Below, piece by piece: positions 1 to 64,000 of a DNA stretch of 64,000 bases (within the stretch, counting starts at the first letter, position 1; every line of letters begins with the position of its first letter). Under the pieces are notes generated by a model. It was not told the DNA's origin, made no database searches, and saw nothing but the letters and a program-made list of their open reading frames with translations. The position numbers were made by a program, and so were the translations under genes. Source of the DNA: an uncultured SAR86 cluster bacterium. GTDB taxonomy: Bacteria; Pseudomonadota; Gammaproteobacteria; Magnimaribacterales; AG-339-G14. Where the stretch lies: assembly GCA_902570035.1 (NCBI GenBank), contig CACFWO010000004.1:22144-86143 (forward strand), read 5' to 3'.

Positions 1-240
1 AATTTCAATTTCAGGATCCCAAAAATTACCTTTTTCTCCTGTTTGAGGCAGCCAAGCATTGATAGAATCAAAAGAAGTTTCTAAAGTTTGAAACCAGGCA
101 GATTCATAGGTTGAGACAAGAGACTCGCTAGAAAATGATCTTTGGATGTTTTCTCTATAGTTGTATAAAAAAATAAGAGAAAGGGCAAGTATTACATTAC
201 CTATTAAGCCAATTAAAATTAATGTGGTTCTTATACGCAT
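1..240 (-). CDS. Partial (5' end) membrane-anchored protein; runs off the window
   Basis: My translation from ATG at 240 is MRIRTTLILIGLIGNVILALSLIFLYNYRENIQRSFSSES..., open to base 1. It has an N-terminal TM helix, like a sensor or signalling protein. Not in the ORF track. Confidence 0.7.
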   Translation of the reverse strand, partial: MRIRTTLILIGLIGNVILALSLIFLYNYRENIQRSFSSESLVSTYESAWFQTLETSFDSINAWLPQTGEKGNFWDPEIEI

Positions 241-255
241 AATTGCGCATTATCT

Positions 256-654
256 TTATTTTTCTGCGGTCAAGAGAAAATTTATTTTTACTTGAACATC
301 ATTGACTTGAACTGGAACGCTATCATAAGTAGAAGGTTCGTATATCCATTTCCTTATTGATTTCATCGCTGCTCTGTCAAATAAACCTGCTGGTTCACCT
401 TCTAGTACGTAGGGATCAATTACAGAACCATCTTGATCAACGTCAAATTCTATTATCACGTATCCTTCTCGTTCGAGACGCAAAGCTTTTCTGGGATAGG
501 TAGCTGGCGCTTGGTAAGACCTTGAAACTTCTATCTCAATAGTTTCTCCGTCAACTGTAATGTAGCCAGTGTCAGCGATAACAATAGATGGAAGTGCTAG
601 ACTCAAATAAACTGGCAAAAATTTTAAATTGAACAATCTTCTATGGAAATTCAT
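256..654 (-). CDS. Short TonB family energy transducer (TonB C-terminal domain)
   Basis: YPRKALRLEREGYVIIEFDVDQDGSV...FDRAAMKSIRKWIYEP is a TonB_C signature. RBS AAGGAG lies upstream. Confidence 0.85.
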   Translation of the reverse strand: MNFHRRLFNLKFLPVYLSLALPSIVIADTGYITVDGETIEIEVSRSYQAPATYPRKALRLEREGYVIIEFDVDQDGSVIDPYVLEGEPAGLFDRAAMKSIRKWIYEPSTYDSVPVQVNDVQVKINFLLTAEK

Positions 655-718
655 TTTTTAAACTCCTTAAAATGGATTATTATAGTGTATAGGGTAATTA
701 ATTCCACTTTAAAAATAA

Positions 719-1117
719 ATGTCTTTAATATCAGAACTTCTTTTAAATCAGAGGTATTGGGAAATCTTTTCAATTTCAGAAAATTCTTCCATAGAGGATG
801 CTTGTAAAATCCTATATAAAAATAAAATTGGAGCCTTATTAGTATATTGCGGTAAATCTGACGATCCAAATAATCTAGTTGGGATCATTACAGAAAGGGA
901 TGTTATTGAAGATATTTCTACGAAAGGAGCCGCACACTTGCAAAGTCAAATTAAAGACATTATGTCTTCTAAAATAATTAAAGTTTCTCCAGAGAACTCC
1001 ACAGACGAAGCAATGGATTTAATGATAGATAATCAAATCAGACATCTTGCAGTAATGGAGAATGATAAGTTATTAGGTGTTGTTTCTATGAGAGACATTG
1101 TAAAAAAATTCAACTAG
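719..1117 (+). CDS. CBS-domain pair protein
   Basis: IGALLV, LVGIITERD, IRHLAV and LLGVVSMRD CBS motifs. Confidence 0.9.
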   Translation: MSLISELLLNQRYWEIFSISENSSIEDACKILYKNKIGALLVYCGKSDDPNNLVGIITERDVIEDISTKGAAHLQSQIKDIMSSKIIKVSPENSTDEAMDLMIDNQIRHLAVMENDKLLGVVSMRDIVKKFN

Positions 1118-1124
1118 TTTTCTA

Positions 1125-1340
1125 GTGAACGCCTCAGACGCATTAATAAAAACACTAGTTGCCAATGGCTTGGAAGTTATTTTTGCAAATCCTGGCACTT
1201 CTGAAATGCAATTAGTAGTTTCAATAGACAATAATCTAGAAATAAGACCAGTATTAGGATTATTTGAAGGAGTACTTACTGGAGCCGCAATAATTAGTGA
1301 TTTTATTAACGGTAAACCTGTAACCGATTTAATCAGATAG
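1125..1340 (+). pseudogene. Truncated acetolactate synthase-like TPP enzyme (N-terminal ~55 aa only)
   Basis: FANPGTSEM...VLGLFEGVLTGAA matches the TPP-enzyme N-terminus. Similarity stops abruptly and a stop follows at 71 aa; full-length enzymes are ~500 aa. Confidence 0.75.
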
Positions 1341-1434
1341 ACATTAGAAAAGATATTTTTTTACTAATATCCGCTTATCTACTTATCTGGCATGGTTTAT
1401 ATAGATTATTAGGTTGATAATATTGATTCATATA

Positions 1435-1462
1435 TATTCGTATAATATATATTATGTAAAGT
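1435..1462 (+). other. dif: dif site (XerC/XerD chromosome dimer resolution site)
   Basis: TATTCGTATAA-TATATA-TTATGTAAAGT has an 11-6-11 architecture similar to E. coli dif (GGTGCGCATAA-TGTATA-TTATGTTAAAT). It is intergenic and the flanking genes converge on it. Confidence 0.8.
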
Positions 1463-1470
1463 AATTAATA

Positions 1471-1959
1471 TTAGACAATCTCCATATAAACGACTGAATA
1501 CCCTTCTTTTATAGTGCATTCAGTGATTTCAGAAAATCCATGTTTTCTATGAAAGTTAATAGATAACTCATTAGGTGGTTTTGTATTTACCTCTGCGCAT
1601 ATCGGTATATTAAATTTATCTTTAATTGATAATAATTGTTTATATAGAGTACTTCCAATACCTGAAGACTGATATTTATTGGCTATCGCAATACGATCAA
1701 TGTAGATAAATTTATTATGTCTTTCTTGAAAAAATTTATAGTTGATAGATTGGTAATTAGTGTTTTCTCTAAGACAGATGACAAAACCCAAACATATGCC
1801 CTTCCTTATGAATCCATAAGAAATATTTGATATTTTAATTAAGTGTATAAATTCATTTAAAGATACAGATCCAACTTTAGGAACTTGTTGTTGATTTATT
1901 TCGAAGAATGATGAAAAGATTTCTACGTCTTGATTAATTTTTAAATTAATTATTTCCAA
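1471..1959 (-). CDS. GNAT family N-acetyltransferase
   Basis: YIDRIAI...QSSGIGSTLY acetyl-CoA motif; EVNTKPPNELSINFH...GF. Confidence 0.85.
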   Translation of the reverse strand: MEIINLKINQDVEIFSSFFEINQQQVPKVGSVSLNEFIHLIKISNISYGFIRKGICLGFVICLRENTNYQSINYKFFQERHNKFIYIDRIAIANKYQSSGIGSTLYKQLLSIKDKFNIPICAEVNTKPPNELSINFHRKHGFSEITECTIKEGYSVVYMEIV

Positions 1960-2092
1960 ATTTAAGATCTTGGAAATAAACTAAGCAAAAATTCTGAAGT
2001 TGGGTTTTTCAATATATCTTTTACCGTTTCTTCATACAATGCATGAGAATAGAAAAATTATTAATGGAGCAAATAGATGTAATTTTTTAAAT

Positions 2093-2512
2093 TTAGTCAT
2101 TCTTTGAAGGAATAACTGTTTCAATATTTAATTGCCCTTTTAATCCAGCAACTCTGTGTTGTGCACTTTTTATATAATCTGGATCAGAAATCATATCTAA
2201 CATTGCTTTCCTGTTTGGATAAGTAGCTATCGCAACAGAATCCCAAAGTTCTTCCACTTCGCCCAACATTAATCTTTTTACATCAGCTCCAAATATAGCC
2301 TTTGCCCCTACTCTAGCTAGATGATGTTGTACCTCTTCAGAATAAATAGCATAAGCCTCTCTTCCCGATAAATCTGTTTCTCTTTTATCTGGATATTCAG
2401 CTTTATCTTTAAACTTGAGAAGATTCACCATATAGATTGGCTCATCATTACCTGTTTCAAGAAATTCTTCCATTTGATCATCGTTTGGCATTACTTTATT
2501 TTCAAATTTCAT
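2093..2512 (-). CDS. DUF1330 domain protein
   Basis: MVNLLKFKDKAEY, SGREAYAIY, WDSVAIATYP and HRVAGL motifs. Confidence 0.8.
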   Translation of the reverse strand: MKFENKVMPNDDQMEEFLETGNDEPIYMVNLLKFKDKAEYPDKRETDLSGREAYAIYSEEVQHHLARVGAKAIFGADVKRLMLGEVEELWDSVAIATYPNRKAMLDMISDPDYIKSAQHRVAGLKGQLNIETVIPSKND

Positions 2513-3483
2513 CAGACAGCTTGTTTAAGTTTTGATTGAATAATTTCTTCAGCTTCATTTACTATCCTATCAATAAGTTCTTTTACACTAGGGATGTCAT
2601 AAACCAAACCTGCAACCATACCGCACGACCAAGCTCCAGCATCCATATCGCCGTCCATCATGATCGTTGGATAGACTCCTGCAACTTCATCCACAATATC
2701 AGAGAATGTTAGCTTATCTCCAAGAGCTTTTTCTTTTTCCATCAATCTATCAACTGCAGGATTTGCTAATACTCTCTCGGTGTTAGTAAGAGACCTCATA
2801 ATTAACCTTGTATCCAATTCAGAGGCATTTACGATAGCTTTTTTGACATTTTCATGGACTGGGGCTTCTTCAGTAGCTATGAATCTAGTTCCCATATTCA
2901 TCCCTTCTGCTCCTAAAGCCATTGCTGCAACTAAACTTCTAGCGTCAGCCATTCCTCCAGAGGCAACAAAGGGAATTTCTAATTCATCTGCTGCTCTAGG
3001 CAACAAAATAAAATTAGGAATATCGTCTTCGCCTGGATGGCCTCCACATTCAAATCCATCGACCGATATAGCATCACATCCCACGCTTTGAGCTTTCAAA
3101 GAATGTCTTACAGATGTGCACTTATGGATAACTTTAATCCCAGCATCTTTTAAGGCAGGCATATATTCAGCAGGGCTCCTTCCAGCTGTTTCTACTATTT
3201 TAACTCCACCTTCAATGATAACTTTAATAAGGCCTGGGTAGTCTGGTGGTGTTAAAGAAGGTAAAAAAGTTAAATTCACACCAAAAGGTTTATCGGTCAT
3301 ATCCTTACATTTTGCTATTTCATTTGCTAACTTTTCTGGAGTACCTTGAGTAAGACCAGTGATTATTCCTAAGCCACCAGCATTCGATACAGCAGCTGCC
3401 AATTCAGCAAATCCAACATAGTGCATTCCACCTTGAATAATGGGATGCTCTATATCAAAAAGTTCAGTAATTTTTGTTTTCAT
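2512..3483 (-). CDS. Nitronate monooxygenase / FabK-like FMN oxidoreductase
   Basis: PIIQGGM, AVSNAGGLG, DGFECGGHPG, ASGG and MGTRF motifs. Confidence 0.9.
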   Translation of the reverse strand: MKTKITELFDIEHPIIQGGMHYVGFAELAAAVSNAGGLGIITGLTQGTPEKLANEIAKCKDMTDKPFGVNLTFLPSLTPPDYPGLIKVIIEGGVKIVETAGRSPAEYMPALKDAGIKVIHKCTSVRHSLKAQSVGCDAISVDGFECGGHPGEDDIPNFILLPRAADELEIPFVASGGMADARSLVAAMALGAEGMNMGTRFIATEEAPVHENVKKAIVNASELDTRLIMRSLTNTERVLANPAVDRLMEKEKALGDKLTFSDIVDEVAGVYPTIMMDGDMDAGAWSCGMVAGLVYDIPSVKELIDRIVNEAEEIIQSKLKQAV

Positions 3484-3490
3484 AACTCTC

Positions 3491-4552
3491 CTAGTTAATT
3501 GACGTAATAATAATTTCTTTCGAATCTACAGGTAATATAACCATTGTTCCGTCGTCAGATAAAGTCCAATTTGTAAGAATATCATCTATTCCTCTAGTAA
3601 AAATATCTGCAACTAAATTTGTCCTTGGGGCAGGAATTAAATGGTAATAAACAAGATGGCCAACGTTTGCTTCTTTCGCTAGATTCGCAACTTCAATAGT
3701 GTTGGTATGGTAATTTTGTATATCTACAATAGCAATCCTGGAAGAGGAGTTCTCTGGAAGAGCGTTATACATCATGTCTAAGGTACCTTTATGAAAGGCC
3801 TCATGGAATAAGACATCAACATTCTTTGAATTATTTAAGATTGTTTCTGAGTAAATAGTATCACCGCTCAAAACTATAGATCTTCCTTTATATTCGATCT
3901 TAAAGGCTAATGAAGGATCGATCGGTTTATGGTCAACTAAGAAAGCTGTAATTAAAATTCCGTTAGATTCGTATACTGGGATGCTAAAATCAGTAATTTC
4001 GTATCCATCAAAACCTGCTGTATCTAAAGGAGCAAATTGATCGCCATGATGGTCATTACGATATTTCCAATCTAAAGAATAGGCTTCAGTAAATCCGTTA
4101 AGAACCTGATTTATCCCTTCAGGACCGTACACTTTTAATTTAGACTGTCGACTAGTTCCAACCCAATTCCACATATGTATTTCAGGAAGTTCAGCAATAT
4201 GATCAGAGTGAAGATGAGAAATGAAAATACTATTTAATTGGTCTAAGGGAACACGCCAATTTCTTAAATTATCTATACTTTTATTCCCGACATCAAAAAT
4301 GAAGGTTTCCTCTCCGGCTTTAATCATTACGCAAGTCTCTGCTCTAGTTGGATGTGGTAGAGGTGACTTTGAACCACACACCAAAGCACTTAAAGAATCT
4401 TCTTCTGGAAAAATATTTGGTGCGGTGCTTATTAAGCTTTGAGCAAGTCGTTGAAACAATGCATCTTGTACAGCTGGAACTCTAGTTAAAAAAAATAAAA
4501 TTCCAGCGATTATAAAAATAATCAAAATTAGGTAGGTAATAATTTTTTTCAT
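3491..4552 (-). CDS. Membrane-anchored MBL-fold hydrolase (RNase Z/arylsulfatase AtsA-like)
   Basis: SHLHSDH metal motif, SGDT, HEA, YHT and YHLIP; N-terminal TM helix. Confidence 0.85.
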   Translation of the reverse strand: MKKIITYLILIIFIIAGILFFLTRVPAVQDALFQRLAQSLISTAPNIFPEEDSLSALVCGSKSPLPHPTRAETCVMIKAGEETFIFDVGNKSIDNLRNWRVPLDQLNSIFISHLHSDHIAELPEIHMWNWVGTSRQSKLKVYGPEGINQVLNGFTEAYSLDWKYRNDHHGDQFAPLDTAGFDGYEITDFSIPVYESNGILITAFLVDHKPIDPSLAFKIEYKGRSIVLSGDTIYSETILNNSKNVDVLFHEAFHKGTLDMMYNALPENSSSRIAIVDIQNYHTNTIEVANLAKEANVGHLVYYHLIPAPRTNLVADIFTRGIDDILTNWTLSDDGTMVILPVDSKEIIITSIN

Positions 4553-4553
4553 A

Positions 4554-5015
4554 TTAGGATTTCCTTTTTAAAAGAGAAGTAATAAATAAAATTAACAAGA
4601 AAGTCGTGACAAAAGGAGCAGATTCAATTCCTGGAGTTGTGCCGGTTTTATATTCAGCTAAATTAAGAGGAGAATTTGAAGCATTTATAACTCTAGCTGA
4701 CCACTCAATTAAAAAAACTAAAATAGCTAAAGGTAAGAGAGACTTATATCTAAAAAGGATTACCCAAGCAAAAGCACAAAATAATAATTGAATTAACCCC
4801 CATAGCGAAAAAAACGCATAGATAACTGGCATTGGATCAGGAGAGCCATCTATCACTATTATATTTGCTATACCGTGCAGACCAAATTCTACGTAGAAGA
4901 GATGAATAATTGATCTCCAGGTCATTAATAAAAGAAAAGGAATAAAAATGTAAACCACCAATCTAGAACCAAGATAATTATTATCAGCAATCTTGGGAAA
5001 CAACATAGCAAACAT
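4554..5015 (-). CDS. Hypothetical 4-TM membrane protein
   Basis: Four hydrophobic segments; tightly packed within the operon. Confidence 0.7.
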   Translation of the reverse strand: MFAMLFPKIADNNYLGSRLVVYIFIPFLLLMTWRSIIHLFYVEFGLHGIANIIVIDGSPDPMPVIYAFFSLWGLIQLLFCAFAWVILFRYKSLLPLAILVFLIEWSARVINASNSPLNLAEYKTGTTPGIESAPFVTTFLLILFITSLLKRKS

Positions 5016-5021
5016 GAGTTA

Positions 5022-6104
5022 TTACTCTTTTATGAAATCAATAAGAATATTTGATAGTTTTTTTGCCTTAGTCCACTGAAAAAAATGCCCTCCTCCTATA
5101 TTCGGTGCACTTGTTGCATTAGGACACATTTTCAAGACGTCTTTTTCGGCTCCATTAGTTACTGGATCATCGCCCGCAAAGACACTTAAAAAAGGTTTCT
5201 GCCAACTTTTATAAAATTCTCTTGCTTTCTTTTGCGCTTCTAATGATTGATCAGGAATCATCGGTACATGACTAGGCATGGCTCTAGGACCCATTTTATA
5301 GGACGGATCAGGGAAAGGTGCTTCGTAAGCTTGATCAAGATTTGATTTAAATGGAAATAGTTTTCTTAAGCCAAGTCTAAGAAATATAAAATAAATTAAA
5401 AATTTGATGCGTGAATTTTTTTCCATCATGCTTGACATCATAAATCCAATAGGAAGATCTTCGGTATCCCAGCATAGTTTCTGCCAATACATAAAACTTA
5501 AAGCTGGATGATGTGATGAATCGCTACTCAAATTATTTTTACCATCCATCTTTCTTATTTCTCTTTGCATAGATATTGGATTAAGTTTTATATCACTGTT
5601 TCTAAAAGCTTTAATTTTATCTATGACATCTTGAGGTACATCAGGGTTATACGGTAAACCTGTATTCCCCATGGCTACTTTAAGAAATCTATCTGGTTGG
5701 TTAGCAACAACCCTTAATCCAATAAGTCCTCCCCAATCCTGACCAAAAAAAGTGAGATTATTTAAATCATTAGCTTTTATCCAATCGGTCATCCAATCCA
5801 CTTGTCGTTGATAAGAATAGTCTTCTCTTGATGCAGGTTTATCGGATTTACCGTAGCCAGGTAAATCAGGAGCAACGACTCTTATTCCAGCTTCAGTTAG
5901 ATAAGGAATCATCCTTGAGTACAAATAACTCCATACAGGCTGACCGTGGATCACTAACAGAATTGGACCATCCTTTGGACCCTCATCTATATGATGTATT
6001 CTCAGATCAGAACCATCATGAGTCTTTATGACGGTGTAATTAGGTTCATATGGGAAGTCTTTTATGTTTTTAAATCTACTATCCGGAGTCCTTAAAATTT
6101 TCAT
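5022..6104 (-). CDS. Haloalkane dehalogenase (alpha/beta hydrolase, DhlA-like subfamily)
   Basis: LRTPDSRF N-terminus, HGQPVWSYLY, PDLPGYGKSDKP, nucleophile GQDWGG, YEAPFPD and GGHFFQ. Confidence 0.85.
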   Translation of the reverse strand: MKILRTPDSRFKNIKDFPYEPNYTVIKTHDGSDLRIHHIDEGPKDGPILLVIHGQPVWSYLYSRMIPYLTEAGIRVVAPDLPGYGKSDKPASREDYSYQRQVDWMTDWIKANDLNNLTFFGQDWGGLIGLRVVANQPDRFLKVAMGNTGLPYNPDVPQDVIDKIKAFRNSDIKLNPISMQREIRKMDGKNNLSSDSSHHPALSFMYWQKLCWDTEDLPIGFMMSSMMEKNSRIKFLIYFIFLRLGLRKLFPFKSNLDQAYEAPFPDPSYKMGPRAMPSHVPMIPDQSLEAQKKAREFYKSWQKPFLSVFAGDDPVTNGAEKDVLKMCPNATSAPNIGGGHFFQWTKAKKLSNILIDFIKE

Positions 6105-6107
6105 TTT

Positions 6108-7031
6108 TTAGAACTTTATAGAAGCCATAGAATCACAAATTTCATTAAACTCTGTAATCGTTTCATTAATAATTGTTTCTACTGGTTTTATTTCTTTTAT
6201 TAATCCTATTGATTGACCTGCCAATGCAGGTGCTGCATTCATATCGCCATCAAAGTATAGATTCTTAATTCCAGACATCGCACTCATATCCATCAGACCA
6301 TCGTCGTAAATTTTATCTGTAAAATCAGTTTTCAATGCTCGTATGCAAGGTTTAGCTTTTTTGTTGAGAATATAAGTGCCTTGTTCATTACCATTTACGA
6401 TCGCGTTTTTAAAATTATCATGAACTGGGCTTTCTAAGGATGATACAAATCTTGTGCCCATTTGAATGCCTTCTCCACCAGCAGCAAAAGCAGCTGCCAT
6501 TCCTCTGCCATCTACAATGCCTCCAGCTGCAACAATAGGAAGATCGGTGTGTTTCTTGATTGATTGAATTAAAACGTGAAGTCCAACTTCCTCGGGATTT
6601 TTAAATCCGCCCCCTTCTGTCCCCTCTACAACCAAACCATCAACTCCTGCATCAACTGCTTTCATGGCGCCAGCAAGGCTTGGTACAGCATGAAATACCT
6701 TGATATCTGCCTCTTTTAATTTATGTATATATTTAGCTGGATCCCCTGCAGAAGTTGTAACAAATTTAACATTTTCACCTATAACAACATCAAGCATGCT
6801 CTCGTCAGATAAAAATAATATTGGCAAATTAACTCCAAAAGGACTGTTGGTTAATGTAGCCATTTTTTTAATTTCTTCTTTGCATTGATCTACTTCTCCA
6901 GATGAAGTTTCAATAATGCCAAATGCACCAGCATTAGATACTGCTGATGCAAGGTTGCTTCTTGCTATCCATCCCATGGGGGCTTGTATTATTGGATATT
7001 TACAACCCAACATTTCAGTAATTCTATTCAT
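6108..7031 (-). CDS. Nitronate monooxygenase / FabK-like FMN oxidoreductase (second paralogue)
   Basis: PIIQAPM, AVSNAGAFG, EGTEGGGFK, AAGG and MGTRF motifs. Confidence 0.88.
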   Translation of the reverse strand: MNRITEMLGCKYPIIQAPMGWIARSNLASAVSNAGAFGIIETSSGEVDQCKEEIKKMATLTNSPFGVNLPILFLSDESMLDVVIGENVKFVTTSAGDPAKYIHKLKEADIKVFHAVPSLAGAMKAVDAGVDGLVVEGTEGGGFKNPEEVGLHVLIQSIKKHTDLPIVAAGGIVDGRGMAAAFAAGGEGIQMGTRFVSSLESPVHDNFKNAIVNGNEQGTYILNKKAKPCIRALKTDFTDKIYDDGLMDMSAMSGIKNLYFDGDMNAAPALAGQSIGLIKEIKPVETIINETITEFNEICDSMASIKF

Positions 7032-8061
7032 TTGATTCCACCAATGATTCGCAATGATTTAATTGTAAAAAAGAAAAAACTTCATCTTTTTTATCAGTAT
7101 CTAGTTTCTCATATTCTTCTTTAATCCATGCTAAACATTTTGCTTGATACGGAAAAGATTTTTGTTTCCATTCACCTTCATCTAAATCAATTTCCCATTC
7201 ATCGCTGCCTTCATCAATTGCTTTTTTATTTGCAATCATCGTTGGTACATAGGAAGTGCTCATTTCTTTAAATAAACCGTGAATAGTTTGAGGAAGGTCC
7301 GAAAGCGTTAGATTATTTTTTTGAACTTCAAGTCCGCTTCTATCTTCAAGAGATCTAACCCATCCAATTACCCTCGGAGCTAATTCATGAGCAATTTTAC
7401 GAGGAGTTGGATCAAACCCTACAAGTTGAGTGAGCTGACCGTAAACAGCAAAATCACATGAGGATGGAAATGATCCAAGTAAATACGGTTGGATTTTTAA
7501 ATGATTTTCTAAAATCTTAAGAAAAGATTTATAACTTTGATCAATAAAAGGGGCAGTTTCGTCGTTAGATCCAACAACCCATAATCTATCTATTTGTCTT
7601 TTTGCAAAGTGGTCTTTAAAAAATGCTAACTCATCATCAGAAATATTATTCATGATTCCTAATGGTAAAAGTGTGCCGGCATTATCAGCATCTTCAGCAA
7701 AATGCCAACGATAATGAAACATATATTTAGTGCACCACTCATCACCAAAGTCTTCTAAAACATAATTAATAAACCTTAAAGATTGATCTTCAGGATAAAC
7801 AGATCTATCTGAATAAGAATTTTCAAATTCTTCAATTAATGGTGTTGAATCAGTTACCGCAGTTAATTTTCCATCTCTGGGAAGAAGAAGAACAGGTAAT
7901 AAAATTGGTTTCGGTGGATCAATATTCATTGGTTTTAGAACATCAGATACATCTCCCCAAATAACTTGATGTGGAATTCTTTTAAATCGCAAATATGCAA
8001 TCATCTTCCTTGTGTATGGTGATGCTGGGTTACCTATTAATTTAACGGTGTTTTCGGTCAT
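7024..8061 (-). CDS. Glutathione S-transferase family protein
   Basis: SPYTRK, DSTP, EDFGDEW, YLLG and DFAVYGQL. Start moved to ATG 8061 (MTENT) based on the promoter position. Confidence 0.85.
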   Translation of the reverse strand: MTENTVKLIGNPASPYTRKMIAYLRFKRIPHQVIWGDVSDVLKPMNIDPPKPILLPVLLLPRDGKLTAVTDSTPLIEEFENSYSDRSVYPEDQSLRFINYVLEDFGDEWCTKYMFHYRWHFAEDADNAGTLLPLGIMNNISDDELAFFKDHFAKRQIDRLWVVGSNDETAPFIDQSYKSFLKILENHLKIQPYLLGSFPSSCDFAVYGQLTQLVGFDPTPRKIAHELAPRVIGWVRSLEDRSGLEVQKNNLTLSDLPQTIHGLFKEMSTSYVPTMIANKKAIDEGSDEWEIDLDEGEWKQKSFPYQAKCLAWIKEEYEKLDTDKKDEVFSFLQLNHCESLVESNE

Positions 8062-8109
8062 TTGAGTTAATCTTTCTAAAAATTTATAATATGTCATAGA
8101 TCATGTCAA
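8062..8109. promoter_or_regulatory. Overlapping divergent sigma70 promoters between GST and TetR
   Basis: Plus strand: TTGAGT (8062-67), 17 bp, TATAAT (8085-90). Minus strand: TTGACA (8109-04), 17 bp, TAAATT (8086-81). Tandem ATGTCA repeats at 8091 and 8103 are a possible operator. Confidence 0.65.
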
Positions 8110-8690
8110 AAGATAATTATATGGAAGTTATATCTACAGACGGCAGAAAAAAAAGAAGCAAAGATACTTCTGAATTAATCATAGATACTGCATTTTCTCT
8201 TCTTAATGAGGGCATTTTAAACATCACTCACGAATTAATTGCTAAGGAGGCAAAAATCGGAACTCGCACTATATTCCGTCATTTTAAAGATAAGAATTCA
8301 TTAATTATCGGTATGCACGATAAGCTTTTGAAAGACTTTGAATTATCCAAACCAAAAATTGATTTGGATATTGATGTAATTACTAGGTTGAAATCACTTA
8401 TTGAGTTCACGTGCAATACATATGAAAAATATCAGTATGTTCATCATTGGACTGTTAAAAATTTATGGTATTCAAAGGATGTAAGAATGAATATCGTTGA
8501 ATGGAATAAAAGAAGTAGCAACTATATATTTGAATTTCTTCCCGAAATAAAAGATCAACAATGGGAAAAAGAAGATTTTATTGTGAACACTCTCTCGTTT
8601 CCTTTTTGGCAAAGACTTGTTGGAATTTCTAAACGTACAAATAAAGAAATCAAGAGTATTTTACTTGTAAATTTAAAAAATTATTTTTAA
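8103..8690 (+). CDS. TetR/AcrR family transcriptional regulator
   Basis: DGRKKRS...IAKEAKIGTRTIFRHFKDK helix-turn-helix. The true start may be ATG 8121. Confidence 0.9.
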   Translation: MSKDNYMEVISTDGRKKRSKDTSELIIDTAFSLLNEGILNITHELIAKEAKIGTRTIFRHFKDKNSLIIGMHDKLLKDFELSKPKIDLDIDVITRLKSLIEFTCNTYEKYQYVHHWTVKNLWYSKDVRMNIVEWNKRSSNYIFEFLPEIKDQQWEKEDFIVNTLSFPFWQRLVGISKRTNKEIKSILLVNLKNYF

Positions 8691-8945
8691 TTATCTTGGC
8701 TTGCCTTGGACTTTTGCTCTGTGCCTTCCTACAGAAAAAGAGCGTTTTGATAAATGTTTCGTATTTTTACCGTTGACTCTTTTTCGCCACATCTTGAAAC
8801 TGCTTTCTTTCATTTCTCGTCTCATAATCTCTATAACTTCTTGTTCTTTTATAGAAAACTGAGCTTCGATTGCATCAAAAGGTGTTCTATCCTCCCAAGC
8901 CATTTCAATAACCCGTGAAATATCTGAGTCACTAAGATTTTTCAT
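8691..8945 (-). CDS. TIGR03643/DUF2805 family protein
   Basis: RVIEMAWEDRTPFDAI...SFKMWRKRVNG...KH signature. Confidence 0.9.
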   Translation of the reverse strand: MKNLSDSDISRVIEMAWEDRTPFDAIEAQFSIKEQEVIEIMRREMKESSFKMWRKRVNGKNTKHLSKRSFSVGRHRAKVQGKPR

Positions 8946-8946
8946 T

Positions 8947-9054
8947 TCAGTAAATTAGATCAATATAGTAACTAACTATAGCTAGGAGAATAATAATCAA
9001 ACCTAGTGAAGAAAGTAACGTCCAAAGATGAAATTTTTTATCTTCCTTTTTCAT
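8947..9054 (-). CDS. Putative 35-aa single-pass small membrane protein (below the ORF track cutoff)
   Basis: [35 protein letters not shown]. It fills the intergenic gap, and its stop lies 1 nt before the next ATG. Confidence 0.6.
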
Positions 9055-9085
9055 CTGGCATAATAGTCATATACAAACATATTTT

Positions 9086-9304
9086 ATGGCAAAAGAAGAT
9101 TTAATAGAAATGGAAGGTGAAGTTATCGACACCATGCCTAACACTACATTTAAAGTTAAGCTTGAAAATGATCATGTGATAACAGCTCATATTTCAGGAA
9201 AAATGAGAAAAAACTACATCAGAATTCTCACTGGAGATAAGGTTAAAGTTGAAATGACACCTTATGATTTGTCTAAAGGTAGGATTACTTACAGGGGTAA
9301 ATAA
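9086..9304 (+). CDS. infA: Translation initiation factor IF-1
   Basis: [11 protein letters not shown]...[20 protein letters not shown]...[12 protein letters not shown]. Confidence 0.98.
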
Positions 9305-11566
9305 TTAAACCTTCTCTTTTTTCTTCTCTTCTTTTCTTGGGCTAGATTTAAGATTGATTTTTAATTCATCGTCTTCAACTGAAACGATAACGCTACCGCC
9401 ATTTTTTGAAAGTTCACCGAAAATTAATTCCTCAGCTAACGGTTTCTTGATTTTATCTTGAATTATCCTATACATAGGTCTTGCGCCCATTTTTTCATCG
9501 TACCCTTTATTTGACAGCCAAGATCTTGCATCGTCATCAACCTCTAAAGTGACCTGCTTCTCATCAAGTTGAGCCTGTACTTCGGTTAAAAATTTATCAA
9601 CTATTGTAAGAATTATTTCTTCAGGTAAAGAGTCAAATTGAACTATTGCATCAAGTCTATTTCTAAATTCTGGAGAGAAAGCTTTTTTGATGACTTCAGC
9701 ACCATCAGATGAATTATCTTGTTTTTGGAATCCCATAGAATTCCTAGCCATCTCTTGTGCACCTGAATTAGTTGTCATGATTAAGACAACATTTTTAAAA
9801 CTGGCTACTCTACCGTTATTATCAGTCAATGTGCCATGATCCATTACTTGAAGTAAGACATTAAAAACCTCAGGATGAGCCTTTTCAATTTCATCCAATA
9901 AAATTACTGAATGTGGATTTTTTACAGCTGCTTCAGTCAATAATCCACCTTGATCGTAACCAACATAACCTGGAGGTGCTCCAATTAATCTTGAAACAGT
10001 ATGTCTCTCCATATATTCAGACATATCAAATCTGATTAGTTCTACTCCCATAGACAAAGATAGTTGTCTTGATAATTCTGTTTTTCCGACACCTGTTGGT
10101 CCCGCAAAAAGAAAACTTCCAATTGGCTTTTCTTCGTTGCCAAGGCCTGCTCTAGACATAACAATAGAGCTGACTAATTTTTCAATAGCATCATCTTGAC
10201 CAAAAATAACTCTTTTTAAATTTTCTTCGAGCTTACCTAAAGAAACCTTGTCATCTTTAGAAACACTTTTTTCCGGTATTCTAGCGATCAATGAAATAAC
10301 TTTTTGGATATCCAGTTCAGAAACAGTTTTTCTTCTGTTATTTTTTAGAAGTCTTAACCTTGCACCAGCTTCATCAACAACATCGATAGCCTTATCTGGA
10401 AGAAATTTGTCATTTATGTGCTTTGAAGAAAGTTCTACTGCTGATTTTAATGCTTCTTTTGAATATTTAAGTTCGTGATGTTCTTCAAATTTTGATTTCA
10501 AACCTTCAAGAATCTTTAAAGTTTCTTCCTGAGATGGCTCTTCAATGTCCACTTTCTGAAATCTTCTTGATAATGCCCTATCCTTTTCAAAAATGTTTCT
10601 ATATTCAGTGTAAGTTGTAGAACCTACCAAAGTAAAACTGCCTTTCCCCAGGGTAGGTTTTAATAAATTTGAGGCATCCATTACTCCACCAGACGTTGCA
10701 CCCGCACCAATTACTGTATGTATCTCATCTATGAATAGGATAGATCCTTCAATTTTTTTTAGTTCTTTAAGAATTGACTTTAACCTTTTTTCAAAATCTC
10801 CTCTGTATTTTGTTCCAGCAAGAAGAGTCCCCATATCTAAAGAAAAAATTTGACGGTTTTTTAAGACATCAGGGACTTTACCTTCAACTATATTTTTTGC
10901 AAGGCCTTCTACAACGGCTGTTTTTCCAACACCGGATTCTCCAACTAATAGTGGATTGTTTTTACTTCTTCTTGAGACTATTTGAGTAATTCTCTCTAAT
11001 TCATTCGATCTGCCAATAAGCGGATCTATATTTCCTTCAGCTGCTTCTTGATTTAAATTAGTAGCGTATTTAATTAATGCATTTTGCTCAGATTCTTCGC
11101 CATCTTCATTTTGATAATCTATTTCTAAGTCTTCAGACTCGTCTTCCTCTCCGTGGCTTAGGTACGAAACGGCATCTAATCTTGTCATGCCCTGTTGTTT
11201 TAATAAATAAACGCTGTAAGACTCTTTTTCACTAAACAAAGCAACAATTATGTTAGCTCCTGTAACTTCTGTACCTTTTGTGCTTTGAACGTGAAATACC
11301 GCTCTTTGAATTACCCTTTGAAAGCTCAGAGTTGCTTGAACATCTTTATTAGAATCTGCATTTTCAGGAATAGACTCCTTTAGAAATTTATCTAATTCTA
11401 AAGTTAATTTTTCAATATCAACGTTACATGCAGACAATAACTTAAGAGCTTCGTTATTATCTAAAAGACAAAATAATAAATGCTCTGTTGTAACAAATTC
11501 ATGATTAGAGCTATGTGCTTTCTTAAATGCGTTATTAAGACAATTTTCTAAATTCTTTTCTAACAT
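9305..11566 (-). CDS. clpA: ATP-dependent Clp protease ATP-binding subunit ClpA
   Basis: Two AAA+ modules (GESGVGKT, GPTGVGKT) and an MGF ClpP-docking loop; directly downstream of clpS. Confidence 0.97.
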   Translation of the reverse strand: MLEKNLENCLNNAFKKAHSSNHEFVTTEHLLFCLLDNNEALKLLSACNVDIEKLTLELDKFLKESIPENADSNKDVQATLSFQRVIQRAVFHVQSTKGTEVTGANIIVALFSEKESYSVYLLKQQGMTRLDAVSYLSHGEEDESEDLEIDYQNEDGEESEQNALIKYATNLNQEAAEGNIDPLIGRSNELERITQIVSRRSKNNPLLVGESGVGKTAVVEGLAKNIVEGKVPDVLKNRQIFSLDMGTLLAGTKYRGDFEKRLKSILKELKKIEGSILFIDEIHTVIGAGATSGGVMDASNLLKPTLGKGSFTLVGSTTYTEYRNIFEKDRALSRRFQKVDIEEPSQEETLKILEGLKSKFEEHHELKYSKEALKSAVELSSKHINDKFLPDKAIDVVDEAGARLRLLKNNRRKTVSELDIQKVISLIARIPEKSVSKDDKVSLGKLEENLKRVIFGQDDAIEKLVSSIVMSRAGLGNEEKPIGSFLFAGPTGVGKTELSRQLSLSMGVELIRFDMSEYMERHTVSRLIGAPPGYVGYDQGGLLTEAAVKNPHSVILLDEIEKAHPEVFNVLLQVMDHGTLTDNNGRVASFKNVVLIMTTNSGAQEMARNSMGFQKQDNSSDGAEVIKKAFSPEFRNRLDAIVQFDSLPEEIILTIVDKFLTEVQAQLDEKQVTLEVDDDARSWLSNKGYDEKMGARPMYRIIQDKIKKPLAEELIFGELSKNGGSVIVSVEDDELKINLKSSPRKEEKKKEKV

Positions 11567-11925
11567 CAATCTTCGTCATCCACTGGTTCAATTTCACTTA
11601 TCAAAGGATGTTCATTTTGTTGAGCAAAATCATTGATTTGCGATGATTTTGTTTCAGCTATTTCCTTTGTAAAGATACCACAAACTCCTTTTCCATGAGT
11701 GTGCACTGCTAACATAATTTGTGTTGCTCTTTCCTGATCATAATTAAAAAACTTTTGTAGCACATATACTACAAATTCCATGGGCGTATAGTCGTCATTC
11801 AACAAAAGAATTCTATATAAAGAAGGTTTTTTTATTATTGGATCAGAAGGTCTGACAGCAACTGATAAGTCGCCTTCAAATTCTTCTTCTGGATTTTTGC
11901 TCTCTAATTTAAAATCAAAAAACAT
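11566..11925 (-). CDS. clpS: Clp protease adaptor ClpS
   Basis: [13 protein letters not shown]...[13 protein letters not shown]...AETK...HPL. Confidence 0.97.
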
Positions 11926-11935
11926 TTAATTTATG

Positions 11936-13210
11936 CTATTTAAGATACCCCATCTTCATTCCTTTGCATACTTCATCTGCAAATTCTGAACACTTTAGTT
12001 TTGTCGCATTCTTCATTAATCTAGCTAAATCGTATGTAACGAGCTTGTTTTTAATAGCCCAGCTAATACCTTTGTTGACGTTATCTGAAGCTTCTTTCCA
12101 TCCTATATGATTAAGCATCATTCCCGCAGAAAGAATTAAAGATGATGGGTTTACTTTGTCTTCACCAGCATACTTTGGAGCTGTTCCATGTGTGGCTTCA
12201 AATAAGGCAATATGATCTCCAACGTTAGCTCCTGGAGCTAAGCCTAACCCACCTACTTTGGCTGCTAAGGCATCAGAAATATAATCGCCGTTTAAATTCA
12301 TGGTAGCAATAACATCATAATCTGCTGGTCTTGTTAAGATTTGTTGTAGAAAGGAGTCAGCTATAACATCCTTAATTACAATAGTTCTACCAGTTTTTGG
12401 ATTTATAAAACTCATCCATTCACCGCCATCTAAAGAAACTGCACCGTATTCAGTTTTAGCAACACCATAACCCCATTCTTTAAATGCACCCTCAGTAAAT
12501 TTCATAATATTACCTTTGTGAACTAAAGTTACTGAAGATCGATCATTATCGACAGCAAATTGTATTGCTTTTCTTACCAATCTCTCAGTTCCCGGCTTAG
12601 ATATTGGTTTAACTCCTATACCGCAAAATTCTTCAAACCTAATGTTTCCAACACCCATTTCTTCTTTAAAAAATTTGATAACTTTTTTGGCCTCTTCAGA
12701 GTCAGCCTTGAATTCTATGCCAGCATAAATATCTTCAGAATTTTCTCTAAAAACTACCATGTTAGTAGATTCTGGATAGATTACTGGACTTGGGACACCT
12801 TCAAAATAAGTAATAGGTCTTTCGCAGGAATAAAGATCTAATCTTTGCCTTAAAGCAACATTTAATGACCTAATCCCTCCTCCAATAGGAGTTGTAAGTG
12901 GCCCTTTTATTGCAACAATATACTCTCTTATTGCATCAATCGTTTCCTCAGGAAGCCAGGTGTCATTCCCATAAGTTTCAACTGATTTTTCACCACAATA
13001 TATTTCCATCCAAGATATTTTTTTTTCGTCTCCGTAAGCTGTTTCAACAGCATTATCGATGACTTTTATCATCGCTGGAGTTATGTCAGTACCAATACCA
13101 TCGCCCTCAATAAAAGGAATTATTGGGTTATTGGGGGTTTTGAATTTACCCTTTTCGCTTATCGTTATTGGCTCTCCATCTGATGGAATAACTATTTTTT
13201 CGTAACTCAT
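11936..13210 (-). CDS. icd: NADP-dependent isocitrate dehydrogenase (dimeric type)
   Basis: [49 protein letters not shown] and [10 protein letters not shown]. Confidence 0.97.
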
Positions 13211-13306
13211 AATTTATATTTCTTTGAGGTAGGGTCAAATAAGAGAAAGATTGTACCATTAAAATAAAAGTTTAAGACTTTTGCATTTTTTTAATAAAAT
13301 ACCTTT

Positions 13307-14377
13307 ATGAGAGTACTAGTTGGTATGTCTGGCGGTGTAGATTCTTCAGTTTCTGCAGCACTTCTTCTGCAAGAGGGCTACGAAGTAGAAGGAGCGTTCA
13401 TGAAAAATTGGGAAGATGATGATGGTACCCCTCTTTGTACTGCTAAAGAAGATTTTATGGATGCTGCAAAAGTTGCAGATCAATTAAAAATTAAATTGCA
13501 CCATGTAAATTTTTCAAAAGAATACAAGAGTAAAGTTTTTAATAAATTTTTAATGGATCTAGAAAAGGGTAAGACTCCTAATCCTGATGTTTTATGCAAT
13601 CAATTTATAAAATTTAATGAATTTTATAAATATGCTATTGAAAATAAATTCGATTGTATAGCTACAGGTCATTATGCAGGGATAAAGCAGATTTCTGGAT
13701 TAAATTATTTAGTAAAAGCAAAAGATGAAAAGAAAGATCAAACTTATTTTCTCTGTAACATAAATCAAGAGGTTTTAAATAAAACTATCTTTCCACTTTC
13801 TGAACTTACTAAGAAAGAAGTTAGGGATATTGCTAAATCAATGAATTTATCTACTTTCGAAAAAAAAGATAGTACCGGAATATGTTTTATTGGAGAAAGA
13901 CCCTTCCCTAGTTTTTTAGAAAACTACATTAAAGATAAACCTGGAAAAATTGTTTGTGACAGGGGTAATAATGTTGGCAAGCACAGAGGCCTTTCTTTTT
14001 ACACATTAGGGCAAAGACAAGGATTGGGAATAGGTGGATTGAAAAATTATGACGAAAGACCGTGGTATGTAGTGGAAAAAAAATTATCAGAAAATATTCT
14101 TGTCGTAGCTCAAGGCAACGATAATCAAAAGTTATTTGAAAAAAAATTATCTGTTAATTTTATTAATTGGATCTGCGAACCTAATCTTACCAAACCTATT
14201 AAATTGGAAGCCAAAATTAGATACAGACAAGATGATCAAGAATGCATCCTATCGAAAAAAGGTAAAACGTTTAGTGTAGAATTTACGAAACCTCAAAGAG
14301 CTATAACTCCAGGTCAATCAATTGTTTTTTATCAAGATAAAGTTTGTTTAGGCGGTGGAGAAATTTATAAGTCATGA
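13307..14377 (+). CDS. mnmA: tRNA 2-thiouridine(34) synthase
   Basis: MSGGVDSS, TPNPDVLCN, ATGHY, KDQTYFL, DSTGICFIG and TPGQ. Confidence 0.97.
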   Translation: MRVLVGMSGGVDSSVSAALLLQEGYEVEGAFMKNWEDDDGTPLCTAKEDFMDAAKVADQLKIKLHHVNFSKEYKSKVFNKFLMDLEKGKTPNPDVLCNQFIKFNEFYKYAIENKFDCIATGHYAGIKQISGLNYLVKAKDEKKDQTYFLCNINQEVLNKTIFPLSELTKKEVRDIAKSMNLSTFEKKDSTGICFIGERPFPSFLENYIKDKPGKIVCDRGNNVGKHRGLSFYTLGQRQGLGIGGLKNYDERPWYVVEKKLSENILVVAQGNDNQKLFEKKLSVNFINWICEPNLTKPIKLEAKIRYRQDDQECILSKKGKTFSVEFTKPQRAITPGQSIVFYQDKVCLGGGEIYKS

Positions 14378-15738
14378 CTAAAGAATCACTTTTATCAATA
14401 TCTCCTATCGATGGAAGATATAAAAATAAAATTAAAGAACTTGAAAATTATTTTTCTGAATTTGCTCTAATAAAAACGAGAGTTGAAGTAGAAATAAGAT
14501 GGTTATTATTTTTATTAAATACAAAAAGTTTTAAATTTTTACCTCCAATTAATAAAAATCAACAAAAAAAAATAGAGAGCATCCTTTTAAATTTTAATTT
14601 GAAAGAAGCTTCAAAAGTTAAAACTATAGAAAAAATTACAAATCACGATGTAAAAGCCGTTGAAGTTTACATAGTAAAGCAGCTTGATTCAGCAGGGTTA
14701 TCCAAACTGAGTGAATTTGTACATATTTGTTGTACTTCTGAAGATATCAACAACCTATCTTATGCATTAATGGTTGAAAGATATAGAACTGAATATTTAT
14801 TACCAAATCTAAAGTCTTTTAATAAAGAAATTAATAAAATGGCTATCAAATGGGCAAATATTTCTATGCTCTCTTTTACGCACGGTCAAAAAGCTAGCCC
14901 TACTTCTCTAGGGAAGGAATTTAAGAATTTCTTTCATAGAATTTCCTTTCATCAAAATAAAATAAATGAATCGAAACAATCTGCAAAATTTAATGGAGCA
15001 GTAGGTAATTTTAATGCTCATCATGCGCTGGATTCAAAAATCAATTGGCCAAAAATTACTAATAAATTTATTTCTTCCTTTAATCTTGAATACTCTCTAA
15101 TTTCATCTCAAATTGAGTTTAAAGATAATCTAGTATTCTTACTATCAAACGTAGAAAATTTAAATAATGTACTAATAGATTTATCAAAAGATGCTTGGCT
15201 TTATATATCTAAAGATTATCTTAAACAAAAAATTTCTTCGAACGAGGTAGGTTCATCAACTATGCCGCATAAAGTTAATCCTATTGATTTCGAAAATGCT
15301 GAAGGAAATTTAACTTTATCAAATAGCTTAATTCCTGCCGTCAAAAATAAATTACAAATTTCTAGATTGCAAAGAGATTTATCCGATTCAACAGTGAGTA
15401 GAAATATTGGTCTTTGTTTTGCATATTTAGAAATATCACTTAAGTCATTGAATAAAGGGCTTAAAAAACTTGAGCCAAATAAGATAAAAATTAAAGAGGA
15501 ATTACAGGATAGTTGGGAAGTTTTAGCAGAAGCAATACAGACTGTCATGAGAAAAAATAAAATTTCTAATAGTTATGACATCATAAAAAAATTAACTAGA
15601 GGGAAAGAACTAAGTGAGGAAAGTTATCGAAACTTAATAGAAAATCTCCCTATTAATGAATTAGATAAAACTAAACTTCTTAAGCTAACTCCTATACAAT
15701 ACACCGGCTTAGCTAGCTATCTAGCAAAATTAAAATAA
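14374..15738 (+). CDS. purB: Adenylosuccinate lyase
   Basis: SPIDGRY, TNHDVKAVE, TSEDINN and GSSTMPHKVNPIDFENAEGN. Confidence 0.97.
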   Translation: MTKESLLSISPIDGRYKNKIKELENYFSEFALIKTRVEVEIRWLLFLLNTKSFKFLPPINKNQQKKIESILLNFNLKEASKVKTIEKITNHDVKAVEVYIVKQLDSAGLSKLSEFVHICCTSEDINNLSYALMVERYRTEYLLPNLKSFNKEINKMAIKWANISMLSFTHGQKASPTSLGKEFKNFFHRISFHQNKINESKQSAKFNGAVGNFNAHHALDSKINWPKITNKFISSFNLEYSLISSQIEFKDNLVFLLSNVENLNNVLIDLSKDAWLYISKDYLKQKISSNEVGSSTMPHKVNPIDFENAEGNLTLSNSLIPAVKNKLQISRLQRDLSDSTVSRNIGLCFAYLEISLKSLNKGLKKLEPNKIKIKEELQDSWEVLAEAIQTVMRKNKISNSYDIIKKLTRGKELSEESYRNLIENLPINELDKTKLLKLTPIQYTGLASYLAKLK

Positions 15739-15763
15739 GTATTCATTAAGAAGAGGACCGTAA

Positions 15764-17368
15764 ATGCTTGATTATAAAAAGACTGTAGAACATTTTGAGC
15801 AATTAATAGCTAAAGGTGGAGATTTATACAAAAATATTTCTGCTGAAAACGCAGCTCGAATGGATTTACAAAATAGATTCAAAACAGGCTTGGATATAGC
15901 TAAATATACTGCAGACATCATGCATAAAGATATGTCTGAATATGATGGTGATTCATCTGTTTATACTCAATCTTTAGGTTGTTGGCATGGTTTTACTGCT
16001 CAGCAAATGATGATGGAGATAAAAAAATCCAGAGAAACTACTAATAAGAGATATGTTTATTTAAGCGGATGGATGGTCGCTGCTCTGAGATCTGACTTTG
16101 GCCCTCTTCCAGATCAAAGCATGCATGAGAAATTAGCTGTTCCAAACTTAATTAAAGAAATATATACATTTTTAAAAAGGGCAGATGCCGTTGAGTTACA
16201 ACATCTATTTAATGAATTAGATGAAGTTAGAGAAAATGGTGGAGATGAATCAGTAGTGATATCCAAAATTGATAATTTTGAGACTCATGTCGTGCCAATA
16301 ATTGCAGATATCGATGCTGGCTTCGGTAACGAGGAAGCAACTTATTTATTAGCAAAGAAAATGATTCAGGCTGGAGCGTGTTGCATTCAGATTGAGAATC
16401 AGGTTTCTGATGAAAAACAATGTGGGCACCAAGATGGAAAGGTTACAGTCCCTCACGAAGATTTTTTACATAAAATCAATGCAGTTAGATATTCCTTTTT
16501 AGAACTAGGTGTTGAAAATGGTTTGATAGTTGCTAGAACAGATTCTTTAGGAGCAGGACTTACTCAGAAAGTCCCAGTAATGCTGGAAGAAGGCGACTTG
16601 GCAGATCAATATAATTCTTTTCTTGAAACTGAAGAAATTACTAACCTTGAAGAATTAGATGAAAACGATATAACCATCCATCAAAAAGGCTTATTAGTAA
16701 AACCTGTTCGTCTACCTAATGGCCTTTACAGATTTAAAGACGGTACAGGTTTTGACAGAGTCGTCCTTGATTGTATTACAAGCTTACAAAATGGAGCTGA
16801 TCTTTTGTGGATTGAGACAGAAAAACCAAATGTTCAGCAAATTGCTGACATGGTTAATGCAATCAGAGAAGTGGAACCCAAGGCAAAGCTAGTCTATAAC
16901 AATTCTCCATCTTTTAATTGGACTTTGTCATTTAGAGAACAGGTTTACAAAGAATGGGTTGATTCGGGTAAAGATGTTTCGGCATATCCTGATCCTTCCT
17001 CGGATCCTAAGGGTTTAATGGATGTTAAGTTTGACGATTCAGAGCTGGCATTAGAAGCAGATAATCTCATACAAACTTTCCAGAAAGATGCATCAAGAGA
17101 AGCAGGAATTTTTCATCATTTAATTACTCTGCCCACTTATCACGAAACAGCTTTGGGAACTGCAACATTAACTGAAGGTTATTTTGGTGATGAAGGAATG
17201 CTAGCTTATGTTAAAGGTATTCAAAGACAAGAAATAAGAAGAGATATGTCATCTGTAAAACACCAAGATCTTGCTGGGTCAACAATTGGTGATACTCACA
17301 AAGAATATTTTTCAGGCGATAAAGCACTTAAAGCAGGTGGAAAAGACAACACGATGAATCAGTTTTAA
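15764..17368 (+). CDS. aceA: Isocitrate lyase (long Pseudomonas-type)
   Basis: YLSGWMVA, PIIADIDAGFG, QIENQVSDEKQCGHQDGK and YNNSPSFNW. Confidence 0.95.
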   Translation: MLDYKKTVEHFEQLIAKGGDLYKNISAENAARMDLQNRFKTGLDIAKYTADIMHKDMSEYDGDSSVYTQSLGCWHGFTAQQMMMEIKKSRETTNKRYVYLSGWMVAALRSDFGPLPDQSMHEKLAVPNLIKEIYTFLKRADAVELQHLFNELDEVRENGGDESVVISKIDNFETHVVPIIADIDAGFGNEEATYLLAKKMIQAGACCIQIENQVSDEKQCGHQDGKVTVPHEDFLHKINAVRYSFLELGVENGLIVARTDSLGAGLTQKVPVMLEEGDLADQYNSFLETEEITNLEELDENDITIHQKGLLVKPVRLPNGLYRFKDGTGFDRVVLDCITSLQNGADLLWIETEKPNVQQIADMVNAIREVEPKAKLVYNNSPSFNWTLSFREQVYKEWVDSGKDVSAYPDPSSDPKGLMDVKFDDSELALEADNLIQTFQKDASREAGIFHHLITLPTYHETALGTATLTEGYFGDEGMLAYVKGIQRQEIRRDMSSVKHQDLAGSTIGDTHKEYFSGDKALKAGGKDNTMNQF

Positions 17369-17542
17369 TTACTTAGGACATTTTTTTGGATTGCCGCCAC
17401 ATATAGTGCATTCCAAATCACTATCGAGATTACTCATACCTCCACAAGATCCTTCTAAAGGCTTGTTGTTCAAGATTAATCCCAGACTCAATCCTAAGAT
17501 TGATAAGATCACAACGATAGATGCAAAGAAAAAAGTAGCCAT
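17369..17542 (-). CDS. nqrM: Na+-NQR maturation factor NqrM (DUF539), 57 aa, missed by the ORF track
   Basis: MATFFFASIVVILSILGLSLGLILNNKPLEGSCGGMSNLDSDLECTICGGNPKKCPK*: TM helix plus GSCGG and CxxCGG...C motifs, directly after apbE. Confidence 0.9.
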   Translation of the reverse strand: MATFFFASIVVILSILGLSLGLILNNKPLEGSCGGMSNLDSDLECTICGGNPKKCPK

Positions 17543-17544
17543 AT

Positions 17545-18516
17545 TTAGTGAATTATATCTTCAAAAGATGGAGTTATTCTAATAGAAAATTCACCTTCTG
17601 ACCTAAAAATAAATAAGGCTGCAATTGAATTATTAACTGCAAATTCAAAACCTTCTTTTAAACCCATGACATTCAATGCAGTCGCTAAAGCATCTGCATC
17701 ACCAGCATGTCGAAACTGTCCAGGCAAGGCTACAGAGACGGATGTTAAATTATTTGAAATAGGAAAACCTGTCTTAGGATCAATTGTATGAGAATAGCGC
17801 TTATTATTTAAAGTAAAAAAATTTCTGTAATCACCTGAAGTTGCCACAGCCATATACTTTTCGTTGTCTTTTTTCGATAAACACTTAATCGGTTTACTGT
17901 TTTGAGTATCAGGATTTTCTATACAGATAATCCAAGGAGATTTTTTTTTATTTCCTTTAATAAGTATTTCTCCGCCGATATCGATAAAATAATTATTTAG
18001 ATTTTGATCATCCAATAATCGAGCAATCTCATCAACTGCATAACCTTTTGCAATTGCAGAAAAATCAATTTCTAAATGATCATTGTCGTTATAGTCGCAT
18101 CCCTTGGGAATAATATTCTCAATATCATCCTCCTCCGGAACAGACATTGTTTTTATAGGTCCAAAACCCCAAAGATTTACTAGGCTGCCTGCAAAAATAT
18201 TGAAGTTTTGATTTACAAACTTACAGATTTCAATCGAATGATTTAATAAATTAGTGAAATCATCATTACTAGCTTGTTTCTCTTTTCTATTAAATCTCAT
18301 TAAGTAAGACTCACTTTTATAATTTGAAAAAAGCATATCAATTTCACGAAGTTTTAAATCAATGGATGATTGGATGTTATTCAAATTTGGAGAATCTGAA
18401 ATTTTTATATTGTAGTAAGTTCCAAATATATATCCTTGAAATTGATTTTCATTTGAAACACAACCAGTTAAAAGAAGTAAGGATATAAAGAGATATCTAA
18501 CTGCCAAAATCATCAA
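17545..18516 (-). CDS. apbE: FAD:protein FMN transferase ApbE (lipoprotein)
   Basis: LTGC lipobox, [33 protein letters not shown] and ADALATA. Exact start uncertain. Confidence 0.93.
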
Positions 18517-19726
18517 ACATGATGTTCTCAGGTTCTACTCCAAGGCTATCAAGCATTGTAAAGCAAGCATCCATCATTGGAGGAGGACCGCACATATAAT
18601 ATTCACAATCTTCTGGAGCAGGATGATCTTTGAGATAATTATCAAGTAAAACTTGATGAATGAATCCAGTCATACCGTTCCATTCATCTTCAGGTAAAGG
18701 ATCTGATAGAGCTGCATGCCAGGTAAAATTTTCGTATTTTTCTTCCAATTTATTGAAATCATCAATATAAAACATTTCTTTTAGACTCCTAGCTCCGTAC
18801 CAAAACGTAATTTTTCTGGAAGAATCCAATCTCAAAAGTTGATCAAATATATGAGATCGCATAGGTGCCATACCCGCACCACCACCAATGAATACCATTT
18901 CATTTGGTGTATCTTTAGCCATGAATTCTCCAAACGGACCGAAGATGGTTAAATTATCACCTGGTTTTAAATTAAATAAATAAGATGAAGCTTCTCCTGG
19001 TGGAAAACTTGTTCCAGGAGGTGGACTTGCAATTCTAATGTTAAATTTCATTATTCCCTTTTCTTCAGGATAATTAGCCATTGAATATGCTCTAATAACA
19101 GGAACACCAACTGTAGCTACATTTTCAAAAACTTTAAATTTTTCCCAATCTCCTTTGTAAATATCTTTAATATCGAAAGATTTATAATCTGCTTCATAAG
19201 GAGGTATTTCCATTTGAACATAGCCCCCAGCATCGAAACCAACATTCTCTCCTTCAGGTAATTTCAAAACTAATTCTTTAATAAAAGTTGCCACATTATC
19301 ATTTGAGACAACTGTTGTATCCCATTTTTTAACGCCAAAAACTTCATCCGGCACTGTAATTTTCATGTCAGCCTTTACAGGGACCTGACAAGAAAGCCTC
19401 CAGCCTTCTCTTTTTTCTTTATTATTAAAGTGAGCTTCTTCAGTAGAAAGAATTGAGCCGCCGCCTTCAAAAACTTGACAACGACACTGAGAGCAAGTGC
19501 CCCCTCCTCCACATGCCGAAGAAAGAAATAAATTCTCTGAGGCTAAGGTCTGTAATAATTTTCCTCCTGCGGGGACTTTTATTGCTTTATCCTGATCTCC
19601 ATTAATTTCGATAATAACATCACCAGTGGAGACCAATCTTGATCTAGCAAACAAGATTACGAAAATCATCAGATTTACTATTAATGCAAAAGTAGCGATT
19701 CCAAATATAAGATCTAAATTAATCAT
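18497..19726 (-). CDS. nqrF: Na+-translocating NADH:quinone reductase subunit F
   Basis: [10 protein letters not shown] 2Fe-2S motif, [19 protein letters not shown] and FDDFG. Confidence 0.97.
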
Positions 19727-20338
19727 TTAGAGTATTATTCCTCCAAATGACATAAAACCAAAGGTCATCAAACCAACAGTTATAAAGGTAATACCCAATC
19801 CCTCAAGCCCATCTGGAATATCGCTGTATTTTAATTTTTCTCTGATACCTGCTAAAAGAACAATAGCGAGAGCCCAGCCTACTCCGCCTCCAAGGCCATA
19901 AACAACACTCTCACCAAAGTCTAAATTCTTTTCTACCATGAATAGAGATGCGCCAAGAATTGCGCAATTTACCGTTATAAGAGGAAGAAATATTCCAAGG
20001 GCAGTATAAAGTTTGGGAACGTATTTATCTAAAAACATCTCAAGAATTTGCACACATGCTGCAATAACCCCTATGTAACTGATTAAACCGACAAATTCCA
20101 GAGATACATCTGGGTAGCCGAGCCAAGTTAAAGCCCCATCTCTAAGTAAAAAGTTATAAATAATATTATTTAAAGGAACAGTTATGGCTAATACAACGAT
20201 TACAGCAATTCCAAGACCAATTGCAGCTTCAATTTTTTTGGAAATGGCTAAAAAAGTACACATACCTAGAAAAACAGATAATGCTAGGTTCTCTATGAAA
20301 ATTGAAGATACAAAAATAGATATGTAGTGCTCAAGCAT
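19727..20338 (-). CDS. nqrE: Na+-NQR subunit E
   Basis: [13 protein letters not shown] and [11 protein letters not shown]. Start set at ATG 20338 (MLEHY). Confidence 0.95.
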
Positions 20339-21002
20339 GATGTGTTTCCACCTCTTTAGGAGCATTTTTACTCATCAGGAATTCTTTTTCTTCAACTTGT
20401 TCGGTCTTCCATGATCTTAGTGCCCATATGAACAATCCAATTATTAGGAATGAACTCGGTGCAAGCAGAAAGAAGTTATTACCAACATACCATCCACCAT
20501 TTTGAGTAGTAGTTAAAATATCAATTCCAAGAAGTTGACCAGAACCCAGTAACTCTCTGATAGCTCCAACAACAATTAGTATAAGACTGTATCCTAGTCC
20601 ATTTCCTAAACCATCTAAGAAACTAACCCCAGGAGTATTTTGCATAGCAAATGCTTCTGCTCTGCCCATAACAATACAGTTAGTAATAATTAACCCAACA
20701 AAGACAGATAATGTTTTGCTTGTTTCATAATCGTAAGCTTTTAGGAATTGATCCACTAAGATAACCAAAGAAGAAATAATTGTCATTTGAACAATAATTC
20801 TTATATTCGTTGGGATTATGTTTCTTATTAAAGAAATAAAGAAATTTGATAGGCTAACAGTGATAGTTAAAGCAACACACATTATAAGTGTAGGATAAAG
20901 CTTGCTAGTAACCGCTAATGCTGAACAAATGCCTAATATTTGTAAGGCAATTGGATTATCCTTGAAGATAGGTGTTAATAATATTTCTTTGAACTTAGAC
21001 AT
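20331..21002 (-). CDS. nqrD: Na+-NQR subunit D
   Basis: [17 protein letters not shown] and [16 protein letters not shown]. Confidence 0.96.
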
Positions 21003-21777
21003 CGCTTAATTGAATTTCTTTGTTCTTTAGATTATTGATGAAAGGTCCAAATCCCTCATTACCTAACCAAAATGCAAGGAGATTAGAGACCCCCTTACTG
21101 GTAATGGTTGCTCCAGACAAACCATCAACTTCATAAGAATAATCTGCACTTTGTGGATTAGAAAAACCCTTAATAACTGAAATCTGAACTAAACCATTTT
21201 CATCAAAGACTTTTTTTCCATTCCAAAGTTTTTTCCAATTAGGGTTGTCCACTTCAGCTCCTAATCCAGGAGTTTCTTTATGTTTATAAAACTCCAAGCC
21301 GACTATCGTATTTAAGTCAGAATCAAGGGCTAGATAGCCATACAAAGTACCCCATAATCCATATCCTCTAACTGGAAGAATTAAGGTTTTCAATTCATTA
21401 TTTCTATATTCAATATAGACCTTTGAAAGATTTTCTCTGACACTTATCATGGCAATATCTTCTGAACCATTGAGAACTGTGTGTTGAGAAGAGTCTCTCA
21501 ATATAGAATCTAGATCATATTGTTCTGGAGGAAAGCTTGAGGGTTCTCCATCGTTAAGATTAACAACCACTTCCTCAATCGAAGCTAAAGCTTCTTGAGT
21601 TGAAGGATAAACTTCAAGTAATCTTGCTGCATCAATAATTTTGCTTTGTTGATCAAAAATTACATTTTGTTCTTGTTGATCTCTCAAGGATACAGCAACA
21701 GTAGATATAACAGCACCACAAACAATACATAAACCTACTCCAACCAGAATGATATTGAGAATGCTATCTTTCTGCAT
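20995..21777 (-). CDS. nqrC: Na+-NQR subunit C
   Basis: [14 protein letters not shown] and the [14 protein letters not shown] attachment site. Confidence 0.96.
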
Positions 21778-22990
21778 AAATTACCTTATTTCTTTGATTT
21801 ATATTTTGCTTAACAACGAAATAGTCAATTAATGGTGAGGTTAAATTCGCAAATAAAATTGCTAACATCATTCCCTCTGGAAAAGCTGGATTTACAACAC
21901 GAATTAGAACGACCAAAACTCCTATTACGATTCCATAAATCCAACGTCCTTTATTTGTATGCGATCCGGATACAGGCTCTGTAGCCATAAATACCATGCC
22001 AAAAGCATATCCGCCAACTACCATGTGCCACCAAAATGGCATAGAAAACATTGGATTGGTATCACTTCCAATGATATTGAAAAGATAGGAGGTAGCTATG
22101 GTTCCTAGTAAAACTCCTGCGATTATTCTCCATGATGCTACTCTAGTGAAAAGGAGTATTGCTAATCCAACTAATATAGCAAGAGTAGAAGTTTCGCCAA
22201 TTGACCCTGGAATAAAACCTAGAAATGCATTTGACCAACTGTAAGATTCTGGAAGAAATTGGTAACCAGATTCAGCAGAAAGACCTAAAATTGTTGCAGC
22301 AGAATAACCATCTACAGCGACCCATGATAGATCACCAGACCAAGATGCTGGATAGGCAAAATACAAGAAAGCTCTACCTGTTAATGCTGGATTAAGAAAA
22401 TTCTTACCTGTACCACCAAAAATTTCTTTTCCTATAACTAAACCAACCGATATACCTAAAGCAACTTGCCAAAGAGGTGCATCAGGAGGACATGACAAAG
22501 CAAATAATACTGTTGTTACGAAGGCACCTTCGCTAATTTCATGACCTCTCACAACTGCAAAAACAGCTTCCCAAAAGATTCCAACAATGAAGGTAACAAT
22601 ATAAATAGGCATGAAAAAGACCGCGCCATAGGCGATACAATCAAAAATGTTACTAGGATTTAGTCCGGAAACGAGCTCTATGATTGGCCAATGCCAATCT
22701 TTTGTAAATTCTTGACCAGCAGCATTTAAAGCCTCTATTGCAATTAATGATTGATAACCCAGGTTATACATTCCAAAAAACATTGTTGGAAAGGTTGCCA
22801 TCCAAACAATTGCCATAACTCTTTGAATATCAGAACCATCTCTTACGTGAGTCATTCCAGAGGTTTTTCTTGAAGATGAATAAAATAGATTTTCCAAGAC
22901 ATCAAATAAAGGAAAATATTTAGACCATGCACCCTCTTTTTGAAAATTTGGCTTGGTTTTATCTAAAAAATTTCTTAACGGATCTGACAT
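21764..22990 (-). CDS. nqrB: Na+-NQR subunit B
   Basis: HVRD, KEIFGGTGKNFLNPAL, DGYSAAT (FMN Thr), PGSIGETS and FMATEPVS. Confidence 0.96.
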   Translation of the reverse strand: MSDPLRNFLDKTKPNFQKEGAWSKYFPLFDVLENLFYSSSRKTSGMTHVRDGSDIQRVMAIVWMATFPTMFFGMYNLGYQSLIAIEALNAAGQEFTKDWHWPIIELVSGLNPSNIFDCIAYGAVFFMPIYIVTFIVGIFWEAVFAVVRGHEISEGAFVTTVLFALSCPPDAPLWQVALGISVGLVIGKEIFGGTGKNFLNPALTGRAFLYFAYPASWSGDLSWVAVDGYSAATILGLSAESGYQFLPESYSWSNAFLGFIPGSIGETSTLAILVGLAILLFTRVASWRIIAGVLLGTIATSYLFNIIGSDTNPMFSMPFWWHMVVGGYAFGMVFMATEPVSGSHTNKGRWIYGIVIGVLVVLIRVVNPAFPEGMMLAILFANLTSPLIDYFVVKQNINQRNKVIYAER

Positions 22991-22993
22991 TTT

Positions 22994-24346
22994 TTAACCT
23001 TCGTCCTCAATTAGTTTTAAATTTTCTCTCAGAATAGATCCATAATCATATTTACTAGGACACACATAAGTAGCAAGACTTAAATCCTCTTCATCCAGTT
23101 CCAGAATACCTAAATCTTGCGCCTCTTCTGTATCTCTCAAAACAATACTTTTAAGCAATTGCGTAGCCATAATATTGAAGGGTAAAACATCTTCGTATAC
23201 TCCTATAGGAACGATGGCTCTGTCTGCTCCATTCATAGAAGTTGTGAAGTTAAGAGGATTAATTTTTTCAAAAAACTTTGTAAAAAAAACTGGTAAAAAA
23301 GAATGTTTCTTCAAGTCAGGTCTAAACCAATTAAATAATTCTCTATCAACATCTTCAACTTCCTTTAAAACTGATATTTGATTATGAAAATGGCCCAAAA
23401 AAGATTCGTTTTGAGATGCATTTCGACCAGACAAAACTGAACCAGAAACTATTCTATTAATCCCTTCGAGAAGTTTATCTTTCAAAACTTCAACTAAATC
23501 AACGCCACTTATAGTTTCAAGGAGAAAAGGAGTCTTCACTTGAGGACCTGCGACGCTTACAAGCTTCTTGAATGATAACCTACCAAAATTAAACATATGC
23601 CCTATTTGACAAACATGTTGATAATTTATTGTCCAAACAGATTTATTTCTTCCTAAAGGTGAAATGCAATGAATCTGAGTACCTACGTTTCCAGCGGGAT
23701 GTAAATTATTTAATTGATAAAGCTTTACTTTCTCGCTTTCGACGAACAAATTAGACCCTATTTTTGAAGAAATATGCACATATTTAGATGTTATTAGAGA
23801 TAAAATTTCGATACCTTTATTAAAGTCTTCAAGATTTTGTTCAATAAATATTTCTGGATCAAATGATAGAGGATTCGTATCCAGGCAAGATATGAATATC
23901 TCATCTACGTTTTCGTCTATTTTAGGAACTTTGGAGAAAGGTCTTTTCTTTAAATTAGCCCACAACCCACTTTCAATTAAAATATCTCTTATATTCTCTT
24001 TATTCGCATCAAAGTCAGAAAGGTTTTCAATAAATAATATCTCATCATCATTATTATTATTTTCAATTACTAACGATTCAAAGGCTCTCCTTTCTCCTCT
24101 ATTAATCTCTATGACCTCACCTGAGATAGGTGCAACTATAAATAAACCTTGGATTTTTTTATCCTCTAATAATTTTTCTCCTTTTTTTACTTGATCACCA
24201 ATCTTCACTAACATTGTCGGCTTCAAGTCATGATAGTCCTTTCCTAATACCGCGACCCTCTTAGTGACATGTTTAGTAATTTCAAAATCTGTAACTTCAC
24301 CAGAAATAGGAATATCTAAACCTTTGGATATGGTGATATTTCTCAT
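22994..24346 (-). CDS. nqrA: Na+-NQR subunit A
   Basis: KGLDIPISG, RPFSKVP, HPAGNVG, SGSVLSG and LELDEEDL...VCPSK. Confidence 0.95.
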   Translation of the reverse strand: MRNITISKGLDIPISGEVTDFEITKHVTKRVAVLGKDYHDLKPTMLVKIGDQVKKGEKLLEDKKIQGLFIVAPISGEVIEINRGERRAFESLVIENNNNDDEILFIENLSDFDANKENIRDILIESGLWANLKKRPFSKVPKIDENVDEIFISCLDTNPLSFDPEIFIEQNLEDFNKGIEILSLITSKYVHISSKIGSNLFVESEKVKLYQLNNLHPAGNVGTQIHCISPLGRNKSVWTINYQHVCQIGHMFNFGRLSFKKLVSVAGPQVKTPFLLETISGVDLVEVLKDKLLEGINRIVSGSVLSGRNASQNESFLGHFHNQISVLKEVEDVDRELFNWFRPDLKKHSFLPVFFTKFFEKINPLNFTTSMNGADRAIVPIGVYEDVLPFNIMATQLLKSIVLRDTEEAQDLGILELDEEDLSLATYVCPSKYDYGSILRENLKLIEDEG

Positions 24347-25833
24347 TACAAAAAGTAAGGGAGGCGATTATATTTAATTCCTGCAAGACTTTTAATAACT
24401 CTCAACAGTTGCACGCAGTAACCTAATTCATTGTCGTACCAGGCGTAAATTACTACTTGTTTGTCGTCGCAAATAGTTGCTTCAGAATCAATGACACAAG
24501 CGTACCTACTTCCAACTAAGTCAGAAGAAACGATCTCTGAAGAATTCGTAAAATCTATTTGGTCTTTATATATTGAGTGAAATGCTAATTGTCTGAAATA
24601 TTCATTAGCTGTTTCCTTGTCGCTCAAAGATTTATTCAAGGAAAGTTTCAGAATTGCCAATGAAACATTTGGAGTGGGAACTCTTATTGCGTTTGCCGTT
24701 AATTTTCCTTTTAAATTTGGAAGAATCTGACTTACAGCTGAGGCAGCTCCGGTTTCTGTAATTACCATATTCAAAGCAGCACTTCTCCCTCTTCTAGATT
24801 TTGAATGATAATTATCAATTAGGTTTTGATCGTTAGTGTATGAATGAATTGTTTCAACATGTCCGTTTGTGATTCCGTAATCATCGTCGAGAGCTTTTAA
24901 AAGAGGAACTATTGCATTCGTTGTGCATGAAGCAGCACCGACAATCTTATCCTTATCATCTAGGTCGTTTTCATTAACTCCATAAACAATATTTTTAAGA
25001 GGAGATTTGGTAGGAGCAGTCAACAAAACCTTCTTTGCTCCTTTCGACTTTAAATGAGCAGATAAACCTTTTTCGTCTCTCCAAGCTCCTGAATTATCAA
25101 TAATTACAGCGTTATCAATTCCATACTTTTTATAATCTAAGCTAGATGGATCTCCATCAATAAATTTAATAAGATTTCCATTAATTACTAATCCATATTC
25201 ATCTAAATCTACCCTGATAGTTCCTTTGAAATTTCCATGAACAGAATCTCTTCTCATTAATTCGGCCCTTTTAAATAAGTCATCATCACTTTTTTTTCTG
25301 ACAACAACTGCCTTGAGCGATAAAGTTTCTCCTGATCCAGTATCCTCAAGTAAAAGTCTAGTAATTAATCTCCCAATTCTTCCAAATCCAAAAAGAACTA
25401 AGTCTTGAGGTTTCCGAAGAACCGGATTTTTATTACCAATAGCATCAGCAACTTGTTCTTTAACAAATTCTTCAAGAGATAAAGATTTAGAATCGAACAT
25501 GTGACCTGCAGAGATAATCCCTACATCTATTTCACATGGTCCCAGATCTAGATCCTTAAGTATGTTTATAACTTCAAAGGTTTCAAATTCACTGAGTTCA
25601 TTTTTTTCTGTTTCTCTAACCAATCTATGTTCTTGCATAATTTGAGATACAGATAGGGTAATTAAAGGATTGCCATAAAGTAATATTCTAACGTTTTGTT
25701 CTCTATGAAGATTTCCAATCATAGGAATCATCTTCTCAACTAGAGATTGTCTTTTAATCCAATCCGAAAGATAGTCTTTTGGTTTGGATCTATCTCTTTT
25801 ATCTGGATTTTGATCAGATTTTGTAGATGCCAT
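24346..25833 (-). CDS. gap: Glyceraldehyde-3-phosphate dehydrogenase, long N-terminally extended form
   Basis: GFGRIGR, ASCTTN, HSYTNDQ, RVPTPNVS and WYDNE, preceded by a ~140-aa N-terminal extension. Confidence 0.93.
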   Translation of the reverse strand: MASTKSDQNPDKRDRSKPKDYLSDWIKRQSLVEKMIPMIGNLHREQNVRILLYGNPLITLSVSQIMQEHRLVRETEKNELSEFETFEVINILKDLDLGPCEIDVGIISAGHMFDSKSLSLEEFVKEQVADAIGNKNPVLRKPQDLVLFGFGRIGRLITRLLLEDTGSGETLSLKAVVVRKKSDDDLFKRAELMRRDSVHGNFKGTIRVDLDEYGLVINGNLIKFIDGDPSSLDYKKYGIDNAVIIDNSGAWRDEKGLSAHLKSKGAKKVLLTAPTKSPLKNIVYGVNENDLDDKDKIVGAASCTTNAIVPLLKALDDDYGITNGHVETIHSYTNDQNLIDNYHSKSRRGRSAALNMVITETGAASAVSQILPNLKGKLTANAIRVPTPNVSLAILKLSLNKSLSDKETANEYFRQLAFHSIYKDQIDFTNSSEIVSSDLVGSRYACVIDSEATICDDKQVVIYAWYDNELGYCVQLLRVIKSLAGIKYNRLPYFL

Positions 25834-25844
25834 CTATATTGAAT

Positions 25845-26972
25845 CTATAAAGATGCGTAGTTGCTTAAATGGTAATCAGAATTTCCGTATAAAGTTCTTA
25901 TTGTGGTTAGTCTTTTAAAATAATGACCAATATGCATCTCATCTGTCACTCCCATTCCCCCATGAAGTTGAATTGATTCTTCTCCAATGTGCTTGCCAGA
26001 TAGACCAATTTGATATTTTAATGACGCTAATGCTTTCTTTTTATCCTCAGTATTGTCATTCATTTTTGCGGCACACATTACTAACAAGGATTTAGATTGT
26101 TCGTAATGCATAAAATTATCAACCATTCGATGCTGCAGGGCTTGAAACTGACTCAGTTTCTGTTCGAATTGCTCTCTGGTTTTAGTGTATTCAAGTGTCA
26201 TTTCGTTCATTTTACCCATGATACCAACTGCCTCTGCACATATACCTAAAGTAGCAAGATCTATAGCATTATCAATTGTAGAAAAACCTTCATCCATTAC
26301 TCCTAGCAATGAGTCTTTAGGAACAGTCACGTTCTCAAGAGTCAACTCAGATGCTTTACCACCATCAATAGTTGAGTAATTTCTAAGGGAAACTCCCTTA
26401 GCATTTGCATCTACCAGAAAAAGAGAAATACCTTTTTCATCGCATTGATTTCCCGAAGTCCTAGCAGAAACGATTAAAGTATCTGAAGCAGATGCATTAT
26501 GAACCAATGCTTTATAGCCATCTAGGACGAAGCCATCATCGGATACCGTAGATTTGGTTAAACAATCCGATAAATTAAATCTACTTTGGGGTTCAATGTA
26601 AGCAAAAGTAATTATTTTTTCTCCGCTTATCATAGGATGTAAATAATTTGATTTTTGATCGTCAGAACCTAAATCTGCAAGAATTTTTCCAGACAAAAGA
26701 ATTGATGGGACATATGGTTCTACGATTAGACCTTTACCTAAATTCTCCATAATGACCATTACATCAACTGGCCCGCCGTTATAGCCGCCATCAACTTCAG
26801 AAAATGGCATTCCCAGCCAGCCTAAACTACCAAAAGTTTTCCAATTTTCATCATTGAAGCCTTTTTCAGAATCTAAGTATTTCTTTCTGTCGTCAAAAGT
26901 ATATTCTCTTTCAATAAATTGGTTGATACTGTCTTGAAGAAGCTGTTGTTCTTCTGTTAATGAAAAATCCAT
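25845..26972 (-). CDS. Acyl-CoA dehydrogenase, small (PimD-like) subunit
   Basis: ACAD fold with LGWLG, REQF...FQALQHR and QLHGGMGVTDE; lacks the C-terminal catalytic motif. Confidence 0.88.
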   Translation of the reverse strand: MDFSLTEEQQLLQDSINQFIEREYTFDDRKKYLDSEKGFNDENWKTFGSLGWLGMPFSEVDGGYNGGPVDVMVIMENLGKGLIVEPYVPSILLSGKILADLGSDDQKSNYLHPMISGEKIITFAYIEPQSRFNLSDCLTKSTVSDDGFVLDGYKALVHNASASDTLIVSARTSGNQCDEKGISLFLVDANAKGVSLRNYSTIDGGKASELTLENVTVPKDSLLGVMDEGFSTIDNAIDLATLGICAEAVGIMGKMNEMTLEYTKTREQFEQKLSQFQALQHRMVDNFMHYEQSKSLLVMCAAKMNDNTEDKKKALASLKYQIGLSGKHIGEESIQLHGGMGVTDEMHIGHYFKRLTTIRTLYGNSDYHLSNYASL

Positions 26973-26990
26973 ATCTCTTTCCTGATTTAC

Positions 26991-28184
26991 TTATAGACCT
27001 AATACTGCTTTAGCAATTACATTCCTTTGAATTTCATTACTCCCACCGTAAATAGATACTTTTCTGTAATTTAAGTAATGAGGCATGACTGGTGCAGCAA
27101 AGTCAGGACCAATTCTTGATTCATTTGAAGCTAAATCTTCTTCGGTCATAAAAGGATGAGCATAGTAACCTACTGCTTCAACGAATAAATCGGATAATTC
27201 TTGCTGAAGATCAGTTCCTAGAATTTTTAGGATTGATGATTCTGGTCCAGGATGACCTCCTGCTGACATAGCAGCAAGGGTTCTTAGTTCAGTATATTCA
27301 GCCGCAGTTAATTTGATTTCTAATCTATCAAGCTTGGACATGAACATTGCATCATCTTTTAAAGATCCCTCGCCTACTTGAATTTGAGTAGTGATGTCTC
27401 TCAATCTATCTAGTTCTCTCTTCAATGAAGGTATCCCAGCAATACCAGTTCTTTCATGAGCTAAAAGAAATTTAGCAATGCTCCAGCCAAAGCCTTCTTC
27501 ACCAACTAAATTGGTAACAGGAACTTCAACATTATCAAAATAGACCATATTTACTTCATGAGTTCCATCGATTGTTATGATAGGTTTAACTTCTACTCCA
27601 GGGGTTTTCATATCTATAAGCAAGAAACTGATACCCTCTTGTTTCTTACCACTACCATCTGTTCTTACTAAACAAAAAATCCAATCTGCATGTTGGGCTA
27701 ATGTAGTCCAAGTTTTGGCACCATTGACCACATAAACGTCACCTTTTTTCTCTGCTTTTGTTTTAAGTGAAGCTAAATCAGATCCAGATCCAGGTTCAGA
27801 ATAACCCTGACACCACCATATGTCTCCATTTAAGATTTTTGGAAGATGAAATTCCTTTTGTTCATCGGAACCAAAAGTATAAATAACAGGTCCACACATG
27901 TTTACACCAAATGGCATTAATGTAGGTGTATTAGCTGCAGCTAATTCATTTTGAAATATATGTTTTTGAGTAATTGTCCATCCAGTGCCGCCAAGTTCTT
28001 CAGGCCAATTTACTGCTAGCCAACCTTTGTCATTTAAGATTTTATGCCATTTAACAGTATCTTCTTTACTTAAAGGAATACCTTGATCTTGCTTCTCTTT
28101 AATTTCAGAAGGATAATTCTGCTCAATAAAACTTCTAACCTCTTGTTGAAATTCTTGATCTTCTTTAGAAAATGATAAATTCAT
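26991..28184 (-). CDS. Acyl-CoA dehydrogenase, large (PimC-like) subunit
   Basis: WCQGYSEPGSGSDLASL, VNGAKTWTT and SIYGGSNEIQRN. Start set at ATG 28184, behind the RBS GAGGTG. Confidence 0.9.
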   Translation of the reverse strand: MNLSFSKEDQEFQQEVRSFIEQNYPSEIKEKQDQGIPLSKEDTVKWHKILNDKGWLAVNWPEELGGTGWTITQKHIFQNELAAANTPTLMPFGVNMCGPVIYTFGSDEQKEFHLPKILNGDIWWCQGYSEPGSGSDLASLKTKAEKKGDVYVVNGAKTWTTLAQHADWIFCLVRTDGSGKKQEGISFLLIDMKTPGVEVKPIITIDGTHEVNMVYFDNVEVPVTNLVGEEGFGWSIAKFLLAHERTGIAGIPSLKRELDRLRDITTQIQVGEGSLKDDAMFMSKLDRLEIKLTAAEYTELRTLAAMSAGGHPGPESSILKILGTDLQQELSDLFVEAVGYYAHPFMTEEDLASNESRIGPDFAAPVMPHYLNYRKVSIYGGSNEIQRNVIAKAVLGL

Positions 28185-28263
28185 TAAAACACCTCTGTAG
28201 TTTGGGGCAAAATAGACGGGGTTATTATACACAATGTAGCTGGATCTTTATAAGCAGAAACTA

Positions 28264-31176
28264 ATGAATTTAGACCAAAAAAATATAATAATTTTTGAAA
28301 GCAAATACCATTTGGAGAGGTATAAAGCTTCTGAACCTTCTTTTTTTGAGGATTTAGAAGTTTTAACGGATCTTGAAATTCTTCCATATGATAATTTTTC
28401 TCCTGATCCCTCTCTTTTAGGTAAACGTATAGAAACTCTTAGATCATTAGTAGAAGATGAAGTTAGCTTTGCCTGCACTGCATCATCAATCATTCAACCT
28501 TTGTTTGATAAAAAGTATATTTTTGAAAAAACATTTGAAATATCAAAAAATCAACAAATTGACTTAAGCAGATTAACAAAATTTTTAATTAACTCTGGAT
28601 ACGAAAGAGCAGATTTAGTTTTAAAAAATGGGCAATACGCTGTTAGAGGGTCTGTAATAGATATTTTCCCGAGTAATTCAAAATTACCAATTAGAATTGA
28701 TCTTTTTGACGATGAAGTTGTTTCCATAAAGTATTTCAAAAATGAAGATCAAATTACATTTAAAGAAATTGATTCATATAAGTGCATTGCTGCCAAAGGA
28801 TATGAATTGACAAACGAATCGATTGATATCTTTAAAAAAAATTGGAGGAATACCTTTCAGTCAGACGGACCAGTATTCGACAGTATTTTAAAAGGTAAAA
28901 ATTTAGAAGGATTAGAACATTATTTACCTTTATTTTTTTATGAAAGAACTTTTTTTAAAGATTATTTTAAAAATTACAAAATTATCTATATCAATGAGGC
29001 AAAAAAATATCTATCGGAATATTGGGACTTAATTAATGAAAGATATGAAGACTTTAAATTAGACTTAGATAGACCTCCCCTACCTCCTAAGATTTTATTT
29101 AATACTTTAGATGAAATTTCTTCATTAAATTCAGAGAATTTGATTCTAAGTATTCAAAAAAATAAAGATGAAATAGATAAAAAAGATAATTACTCCTATG
29201 AGAAATTTTCTTTAACCGAGAATATTGCTTTTAAAATTGATTCTAAAGTAGTTCATTTAGATCATGGAATTGGAATATATAGAGGACTAAAAAAATTAAA
29301 CAACACGGAATGTTTGATCATTGAATTTGATCAAGGAGATTTAATATATTTACCTGTGCACTCTATGAATTTGCTTTCGGCTTATATTGGAATGGACGAG
29401 ATAAAATTAGACTCAATAAGAAAGAGCAAATGGAATCAAAAAAAACAAAAGACATTTGAAAAAGCATATGATTTTGCTGCTGAATTAATAGAATCAGAAG
29501 CTAAAAGATCAAATTTTAAAAGATCTCCATTAGAGATAAATGAAGAAGGTTTTCAAAAATTTATCGAAAATTTTCCATATGAACTTACACCTGATCAGCT
29601 TAAATGTTCTCATTCTCTGATAAACGATTTCAATTCTCCTAAAATGATGGATCGATTAATTTGCGGTGAAGTTGGTTTCGGTAAGACGGAGATGGCATTA
29701 AGGGCTTCGTATATTTCTTACATGAATGGTTTTCAAGTTTGTTTGATGGTCCCCACTACAATTCTTGCGGAGCAACACTATGAAACCTTTACAAAAAGAT
29801 TTTCTGAATACGACGTTGATGTGGTTTTATTAACTAGAAATTTATCCACTCAAGAAAAAAAAGATGTCTACTTAAAGATCTTGAATCAGCCTAACCTAAT
29901 TGTGATTGGAACTCATGCGTTAATGAACAATAAATTAGATTTTAATAATGTTGGTCTTTTGATAATTGATGAGGAACATAAATTTGGAGTTAAACAAAAG
30001 GAAAAAATTAAATCATTAAAGGCACAAATAGATATAATGTATTTATCAGCAACGCCGATTCCACGAACATTAAATCTTGCCTTAACTGACTTAAAAGATT
30101 TTTCTATCATTGCATCCCCCCCTCATGGAAGGAAACCGGTTGAAACAATTGTTTCAAGGGAATCAAAATCTTACATCAAAGAGGCAATAAGGCGTGAAAC
30201 ATTAAGAGGTGGGCAAACATTTTATGTGTGCAATAGAATCCATAAGTTAGAAGAGGAAAAATATAAATTAACTCAAATATTTCCTGAAAAAAATATTGAT
30301 ATTGTTCATGGTCAAATGGATCCACTCAAGATAAAGGTAATATTAGATAATTTTAAAGAAGGAAATATTGATGTCCTTGTCTGCACAACTATTATAGAAA
30401 GCGGAATAGATATTCCCAACGCAAATACACTTATAGTGAAAGATGCAGATAATTTTGGCTTATCACAACTTCATCAATTAAGAGGAAGAGTTGGTAGATC
30501 TCCGACACAGGCGTATGCATATTTTTTTACCAGTGAATTTAAAGATATAAAAGGTAAAGCAAAAGATAGAATCACAGCTTTGCAATCAACGGATTCCTTT
30601 AATGCTGGGCTAGCCTTAGCAATGAGGGATCTTGAAATAAGAGGTGCTGGAGAAATCTTAGGAGAAAAGCAAAGCGGTTTAGTTCATGATGTTGGTTTAA
30701 ATCTTTTTAGTGAAATGATAAAAAAAGCTAAAGATTTATTGAAAGGTATGCCTGAGGATAAAATCATAGATACTTCAATTAATTTAAACGTTCCAGCATA
30801 TATAGAGAACGACTATCTTCCTCAAGCTGAGCTTAGATTGGAAATGTATAAAAGATTAGCAGAATGTAAAACACTAGATGAATTGGAAATTTTAAAAGTT
30901 GAAATTGTTGATAGATTTGGCCCATTTTCAAAAACTTTCCAAAACCTTATAGAACTGACCAAACTAAAGATCATTTCAATGCCGCTGATGATTAAGAGAA
31001 TAATAGGCACAAATAAAAGAATCGAATGTACGTTTGATTCTGAATCTCCGATCCTAGCTGATAATAAAACTAACAATGTATTAGTTTTTAATCCTCAAGA
31101 AGATAATTCAATTTTATTTTTACAAAATACATTCTCGACCATAATATCCAACCTAAAATTAGATGAAGCTAGCTAA
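28264..31176 (+). CDS. mfd: Transcription-repair coupling factor (shortened)
   Basis: UvrB-homology RGSVIDIFP, RID domain VHLDHGIG, CGEVGFGKTE, DEEH, SATPIPR, QLRGRVGR and TRG RDLEIRGAG. Confidence 0.93.
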   Translation: MNLDQKNIIIFESKYHLERYKASEPSFFEDLEVLTDLEILPYDNFSPDPSLLGKRIETLRSLVEDEVSFACTASSIIQPLFDKKYIFEKTFEISKNQQIDLSRLTKFLINSGYERADLVLKNGQYAVRGSVIDIFPSNSKLPIRIDLFDDEVVSIKYFKNEDQITFKEIDSYKCIAAKGYELTNESIDIFKKNWRNTFQSDGPVFDSILKGKNLEGLEHYLPLFFYERTFFKDYFKNYKIIYINEAKKYLSEYWDLINERYEDFKLDLDRPPLPPKILFNTLDEISSLNSENLILSIQKNKDEIDKKDNYSYEKFSLTENIAFKIDSKVVHLDHGIGIYRGLKKLNNTECLIIEFDQGDLIYLPVHSMNLLSAYIGMDEIKLDSIRKSKWNQKKQKTFEKAYDFAAELIESEAKRSNFKRSPLEINEEGFQKFIENFPYELTPDQLKCSHSLINDFNSPKMMDRLICGEVGFGKTEMALRASYISYMNGFQVCLMVPTTILAEQHYETFTKRFSEYDVDVVLLTRNLSTQEKKDVYLKILNQPNLIVIGTHALMNNKLDFNNVGLLIIDEEHKFGVKQKEKIKSLKAQIDIMYLSATPIPRTLNLALTDLKDFSIIASPPHGRKPVETIVSRESKSYIKEAIRRETLRGGQTFYVCNRIHKLEEEKYKLTQIFPEKNIDIVHGQMDPLKIKVILDNFKEGNIDVLVCTTIIESGIDIPNANTLIVKDADNFGLSQLHQLRGRVGRSPTQAYAYFFTSEFKDIKGKAKDRITALQSTDSFNAGLALAMRDLEIRGAGEILGEKQSGLVHDVGLNLFSEMIKKAKDLLKGMPEDKIIDTSINLNVPAYIENDYLPQAELRLEMYKRLAECKTLDELEILKVEIVDRFGPFSKTFQNLIELTKLKIISMPLMIKRIIGTNKRIECTFDSESPILADNKTNNVLVFNPQEDNSILFLQNTFSTIISNLKLDEAS

Positions 31177-31999
31177 TTTTTTTCTTCTTTTGATATCTTT
31201 TAATCTCATTTCGGTCGAGCGAGATCAATTGGATGTTGATTTTCTTAGGGATGATGAGTATAGAATTGACTTAATTTTTATTAAGTATTTAAAAGATGAG
31301 GACTTAAAAGAAAACTTTCAGAATCCAGAAGTAAATTTTGAAAGATTTTTTGTTACTCTTGATGAATTCCAATATCCAAATTTAGATATCTTCCCTACAA
31401 ATTTTGAAATTCCTAAAGAAAACCAATCCATTGATATTCCTTTCATTAAGAAAGAAACACAAAAAAAGACTACAGAAAAAAATATAATTACTCGAAAAAG
31501 AGAGTTTCCTAGAGAAATATTTCAGATAGATAAAAGAGACGATAATTTAATGAAAGAATTTAAGGATCTCATCAGGAGAAGTAGATACTTTAGATTCATT
31601 GGGGAACAATCTTGGTATCAACCTATACCAACAAAAGATAATTCATTTGAAATCTTTATTGATTCAAGCACTGAAAGAGGTTCAAGGATTTATGGTTTTT
31701 TAAGACCTTACAAAGGAAGATATTTGCACACTGATATCGAGGTTTTTTTAGCAGAAAAAATTCAAGAAGATGAAATCTTAAGTGTCGAAGAATCAGATAA
31801 TACTAATCCAAATATAGAAGGTTATTTATTCAATAATACAGGTCTAGATTTACAAAAGAAAAGTCTGCCAAATTTACAAGAAGAAGAGCTAATGCCTGTT
31901 TTCCAGTTAAAAGAATCTAGAAGACTTAGATCGGGAGAAATTAATTATTTTGATCATCCAAAATTTGGATTACTTCTTTTAATAACTAAGCCGAGTTAG
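31163..31999 (+). CDS. CsiV-like periplasmic (peptidoglycan-binding) protein
   Basis: Signal peptide, WYQP, GRYLH and C-terminal ESRRLRSGEINYFDHPKFGLL; usual position after mfd. Confidence 0.75.
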   Translation: MKLANFFLLLISFNLISVERDQLDVDFLRDDEYRIDLIFIKYLKDEDLKENFQNPEVNFERFFVTLDEFQYPNLDIFPTNFEIPKENQSIDIPFIKKETQKKTTEKNIITRKREFPREIFQIDKRDDNLMKEFKDLIRRSRYFRFIGEQSWYQPIPTKDNSFEIFIDSSTERGSRIYGFLRPYKGRYLHTDIEVFLAEKIQEDEILSVEESDNTNPNIEGYLFNNTGLDLQKKSLPNLQEEELMPVFQLKESRRLRSGEINYFDHPKFGLLLLITKPS

Positions 32000-33392
32000 T
32001 TTTTTCTAAGTTCTGAAGATGTTCTTTAAGTGCGTTTTTGATCTTTAAATGGTCTATGTCATCCGAATCGTATTTTTCTAATTTTTGTATAGCTTGACTT
32101 AAATTTAGCCAAGGTCCTTTTGTGAATAATCGTTCGTTAATAAATTTAGAAAAATCTTCATTTTCATCGTCAGATAATAAATCGGGTTTCTCTAAAGCTA
32201 TAATTCTAGATGCTAATTCTCTGTATCTGCTGTCTTCAAATCCTTCCTTTAATTTTGTTTTATCTTGCCAAGTTGAAATATGAAATTTTTCCATCCAAAG
32301 CCTGTCTGAATCACTAGGAAACCTTTCATATATTGCTTGATCTACATATTTTGGAGGTGGATAACTTTTTTGTTTTTTTATTAAAAGTTCGGAGAGTCTT
32401 TCTGAAAATTCGAAATTTTCTTTTAATAAATTTGCCCTTCTCGTTAATTCTTTGATTGATAAATCAAGATATGAGGAAGGTTTAGAGATACTGCTTAACG
32501 GAGTAACTGGCATGCTTTTATTTATTGAAACTAATTTGAAAGCTCCGCCTTGAGTTCCTAATTGCTCTAAAAGTTCATGATCCTTAAGTTTAAATAATTC
32601 TTCTGGATTGAAATACAAATCACAAACAATTATTTGATTTTGATTCGAATTATTTTGTCCGCATGGATAGATAGGATAAACGTATTTATTTCTGCGTATC
32701 ACCTCACCTAATAGGCAAAATTTTTCAGATCTTAATATGTCTAAGTTTCCTTTCTTAGATGAACCTTGAATGAAAATTTTCCATGCTTCGGGAGCTTTGT
32801 CCTTAATAATTTTTCCAAGTTCAACCATCAAGATACAGTCCTCTAAAGCATCATGTGCTCCTTCAGCAGAAATACCATTTGCTTCTGCTAAATCACTGAG
32901 TTTGAGGCTTAAATCACCATTTTCATTTTTACCTGTTTTAATTTCATCAGAATAAAAGTTTGCTAATAACTGAAACAATACATACATATCCGCTCTACCG
33001 TTATTATTAGTGTTAGTTATATATGGATCCAATAAATACCAATAGAATTGTCGTCTCAGCAATTCCTCATCAAACTTGTGACCGTTATAAGTTATGTGAA
33101 CTAAATTCGATGAATCAGCCCATTGCTGCCAAGTTGCGTGGATCTCTTTTATGAGATCGTAATGAGTCTTGTTGCAATTTGAATTGAGGGTAGAAATCTT
33201 TTTATGAGTGAAATATGCTCCTGGATCTGGAACTATCCATGGCAAAATTTGACATTCATCATCAATAGTATCAATTTGATCAAAATTTTCAGACGTTAAA
33301 ATTGAGCCAATTTGAATAATTTGAGAAAAATTGATGTTTAAACCTGTTGTCTCAGTGTCATTGAAAACATATGAGACATTCTTTTCAGGCAT
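31986..33392 (-). CDS. sbcB: Exodeoxyribonuclease I
   Basis: DEDDh motifs DTETTG, YNGHKFDEE and AHDALED; length fits ExoI. Confidence 0.85.
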   Translation of the reverse strand: MPEKNVSYVFNDTETTGLNINFSQIIQIGSILTSENFDQIDTIDDECQILPWIVPDPGAYFTHKKISTLNSNCNKTHYDLIKEIHATWQQWADSSNLVHITYNGHKFDEELLRRQFYWYLLDPYITNTNNNGRADMYVLFQLLANFYSDEIKTGKNENGDLSLKLSDLAEANGISAEGAHDALEDCILMVELGKIIKDKAPEAWKIFIQGSSKKGNLDILRSEKFCLLGEVIRRNKYVYPIYPCGQNNSNQNQIIVCDLYFNPEELFKLKDHELLEQLGTQGGAFKLVSINKSMPVTPLSSISKPSSYLDLSIKELTRRANLLKENFEFSERLSELLIKKQKSYPPPKYVDQAIYERFPSDSDRLWMEKFHISTWQDKTKLKEGFEDSRYRELASRIIALEKPDLLSDDENEDFSKFINERLFTKGPWLNLSQAIQKLEKYDSDDIDHLKIKNALKEHLQNLEKTNSA

Positions 33393-33394
33393 AA

Positions 33395-33985
33395 TTATTT
33401 AAAATAAGCGTTTTCTGTATGTGAATGATCGGTTGAATCTATGATTCCGGTAATTTCAGGAACATTTTCTATAAGAGTTTTTTCAACCCCATCTTTTAGT
33501 GTGACGTCAATCATACTGCAACCCTGACAACCGCCACCGAATTGAAGAACCGCTTTATTGTCATCAAGAACTTCAACCAGACTAACCTCTCCTCCATGCG
33601 CTGCTAAAGCAGGATTAATCTCACTCTGTAAATAAAAATTAATCTTATCTTCAATGGAGCTTTCATCTGATAAAAATGGAGTTTTTGATTTTGGTGCTCT
33701 AATTGTCAGTTGACCTCCAAATTTATCTGGATGGTAATCAACTTTGGCATCCTCTAGGTATGGAAGACTTCTCTCATCAAGAAAAACGTTAAATGATTTA
33801 TAAGTTTGAGAAAAATCAGTTGGATCTTGTTCGCCTGGTTTGCAATAAACAATACATGTTTCTGCCCTATTTGAACCAGGGTCAGAAACAAAGATTCTTA
33901 TGTTTGTGTCATTTTCTTCAGAATCTTTAAGAAGATTACCTAAATATTCTTCTGCGCCCTCTGTGATTTCAACAATATTTGACAT
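33395..33985 (-). CDS. nfuA: Fe-S biogenesis protein NfuA
   Basis: Degenerate A-type carrier domain plus INPALAAHGG...FGGGCQGC...TLKDGVE. Confidence 0.95.
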   Translation of the reverse strand: MSNIVEITEGAEEYLGNLLKDSEENDTNIRIFVSDPGSNRAETCIVYCKPGEQDPTDFSQTYKSFNVFLDERSLPYLEDAKVDYHPDKFGGQLTIRAPKSKTPFLSDESSIEDKINFYLQSEINPALAAHGGEVSLVEVLDDNKAVLQFGGGCQGCSMIDVTLKDGVEKTLIENVPEITGIIDSTDHSHTENAYFK

Positions 33986-34911
33986 TAAAGTTTTGCGTCA
34001 AGTTCAGGGACGGCAGTAAATAAGTCAGCAACCAGACCATAATCTGCTACTTGAAATATAGGTGCATCCTCATCTTTATTAATCGCCACTATAACTTTAC
34101 TATCCTTCATTCCTGCTAAGTGCTGAATAGCCCCTGATATTCCAACAGCTATGTATAGATCTGGTGCAACAATTTTTCCGGTTTGTCCTACTTGATAATC
34201 GTTCGGAACAAAACCAGAATCTACTGCTGCTCTTGAAGCACCTATAGCAGCTCCTAATTTGTCAGCTACAGATTCCAGAATTTTAAAATTATCTCCATTT
34301 TGCATACCTCTGCCACCAGAAATAATTACATCTGCTGAAGTTAATTCAGGTCTATCTGACTCAGCAATTTCTTCTTTTATGAACTCTGATATTCCAAGGT
34401 TATGGCTTTCTTGAAGATCAACAATCTCTGCACTTCCATCATTTTGCGCAGCATCAAAAGCAGTTGTTCTAACAGTGATAACTTTCTTTGAATCACTGTT
34501 TTGAACGGTCGCAATACAATTTCCAGCATAAATTGGTCTTTCGAAAGTATCGCTAGACTCAATTGCGGTGATATCAGATATTTGAGCAACATCCAAAAGA
34601 GCGGAAACTCTTGGCATATAATTCTTACCATTAGTTGTTGCTGGGGAAAGGATGTGACTATAGTCAGCAGAAATTGCAACAATTAAGTCTGCAATATTCT
34701 CGGCGAGACAATGTTCGTATTCTGGGGAATCTGCTACTAATACCTTTGCTACTCCGTATATTTTTGCAGCTTGATCCTTTGCTCCAGAACAATTTGATCC
34801 GGCAACAAGTACGTGAATATCCCCTTCCAGATTAGTTGCAGCAGTTACAACATTATTAGTTGATGCTTTAATTTCTACGTTATCGTGTTCAGCTATTACA
34901 AGTATGCTCAT
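33985..34911 (-). CDS. etfA: Electron transfer flavoprotein alpha subunit
   Basis: [27 protein letters not shown] and GISGAIQH. Confidence 0.97.
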
Positions 34912-35660
34912 GTTATTACCTTTGCTTCATTTTTAAGTTTATCTACTAAATCATCTACAGTTTCTACAATGATTCCAGCTTCTCTAACTGGAGGAGGAGA
35001 AACTTTTAAAGTTTTATTCCTTGGCTCAATATCTACACCCAAAGATCCAGCCTCTATTATATCGAGAGGTTTTTGCTTTGACTTCATAATATTCGGTAAA
35101 GAAGCATATCTTGGTTCGTTTAACCTTAAATCTGTAGATACTATACAAGGAAGATTGACAGATATTGTTTGCAAACCACCATCAACTTCTCTCGTTACAA
35201 CAGCCTTTGCTCCTTCAATTTTTAATTCAGAGGCAAATGTTGCTTGAGCGAACCCAGTAAGAGCTGCCAACATTTGAGAGGTTTGGTTATTATCACCATC
35301 TATAGCTTGCTTACCCAGTATTACTAAGTCAGGAGACTCTTTTTCAACAACTCCTTTTAAAAGTTTTGCAATAGCTAAAGGTTCAACCTCAATGTCAGTT
35401 TCTACCAAAATAGCTCTGTCGGCACCGAGGGCTAAGGCAGTTCTTAATTGTTCTTGAGAAGCTGAAGACCCTACTGTCACAGCAATTATCTCAGTAGCAG
35501 TGCCTCCCTCTTTTAATCTGACAGCTTCTTCTACAGCAATCTCGCAAAATGGATTAATAGCCATTTTTACATTGTTTAAGTCAACACCCGATTCATCAGC
35601 TTTTGGCCTAACTTTAACGTTGTAATCAACAACTCTCTTTATTGGAACTAAAATTTTCAT
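34908..35660 (-). CDS. etfB: Electron transfer flavoprotein beta subunit
   Basis: [23 protein letters not shown] and [12 protein letters not shown]. Confidence 0.97.
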
Positions 35661-35763
35661 AATTTTTATATAGTGTTAAAGCGGAATATTACAAGAACTA
35701 CATATTCTAAAGGATTTGCTACTTGAAAGTAAGTCTTTAGAATACTCTCATAGATTAGTAGGT

Positions 35764-37419
35764 ATGGAAGAAAATCAAGCTGAAAGAGACGTCATGGAAT
35801 ATGATGTCGTTGTTGTGGGTGGTGGTCCATCTGGCCTATCCACTGCAATTAAGTTAAAACAATTAGCTGCTGAAAAAAATGCAGAAATAAGCGTATGTCT
35901 CATTGAAAAAGGCTCTGAAATAGGAGCACACATATTGTCTGGGAATTGTTTTGAGCCAAGAGCTCTTGATGAGCTTATTCCTGATTGGAAAGAAAAAGGA
36001 GCTCCTTTGAATTCCCCAGCAACAAGAGATGTTGTGAAATTCCTGATTAACGAAAATTTATCATTTAACATTCCTTTTCCCTCTTTTTTAATGCCTAATT
36101 TTAATAATCACGGCAACTATGTAATGAGTCTGGCTAACTTATGTAGATGGCTTGGAACTCAGGCAGAAAATTTAGGAGTAGAGATCTTTCCAGGATTTAC
36201 AGCTGCGGATGTGATCTTAGAAAACGATGTTGTTAAAGGAATTCTTACCGGTGAAATGGGAATTTCTAAAGACGGTGAGAAAAAAGCTTCTTACCAACCC
36301 TCTATGGAATTAAGAGCTAAGTACACAATATTTGCAGAAGGATGTAGAGGTCACTTAGGAAAAAAACTTATTGCAAAATATGAGCTAGATAAAGATAAAG
36401 ACCCTCAACATTACGGTATTGGATTCAAAGAAGTATGGGATGTCCCAGCTGAAGTACATTCAGAAGGTACCGTGATGCATACTTTTGGTTGGCCGAGTAA
36501 ATCAAAAGCTGGTTCATATTTTTACCATGGAGAGAATAATCAAGTCTACATAGGCCTAGTTGTTCCACTCGATTATTCAAATCCACATTTGAGTCCCTTT
36601 GATGAATTCCAACAATGGAAACAACATAAAGATATAAAAAAGATCCTGGAGAATGGAACAAGAGTAGCTTATGGAGCTAGAGCACTCATCAAAGGAGGTT
36701 ATCAATCTAGACCAAAAATGACTTTTCCTGGTGGACTTATTGTCGGTGACAATGCTGGAACAATGGTTTTCACTAAGATTAAAGGAACTCACACGGCAAT
36801 GAAGTCTGGAATGCTTGCTGCAGAAACAGTATTTGATGCAGTTCAAAATAATAATCTAGATGCTGATTTAGAGTCCTATGAAGAAAAATTTAATTCATCT
36901 TGGATACAAACTGACTTGTATAAATCAAGAAATATGACGCCTCTTCTCCATAAATATGGAACGTGGATTGGAGGAATTTTAATGGCTATAGAGCAATTCT
37001 TATTTAGAGGTCGTTATCCATTCACATTGACTCATAAAACGCCCGACTATGCATGTATGAAAAAAGCAAGTGAGTGTGAAAAAATTGATTATCCAAAACC
37101 CGATGGAAAAATTAGCTTTGATAAATTATCTTCTGTTTTTCTTTCAAATACCAATCATGAAGAAGATCAACCTTGTCACTTAACTCTTAAAGATTCTTCT
37201 ATTCCGATAAATGTAAATCTACCGACTTATGATGAGCCGGCTCAAAGATATTGTCCAGCTGGTGTCTATGAGGTTGTAGAGAAAGACGGAGAACACAAAT
37301 TTCAAATTAATGCGCAGAATTGTGTTCATTGTAAAACTTGTGATATCAAAGACCCTAGCCAAAATATAGTTTGGATAACCCCAGAAGGTATGGGTGGTCC
37401 TAACTATCCAAACATGTAG
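35764..37419 (+). CDS. ETF-ubiquinone oxidoreductase
   Basis: GGGPSGL, EKGSEIGAHILSG, KGTHTAMKSG and 4Fe-4S CPAGVYE...NCVHCKTCDIKD. Start set at ATG 35764. Confidence 0.95.
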   Translation: MEENQAERDVMEYDVVVVGGGPSGLSTAIKLKQLAAEKNAEISVCLIEKGSEIGAHILSGNCFEPRALDELIPDWKEKGAPLNSPATRDVVKFLINENLSFNIPFPSFLMPNFNNHGNYVMSLANLCRWLGTQAENLGVEIFPGFTAADVILENDVVKGILTGEMGISKDGEKKASYQPSMELRAKYTIFAEGCRGHLGKKLIAKYELDKDKDPQHYGIGFKEVWDVPAEVHSEGTVMHTFGWPSKSKAGSYFYHGENNQVYIGLVVPLDYSNPHLSPFDEFQQWKQHKDIKKILENGTRVAYGARALIKGGYQSRPKMTFPGGLIVGDNAGTMVFTKIKGTHTAMKSGMLAAETVFDAVQNNNLDADLESYEEKFNSSWIQTDLYKSRNMTPLLHKYGTWIGGILMAIEQFLFRGRYPFTLTHKTPDYACMKKASECEKIDYPKPDGKISFDKLSSVFLSNTNHEEDQPCHLTLKDSSIPINVNLPTYDEPAQRYCPAGVYEVVEKDGEHKFQINAQNCVHCKTCDIKDPSQNIVWITPEGMGGPNYPNM

Positions 37420-37983
37420 TCAGTCCAATTTTCCAAGCGAAAATTCCTTATCGTTACTTTTAATAAATAATTCTTTATCCCTCTCGTAGGATTCGTCTAC
37501 TAATTGATAAAAAACATTTCTACTGATCAGCCCTTCTAAGTTTTTTCTTACCTTTAAATATGGTGAAGGTTCTTGTGTATCTTTATCAATTTCAACTCTT
37601 AACTTATCTAGAGTATCTAAAAGTACAATATCGCCAACATTGGTCTTGAACAAAAACACTTCTTTATTGTTTTTAATTTCTTTTTGAAAGGTAACGATAA
37701 CAAAGGGCTTATCTTCAACTTCAATCTTAATTTTTTCTACTGGGGTAACAAGGTAGTAATTTCCATCATCATCGAATCTAAGAACTGTACTAAATAAACT
37801 AACCATTTTTTCGCGACCTATAGGAGAATCCATAAAATACCATTTTCCATCTCTGGATATTTTCATCTGAACGTTTTCACATAAAGGAGGGTTCCAATCA
37901 TCTACGGGAGGAAGTGAACCTTCATTTTGAAGCTTCAAAATATCACTAAATAATTGAGCAGATGTTTTTGGGCCAGATTCCAT
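37420..37983 (-). CDS. DUF1285 family protein
   Basis: PPVDDWNPP, DGKWYF, LVTPVEK, TNVGD and ISRNVFYQL. Confidence 0.88.
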   Translation of the reverse strand: MESGPKTSAQLFSDILKLQNEGSLPPVDDWNPPLCENVQMKISRDGKWYFMDSPIGREKMVSLFSTVLRFDDDGNYYLVTPVEKIKIEVEDKPFVIVTFQKEIKNNKEVFLFKTNVGDIVLLDTLDKLRVEIDKDTQEPSPYLKVRKNLEGLISRNVFYQLVDESYERDKELFIKSNDKEFSLGKLD

Positions 37984-38573
37984 TACAAAGTAAATAAATA
38001 AAAAGAACTAATTATAAAAACGATACCAGTAAATTTGTATATCCATGGAATGAAATTATTAAATTTATATAAAAATCCTTTACTTGTGAGTAAAAAAGAC
38101 AAAAATGCAAACCACATAAAAGTACTAATTGCTATAAACACAGCATAAAGAATTAGAATACTTAAAGGAGTATCAATACTCACTATTGCAAAAAATAACG
38201 TAACAGTAAATGTACTTGCCTGAAGATTAAGAAGATTTGTCATAAATCCAAGGGTGAAATTTTTAGAACTTGATTGTATTACTGTTTCAGATGATCGGTT
38301 AGTAAATAAAGAAGAAATTCCCAAATACATTAGATATAAAATAGCTATAGGTTTAAGGATAAGAAATATATTTTCCTGATATCTCATGATTAATTCCATT
38401 CCAAAAATAGAATACAGACAATGAAAGAATTCACTGGTGGCAATACCTAAAGCAGTAAAAATAGATGCTCTCCTTGTAGATGATAGAGATTGTCTCAGTA
38501 CAACAGCAAAATCAGGTCCAGGACTTATAACCGCTAAAAGATGAATGGAAGCAATTAAAAGAAATTCAGTCAA
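37983..38573 (-). CDS. LysE family translocator
   Basis: SPGPDFAVV, ALGIA and GFMTNLLN; multiple TM helices. Confidence 0.85.
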   Translation of the reverse strand: MTEFLLIASIHLLAVISPGPDFAVVLRQSLSSTRRASIFTALGIATSEFFHCLYSIFGMELIMRYQENIFLILKPIAILYLMYLGISSLFTNRSSETVIQSSSKNFTLGFMTNLLNLQASTFTVTLFFAIVSIDTPLSILILYAVFIAISTFMWFAFLSFLLTSKGFLYKFNNFIPWIYKFTGIVFIISSFYLFTL

Positions 38574-39562
38574 AATATCTGGGGTTCTATTTCTAAATTA
38601 ATGTTGTAATTCTCCAACACAGAGGCCTGAATATGCGAAGCAAGATCAAGAATATCCTCCGATTTCTCAGACTTATTTTCTAGCACTAGCGAGTGTTTTT
38701 CAGACACTCTTGCATTATTCAATGCAAAACCTTTTAGGTTTAGAGATTCAATTAAAAAAGCTGCTGATATTTTTACTTTATTATCAATGTATGAATAAAA
38801 TTTAATACTTGGAAGAATTTGTTTTATTTTTTCCAATTCATCCAATGAGATAATAGGATTTTTAAAAAAGCTTCCAACATTTGGATGTTCTTGTGGATCT
38901 GATATTTTAGCTTTTCTTATTTTTAGGATATGTTTTCTGATGATAAACGGAGTAATCTCTTCTGCTTTTAAAAAGTTTAAATCTTCATACTCCAAGTTGG
39001 GTTGAAAATCTTTAGTTAATTTGAATTTAACTTTTATGACAATTAGAGAGTCTTTATCTTGAAATATGCTTTTTCTATATGAAAATTTGCAATCATTATT
39101 AGTAAAGCTAACAAAACTGTTTGATTCCATATCAAAACAAATGACTTCATCAATAAAATCAGATACTTCGGTCCCATAAGCTCCAATATTCTGAATAGGA
39201 GCAGCTCCAATGCTTCCAGGTATGCCTGATAAATTCTCTAATCCGCAATAACCGTTTTCTAAGGACCAGAGCACAAAATCATCCCAATTTTTACCCGCTC
39301 CAACTGTAATTAAATTATCCTCGATAGATATTTCATTAAATGAAATTGTTATTACAAACTTGTTAAGCAAATTAGGCAGAACAACGTTGGATCCCTCTCC
39401 AAGGATACAAAAATTAATTTTTTTTGTTGAGGTAAAATTTTGAATATTTTTTAAGTCTTCAAGATCAAAGATTTCTATAAAAAACTTTGCAGTAGAATCA
39501 ATTTTTAAAAGATTATTTTCTTTTAAGCTAAAGGATTTTTTTATTTTATTTGATAATTTCAT
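38570..39562 (-). CDS. murB: UDP-N-acetylmuramate dehydrogenase
   Basis: GEGSN, GLENLSGIPG, QNIGAYG, GSFFKNP, KHSLVL and LEIEP. Confidence 0.95.
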   Translation of the reverse strand: MKLSNKIKKSFSLKENNLLKIDSTAKFFIEIFDLEDLKNIQNFTSTKKINFCILGEGSNVVLPNLLNKFVITISFNEISIEDNLITVGAGKNWDDFVLWSLENGYCGLENLSGIPGSIGAAPIQNIGAYGTEVSDFIDEVICFDMESNSFVSFTNNDCKFSYRKSIFQDKDSLIVIKVKFKLTKDFQPNLEYEDLNFLKAEEITPFIIRKHILKIRKAKISDPQEHPNVGSFFKNPIISLDELEKIKQILPSIKFYSYIDNKVKISAAFLIESLNLKGFALNNARVSEKHSLVLENKSEKSEDILDLASHIQASVLENYNINLEIEPQIF

Positions 39563-40241
39563 TAGCTCTAATCAAATCTTCTTCAGTATCTATTCCAAAG
39601 CTGCTCGTAGAAGATGATTTAAATGCTTTAATCTGATGACCGTTATCTAGAGCTCTCAATTGTTCTAAACTTTCTCGAATCTCGTTTTCAGATTGCTCAT
39701 ATTTAACGAATTTTTGTAAAAATTCACATCTATAAGCATATATTCCAAGATGATGATAAATAGAATCTGATGATTTGAAGTCTCTTGAAAATGAAGTTGC
39801 AATATTGTCAGTCACACTAATTTTCACTGCATTAGTATCATCTATATCTTCTTTTTTAAGTTCTTTGTATAAGGTTGCCATTTCGAAATCATCCTTGTAA
39901 TTGTGTATCAAAGTATTGATATCATCATGAGATATAAATGGTTCATCACCTTGAACGTTAATTATTAAATCTTCTTCATGACAATTTATTTTTGTTATTG
40001 CTTCGTGGATTCTATCTGTGCCTGTTTTATGATCTACTGAAGTCATAATCACTTGTCCGTTAAATTCTAGAACTTGATCTCTTATCTTCTCAGAATCTGT
40101 TGCAATAAATATAAAATTGGCTTCAGACTTTCTACAAGATTCATACACCCATTGAATCATTGGCTTGCTACCAATTTTCTTTAACGGTTTACCGGGTAAT
40201 CTAGATGAGGACCATCTAGCAGGGATCACTACATAATTCAT
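39546..40241 (-). CDS. kdsB: 3-deoxy-manno-octulosonate cytidylyltransferase
   Basis: IPARWSSSRLPGKPL, TGTDR, NVQGDEP, HLGIYAY and ESLEQLR. Confidence 0.96.
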   Translation of the reverse strand: MNYVVIPARWSSSRLPGKPLKKIGSKPMIQWVYESCRKSEANFIFIATDSEKIRDQVLEFNGQVIMTSVDHKTGTDRIHEAITKINCHEEDLIINVQGDEPFISHDDINTLIHNYKDDFEMATLYKELKKEDIDDTNAVKISVTDNIATSFSRDFKSSDSIYHHLGIYAYRCEFLQKFVKYEQSENEIRESLEQLRALDNGHQIKAFKSSSTSSFGIDTEEDLIRANEIIK

Positions 40242-43009
40242 TTAGATTTAATTTCGGCTAAGAAATCTTGTTCAAAGTTATCTGAAACTTCAGCTTCTAT
40301 CTTTAAATACCAATAATTCGTATGGTCTAGAAATGAGCATTTTATTGCATCTTTTTCTGTCATTACAGTAGGTTGATTATCCATAATTTCAAAATCTACG
40401 CTGTGAAAGTCATGATGATCAGGGAAAGCATATTCAGATATGTCAAAACCCAGTTGTTTTAATAAATTAAAAAAATTAGATGGGTTTCCAATTCCTGCAA
40501 CTGCATTTACTTCTTTTTTCAAGGGCCAGTCGAAAATATCGTATTCCTTTTGGCTTTTCATATGAACCCACTTGAAAGGACGATATTTCATTTCATATTT
40601 TGCAACTGAAGGCCATTTTCTATTTGAGCTGATTGTAAAATCAACTGTTTCAATTCTAGATTTTGGCTCTCTAAGTGGTCCTGCTGGAAGAAGTAGCTCG
40701 TTTCCAAACTTCCTATTTCCATCAATCATTAATATTTCTATATCTCTTCCAAGAGAAAAGTGCTGCAAACCATCATCGCTTAAAATGACATTACTATCTG
40801 TATTTTCCATAAGATGTTTAGCTGCTTGTATCCTATTGGTACCAATGACCACTGGACATTGAGAATTTTTAAACATAATAGCCGGCTCATCTCCAGATTC
40901 TTCAATTGGGGTCTCTGAGTTAAGTAGCAGTGGATAGGTCTTTGATTTACTCAAATAACCTCTTGAAATTATTCCTGGTTTAAGACCTTCTTTTTTAAGT
41001 AATTTGGCAAGGTAAATAATAATTGGAGTTTTTCCTGTGCCACCAACTGTTAGGTTACCAACAACTATTGTAAGAAGATTGGGTTTCCATGAATTTGAAA
41101 TTTGATGTCTTTTTTGTCTGTTAAAAAGAAATTGGTATATCCATGAAAAAGGAATAAGAAGTTTAGGCCAGAGGCTATTTTCGTACCATGCTTTTTCTAA
41201 GTTTGAAACATAGGATTTTGATGCATCTATATTTACTAGAAGATTAGAATTTGGTTCAGTATCAATATTTAATGTACCGTCATCAAAATCAAATTGATTT
41301 CTATAAAGTTGAAAATAAGGACCTTCAGATAATATTAATTGACTGTGCTTACCTCTTTCTACTATTTCTCCATTTTGAAGAACTAAAATTTCATCTGCTT
41401 GCTCTACTGTTGAAAGTCTGTGGGCAATAGTAATTGTAGTTTTACCTTCTTTTAAGTTAGTAATCGCATCTGTAATCAATCTTTCAGATTCAGAATCTAA
41501 TGCAGAAGTAGCTTCGTCCAATATTAAAAAAGGTGAATTTTTTAAGATAGCTCTTGCAATGGCAATTCTCTGTTTCTGTCCTCCGGATAATAATGTTCCA
41601 TTATCACCGATAACAGTTTTATACCCATCAGGAAAAGATTCTATGAATTGATGCGCATTTGCTTTTTTTGCTGCTTCATAGACATCTTCTTCACTGGTGT
41701 CGATATCTCCATAAAAAATATTATTAAATATTGTGTCATTGAATAAAGTTATCTCTTGTCCTACGTAGGAGATTTGATCTCTTAAGGATTCCAAAGAAAG
41801 CTCTTCAATCCTTGTTCCATCGATAAAAATTCCGCCCTCTGTGGCGTCATAAAATCTAGGGATCAGATTAATTATGCTGCTTTTTCCTGCACCTGAGCTT
41901 CCAACAATAGCTAAATTAGAACCTTTTTCTAACTCAAAATTTATATTCTTAAGGGAATATTCTTTTGAACTAGAATATTTAAGGGAGACATTATCAAATT
42001 TTATTTTTCCTTCAGAATTCTTAATTATTTTTGAGCCATCATCTTTTTCTGGAGTTTCATCAATTTGCTTGAAAATATCTTCTGCTGCTGCAATACCTTT
42101 TTGGAACATAACATTAGTAGAAGATAATTGTCTGATTGGTTTTGCTAGCATTCCTGCACTACCAAAGAAAGCTATAAATGTTCCTGATGACATTGATGTG
42201 ATTACAGAGGGATCTAAGGCAAACCAAGTGATTAATGCTAATGCCAGAGATATTATTAATTGAATAAGCGGAGAAGCAATTGAGTTTGTAGATTCTAATT
42301 TCAAATTTTGAATTCGATTTGCATCGCTCGCCTCATTAAATTTATCAATTTCAAGATTTTCATTACCGAAAATTTTTAATTCTTTATGAGCATTTATAGA
42401 TTCTGAACTCACATGAGTAACATCACCCATGGCAGATTGAATTTTTTTACTAAGACGTCTTAATCTTTTCCCAGCAATAGAAACAATAAAGCCAATTAAG
42501 GGTGCTGCAATTATTAAGACTAGGGTTAATTTCCAATTTAAGTAAATTAAGTAACCTAATAGTCCTATTACTATCAAGCCTTCTCTTATAATAATCTTGA
42601 CTGCATCAGTAACTGCACTACTAACCTGCATTACATTAAAAGTAATTCTGGATAATAAATGACCACTGGAGGATTTATCATAAAAACTCACTGGCATCGA
42701 AATCAATGATTTGAATAAATCTACTCTCAAATTGTGAATTAATTTATTCGAAATAAAGGCCATAAAAAAATTTGAAAGATAAAAACCGATTCCTCTTATT
42801 AGAGCTATGGCTATAAGTGCAAGAGGTAAGATTGTTTGGACTGTTTGATTTGGATTTTCTATAAAATCAACTATTCTTCTTAACCATTCCGCTGCCCCTA
42901 CTTGAGCTGCAGCAAATAATACAAATCCAAAAAAACTTATCAAGAAATAAGGAATGCTTGAAGAAACATAGCCAAAAAGACGTGCAAGATATGAAGTATT
43001 GCTTTTCAT
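40238..43009 (-). CDS. msbA-lpxK: Fused lipid A flippase MsbA and tetraacyldisaccharide 4'-kinase LpxK
   Basis: The N-terminal ~575 aa is an ABC TMD plus NBD (GSSGAGKS, LSGGQKQR, DEATSALD). The C-terminal ~320 aa is LpxK (VGNLTVGGTGKTP, SRGY, GDEP, DDGLQH, LLPAGPLRE, FPDHH, TEKDAIK). It is one open frame. Confidence 0.92.
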   Translation of the reverse strand: MKSNTSYLARLFGYVSSSIPYFLISFFGFVLFAAAQVGAAEWLRRIVDFIENPNQTVQTILPLALIAIALIRGIGFYLSNFFMAFISNKLIHNLRVDLFKSLISMPVSFYDKSSSGHLLSRITFNVMQVSSAVTDAVKIIIREGLIVIGLLGYLIYLNWKLTLVLIIAAPLIGFIVSIAGKRLRRLSKKIQSAMGDVTHVSSESINAHKELKIFGNENLEIDKFNEASDANRIQNLKLESTNSIASPLIQLIISLALALITWFALDPSVITSMSSGTFIAFFGSAGMLAKPIRQLSSTNVMFQKGIAAAEDIFKQIDETPEKDDGSKIIKNSEGKIKFDNVSLKYSSSKEYSLKNINFELEKGSNLAIVGSSGAGKSSIINLIPRFYDATEGGIFIDGTRIEELSLESLRDQISYVGQEITLFNDTIFNNIFYGDIDTSEEDVYEAAKKANAHQFIESFPDGYKTVIGDNGTLLSGGQKQRIAIARAILKNSPFLILDEATSALDSESERLITDAITNLKEGKTTITIAHRLSTVEQADEILVLQNGEIVERGKHSQLILSEGPYFQLYRNQFDFDDGTLNIDTEPNSNLLVNIDASKSYVSNLEKAWYENSLWPKLLIPFSWIYQFLFNRQKRHQISNSWKPNLLTIVVGNLTVGGTGKTPIIIYLAKLLKKEGLKPGIISRGYLSKSKTYPLLLNSETPIEESGDEPAIMFKNSQCPVVIGTNRIQAAKHLMENTDSNVILSDDGLQHFSLGRDIEILMIDGNRKFGNELLLPAGPLREPKSRIETVDFTISSNRKWPSVAKYEMKYRPFKWVHMKSQKEYDIFDWPLKKEVNAVAGIGNPSNFFNLLKQLGFDISEYAFPDHHDFHSVDFEIMDNQPTVMTEKDAIKCSFLDHTNYWYLKIEAEVSDNFEQDFLAEIKSK

Positions 43010-43054
43010 GCCTAAAAAAAGGGTTATTTTACCTTTTTAGAAGAATTTTATCTC

Positions 43055-43726
43055 TTAGCCCTGTATTAAATTGAGCTTACCTTGTTCAAGTAAATATTTT
43101 GAATTTGGCATAAATTTCAAATTTTCATCATGAGTAGCAATAACCACAGAAATATCAATCTCATTAAATACATCGTCTATCAATTCCATGACTTCATCAG
43201 AAGTGTTTCTATCTAAATCTCCTGTCGGTTCATCCATGACTATTAATTTTGGTTTATTAATTAATGCTCTTGCAATCGCGCATCTCTGTCTTTCTCCACC
43301 AGATAGTTGATCAGGTAAGTGATCTTTTCTGTCAGAAATTTTTAATTTATCAATAAGAAAGTTTGCAAAATCTTTATCAATATTATTAGCTATAGATCCT
43401 GGGAGAATGATGTTCTCATGAAGAGAAAATTCTTCTAAGAGATGATGAGATTGAAAAACTACACCTATATCATTTAGCCTTAAATTTGAGAGCTCTTTAT
43501 CCGATAAAGATTCTATAGGTTTGTCTGCAAAAATCATTGAACCATTAGAGGGAATTTCTAGAGTACTTAGAATATTTAACAGAGTAGTTTTTCCAGAACC
43601 TGACTTTCCATAAATAATTAATCTGTCGTTATCATTTATTTCAAGATTAAGGTTAATAAGAGGAGAAATAACGTTCTCTCCAGTTTGATAATCTTTTCCA
43701 ATATCTTGTAATTTAACTAAGTTCAT
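43055..43726 (-). CDS. lolD: Lipoprotein-releasing ABC transporter ATPase
   Basis: GKSGSGKT, QSHHLL, LSGGERQR and DEPTGDLD; adjacent to lolC/E. Confidence 0.88.
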   Translation of the reverse strand: MNLVKLQDIGKDYQTGENVISPLINLNLEINDNDRLIIYGKSGSGKTTLLNILSTLEIPSNGSMIFADKPIESLSDKELSNLRLNDIGVVFQSHHLLEEFSLHENIILPGSIANNIDKDFANFLIDKLKISDRKDHLPDQLSGGERQRCAIARALINKPKLIVMDEPTGDLDRNTSDEVMELIDDVFNEIDISVVIATHDENLKFMPNSKYLLEQGKLNLIQG

Positions 43727-44958
43727 TATTTTAATATCTTAGCTGGGATAATTTTTGAAGCTGATCTAGCGGGATAGATGCTTGCAAATGATGTTATCAA
43801 TAATGATCCTAATATAATTGAAATTATCCACTCAATTCGTAAGTCTGTAGGAAGATAACTTATGAAATACCATTGCAAATAACCAGAAATAATGACATCA
43901 AAATATGATGAGGCTATAAAAAAAGAAATAAACAAACCTAAAAGAGTTCCAATAGATATTCCCCAAAAAGAGATTATCAAGCCAAGATATAAAAATATTT
44001 GAATAATTTTCATATCACTCATGCCTAGTGTTTTTAGGATTGCAATTTGTTCCTTTTTTTCATTAAGCATCATCATTAACATTGCCACTACATTAAAGGC
44101 TGCAATAACTATGATTAAACTAGTTAGCAAAAAAACTAAACTTCTTTCCATGCCAACAGCTCTCCAAAGAGTCCCAAACTGAGAACTCCAATCATTAACT
44201 CTTAGAGGTTGTTTAGAATAATTCTGGGCTTCTATTAAAGCATCGTAAGTTAAATCTGGAGCGTCAAAAAGATCATCAAATTTCAGTCTAATGCCTGTCA
44301 CATTTCCTGATAGTGAAAGAAGTTTCGAGGCATCATTAATGTTTATGAATGCATAATTTGAATCTAGATCATTAGATCCCATGCTATAAATTCCAGAAAT
44401 AGAAAAAACTTTCATTTTTGGATAAATTCCGGTTAAAGAAACTTTGGGATTTGGTAATAATAAAGTTACTTTATCTCCAATAGAAACAGATAGCTGTCTT
44501 GCTAATAAATCACCTAAGATTAAGTTAAAACTGCCTTCGCTTAGATCATCAAATGATCCAACGAACATATTGTTTGGAACATTAGAAACATTTGATTCAT
44601 ACGAAGGATCAACTCCATAAATCAGAGTTCCCTTCAATTTTGATTTAGAGCCAATAAGTGACTGAGTCTCTACATATGGTGCTGCACCTTTAAGTCTATC
44701 CATATCAGATAACGAATCAATAAGTTCAATTGGATTAGAAATTGATGAGTAACCGTAAATGTTTCCGTGAGGAATTGAGTTTAATATTTTCTCCTTTAGT
44801 TCTTTTTCAAATCCGTTAAATACCGAGGAAACAATTATAAGAACAGCTACTCCAAGAGATACTGAACCCAGGGATAATTTGGATACAAAAGATAAGAATC
44901 CTTCCTTTTTAGAATTGAAATATCTTAAAGCAATAAAAAAAGGAAGGTTTTGTCTCAA
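43726..44958 (-). CDS. Lipoprotein-releasing ABC transporter permease (single LolC/E-type)
   Basis: IALRY, LGVAVLIIVSSVFNGF, AAFN, IAILKTLG and YPARSAS. Confidence 0.9.
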   Translation of the reverse strand: MRQNLPFFIALRYFNSKKEGFLSFVSKLSLGSVSLGVAVLIIVSSVFNGFEKELKEKILNSIPHGNIYGYSSISNPIELIDSLSDMDRLKGAAPYVETQSLIGSKSKLKGTLIYGVDPSYESNVSNVPNNMFVGSFDDLSEGSFNLILGDLLARQLSVSIGDKVTLLLPNPKVSLTGIYPKMKVFSISGIYSMGSNDLDSNYAFININDASKLLSLSGNVTGIRLKFDDLFDAPDLTYDALIEAQNYSKQPLRVNDWSSQFGTLWRAVGMERSLVFLLTSLIIVIAAFNVVAMLMMMLNEKKEQIAILKTLGMSDMKIIQIFLYLGLIISFWGISIGTLLGLFISFFIASSYFDVIISGYLQWYFISYLPTDLRIEWIISIILGSLLITSFASIYPARSASKIIPAKILK

Positions 44959-44964
44959 TAGATT

Positions 44965-46416
44965 TTATTTAAGAGCGTTCTTTTTGGCTGATTCAAACAT
45001 TTTACCTTTATAAGGAGGCATCATGTTTTTCAATAAATCAGAACTAAATTGAGTTAGAACTGATTTTTGATGACTGAATCTCTTAAAACCTTCATGACCG
45101 TGATAAGAACCAATACCACTGTCTCCAACTCCACCAAAAGGCATATCTTCCTGACCGTAGTGCCAAACAACATCGTTAATAGTTGCTCCACCAGATGTGG
45201 TTCTATTAAGAATTTTATTTTGGGTATCTTTATTTTTGCCAAAATAATATAAGGCTAAAGGTCTAGGTTTTGAATTGACGTAACTTATAGTTTCATCGAT
45301 ATCCTCATATTCTTTGATAGGCATGACAGGCCCAAAGATTTCTTCCTGCATGATTTTCATATCATCAGTAGGATTTAAGACAAAAGTAGGAGGAATTTTA
45401 TGTCCCTCTTGTTGCTCAAAATCTTCATTTGCAGGATTAATTGTTTTTATTTCAGCACCTTTTTCTTTTGCATCTTCTATAAGGCTATTAATCCTTTCAA
45501 AATGTCGTTGATTAACAATTGAAGTGTAGTGTTCGTTGTATTTCATATCTGGATACATTTCAGAAACAGCTTTAGTACTTTCATCTATAAATTCATCAAC
45601 TTTACCTTTAGGCATCATCATGTAATCAGGAGCAATACAGATTTGACCTGCATTCATTGTTTTACCACGCATCAATCTTGTAGCAGACAAAGAAACATCG
45701 GCAGTTTCATCCATAATTACTGGAGATTTACCACCTAGTTCAAGCGTAACTGGGACAAGGTTTCCCGAGGCGGATTGCATAACTTTTCTACCGTTATTAG
45801 TTGATCCAGTAAAAAGTAAGTGATCGAAGTTTAAATTTCCAAAAGCCTCTGCTACATCTGGACCACCTAGAAAGACTTCAACTTCTGCTTTATCGTAAAA
45901 TTCATTAAACATCTTTTTAGTTAGGTCTGATGTTTTCGGAGTTATTTCTGAGGGTTTAATCATTACTCTATTTCCGGCAGCAAATGCTTGTGCAATTGGA
46001 GAAATAATTAAATTGATTGGAAAATTCCATGGTTTAATCATTCCAATGGTTCCAAGAGGTTGATATTGAATTTCTGTCTTAGCACCCAATAAACGCATCA
46101 TTAATCTTGCCACGAAAGGCTGACTTGAATTTGATTGTCTGGTTTCAGACTTCATCCACTTTTTAAGGTTTTTGATTGAATAATCAACACTACCTAAGCT
46201 AGACATAACTTCTGATAAAAAAGTACTGTTCTTATCTCTAGTTCCATAATCTTCACTAATAGTATCTACTATCTCATCAGAATATTTTTTTAACATCAGA
46301 GAAAGTCTATTTAATCTATCCAAACGTAATTCATAACTTGCAGGCCCTTCATCGGTATGAGCCTTTTTTTGCAAAGCTAAAACTTCCTTCATTTCATCAA
46401 AAACAGAATCAGTCAT
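44965..46416 (-). CDS. Aldehyde dehydrogenase (coniferyl-aldehyde/ALDH3-like)
   Basis: PWNFP, KPSE, FTGS, LELGGKSP, NAGQICIAPDY, EEIFGP and PFGGVG. Confidence 0.92.
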   Translation of the reverse strand: MTDSVFDEMKEVLALQKKAHTDEGPASYELRLDRLNRLSLMLKKYSDEIVDTISEDYGTRDKNSTFLSEVMSSLGSVDYSIKNLKKWMKSETRQSNSSQPFVARLMMRLLGAKTEIQYQPLGTIGMIKPWNFPINLIISPIAQAFAAGNRVMIKPSEITPKTSDLTKKMFNEFYDKAEVEVFLGGPDVAEAFGNLNFDHLLFTGSTNNGRKVMQSASGNLVPVTLELGGKSPVIMDETADVSLSATRLMRGKTMNAGQICIAPDYMMMPKGKVDEFIDESTKAVSEMYPDMKYNEHYTSIVNQRHFERINSLIEDAKEKGAEIKTINPANEDFEQQEGHKIPPTFVLNPTDDMKIMQEEIFGPVMPIKEYEDIDETISYVNSKPRPLALYYFGKNKDTQNKILNRTTSGGATINDVVWHYGQEDMPFGGVGDSGIGSYHGHEGFKRFSHQKSVLTQFSSDLLKNMMPPYKGKMFESAKKNALK

Positions 46417-46439
46417 ATTTCCTCCTGTAAATTACAATT

Positions 46440-47333
46440 CTAAACAGTTCTTTGTTTTTTGTCTTTCTCGTTAGAGCCTTTTATTGTATTTTTGATGGCT
46501 ACCCAATCTTCATCCTTAAAAGAGCTCATCATCGAAAAAGTGCCCCCACCAGTGATGTATTGTGCTCCATCAATAGCAATAGTTTGACCTGTAAGATATT
46601 CACAGCCATCTGCCATTAAGAAAGTAGCTAAATTCCCAAGTTCATCCATTTTTCCTACTCTTCCTAATGGAACATTACTTCTTTCAGCATCCTCAGATAT
46701 ATCAGATTTTTTGTCCCCTGTTTGAGGCATCAACCTTGCCCAAGCTCCCTCTGTTGGAAACGGACCTGGAGCGATAGAGTTTAATCTTATGCCGTGAGGT
46801 CCCCATTCAACTGCTAATGATTTTGTCATGGCATTAATACCTGACTTTGACATTGCAGATGGAACAACAAATGGTGATCCGGTCCAAACCCATGTTGCTA
46901 GAATCGAGACAATACTTCCCTTATGGCCAAGTTCTAACCATCTTTTACCAACAGCATTAGTAATATAGAAAGTACCGTGAAAGACAATTGATGCAATTGC
47001 ATTAAAACCATTTGGTGATAAATCTTTAGTTCTTGAAATAAAATTTCCAGCGGCATTGTTTACTAGCCCATCTAGCGGTCCTTCATTAAAAATATTTTCA
47101 ATATTTTCTTCAATTGACATTGCGTCTCTAATGTCGAGAGGGAAATAATTAACTTTTCCACCATGCTCAGACATTATTTCATCAGCAGCGTCCTTAAGAA
47201 CGTTTTCCCTTCTACCACAAATGTAAACTTCCGCTCCGTGCTTGACGAAGTGCCTAGTCATTTCTTTACCGAGACCCGATCCACCTCCGGTTACTAAGAT
47301 TCTTTTTCCTTTTAATACATTTTTATCAAACAT
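46440..47333 (-). CDS. SDR oxidoreductase, 2,4-dienoyl-CoA reductase-like
   Basis: TGGGSGLG, NNAAGNF, SLAVEWG and IAPGP. Start set at ATG 47333 (MFDKN). Confidence 0.88.
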   Translation of the reverse strand: MFDKNVLKGKRILVTGGGSGLGKEMTRHFVKHGAEVYICGRRENVLKDAADEIMSEHGGKVNYFPLDIRDAMSIEENIENIFNEGPLDGLVNNAAGNFISRTKDLSPNGFNAIASIVFHGTFYITNAVGKRWLELGHKGSIVSILATWVWTGSPFVVPSAMSKSGINAMTKSLAVEWGPHGIRLNSIAPGPFPTEGAWARLMPQTGDKKSDISEDAERSNVPLGRVGKMDELGNLATFLMADGCEYLTGQTIAIDGAQYITGGGTFSMMSSFKDEDWVAIKNTIKGSNEKDKKQRTV

Positions 47334-48555
47334 TAATTTCTCCCGTATGAAGCTTGTTAGTAAATTTTTTAGACAAGTTAATAAACATGATAATGAGTAC
47401 AGATAGAATGGCAATAAATATAAAAGGATAATTTGGCGCAATCATATACAAAGGCATGGTTATGATAGGCGTCAGAAGATGACCTAATGGCATTACACCC
47501 CCTAACAACCCATTTATTAAACCCTGTTCATTTTTATTTACCGATAAAGACAGTTGCGCTACATTTCCAGATCGCGTGAGAGCAGATCCCACTCCATGCA
47601 AAGTCAGATACACAAACAAAATGTAAATGCTTGGTGCAAACGCTATTCCTAAAAATGAAGCTAACATTATCAATGGTCCTACTCTTAATAATAAATAAGG
47701 AGAAAGTCTTAATCTATCAACCAAAAATAACTGAGTTAAAAGACCTGATATTGCTATCAACGAAAAACCAAATGCAACGTAAGGATAAATATTATCAATT
47801 TCAGGACTTAGATCTTGAAAATAAAGAGATGCTGTAAGTACCATTGTTGCATTCGACATACCCATAAAAGCGGCAACGAACATCGATGGCCAAATTCTTT
47901 CATCTAAATAATTTATTTTTTTTACGCTTTTATCGACTTCTATATTCACATAAGAGTTCTTCATTAATCTAAAATTCATATATCCAGCAACTAAGCCAGC
48001 AAGACCAATGATTAAGAATGGGAGCGAAAAATCTCCATTACTAAGCCATAGTACTAATCCAACAAAAATTGGGCCTACAATCACACCGAATTGCCAGCCT
48101 GCATCAAAACGGGCAAATCCAGCTGTCCGAAGTTCAGGCGTGGTAATATCTGCAATCCTGCCCCCTGCTGCTGGTCGAACGGCGCTTCCAAAAAGGCCAT
48201 TTATTAATCTTGTTAAAATTAATAAGGGAAGTACAAGATAAAGAGGGATTAATAATTGTCTCGCAGATTCAATTAATGTCGTTATCAAAATAAGAGAGAT
48301 TGCGAATCCAATCATTCCTATTAAAAAAATCCAGTGTCTGCCAAATTTATCACTTAAATCACCCCAAAATGGACTGGAAATCATCCAAGCAACAGCAGAA
48401 ATAGAGAAAATTAAACCTACTTGGAACTCATTAAAGCCTAAATTTCTGACTTCCGGAGGGATTAAAATAAACATTGTTGATTGCCCAGCACCAACAAACG
48501 CCAAAGCCATAGCTAACAACCATATTGATCGAGGTGCACTATTATTCGATGGCAT
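47326..48555 (-). CDS. MFS transporter
   Basis: WGDLSDKFGR motif A; about 12 TM helices. Confidence 0.9.
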   Translation of the reverse strand: MPSNNSAPRSIWLLAMALAFVGAGQSTMFILIPPEVRNLGFNEFQVGLIFSISAVAWMISSPFWGDLSDKFGRHWIFLIGMIGFAISLILITTLIESARQLLIPLYLVLPLLILTRLINGLFGSAVRPAAGGRIADITTPELRTAGFARFDAGWQFGVIVGPIFVGLVLWLSNGDFSLPFLIIGLAGLVAGYMNFRLMKNSYVNIEVDKSVKKINYLDERIWPSMFVAAFMGMSNATMVLTASLYFQDLSPEIDNIYPYVAFGFSLIAISGLLTQLFLVDRLRLSPYLLLRVGPLIMLASFLGIAFAPSIYILFVYLTLHGVGSALTRSGNVAQLSLSVNKNEQGLINGLLGGVMPLGHLLTPIITMPLYMIAPNYPFIFIAILSVLIIMFINLSKKFTNKLHTGEINV

Positions 48556-48562
48556 AGATTTT

Positions 48563-49129
48563 TTAATCTCTAGCTAGAAAGATAAGGAAAAAAGAATTTT
48601 TACTTCGGGTAAAGCAAATAAACTCATCATAAGAAATTAGAGCATGAGACCACTCATGCTCATATTTGATTGCCTTGATGTCTTTAAAAGATTCAGAATT
48701 TTCTAAAAATACAAATTTATAACTATCAAAATAAATTTTATTTACTCTTTCGTTAAATTTTCCAATTGATTCATTATTAATGACATTCTTATATTTGGTT
48801 TTTGCATTAACTACAGAATCAACTGATTTAAAAAAAGAATTATTAGGAGGTATTTCAAGGTAATTTTCTACTTGAACGTTTTTAGATAGAAAAGGCCCAT
48901 GATATTTTGGGAGATAATTAAAGAAATTCCCAGTTAGTTGGAAATTAAAAAAAGGACTAGCCTTGTATATTTCTAATAATTTTTTTGATGAATAAGATTT
49001 ATTATTATTAATGGAAAAAAAAGAAATTAAACATTGGAAATTTGTACCTAATCTAAGATAGTCAGTACCATTTAAAAGTAAATCTTCATTTTTATGTGAA
49101 GAAGATTTTTTACTTTTTTCAAATTCCAA
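48563..49129 (-). CDS. Hypothetical protein
   Basis: 188-aa ORF overlapping the trpS stop; no family recognised. Confidence 0.6.
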   Translation of the reverse strand: MEFEKSKKSSSHKNEDLLLNGTDYLRLGTNFQCLISFFSINNNKSYSSKKLLEIYKASPFFNFQLTGNFFNYLPKYHGPFLSKNVQVENYLEIPPNNSFFKSVDSVVNAKTKYKNVINNESIGKFNERVNKIYFDSYKFVFLENSESFKDIKAIKYEHEWSHALISYDEFICFTRSKNSFFLIFLARD

Positions 49130-50102
49130 TTTTTTCCTTAATTTGCTCTAAATTTTTATTAGCTTCATCTCTAGCTTTAGTTTCACCAGCCTCTAATGTG
49201 TCTTCTATCAATTTAGGATTATCTATTAATTCGAAATATTTATCTCTAAGAGGTAATATTTCTTGATTAATTTTTGAAAATAATTTTTTCTTGGCGTCCC
49301 CCCAACCAATTCCGTCTTCAAACTCTTTTTTTATCTCATTTATTTCTTCTTCATCAGAAAAGTGATCAAAGTACTGAAAAATAATTGAATCTTTTGTTTC
49401 TTTTTTTTCACCAGGTTCTTTTGAATCGGTTTTAATTTTATTGATGGATTTTTGCAAAGTTTTTTCTGAGGAAAATAAATCTATAGAGTTATTGTAACTT
49501 TTGCTCATCTTTCTTCCGTCTGTACCAATTAATAAATCGAGAGATTCATTAATTATAGGCTCAGGTAATTGAAAAAAATTTTCATAAGTTTTGTTAAATT
49601 TATCTGCTATGTCACGAGTAATCTCTAAATGTTGTTTTTGGTCCTTTCCTACAGGAACATATTTAGGATTGAACATCAAAATATCTGCTGACATCAACAC
49701 TGGATAACTAAATAAACCGTGAGAAATGCCATAGTCTTCATCGTTTTTATTTTCTTTATTTAGATCAACTGCAGCTTTGTATGCATGCGCCCTGTTAAGG
49801 AGTCCTTTAGGAGCCATACAAGACAAGATCCAATTTAATTCAAGTATTTGTGGAACTTTCGATTGCCTGTAAAAAAGAGAGTTTTTACTATCAAGTCCGC
49901 ATGCTAACCATGTCGCAGCTATCTTCATGGAAGATTCTTTTACGGCGTTAGGATCATTAACTTTTATCAGAGAATGATAGTCAGCTAGAAAGAGATAGGA
50001 TTTGAATTTCTTACTTAGCTTTATAGCAGGTTTTATAGCTCCAACGTAATTGCCTAAATGAGGCGTTCCAGTAGTTGTAATACCTGTAAGAGAGGAATCC
50101 AT
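49119..50102 (-). CDS. trpS: Tryptophan--tRNA ligase
   Basis: HLGN (HIGH), YPVLMSADIL, VPVGKDQKQH and KMSKS. Confidence 0.96.
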   Translation of the reverse strand: MDSSLTGITTTGTPHLGNYVGAIKPAIKLSKKFKSYLFLADYHSLIKVNDPNAVKESSMKIAATWLACGLDSKNSLFYRQSKVPQILELNWILSCMAPKGLLNRAHAYKAAVDLNKENKNDEDYGISHGLFSYPVLMSADILMFNPKYVPVGKDQKQHLEITRDIADKFNKTYENFFQLPEPIINESLDLLIGTDGRKMSKSYNNSIDLFSSEKTLQKSINKIKTDSKEPGEKKETKDSIIFQYFDHFSDEEEINEIKKEFEDGIGWGDAKKKLFSKINQEILPLRDKYFELIDNPKLIEDTLEAGETKARDEANKNLEQIKEKIGI

Positions 50103-50113
50103 TATATAAGTAT

Positions 50114-50142
50114 AAAAAAAAACACCACAAAAGTGGTGTTTT
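50114..50142 (-). terminator. Rho-independent terminator
   Basis: Minus strand AAAACACCAC-TTTT-GTGGTG followed by T9. It ends 11 nt upstream of the trpS ATG. Confidence 0.85.
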
Positions 50143-50299
50143 ATCGAAGTTGAAGGGGTTCAGTGGGTTCTACTGATGCAGGCGATTGACCCGTCTCCCT
50201 GCAGGTGGCTGAGTTTCCTCAGTTCTTCTCACCCTTCTTCTTCTCATCTTTTACTTCTGTTTAATCGTCTCGAGTTAATTAAATTTAGTTAAAAGACTG
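50114..50299 (-). ncRNA. Candidate structured non-coding RNA (~185 nt), family unidentified
   Basis: GC-rich multi-hairpin core (50146-50243) in an AT-rich genome, with a GAAA tetraloop hairpin, a candidate promoter upstream and a terminator downstream. Confidence 0.65.
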
Positions 50300-50305
50300 A
50301 TATTT

Positions 50306-50333
50306 ATACTAATGATTTTTTTGTTTGATTCAA
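50306..50333 (-). promoter_or_regulatory. Candidate sigma70 promoter for the ncRNA
   Basis: Minus strand TTGAAT (50333-28), 16 bp, TAGTAT (50311-06), with an AT-rich upstream region. Confidence 0.45.
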
Positions 50334-50420
50334 TACCTAAAATGCACTTTTTAAGATTAATTTCTTATTAAAAAAGTTTTTTATATTTATATATAAGATA
50401 AAAAATAAATTGGTTAATTT

Positions 50421-50951
50421 TTAATCAATTATAGAAAAGATTTCTTCAATTGAGTCATATAAATTGAACATATTGAATGTTTTTTCATTAAAAAAACCTT
50501 CATCTTTTGCGTGCTTAAGAAATATTTTTAGTGAATCATAAAAGCCGTTCGTGTTTAGGATAAAAATTGGTTTATCTATAATGTGAAGTTGATTCCATGC
50601 CATGATTTCAAAGATCTCCTCATATGATCCGACTCCTCCTGGTAACAAAATAAAACAATCAGCAGCATCAGACATAAGTTGTTTTCTTTCATGCATGGTT
50701 TGAACAATTTTTAATTCCTGGATACTCTCATGGCCTGCCTCCATATCAAGCAGTCTTTCAGTAATAACTCCATAAACGTCACCTCCTTCAGAAAGACAGC
50801 CGTTTGCGAGCTCATTCATCAAGCCTACTCCTCCTCCTCCATAAACAAGTTTATGGTTTGAGATAGCAATTTGTTTACCTAATTCAAAGGCTGTTTCGGC
50901 ATAAACAGAATCCTTACCAATTGATGAACTTAGAAAGACGCAAATATTCAT
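50421..50951 (-). CDS. LOG family (TIGR00730) nucleotide phosphoribohydrolase
   Basis: ICVF, LVYGGG, GLM, MHERK and PGGVGSYEE. The real start is ATG 50951; the ORF track extends it into the tRNA. Confidence 0.92.
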   Translation of the reverse strand: MNICVFLSSSIGKDSVYAETAFELGKQIAISNHKLVYGGGGVGLMNELANGCLSEGGDVYGVITERLLDMEAGHESIQELKIVQTMHERKQLMSDAADCFILLPGGVGSYEEIFEIMAWNQLHIIDKPIFILNTNGFYDSLKIFLKHAKDEGFFNEKTFNMFNLYDSIEEIFSIID

Positions 50952-50959
50952 TTTTATAA

Positions 50960-51051
50960 TGGCGGAGGGGGTGGGATTCGAACCCACGAGGCCATTTCTG
51001 ACCTGCTGGTTTTCAAGACCAGTGCATTCAACCAGACTCTGCCACCCCTCC
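50960..51051 (-). tRNA. tRNA-Ser (anticodon TGA)
   Basis: GGAGGGGTGGCAGAGTCTGGTTGAATGCACTGGTCTTGAAAACCAGCAGGTCAGAAATGGCCTCGTGGGTTCGAATCCCACCCCCTCCGCCA: long variable arm, TTCGAAT loop and encoded CCA. Confidence 0.97.
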
Positions 51052-51143
51052 TTTTTGGTTTGCCTATTCTATATGAGTTTCAGAACGATGAAAGATTTTA
51101 CTCGGGGAAAGAATAAGAATTTGTATACCTATGGATTATTAGG

Positions 51144-51509
51144 TTATTCAAGGTCAATTGCATATTTTTTTAAAATCTTAATATCAATTATTGATGTAGA
51201 TTTTTGATGACTTTTTCTCAGATAGACCATAGGTGCTTTTCCTTTCTCGTATGCTTCAAGCCATCTATTTGCACAAACACACCATTTATCGCCTTCTTTT
51301 AACCCTGGGAAATCATATTCTGGCCTTGGAGTGGATAAATCGTTACCCATACTTTTTGAAAATTCTAAAAAATCATTTGTTATTAATGTACAAACTGTAT
51401 GCGTTCCAAAATCTAATTTATCTGTATTACAAAAACCATCTCTGTAGAAACCTGTTATTGGGTTTGTACAACATTCTTCTATGTCTTCATTAAATATATT
51501 TTTTTGCAT
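51144..51509 (-). CDS. DUF2237 family protein
   Basis: PITGFYRDGFC, GTHTVC, GNDLSTPRPE and GDKWCVCANRW. Confidence 0.92.
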   Translation of the reverse strand: MQKNIFNEDIEECCTNPITGFYRDGFCNTDKLDFGTHTVCTLITNDFLEFSKSMGNDLSTPRPEYDFPGLKEGDKWCVCANRWLEAYEKGKAPMVYLRKSHQKSTSIIDIKILKKYAIDLE

Positions 51510-51510
51510 T

Positions 51511-52167
51511 TTATATCCAAGATTGAAAATCTTTGAAATCGAAGTAATTGATTCCAGATTTACTTTTTATAGAATTGTTAACCACTTGCTTGGCAACCGC
51601 ATTAGCAGAGATGCTCCTAAATTTTTTAAGTGGTCCGTATAGAAGAGGATCTACAAATATTGATGCCATGTCTGCCAAAAGAATATCAAATCGATATTTA
51701 TTCCCTCTTAAATGTCCTGGTTGGAATATATTTGTAGAATCAAATCCAATATTAATTATTTCTTTCTCAACCATTCCCTTAGTTTTTAAATAATAATTCC
51801 AAGATTGGGAGTTAGCGCCAACTGCTGAAATAATCGATATATTTTTTGCTCCTGCATCTTTAGCTTTTTTTGCTATTTCAAGTTGATAAGTGAAATCTAC
51901 TAAGAATAAATTCTTCTTGAGGTTTTCATTCATGATCCCCATTACATTATGAAAGAAGAGCGGAAAACCTAGTGAAAGAAATACATGTTCTATTTGTGGA
52001 ATTTCTAATTCCGAAAGTTTTTTAAAATCTATAATCAGTTGTTCTGTATTCTTGGGTAAGGTATTAATCTTCCTTCTACTTAGAGCCAAAGTCTCATTTT
52101 GACAAAGGCTTAATTCGTCAAGAATTCTATTTCCTAAAAATCCTGTCGATCCAGCTAATAAATTCAT
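51511..52167 (-). CDS. NAD(P)-binding atypical SDR (YraR/TIP30-like)
   Basis: AGSTGFLG, VDF, SAVGAN, YLKTKG.E and QPG. Confidence 0.8.
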   Translation of the reverse strand: MNLLAGSTGFLGNRILDELSLCQNETLALSRRKINTLPKNTEQLIIDFKKLSELEIPQIEHVFLSLGFPLFFHNVMGIMNENLKKNLFLVDFTYQLEIAKKAKDAGAKNISIISAVGANSQSWNYYLKTKGMVEKEIINIGFDSTNIFQPGHLRGNKYRFDILLADMASIFVDPLLYGPLKKFRSISANAVAKQVVNNSIKSKSGINYFDFKDFQSWI

Positions 52168-52913
52168 CCCTGAATATCCTTCATTAAATTATCTGCAACC
52201 CAGCTTATCGACCAATTATGTCCCAATTTATTATTTTTATATGTACCAGGAAGTCTAGTAACTTTGCTTCCTACAATCTCAACGTTTTGTGGATCATAAT
52301 TAAGATTCTTAAAAGCACCATCCAATTTTTGAATTGTTCTCCATTCGAATAAAGAGGATTTTTTAGGTATTTGAGTAGGTGTTTTGTAATTACAGTTGAG
52401 AGAAAGACTTCCTAAACCTCTAAGAGGTGCTGCTATAGTATGAACTTCCAAAGGTAATTCACCTGTCCATTGCTCCATAAAAGATACGACTAATAAACCA
52501 CCATAGCTATGGCCAAATAAAACTACGTTTTGAATATTCTTATTGTTCTTCAATTTATCCTGTATAAATTCATTGAGTAAACTTACTGAAGGATTAACAC
52601 AAGAATTATCATCCCATCTAAAAAATGTGATTAAGTTTGTATCTGTATCTATAACTTCAAGAGGATATACCCATTCATATCCCCTGCTATTATTTCCATG
52701 GACTGAAACTACCAAAGTATCTTGATTATTATCATTAAGCTCTAATTCATGAAGACCATTAGGCATTGCCATCAATTTTAAGCCAGCTTCAAAAACATCA
52801 TTAGTTGATTTCAATAGATCTATATTTACTTCGTTATGCTTATTTATAGATCTATCATCCGAACAACTGATTGCCAGAAAAAATAAAGATAATTTAAATA
52901 AATTAATTTTCAT
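52164..52913 (-). CDS. Lipoprotein alpha/beta hydrolase
   Basis: AISC lipobox, VHG, GHSYG nucleophile elbow and a C-terminal GH. Confidence 0.75.
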   Translation of the reverse strand: MKINLFKLSLFFLAISCSDDRSINKHNEVNIDLLKSTNDVFEAGLKLMAMPNGLHELELNDNNQDTLVVSVHGNNSRGYEWVYPLEVIDTDTNLITFFRWDDNSCVNPSVSLLNEFIQDKLKNNKNIQNVVLFGHSYGGLLVVSFMEQWTGELPLEVHTIAAPLRGLGSLSLNCNYKTPTQIPKKSSLFEWRTIQKLDGAFKNLNYDPQNVEIVGSKVTRLPGTYKNNKLGHNWSISWVADNLMKDIQG

Positions 52914-52925
52914 AAAAATTTATGT

Positions 52926-53315
52926 CTATAATCTTTTTATTGCACATAATTTGTTTCCAGAAGGATCTCTTAAATAAGCTAAATAAATTTTAATATCATC
53001 GTATTGTCTTATTCCAGGTGGCTCTTCAATGGATACGCCGCCATTTTCTACACCAACCTTGTGCCATTCATTACCCATAGCTTCGTCTTTTATATTAAAA
53101 CCTATAGTGGATCCGTTCCCAGGTGTAGCAGGTTGATTATCTATTGGTTCAGAAATACAAAAGGTCATTCCTTCTAAAAAATAAAAATATCTTTTTTGAC
53201 CTGTTAAATTTGGAAACAACCTGCCTTCTTCTGCACCTAGGACTCCCATGACTTTGTCATAGAATTTTTTTGATTTTTCTATATTATTTGCTCCAACCAT
53301 AATATGACTAAACAT
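52926..53315 (-). CDS. VOC/glyoxalase family protein
   Basis: FSHIMVG, FYD, GNGSTIGF and AYLRDPSGNKLCA. Confidence 0.88.
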   Translation of the reverse strand: MFSHIMVGANNIEKSKKFYDKVMGVLGAEEGRLFPNLTGQKRYFYFLEGMTFCISEPIDNQPATPGNGSTIGFNIKDEAMGNEWHKVGVENGGVSIEEPPGIRQYDDIKIYLAYLRDPSGNKLCAIKRL

Positions 53316-53338
53316 AATTTCCTCCGAATTATTTGTAA

Positions 53339-54118
53339 TTACAATTTATACCAATCTAAATAAGATCCCATAACAGATGAGAATTCTTCTTGCTCTGATA
53401 GATAAAGTAAATGATTAATAGATTTAGGATAAGTATCTTTGATGTCTAAAGAAATAATATGGAATCCCTGATTTTTTAAAATTTCTTGATACTTCCCTTC
53501 ACGCAAAAATTGAGAAAAATCACAAACAAAGGAAATATCAGCCAAAGTTAAATCATCGCCTGAGATATATTCTGATTTAGATAGTGCTGATTCAATTCCA
53601 TCTAAATAAAATTCATAAGCTAACTTCATTCTGTCGTAAGTATATTTACTTAAAGATTCAATAGAGAGAATGTAGACTTGGTGCTCCCTAGAAAAAACTA
53701 AATTTGCATCTAAAAAACTGTCAATCCGTGAACTTAATGATGGATCGTTCTTACCGTAGAGAGAGTCAGAATTACCTAATCTCGCTACTGACCTCATAAT
53801 ACTGTTGGATTCAAAAACACCAACCTTATCATCACCAACAAAAGCTGCGGGAACAGTTCCAAATGGATGAGCTTCTAAAAATTCATCCGTCTTGTAAAGA
53901 TCTCCTGAAAATCCTCTTTTTCCTTTTCGAGCGTGTGGACTGACTGATTTTTCATCATCCGACAAAGCTTTAGCATCATAATCCCATAACCAATTAGCAA
54001 GATTCTTTGGTTTATCTCCTATTACTTCAACATCTACGTTTGCAAATTTTGCAGTAATTAAAGATTTCCAAACCCTCGGATTAGGTAGATAGGAAAAAAT
54101 TCTTATTTTTGAAGACAT
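53339..54118 (-). CDS. Glutathione S-transferase family protein
   Basis: NPR, PFGTVP, FESNSI and LTLADI motifs. Confidence 0.83.
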   Translation of the reverse strand: MSSKIRIFSYLPNPRVWKSLITAKFANVDVEVIGDKPKNLANWLWDYDAKALSDDEKSVSPHARKGKRGFSGDLYKTDEFLEAHPFGTVPAAFVGDDKVGVFESNSIMRSVARLGNSDSLYGKNDPSLSSRIDSFLDANLVFSREHQVYILSIESLSKYTYDRMKLAYEFYLDGIESALSKSEYISGDDLTLADISFVCDFSQFLREGKYQEILKNQGFHIISLDIKDTYPKSINHLLYLSEQEEFSSVMGSYLDWYKL

Positions 54119-54120
54119 AA

Positions 54121-54699
54121 TTATTTAAGTTGTTTAAGAAAAAAATGTTTGCGACACAATGAAACATAGGATTCATTGCCACCGATCATTATTTGATCGC
54201 CTTTTGTAATAATTTTTCCATCCTTTGAAACTCGAACAATCATAGTAGCTTTTCTTCCGCACCAGCATATTGTCTTAATTTCTTTAATGTTATCTGCCCA
54301 CGCTAAAAGAAATTTACTGCCTTCAAAAAGTTCCCCTCTAAAGTCAGTTCTAATACCAAATGTCAACACAGGAATATTTAAATTGTCTGCAATTTCAGAA
54401 AGTTGTTTGATTTGGTTTTTTTTTAAAAATTGTGCTTCGTCAACTAAGACACATGAAATGTTCTTTTTAGAATTTTCTACATGAAATAAATCTAATATAT
54501 TTGTACCCTCATCAAAAATTTTTGCTTTTTTAGTCAGCCCTATTCTAGAAGTAATATTGCCCTTGCCAGATCTATTATCTTTTTTTGATGTGATGAGGAG
54601 AGTATGCATCCCTCTTTCTTGATAATTATGACTAGCTTGGAGCAATGCCGTTGATTTACCAGCATTCATTGATGAATAATTAAAATATAATTTAGCCAA
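54121..54699 (-). CDS. tdk: Thymidine kinase
   Basis: MNAGKST, SRIG, VDEAQF, RTDFRG, CWCG and YVSLCRKH. Confidence 0.95.
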
Positions 54700-54734
54700 G
54701 TCTAAAATGTTAAAAATACAATATAATTGAATTG

Positions 54735-55355
54735 ATGAGTTTTTACGAAAAAAAAATATTGCCTAAGGTTCTTGATTTGCTTTGCGGATCATCCCCTATT
54801 ATTTATCAGAGAAAAAAAATTGTTCCTAAAGTAAGTGGTAATGTTCTTGAAATTGGAATTGGTTCTGGCTTGAATCTTCCACACTACAACGTATCTAATA
54901 TAAGCAACATAACTGCTTTAGATCCTGCTGAAGAATTAACTGATATCGCAAAAAAAAGAATTTCTGAATTAGATCTTGATATCGATGTAATAAACTGTGG
55001 AGCTGAAGAAATCCCGCTAGAATCAAAATCCTTTGATTCAATACTTATTACTTATACCTTGTGCTCTATTGAAAACTTAGATGACTCAATGAAAGAAATA
55101 AGAAGAGTGCTTAAGGATGATGGAACTCTATTTTTTTGTGAACACGGAATTGCTCCAGACCTAAAAACAAAGAATTGGCAAAATAAAATTAATCCTATCT
55201 GGAAAAAACTAATGGGTGGATGCAATATCAATAGAGACATACCTGAAATAATTTCTAACTCAAAATTAGAAATAGTTGATCTTGAGACTATGTTTCTCCC
55301 AGGCACGCCTAGAATTGCGGGTTTTAATTATTGGGGCACAGCCAAAACCAATTAG
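54735..55355 (+). CDS. Class I SAM-dependent methyltransferase
   Basis: [27 protein letters not shown] and GGCNINR. Confidence 0.88.
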
Positions 55356-55357
55356 AT

Positions 55358-55738
55358 TCAATAAGTCAGACATCTATATGTAATTTGGCTTTTATGTTTT
55401 CCTGAATCGAATATTTCTTTTATTTCTCCTTTTTCAATATCCAGCATCAAATTCCAATTTCCATAAGAATTATTTAAATTTGAAATTTTCTTGTTAGCTT
55501 TTATAAATTTTTTACTCTTTCCTGTAATTTTGTATTTCAAAGGTGTTAACTTAAATTTTTGAGGATATTTTAAAATTTCATTTTTTTTAAAATCTATTTC
55601 ATAAATTAATACCATCCTGGTCTGATCGATGGTTTTTTTTCCTTTTTCGTAATGAATACTTTGAACATTCTCACAATTTAATTTCATATCCATTGACAAA
55701 AGTGTGGGCGCAAATAAAAGAAAAATTAAATATTTCAT
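55358..55738 (-). CDS. Hypothetical secreted protein
   Basis: Signal peptide and a Cys near each end of the mature chain; translationally coupled to the SDR. Confidence 0.6.
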   Translation of the reverse strand: MKYLIFLLFAPTLLSMDMKLNCENVQSIHYEKGKKTIDQTRMVLIYEIDFKKNEILKYPQKFKLTPLKYKITGKSKKFIKANKKISNLNNSYGNWNLMLDIEKGEIKEIFDSGKHKSQITYRCLTY

Positions 55739-56514
55739 TAGAATAAGGATGAAGAATTACCTCCATCCACTGAAATATTTTGACCTGAAATATATGAAGC
55801 TTGTTCGGAGCATAAAAAGCATACAATGCTAGCAAATTCTTCTACTGTTCCCATTCGTCCAGCAGAAAGTTGTTTTTCCATTGAATCTTTAGCTTCTTCA
55901 AAAGATACCTTCATCAATTCTGATTGCATTTCAATTATTTGAGTTTGTCTGTCTGTATCAATTCTTTCAGGGAGAACATTATTGATGGTTATATTATGTT
56001 TAGCTACATCTCTTGATAAGGCTTTGGATATCCCGTGAAGGCCTGATCTTGCGCTGGTTGATAATCCCAACAGAATATTTGGATTTTTTACCATAGCAGA
56101 TGTGATATTAACTATTCTGCCAAATTTTCTTTTTTTCATGCCAGGAATTACATCCTGCATAAATAATGTAGAAGATAAAAAATTTGATTTAAAAGCATCA
56201 ATGAAATCAGACTCGGTCCAGTCATAGAAATTCCCTGGAGGGGGGCCACCGGAATTATTAATAAGTATGTCTGGATCAGTACACTTTTCTAAAAGTCCCT
56301 TTCTTGTATCTTCATCTTCAATTTTTCCTAAGACATAATCGACAATAAAACCAGCTTGAGTGAATTCTTTCACTGTCTGTTCTAGAGATTTTTCGTTTAC
56401 TCCGTTAAGGAATATTTTGACTCCCTCTTTTGCAAGAGACCAAGCGCAGGCTTTCCCTAGACCTCTGCTTGATGCCGGAATAATTGCTTTTTTATCAATT
56501 AATCCAAAATCCAA
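55738..56514 (-). CDS. SDR family oxidoreductase
   Basis: ASSRGLG, NNSGGPPPG, SxxxR variant of the YxxxK motif, and YISGQ..VDGG. Confidence 0.88.
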   Translation of the reverse strand: MDFGLIDKKAIIPASSRGLGKACAWSLAKEGVKIFLNGVNEKSLEQTVKEFTQAGFIVDYVLGKIEDEDTRKGLLEKCTDPDILINNSGGPPPGNFYDWTESDFIDAFKSNFLSSTLFMQDVIPGMKKRKFGRIVNITSAMVKNPNILLGLSTSARSGLHGISKALSRDVAKHNITINNVLPERIDTDRQTQIIEMQSELMKVSFEEAKDSMEKQLSAGRMGTVEEFASIVCFLCSEQASYISGQNISVDGGNSSSLF

Positions 56515-57486
56515 TTAGACGCCCTCAGAATTACCAAATGTAGCTGTAATATCTGGTCCCCATTGCATTCCTGCAGCTTCTGAAATATCTATTATTCCTG
56601 GCTTAACTTTATTATCAAATAAATCTCCATCAGTTTGATGCTCATGTACATGACCGTATGGAGAACGCCAATAATCAAAAATTTGACTGCCTGCAAAATG
56701 GCGTCCTATCCCCCACTCATGTCTATAACTTTTTTCCTTAAGAACCTCATGACCTAAAAAAATGTCATCCACTTCAACGACTTCATAGGCGCAATGATTG
56801 AAACCACTTTTAAGATCCGATGAAAGATTACTTTGTAGAAGAAAAGAATGATGATCAGTTAATTTATTTCCTAGATCACATCTACAAAAAAGTGCTACAT
56901 AAATACCAGAGCCTTTACCGAGTTCTACCTTGTCAGAAGGTATAAGACCTAAATGTTTGTTATACCAATCAAAAGAAACCGATGGATCATTAACATTGAT
57001 TGCAAGATGACCTAGTTTTTTTATTTTTGAACTTCGAGGTTTGCCAACCCTTCTTGGTTGATTTTTTCTTGGACTAGTTTCTTTGCCTATACCGCCAGAA
57101 TTAAATGGTTCTGCAACGAGATCTTTCTTATTAAATTTTTTCGTTTTCATGCCAAATATCACTTCTACTTTTAGACCATCCGGATCCAAGGCTTCAACTA
57201 CAAAACCACCTCCAGGTGATTTTAATTTTTTAACTTCACTAAAATCTTCTGTTTTAGATAATTTGTTTAAGTCGTTCATAGATTTTGCATAAAAAGCAGA
57301 TCCGATAAATTTCTTTTTTCCTTTGATCGTCTTATGAATAAATTTATGCGGCCCTAGACCTTGCATATAAAGCTCAGTACTAGTCTTTTTTGTAGTAACT
57401 AATCCAAAATCTTTAAGAAATGCTTCTTGTTTATTTAAACTTGGTACTTGCAAAATAGGATATGCAACATCTATAACTTTAATCAT
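56515..57486 (-). CDS. Two-domain VOC extradiol-type dioxygenase (trihydroxytoluene oxygenase-like)
   Basis: LGH, DHH, FNHCAYEV and WGIGRHFAGSQIFDYWRSPYGHVHEH..DGD. Confidence 0.8.
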   Translation of the reverse strand: MIKVIDVAYPILQVPSLNKQEAFLKDFGLVTTKKTSTELYMQGLGPHKFIHKTIKGKKKFIGSAFYAKSMNDLNKLSKTEDFSEVKKLKSPGGGFVVEALDPDGLKVEVIFGMKTKKFNKKDLVAEPFNSGGIGKETSPRKNQPRRVGKPRSSKIKKLGHLAINVNDPSVSFDWYNKHLGLIPSDKVELGKGSGIYVALFCRCDLGNKLTDHHSFLLQSNLSSDLKSGFNHCAYEVVEVDDIFLGHEVLKEKSYRHEWGIGRHFAGSQIFDYWRSPYGHVHEHQTDGDLFDNKVKPGIIDISEAAGMQWGPDITATFGNSEGV

Positions 57487-57509
57487 GTTTTTATTCTAAA
57501 ATATTTTAA

Positions 57510-58973
57510 ATGTCAGACAAAATTTTTGATATTGGAATTATTGGTTACGGTCCGGTTGGTGCAACTTTATCTGGCTTGCTATCATCACTTGGGCTTAGTG
57601 TGGTAGTTATAGATAAAAATAAAGGAGTTAGTCCAACAGCTAGAGCAATAAATACAGATTCTGAGCAACTTAGAACGTTTAATTTTCTCAATATTACAAC
57701 TGAAGTAATTGCTAATTCAAGAAAATTAAAAAAAGTACATTTTACAGATTCAGAGTTCAATCCATATTCAACGATTGATATTCCAGAAAAGGATAAATTA
57801 GGATGGCCCCCTACTCTTCTTTTTTATCAGCCAGAGCTAGAGACCATAATTAGAAGTAATAATCTAAACTACAAAAATTTAAAAATATTGGAAAATGCCG
57901 AGGCAGTAAATATTCAAAACACTAACCCTGTTCAGATAGATATTAAAAATAATAGAAAAGATTCAACAGTTTATTGTAAATATCTTGTAGGTTGTGACGG
58001 AGCAAATAGTTTTGTTAGGAAATATATTAAAGCAAAGTTAATTGATTTTGGTTTTGATCAAGATTGGATTGTTATTGATGCTCATACAACAAAGCAAATA
58101 GATATTTCAAAAGATGAAGCTAAGCAAATATGTGATCCAAATCGATTAAAGACATATGTTCCTGGCAGGAGAAATCACAAAAGATTTGAATTCAAACTTC
58201 TTAAGGGAGAAACAAAAAAAGACTTCTCTAATAAAAAAATATGGGAGCTTTTGTCTCCTTGGATAAATAAAAATAACAGCAAAATAGAAAGAGCAGTAGT
58301 TTATAAATTTCATGCCTGTATCGCAGATAAGTGGAGAGATAAAAATATATTTATTGCAGGCGATGCTGCACATCAAATGCCTCCGTTTCTTGGTGCTGGA
58401 ATGGGGACAGGTATAAGAGACGCATTTAATTTAGCATGGAAAATTTATTTGATAATAAAAGGCATGGCTGAAGAGAACCTTCTAGAAACCTATCAACAAG
58501 AGAGAGAACCTCATGCAAATTGGACTATTCAACAGGCAAAACTAATTGGCCAAATGATGGAGCAATTTTCATACAGAGAAAAGGGAGAAAAATATGTACC
58601 CTCTAGCAAAGGTTATGGTGAAGTTTTCCCTCACTTGACCAAAGGATATTATGGTGATCCATCTGATGGACTTATCGCAACTCCATTTTGTAGATTTGAT
58701 TTAGATCATTCCGGTAAAGATAGCGATGAATATTTTGGGTGGAATTTTGGATTGATTTCCAAAAAAAAATTACCGAAAGAAATAAACTTAATTTTAAAGA
58801 AAATGAATATTAAAGTTCTTTCAGTCAACGATAATAAACTTAAAAATTATTTCAAGGAAGCAAACTACTTATTAATAAGACCAGATAAATACTTATTTTC
58901 TCGGTCGAAAACCAACTCTGATTTAAAGAAAGCTTTAAGTGAATTAGAAAACCAATTTTCTCTAATTACATAA
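57510..58973 (+). CDS. FAD-dependent aromatic hydroxylase (MhpA-like)
   Basis: GYGPVG, YQPELE, GCDGANS, AGDAAHQMPPFLGAGMGTGIRDAFNLAWK and LIRPDKY. Confidence 0.88.
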   Translation: MSDKIFDIGIIGYGPVGATLSGLLSSLGLSVVVIDKNKGVSPTARAINTDSEQLRTFNFLNITTEVIANSRKLKKVHFTDSEFNPYSTIDIPEKDKLGWPPTLLFYQPELETIIRSNNLNYKNLKILENAEAVNIQNTNPVQIDIKNNRKDSTVYCKYLVGCDGANSFVRKYIKAKLIDFGFDQDWIVIDAHTTKQIDISKDEAKQICDPNRLKTYVPGRRNHKRFEFKLLKGETKKDFSNKKIWELLSPWINKNNSKIERAVVYKFHACIADKWRDKNIFIAGDAAHQMPPFLGAGMGTGIRDAFNLAWKIYLIIKGMAEENLLETYQQEREPHANWTIQQAKLIGQMMEQFSYREKGEKYVPSSKGYGEVFPHLTKGYYGDPSDGLIATPFCRFDLDHSGKDSDEYFGWNFGLISKKKLPKEINLILKKMNIKVLSVNDNKLKNYFKEANYLLIRPDKYLFSRSKTNSDLKKALSELENQFSLIT

Positions 58974-59988
58974 ATTTTTGTTTAGAAAAATTCTCAAAAA
59001 TTTTATTGATAGTCCTAGTAATAGAAAAACTTAGGAATCTAGAAAACCTATCTTGCATATTTTTTTTAGGTTTGAAGGAAACTTCAAAAATATCAAATTT
59101 CTTATTTTGTTCAATAAGATAAGAATCACTTGTCTGAATTTTATCAACTAAACCGACATCTATAGCCTCAATACCTTGCCAAACTTCTCCGGTGGCAACT
59201 TTATCAACATCCAAAGATGGACGATATTTAGAGACATGTTTTTTAAATAGTTCATGAATATTTGCCAAGTCATCTTTGAATTTTTCTCGACCTTCGTCTG
59301 AATTTTCTCCGAACATAGTTATTGTTCTTTTATATTCTCCTGCTGTATGCATTTCGTATTCAATATTATTTTTCTTAAGCAGTTTATTGAAATTTGGAAC
59401 CGCTCCTATAACTCCAATCGACCCAATAATCGCGAATGGTGAAGCAATAATTTTATCTGCAATACATGCCATCATATAACCACCTGATGCAGCAACCTTA
59501 TCAATACAAACAGTCAATTTAATTTTTGAATCTTTAAGACGAGATAATTGAGCAGCTGCAAGTCCATATCCGATAACTGTTCCTCCTCCGCTTTCTAAGT
59601 TCAATATGACTTCCTGACATTTAGTATCTGCATTAAGGATTGATGATATTTCTTCTCTTAACTCGGCGACTTGGGATGCCTCAATGTCACCATTGAAATT
59701 TAAAACAAAAATATGCTTTCTAGATACCTTCTCTTTTTTTTTGTTCTTATTTTCTTTTTTTATGTTTTTTTCTAAAACTTTTCTCTCTTTCGCTGATAAA
59801 ACTGAAAGTTTTAAGTCATCGGCAGTATTAGCGAATTTAGTTGAAAGATTTTTAACACGCAGTCCTCCTGAAGAAGAACCAGAACTAGATCTTATAGAAC
59901 TAATAATGATTAAAATTGGTATAACGATAGCTACGACTATTGTGAGTGCTTTTAATAAGAAGATTAAATACTCAAATAAGATTTCCAT
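58966..59988 (-). CDS. sohB: Inner-membrane peptidase SohB (S49)
   Basis: FNGDIEAS, LESGGG, YGLAAAQL, DKVAASGGYMMAC and TAGEYKRT. Confidence 0.93.
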   Translation of the reverse strand: MEILFEYLIFLLKALTIVVAIVIPILIIISSIRSSSGSSSGGLRVKNLSTKFANTADDLKLSVLSAKERKVLEKNIKKENKNKKKEKVSRKHIFVLNFNGDIEASQVAELREEISSILNADTKCQEVILNLESGGGTVIGYGLAAAQLSRLKDSKIKLTVCIDKVAASGGYMMACIADKIIASPFAIIGSIGVIGAVPNFNKLLKKNNIEYEMHTAGEYKRTITMFGENSDEGREKFKDDLANIHELFKKHVSKYRPSLDVDKVATGEVWQGIEAIDVGLVDKIQTSDSYLIEQNKKFDIFEVSFKPKKNMQDRFSRFLSFSITRTINKIFENFSKQKFM

Positions 59989-59991
59989 AAT

Positions 59992-61233
59992 TTATACAAA
60001 AAGACTGACTACTGTTCCGGTTAAGCAAGAAGCAAGTGTAGCAGCAAAAAGTGCTCTGAAAGCAATTTTTAATAACGTTCCTCTGATATCTGGACAAATT
60101 GCTGAAAGACCTCCAAGAAGAATCCCAACACTAGATATATTTGCAAAACCACAGATTCCATAAAGCATAATTAACTGACTTCTCTCGCTTAATATATTTG
60201 TATCTAAATCTCTTAAATCATTGAAAGCAATTAGTTCGTTAAAAATTGTTTTTGTGCCAAGAAGGTTTCCAGCAGGAATAATTTCACTAAAAGGTATTCC
60301 CATTAACCATGCAATAGGAGCAAATATAAAAGCTGCTGTCCTTTGAAGAGATATAGGCTCTCCATATACGTTTGGAAAGATACTTAAAATAAAATCTGCT
60401 AAAGCTACTAAGCTTAAAAAAACTATAAGAGAGGCAATCACAGATAGGAACATATTTAATCCATCTTTTGTACCAACGCTAATAGCATCCATTGAACTCT
60501 CATACATTTTCAAATCTTCTTTGGCAGTTTTTAATTCAGTTTGTGCAGAAGGTATCAATATATTTGAGAACATTATTGCTGCGGGAACGGATAAAATAGA
60601 TGCAGTTAAAAAATGACCAATGACACCAGTAAATTTATCGTCTAACCAAGTAATGTATAAAACCATAACGCTTCCTGCAATGGTCGACATACCGACAGTC
60701 ATAATAATAAGCAAATCCCTCTGATTCATTTTATTCAAATAAGGCTTAATCAATAAAGGAGCCTCTAATTGTCCTAAAAATATATTAGCCGAAGCAGCTA
60801 GCCCAATAGGTCCTTTTGCATCCAAAGGTTTCTCAAATAGTTTTGCTAAAAGCTTTATCAGAAAAGGTAATATTTTCCAATGCCACAACAAAGCAGAAAG
60901 AGCTGATAAGAAAATTAACATTGGCAAGAAAGTAAATGCGAAGATTGGTAAATTCTGATTATTCGAAACTTCAAATGGTGCATCCCCTCCTCCGAGATAA
61001 CCAAAAACAAAAGAGCTTCCTTCAATTGCTGATAATCTTAACGACTCTACAGCCATACTCATCACATCAAAAAAGGAGGAAATGAAAGGTATTTCTAGAA
61101 GGATAAAGGCTAAAGATGTTTGAATTAATAAAGCATAAACTATGAATTTAACTTTTATTTTTTGTATAGATTCACTGAACGGAATAGCTATGAAAATCAA
61201 TGTAACAATTCCTATAAGTGATTGAATAATCAT
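59992..61233 (-). CDS. NupC/CNT family nucleoside transporter
   Basis: FVFG, ANIFLGQLEAPL, GMSTIAGSV, KTIFNE and CGFANISS. Confidence 0.92.
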   Translation of the reverse strand: MIIQSLIGIVTLIFIAIPFSESIQKIKVKFIVYALLIQTSLAFILLEIPFISSFFDVMSMAVESLRLSAIEGSSFVFGYLGGGDAPFEVSNNQNLPIFAFTFLPMLIFLSALSALLWHWKILPFLIKLLAKLFEKPLDAKGPIGLAASANIFLGQLEAPLLIKPYLNKMNQRDLLIIMTVGMSTIAGSVMVLYITWLDDKFTGVIGHFLTASILSVPAAIMFSNILIPSAQTELKTAKEDLKMYESSMDAISVGTKDGLNMFLSVIASLIVFLSLVALADFILSIFPNVYGEPISLQRTAAFIFAPIAWLMGIPFSEIIPAGNLLGTKTIFNELIAFNDLRDLDTNILSERSQLIMLYGICGFANISSVGILLGGLSAICPDIRGTLLKIAFRALFAATLASCLTGTVVSLFV

Positions 61234-61235
61234 TT

Positions 61236-62147
61236 TTATTTCAATTTAATATCAGCCAACCTTTGATTTAAGTAATCGTCAGCTGTTATCGGATCTGGAT
61301 AGTGATTATGACTACCTAGCAGGGATTCAAGAGGCTTTATTAAAAAATCGGGCCTTGGATGAAGAAAAAATGGAATAGATATTCTTTGAGTGTTCATCTC
61401 TTCTCCATTTGTCACTCTATGAGTTGCAGAGATAAGGTATTTATTTGTATATCTTTGCAACATATCACCAACATTAACTACTATTTCATCCCTAGAAAAA
61501 TCTGCTTTGAGCCACTTATTTCCATTAAGCACTTCAAGTCCAGGCTGATGTCCACCAATTAGAAGAGTTATGAAGTTAATATCTTCATGAGGGGAAGCTC
61601 TTAAGGAATCTGTATTAAAATTTTCAATTTTAGGATAATTGATTATTCTCATAATACTGTTACCTTTTTCTATGATCTCATTAAAGAAGTTACTTTCTAA
61701 ACCCAAGCCTATAGATATAAGCTCCATAATATCTCGACCTAAAAGATCAAACTGATTATATAAATCCAAAGAGAGCTGTTTATGATTTTCTAAATCATCA
61801 ATCCATATATTTTTTGGGTTATTTATATTATCTCTCCCAACGTGCCAAAATTCCTTCAAATCTGGCTGATCATAATTTTTGGCAGTTTCTGTTTTAAATT
61901 TGGTAAAACCTCTTGCTCCTCCAATATTAGGAACTATAAAAGATTCTTTAATATCATCAGAATAATTAAAAAATTTCTGATACATATTCAAACAATTAGA
62001 AATAAGATCTTTATGGATAGTATGGTTTGAGAAAACACAAAAACCATAATTATGAAGTGCATTTATGGTACCTTTTGCAAGCAATGATTTATCTTTACTA
62101 AACAAGTCAAAATCTAGATGAGGAATACTTTCGTTACTTGAATTCAT
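61236..62147 (-). CDS. 2OG-Fe(II) oxygenase, isopenicillin N synthase-like family
   Basis: YGF, RGF, DLKEFW, HED (HxD), GLEV, VNVGDML, HRV and RISIPFF. Confidence 0.9.
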   Translation of the reverse strand: MNSSNESIPHLDFDLFSKDKSLLAKGTINALHNYGFCVFSNHTIHKDLISNCLNMYQKFFNYSDDIKESFIVPNIGGARGFTKFKTETAKNYDQPDLKEFWHVGRDNINNPKNIWIDDLENHKQLSLDLYNQFDLLGRDIMELISIGLGLESNFFNEIIEKGNSIMRIINYPKIENFNTDSLRASPHEDINFITLLIGGHQPGLEVLNGNKWLKADFSRDEIVVNVGDMLQRYTNKYLISATHRVTNGEEMNTQRISIPFFLHPRPDFLIKPLESLLGSHNHYPDPITADDYLNQRLADIKLK

Positions 62148-62148
62148 A

Positions 62149-63144
62149 ATGACCGAAGATTATAGCAATAAAAATGTTTCCATCCTGAATGTTGGCAATG
62201 TTCTAGTTGATATTGAAATTAAAATCACAGATGAAGATTTATCTAATTTACCTGTTAAAAAAGGAGGAGCAATTGATATTAATTTAGATGAATTAAATTA
62301 TTTCCTCAAAAAGTATAAATCTCAAATTACTAATAAATATCTAGGTGGTTCAGTTTTTTCTACTGCTGCTACTTCGTCTGTATTTAATGTAACAAATTCC
62401 TTTCTTGGATCGGTTGGTAAAGACTCAAATTCTAAGTTTTTAATTGACGTTATGAACACCTACCCAGTCAAAACATATTTAAATGTTGATTTCAGAGAAA
62501 CTGGCTGTTGTTTGATTTTCTTAACTCCTGATAAAGAAAGATCAATGGCAGCTTATTCTGGAGCTAGCAGTCAATTAACTTTAGCTAATCTAGATGAAAT
62601 TGATCAAATAGATTTAATTTTCACAGACCTTTACTCTCTTAATTCGGAAATTAACAAAAAGACAATTGATCATTTACTTAAATTAAATAACAAATTAATT
62701 CTAAGTCTTTCTGATGTTAGCGTTATGAAAAAACATTTTGATTTCATAAAAAAATACACTGATCAGATATTTTTAGTTGCCGGCAATGAAAAAGAAATGT
62801 CATTTCTAGAACAATCAATGCCTTTTAGTTTTAAAGAAACATCGTTAACAAACAATAAAATATATCTAATTACCAAAGGGGAAAAAGGATCTTCAGTCTT
62901 TTACAAAGGTAATGAAGTTTATTCATCTGCCATAGATTCTTCCGTAAAGTCTTTAAATGGAGCAGGTGATACATTTTTGGGAGCTTTTATAGGAAACTAT
63001 TTGGAAACAAATGATTTACAAGCTTCTTCTGATGTTGCAAATTTCTTTTCTCACGTCTCTGTTGAAAGTTTTGAAGCTTGTTTACCTTATTCAAAATTAA
63101 TGCAAACAAAAAACGCCGCAATTGCGGCGTCTTTTGAGAATTAG
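62149..63144 (+). CDS. PfkB/adenosine-kinase family sugar or nucleoside kinase
   Basis: GNVLVD, GGS, GSVGKD, ERSM, NEKE, ITKGEKGS and GAGDTF. Confidence 0.82.
   Translation: MTEDYSNKNVSILNVGNVLVDIEIKITDEDLSNLPVKKGGAIDINLDELNYFLKKYKSQITNKYLGGSVFSTAATSSVFNVTNSFLGSVGKDSNSKFLIDVMNTYPVKTYLNVDFRETGCCLIFLTPDKERSMAAYSGASSQLTLANLDEIDQIDLIFTDLYSLNSEINKKTIDHLLKLNNKLILSLSDVSVMKKHFDFIKKYTDQIFLVAGNEKEMSFLEQSMPFSFKETSLTNNKIYLITKGEKGSSVFYKGNEVYSSAIDSSVKSLNGAGDTFLGAFIGNYLETNDLQASSDVANFFSHVSVESFEACLPYSKLMQTKNAAIAASFEN
63108..63135. terminator. Bidirectional intrinsic terminator inside the pfkB 3' end
   Basis: AAAAA-ACGCCGCA-AT-TGCGGCGT-CTTTT, with U-tracts on both strands. Confidence 0.8.
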
Positions 63145-63151
63145 AATTATT

Positions 63152-64000
63152 CTAGAACCTGTAGTAAAAACCTACCTTAATTTGATAAAGCGATCTTTCT
63201 GAATCTATGGATGATCCATTCGGAGAACCTACATTTGAATATGTAAAAGTCCCTGTATCTGATACGTCAACATCAACTACATTTTGTTGAGGATTTGCAT
63301 CTCTGTACACTCCGTACTTACTATCAAGCAAGTTACCTAAATTCTTTATAGTTAAATAAAGCTCAGCCATGTGACCTGCTACAAATCCAGGAAATTCCTG
63401 AGCTATCTTTAAGTCATACACAGTATTCCATGAGCCATCTATTGAATTTCTAGGACATATTGAACCACGAGCACAACCAAGACTATCTGTTAATGCTAAT
63501 AGTTCAGTAATGTCTCCAGCAACCCCCGGATCTGATTCGCCTGTAGGCACATAAATTAGAAATCCATTTTCAAAGCCATAGCCACTACCTGCGTATCCGT
63601 CCATCATGATTGAATAAGGATTACTTTGAAAATGATCCAAAAATAATGAAACTTTTGTTCGATATTGACCCTCTATAGTTATCGGTGTCCAGCTTAAAGT
63701 AGCGGTAACTCTTTCTGGAATATTAAATCTTGAAATACCTATTTCTGGATCTTGTTTATTGAAAGTTGCATAATTTGTAGCATTCGTAAAAGCAACGCTT
63801 GACGACATAGGAGCTACATTTTCAGAAAAGTTTTTTGCATATCCTAGTGAGATTGATAAAGATTGATCAAACCATTCCTTTGAAAAAGAAGTTGAATATG
63901 TAAGGTCTTGAGGTCTTTTATCAGAATTAGTAAGCATCCAGTCTTGGCCTCTGTTAACCCTACCGCTGCTGTCGTATTGTGGAAATCCATTAAAAGTATC
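63152..64000 (-). CDS. TonB-dependent receptor (Oar-like), C-terminal part; continues beyond the window
   Basis: The frame is open from 64000 and has alternating beta-strand patterns, NLGNLL.SKYG and a terminal YQIKVGFYYRF outer-membrane signature. Confidence 0.85.
   Translation of the reverse strand, partial: DTFNGFPQYDSSGRVNRGQDWMLTNSDKRPQDLTYSTSFSKEWFDQSLSISLGYAKNFSENVAPMSSSVAFTNATNYATFNKQDPEIGISRFNIPERVTATLSWTPITIEGQYRTKVSLFLDHFQSNPYSIMMDGYAGSGYGFENGFLIYVPTGESDPGVAGDITELLALTDSLGCARGSICPRNSIDGSWNTVYDLKIAQEFPGFVAGHMAELYLTIKNLGNLLDSKYGVYRDANPQQNVVDVDVSDTGTFTYSNVGSPNGSSIDSERSLYQIKVGFYYRF

Follow-up and report, generated by a model that had tools for sequence, protein, structure and literature searches.

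Introduction

Few transcripts in seawater are as abundant as the IMES RNAs, and we know of none to which a function has been assigned. The IMES-5 family was reportedly first described by Weinberg et al. in 2017 and was then known from metagenomes only. In Rfam, IMES-5 is assigned the type "Gene; sRNA". Our full-text literature searches found no paper on IMES-5 or on IMES-1, and the word "IMES" is absent from the main text of the 2017 NAR paper (Weinberg et al.).

Several better-described RNAs offer points of comparison for the locus analyzed here. The loop of the HIV-1 DIS consists of flanking adenines and a 6-nt self-complementary sequence, and its variants differ centrally and stay palindromic. 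The DIS is an element of a viral genomic RNA and its dimerization is proven, whereas for IMES-5 we infer dimerization. OLE, ROOL and GOLLD resemble IMES-5 in being abundant and ornate non-coding RNAs, and their symmetric kissing loops are palindromic; they measure 500-800 nt or more and form assemblies seen by cryo-EM, whereas IMES-5 measures ~150 nt and its dimer is a proposal (bioRxiv 10.1101/2024.12.08.627333). For OLE and GOLLD, that preprint argues from palindrome switches (GC to CG in the center) for the solved intermolecular kissing loops (bioRxiv 10.1101/2024.12.08.627333). T-box and aminoacyl-tRNA synthetase leaders are also similar, in that a structured RNA with a terminator lies directly upstream of a synthetase gene, a likeness that holds in only one family of the host order (f1). 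Our locus differs from these leaders in having no terminator/antiterminator alternative, in that the linkage to the synthetase gene trpS is broken in a second family (f2), and in that Rfam gives no T-box match anywhere in the window (the whole 64-kb stretch of DNA that was analyzed). The last point agrees with the preliminary description of this DNA, which had not recognized the RNA as a T-box.

Here, we report that the stretch upstream of trpS is the organism's single gene for IMES-5, an already catalogued structured non-coding RNA of ~150 nt. We describe its hosts, its fold, its expression and its kinship with IMES-1, and weigh what the RNA may do.

Results

The stretch upstream of trpS encodes IMES-5

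A cmscan search of the whole window against Rfam returned a single non-tRNA match, to IMES-5 (RF02995) at positions 50145-50295 of the minus strand, scoring 137.3 bits where the gathering score is 96.1, with an E-value of 4e-27. The alignment spans model positions 1-150 of 150 with no truncation; RNA position n in the Rfam alignment corresponds to window position 50296-n. The preliminary description had presented the element as an unannotated and new RNA, and an Rfam cmscan had been set beforehand as deciding between a known and a new one. The strong match to RF02995 decides for a known one. IMES-5 is present once in the genome that holds the window (1.14 Mb in 18 contigs, 35% G+C). The features of the locus are collected in Table 1.

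The window RNA and the RF02995 model share a 5' hairpin with the loop AaCUCGAGAC, the closing stem P1 and three internal hairpins, and nothing structural differs between them. A pseudoknot joining the loops of P3 and P4, which shows covariation in our data, is absent from the RF02995 structure line. The window RNA has both hallmarks of IMES-5, the AaCUCGAGAC loop and the purine-rich AGAAGaAGAAGGGUGA segment, and neither varies among 39 of 39 relatives. The preliminary description had also set the element apart from 6S RNA, and our data bear this out: a separate 6S RNA (RF00013) is encoded in all five genomes that we searched across four families (in genome G000, at C1:227207-227377). This rules out IMES-5 as a stand-in for a missing 6S RNA.

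Table 1. Features of the IMES-5 locus and the adjoining trpS gene, in window coordinates.
Feature	Position	Strand	Evidence or detail
trpS (tryptophan-tRNA ligase), neighbor, not part of the RNA	49119..50102	-	Pfam tRNA-synt_1b, 2.3e-59
Putative -10 box of leaderless trpS, TATACT (50114-50109), followed by 6 nt and ATG (50102-50100)	50100..50114	-	
Intrinsic terminator, AAAACACCAC-UUUU-GUGGUGUUUU and U9 run	50114..50142	-	Stem-loop 50142-50119
IMES-5 RNA (RF02995), full length	50145..50295	-	cmscan; sole copy in 1.14-Mb genome
P1, 3' strand, CCCUUC-AA-CUUC	50146..50157	-	Helix 3; same evidence as 5' strand
P4 hairpin, 7-nt loop with ACCC (50168-50165)	50160..50176	-	Helix 7; both-side changes in 4/4 pairs
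Kissing pseudoknot, GGGU (50192-50189)/ACCC (50168-50165)	50165..50192	-	Helix 6; 99.3% paired
P3 hairpin, loop GGGU (50192-50189)	50177..50203	-	Helix 5; both-side changes in 7/8 pairs
P2 hairpin, CUGAG-GAAA-CUCAG	50209..50222	-	Helix 4; both-side changes in 5/5 pairs
P1, 5' strand, GAAG-AA-GAAGGG	50232..50243	-	Helix 3; 100% paired
5' two-tier hairpin	50248..50295	-	Outer stem 50295-50289/50254-50248, inner stem 50282-50277/50266-50261
Hairpin loop AACUCGAGAC with palindrome CUCGAG (50274-50269), proposed kissing-loop dimerization site	50267..50276	-	Invariant in 39/39 genome copies
Putative promoter	50303..50333	-	-35 TTGAAT (50333-50328), 17-nt spacer, A/T-rich -10 region (50310-50303)

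IMES-5 and IMES-1 in one order of marine bacteria

We surveyed 150 other genomes of the host order, whose marine members have genomes of 0.9-1.8 Mb, drawn from four families (f1, 40 genomes; f2, 40; f3, 40; f4, 30). IMES-5 was detected in 32 of 40 f1 genomes and 29 of 40 f2 genomes, always as one copy per genome; many of the survey genomes without a match are incomplete assemblies. None of the 30 f4 genomes contains IMES-5, and f3 gave no true match: the one f3 genome in 40 that matched the IMES-5 model (31.6 bits) contains in fact a full IMES-1 (RF02034, 188 bits). IMES-5 was likewise absent from 149 other families of the class, each represented by one genome. The IMES-5 pattern had no matches in viral contigs. 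With a loosely defined IMES-1 pattern there were 120 matches in these contigs, which we attribute to chance because none of the 80 loci inspected has the IMES-1 hallmarks. A pattern scan of metagenomes recovered at least 80 loci, and 78 of 80 among the matches listed hold IMES-5. As a separate observation, the closest named relative of the window's TrpS (56% identity) comes from a MAG labelled Granulosicoccaceae, which has no IMES match.

IMES-1 scored above its cut-off in 31 of 40 f2, 35 of 40 f3 and 24 of 30 f4 genomes. It did so neither in the window's genome nor in any of the 40 other f1 genomes, in which the IMES-1 model gave only four cross-matches, on IMES-5. Each family of the host order therefore has IMES-1, IMES-5 or both. 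Family f2 has both, and there the two genes lie ~13.8 kb apart (genomes G043, G046, G049, G052 and G040).

Judged from its sequence and architecture, IMES-5 is a sister of IMES-1. Matches between the two models are weak and reciprocal, with IMES-5 loci scoring 26-35 bits on the IMES-1 model. Both RNAs begin with a 5' hairpin whose 10-11-nt loop contains a 6-nt palindrome, and both have a linker rich in purines. In each, GGGUGAAAG comes after P1, one junction strand reads CCACC, and there are three inner hairpins and a strong conserved terminator. They also occur in the same host order. By eye, IMES-1 also has two loops able to kiss (GAGA/UCUC, or GAAGA/UCUUC in L093). IMES-1 differs in its length (~190 nt versus ~150 nt), its kissing-loop sequences, its genomic sites and, in f3 and f4, its loop palindrome, CUGCAG. 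Neither trpS nor any of the window's other neighboring genes was found at the 50 IMES-1 loci.

Covariation supports the IMES-5 fold

Folding of the 201-nt stretch gave a minimum free energy (MFE) of -53.6 kcal/mol, compared with -37.8 +/- 4.4 kcal/mol for 200 shuffles (z = -3.56). None of the 200 shuffles folded as well, and the MFE structure shows the junction of the preliminary description. P1, P2, P3, P4, the loop motifs and the terminator all lie where they had been placed (minus strand, 50100-50300). The RNA had been called a GC-rich island, and its G+C content is indeed 43.7%, while the window as a whole has 33% and the upstream spacer 14%. It had also been assigned to the largest intergenic gap in the window, which is roughly right: the gap at 50103-50420 measures 318 nt, but 353 nt separate two ORFs of at least 90 aa at 1118-1470, an interval that contains a 71-aa ORF. 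A purine-rich 5' arm had been noted as preceding the fold; this arm is present, but it is in fact a conserved two-tier hairpin and part of the Rfam model.

We built a covariance model from the 39 genome copies and aligned the copies to it, with the pseudoknot outside the model. Measured on the 34 distinct rows of this alignment, which was fitted to the nested structure and hence leans toward nested helices, 91.7% of cells paired, compared with 73.5% in shuffles and 36-49% with partners slid. Both-side changes occur in 30 of 44 pairs, and none of 500 shuffles reached any of these measures, supporting the secondary structure. Beyond the helices detailed in Table 1, both-side changes affect 6 of 7 and 5 of 6 pairs in helices 1 and 2 of the 5' hairpin. 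P1, which contains an AA/AA internal loop, is nearly constant: nine of its ten pairs are invariant, and the remaining one changes from G-C to A-U in three sequences and to G-U in two.

The kissing pseudoknot between GGGU and ACCC, raised earlier as a possibility, covaries. Compensatory changes replace G-C with A-U in L010 and with U-A in L027, and a third, independent A-U case occurs in L157 of the metagenome set (AGGU/ACCU). The alternative GGUG/CACC pairing raised alongside it finds no such support: it shows no double change, and the share of its cells that pair, 86.8%, equals the shuffle control. The earlier argument that retention of this element implies function is supported: the RNA is functional, conserved and structured, and it has a promoter and a terminator of its own.

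IMES-5 is highly abundant in seawater

Upstream of IMES-5, an arrangement of TTGnnn, 17 nt and an A/T hexamer is kept in all genera read. The preliminary description had placed a candidate promoter at 50306-50333; cross-genus conservation supports a promoter at 50333-50303, but a strict sigma-70 consensus scan found 0 sites. Transcription is predicted to start within a few nt of 50295, and the exact ends of the transcript are likewise predicted. At the other end, the intrinsic terminator is the one terminator-like site in 49900-50600, where 0.2 are expected. Its stem and T9 run are nearly invariant across four genera (28 of 29 f1 loci). As described earlier, this strong terminator ends 11 nt before the trpS ATG, with the last T of the T9 run at 50114 and the ATG at 50102. 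Among the first seven f2 copies, five have no obvious terminator hairpin.

In metatranscriptome contigs from three studies, the summed word depth over 50160-50291 ranged from 1.3e4 to 3.6e5. By the same measure, depth was 16-83 on trpS and 2-30 upstream of IMES-5, and an intermediate ~1,400-2,400 in the terminator bin (50116-50159). Cover of 50116-50291 was ~10^2-10^4 times the depth of the flanks, where contig depth is a sum over related organisms and carries no information on ends or strand. The bin just upstream (50292-50335) was at baseline in X1 (2) and X3 (2.6) and reached 4450 in X2; run X4, one of four runs, had no cover over IMES-5. In X1, a contig of depth 16.4 extends from trpS as far as 50169, pointing to a degree of readthrough or carried-over DNA. 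Because they bear adapters, the contig ends at 50151-50155 and 50274-50284 were rejected as RNA ends. The stretch occurs in 18 RNA-type runs, and each of them has seawater or marine metagenome as its label. IMES-5 RNA is very highly abundant in seawater, as befits the free-standing abundant marine sRNA that the preliminary description had put forward as one of two possibilities.

A probable stand-alone gene next to trpS

In f1, trpS lies 42-47 nt past the IMES-5 3' end in 29 of 29 loci, and the genes upstream of IMES-5 vary among genera. Each of these trpS genes has an ATG start codon and lacks a Shine-Dalgarno sequence. The motif ATACT-N6-ATG occurs in 28 of the 29 loci, with N7 in the remaining one, suggesting that the f1 trpS mRNA is leaderless and starts from a -10 box abutting the terminator. 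In f2, the order of genes is LOG, IMES-5, a convergent LigT-like gene and trpS in 10 of 10 loci. The convergent gene encodes 181-194 aa (Pfam LigT_PEase, 61.8 bits in the one tested). The f2 trpS gene has its own A/T-rich promoter-like region and a GGAG-type Shine-Dalgarno sequence, and it starts with GTG or TTG in 9 of 10 loci. Linkage of the RNA to trpS, which the preliminary description had proposed to check, is therefore kept in f1 but broken in f2, and the leader position upstream of trpS does not hold across families.

These arrangements bear on the other possibility raised earlier, that the RNA is a cis-regulatory attenuator of trpS. The f1 element would then be a cis-acting leader in which termination at the CACCAC/GUGGUG stem is modulated by Trp, tRNA-Trp or TrpRS, and trpS is expressed via readthrough. 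The close and constant spacing of trpS in f1 despite differing upstream genes speaks for such a leader, and the terminator stem, T9 run and spacing are almost invariant while the TrpS proteins are only 57-64% identical. The f1 trpS genes also lack a consensus promoter of their own in addition to a Shine-Dalgarno sequence, and the bridging RNA-library contig joins trpS to the 3' part of the RNA. In the sister RNA, however, IMES-1 terminators (CAGAGC/GCUCUG or CUGAGC/GCUCAG) are equally invariant beside unrelated genes, which makes an invariant terminator a trait of these RNAs and not of trpS control. A leaderless trpS promoter would account for TATACT-N6-ATG and for the strict use of ATG. We found no mutually exclusive terminator and antiterminator: among MFE folds of 25 distinct f1 RNAs, 23 contain P1 together with the terminator, which leaves no switch-like alternative structure. 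The GGUG/CACC pairing that might have competed does not covary, the RNA reaches ~10^2-10^4 times the depth of trpS, and the convergent gene separates the two in every f2 locus read. Together, these data make a trpS leader or attenuator very improbable. Mimicry of tRNA-Trp or TrpRS was considered as well and rejected, as by eye no CCA-containing loop is kept across families. Because the f1 ATG lies 11-12 nt past the terminator in 29 of 29 loci, expression of f1 trpS may nonetheless be coupled to the IMES-5 transcription unit, and low-level readthrough into trpS is possible. Overall, our data favor IMES-5 as a stand-alone, very abundant, trans-acting structured RNA, with a probability of roughly 0.85.

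How such an RNA acts in trans admits further readings. A base-pairing small RNA would regulate mRNAs by means of its exposed loop or of the linker rich in purines, which agrees with the Rfam type, the invariant unpaired segments, the RNA's own promoter and terminator and its high abundance. We searched for the RNA chaperones Hfq and ProQ in five genomes across the four families, four of them at least 95% complete, and found each in 0 of 5, with controls detecting both in E. coli; this weighs against a chaperone-dependent pairing sRNA. The complement of the 10-nt loop occurs three times on both genome strands, IMES-5 itself included, where 1.4 occurrences are expected, so the search for targets of the loop stayed at chance level. 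In our judgement, a seed-pairing sRNA would also not usually have so elaborate a tertiary fold or an invariant junction, and we regard this role as unlikely. Still harder to sustain is sequestration of CsrA by IMES-5 in f1 and f2. CsrA is present in 35 of 40 f1 and 35 of 40 f2 genomes and in none of the 40 f3 or 30 f4 genomes, which is the family pattern of IMES-5, but this common distribution may stem from a single ancestral branch, and the sister IMES-1 thrives in f3 and f4 without CsrA. In genome G000, CsrA is encoded at C4:116700-116843. GGA is not enriched in IMES-5 (3.21 per RNA versus 3.38 in shuffles for f1; 3.9 versus 3.23 for f2). By eye, GGA positions are neither conserved nor in hairpin loops, and the invariant segments contain none; the hallmark of CsrB/Rsm sponges, several enriched GGA in loops, is thus missing from both f1 and f2 IMES-5. 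We consider a CsrA sponge highly unlikely.

A palindromic loop suggests dimerization

The loop of the 5' hairpin presents a palindrome, CUCGAG. All 39 genome copies have it, as do all 73 metagenome copies among the matches listed that include the loop. In most f2 copies the surrounding loop reads ACCUCGAGAC in place of AACUCGAGAC. The corresponding loop of IMES-1 contains CUGCAG in 28 of 28 f3 loci, two short f3 loci being left out, and in 11 of 11 f4 loci; in f2, it contains CUCGAG in 10 of 10. These are the only two loop forms seen. Each can pair with itself, and exchanging the central two bases turns one into the other. Predicted loop-loop duplexes between like loops have energies of -9.5 and -9.9 kcal/mol, compared with -1.1 kcal/mol for the mixed pair.

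As in the HIV-1 DIS, a self-complementary hexamer thus sits in a hairpin loop, and its variation (a single switch) preserves the palindrome. Since adjacent bases are unable to pair within one loop, a kept palindrome suggests that separate molecules pair. However, the palindrome switched only once, and may have done so before IMES-1 and IMES-5 split, so the switch is weak as covariation. We place kissing-loop dimerization of IMES-5 through this loop at slightly under even odds; the loop could equally be a site for a dimeric protein.

Discussion

IMES-5 is already in Rfam, so its identification here has no weight as a discovery; the side results may help work on IMES RNAs. Beyond the Rfam entry, our analysis adds a host lineage (two families of marine bacteria with small genomes, both in one order), the gene's neighborhood and its presence as a single copy. 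It also adds the covariation of the pseudoknot, kinship with IMES-1, the palindromic loop and exact co-distribution with CsrA at family level.

We propose that IMES-5 is transcribed from its own promoter, ends at its own intrinsic terminator, accumulates to very high levels and acts in trans, and that it does not regulate trpS. The RNA has two modules. The first is the 5' hairpin, whose loop AA-CUCGAG-AC presents the 6-nt palindrome. The second is the four-way junction of P1-P4 with its invariant junction strands, locked by the P3/P4 kissing pseudoknot. Through the palindromic loop, one molecule might pair with the same loop on a second to form homodimers and, in f2, also heterodimers with IMES-1. 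The compact junction domain may then serve as a surface for binding a putative partner. Taken as a whole, a stand-alone, trans-acting IMES-5 gene that encodes a two-module RNA, possibly a dimer, is in our view likely the best account of the data.

More tentatively, and with the balance somewhat against it, IMES-1 and IMES-5 may belong to a single superfamily of RNAs that pair with themselves through a DIS-like palindromic kissing loop, a superfamily core to the whole order of small-genome marine bacteria. The palindromic loop offers a cheap and testable hypothesis of dimerization. If it is true, the loop would be an "address", CUGCAG or CUCGAG, that sets which molecules can pair, and the RNAs of f2 would share one address, making heterodimers possible. 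In that case, the very abundant active species would be an assembly of RNA with RNA, related on a small scale to the quaternary RNAs OLE, ROOL and GOLLD.

CsrA shares its family distribution with IMES-5

Order-wide counts of CsrA and of the structured RNA IMES-5 gave the same pattern across the four families of the host order (f1-f4, with the window's genome in f1). CsrA was found in 35 of 40 genomes in f1 and 35 of 40 in f2, and was not found in f3 (0/40) or f4 (0/30). We also searched five genomes of the order (G000, the window's own, and G016, G043, G041 and G042), four of them at least 95% complete, and found neither Hfq nor ProQ genes in any of them.

Genomic contexts of IMES-5 and IMES-1

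In five f2 genomes (G043, G046, G049, G052 and G040), IMES-5 and its sister RNA IMES-1 lie on one contig, ~13.8 kb apart and on opposite strands. IMES-1 itself is present two or three times in some genomes of f2, f3 and f4. At f2 loci, a gene for a LigT/2H-type RNA phosphoesterase on the opposite strand ends within a few nucleotides of the IMES-5 3' end; among five genomes searched, this family was seen only in the f2 genome. An obvious terminator hairpin is missing from five of the first seven f2 IMES-5 copies read.

Three contexts place an IMES-1 or IMES-5 gene beside an aromatic amino-acid gene: the neighbor is an indoleamine 2,3-dioxygenase homologue in one, prephenate dehydratase in another and trpS in the third. 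This proximity may be a coincidence; neighbors outside the pattern include ETF-QO/DUF1285, an M20 peptidase and a solute symporter.

Features in the window and at related loci (L numbers, IMES-1 or IMES-5 loci fetched with flanks)
Feature	Location	Strand	Remarks
CsrA gene	G000:C4:116700-116843		outside the window
trpS	window 49119-50102		IMES-5 neighbor
LOG-family ORF, 188 aa, as listed	window 50421-50987		GTG start
tRNA-Ser(UGA)	window 50960-51051	-	
71-aa ORF	window 1125-1340	+	inside a 353-nt gap
LigT/2H-type RNA phosphoesterase gene	L036:912-1496		f2; likewise at other f2 loci
Indoleamine 2,3-dioxygenase homologue	L040:725-1861		f3; Pfam IDO, 3e-87
Prephenate dehydratase	L075:1743-2558		f4; domains PDT + ACT

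Other features of the window

The LOG-family ORF as listed overlaps tRNA-Ser(UGA), so its true start must be downstream of the listed GTG. By eye, the N-terminus of the 71-aa ORF resembles the beginning of a thiamine-diphosphate enzyme, a likeness by which this ORF may be a gene remnant.

The trpS start differs between f1 and f2

Immediately 3' of the IMES-5 terminator, f1 trpS shows TATACT, six nucleotides and then its ATG (window 50100-50114 and 29 f1 loci), and no Shine-Dalgarno sequence precedes the gene in the window or in these 29 loci. In contrast, f2 trpS has a Shine-Dalgarno sequence of GGAG type and starts with GTG or TTG. This difference in sequence suggests that trpS mRNA has shifted to a leaderless form in f1.
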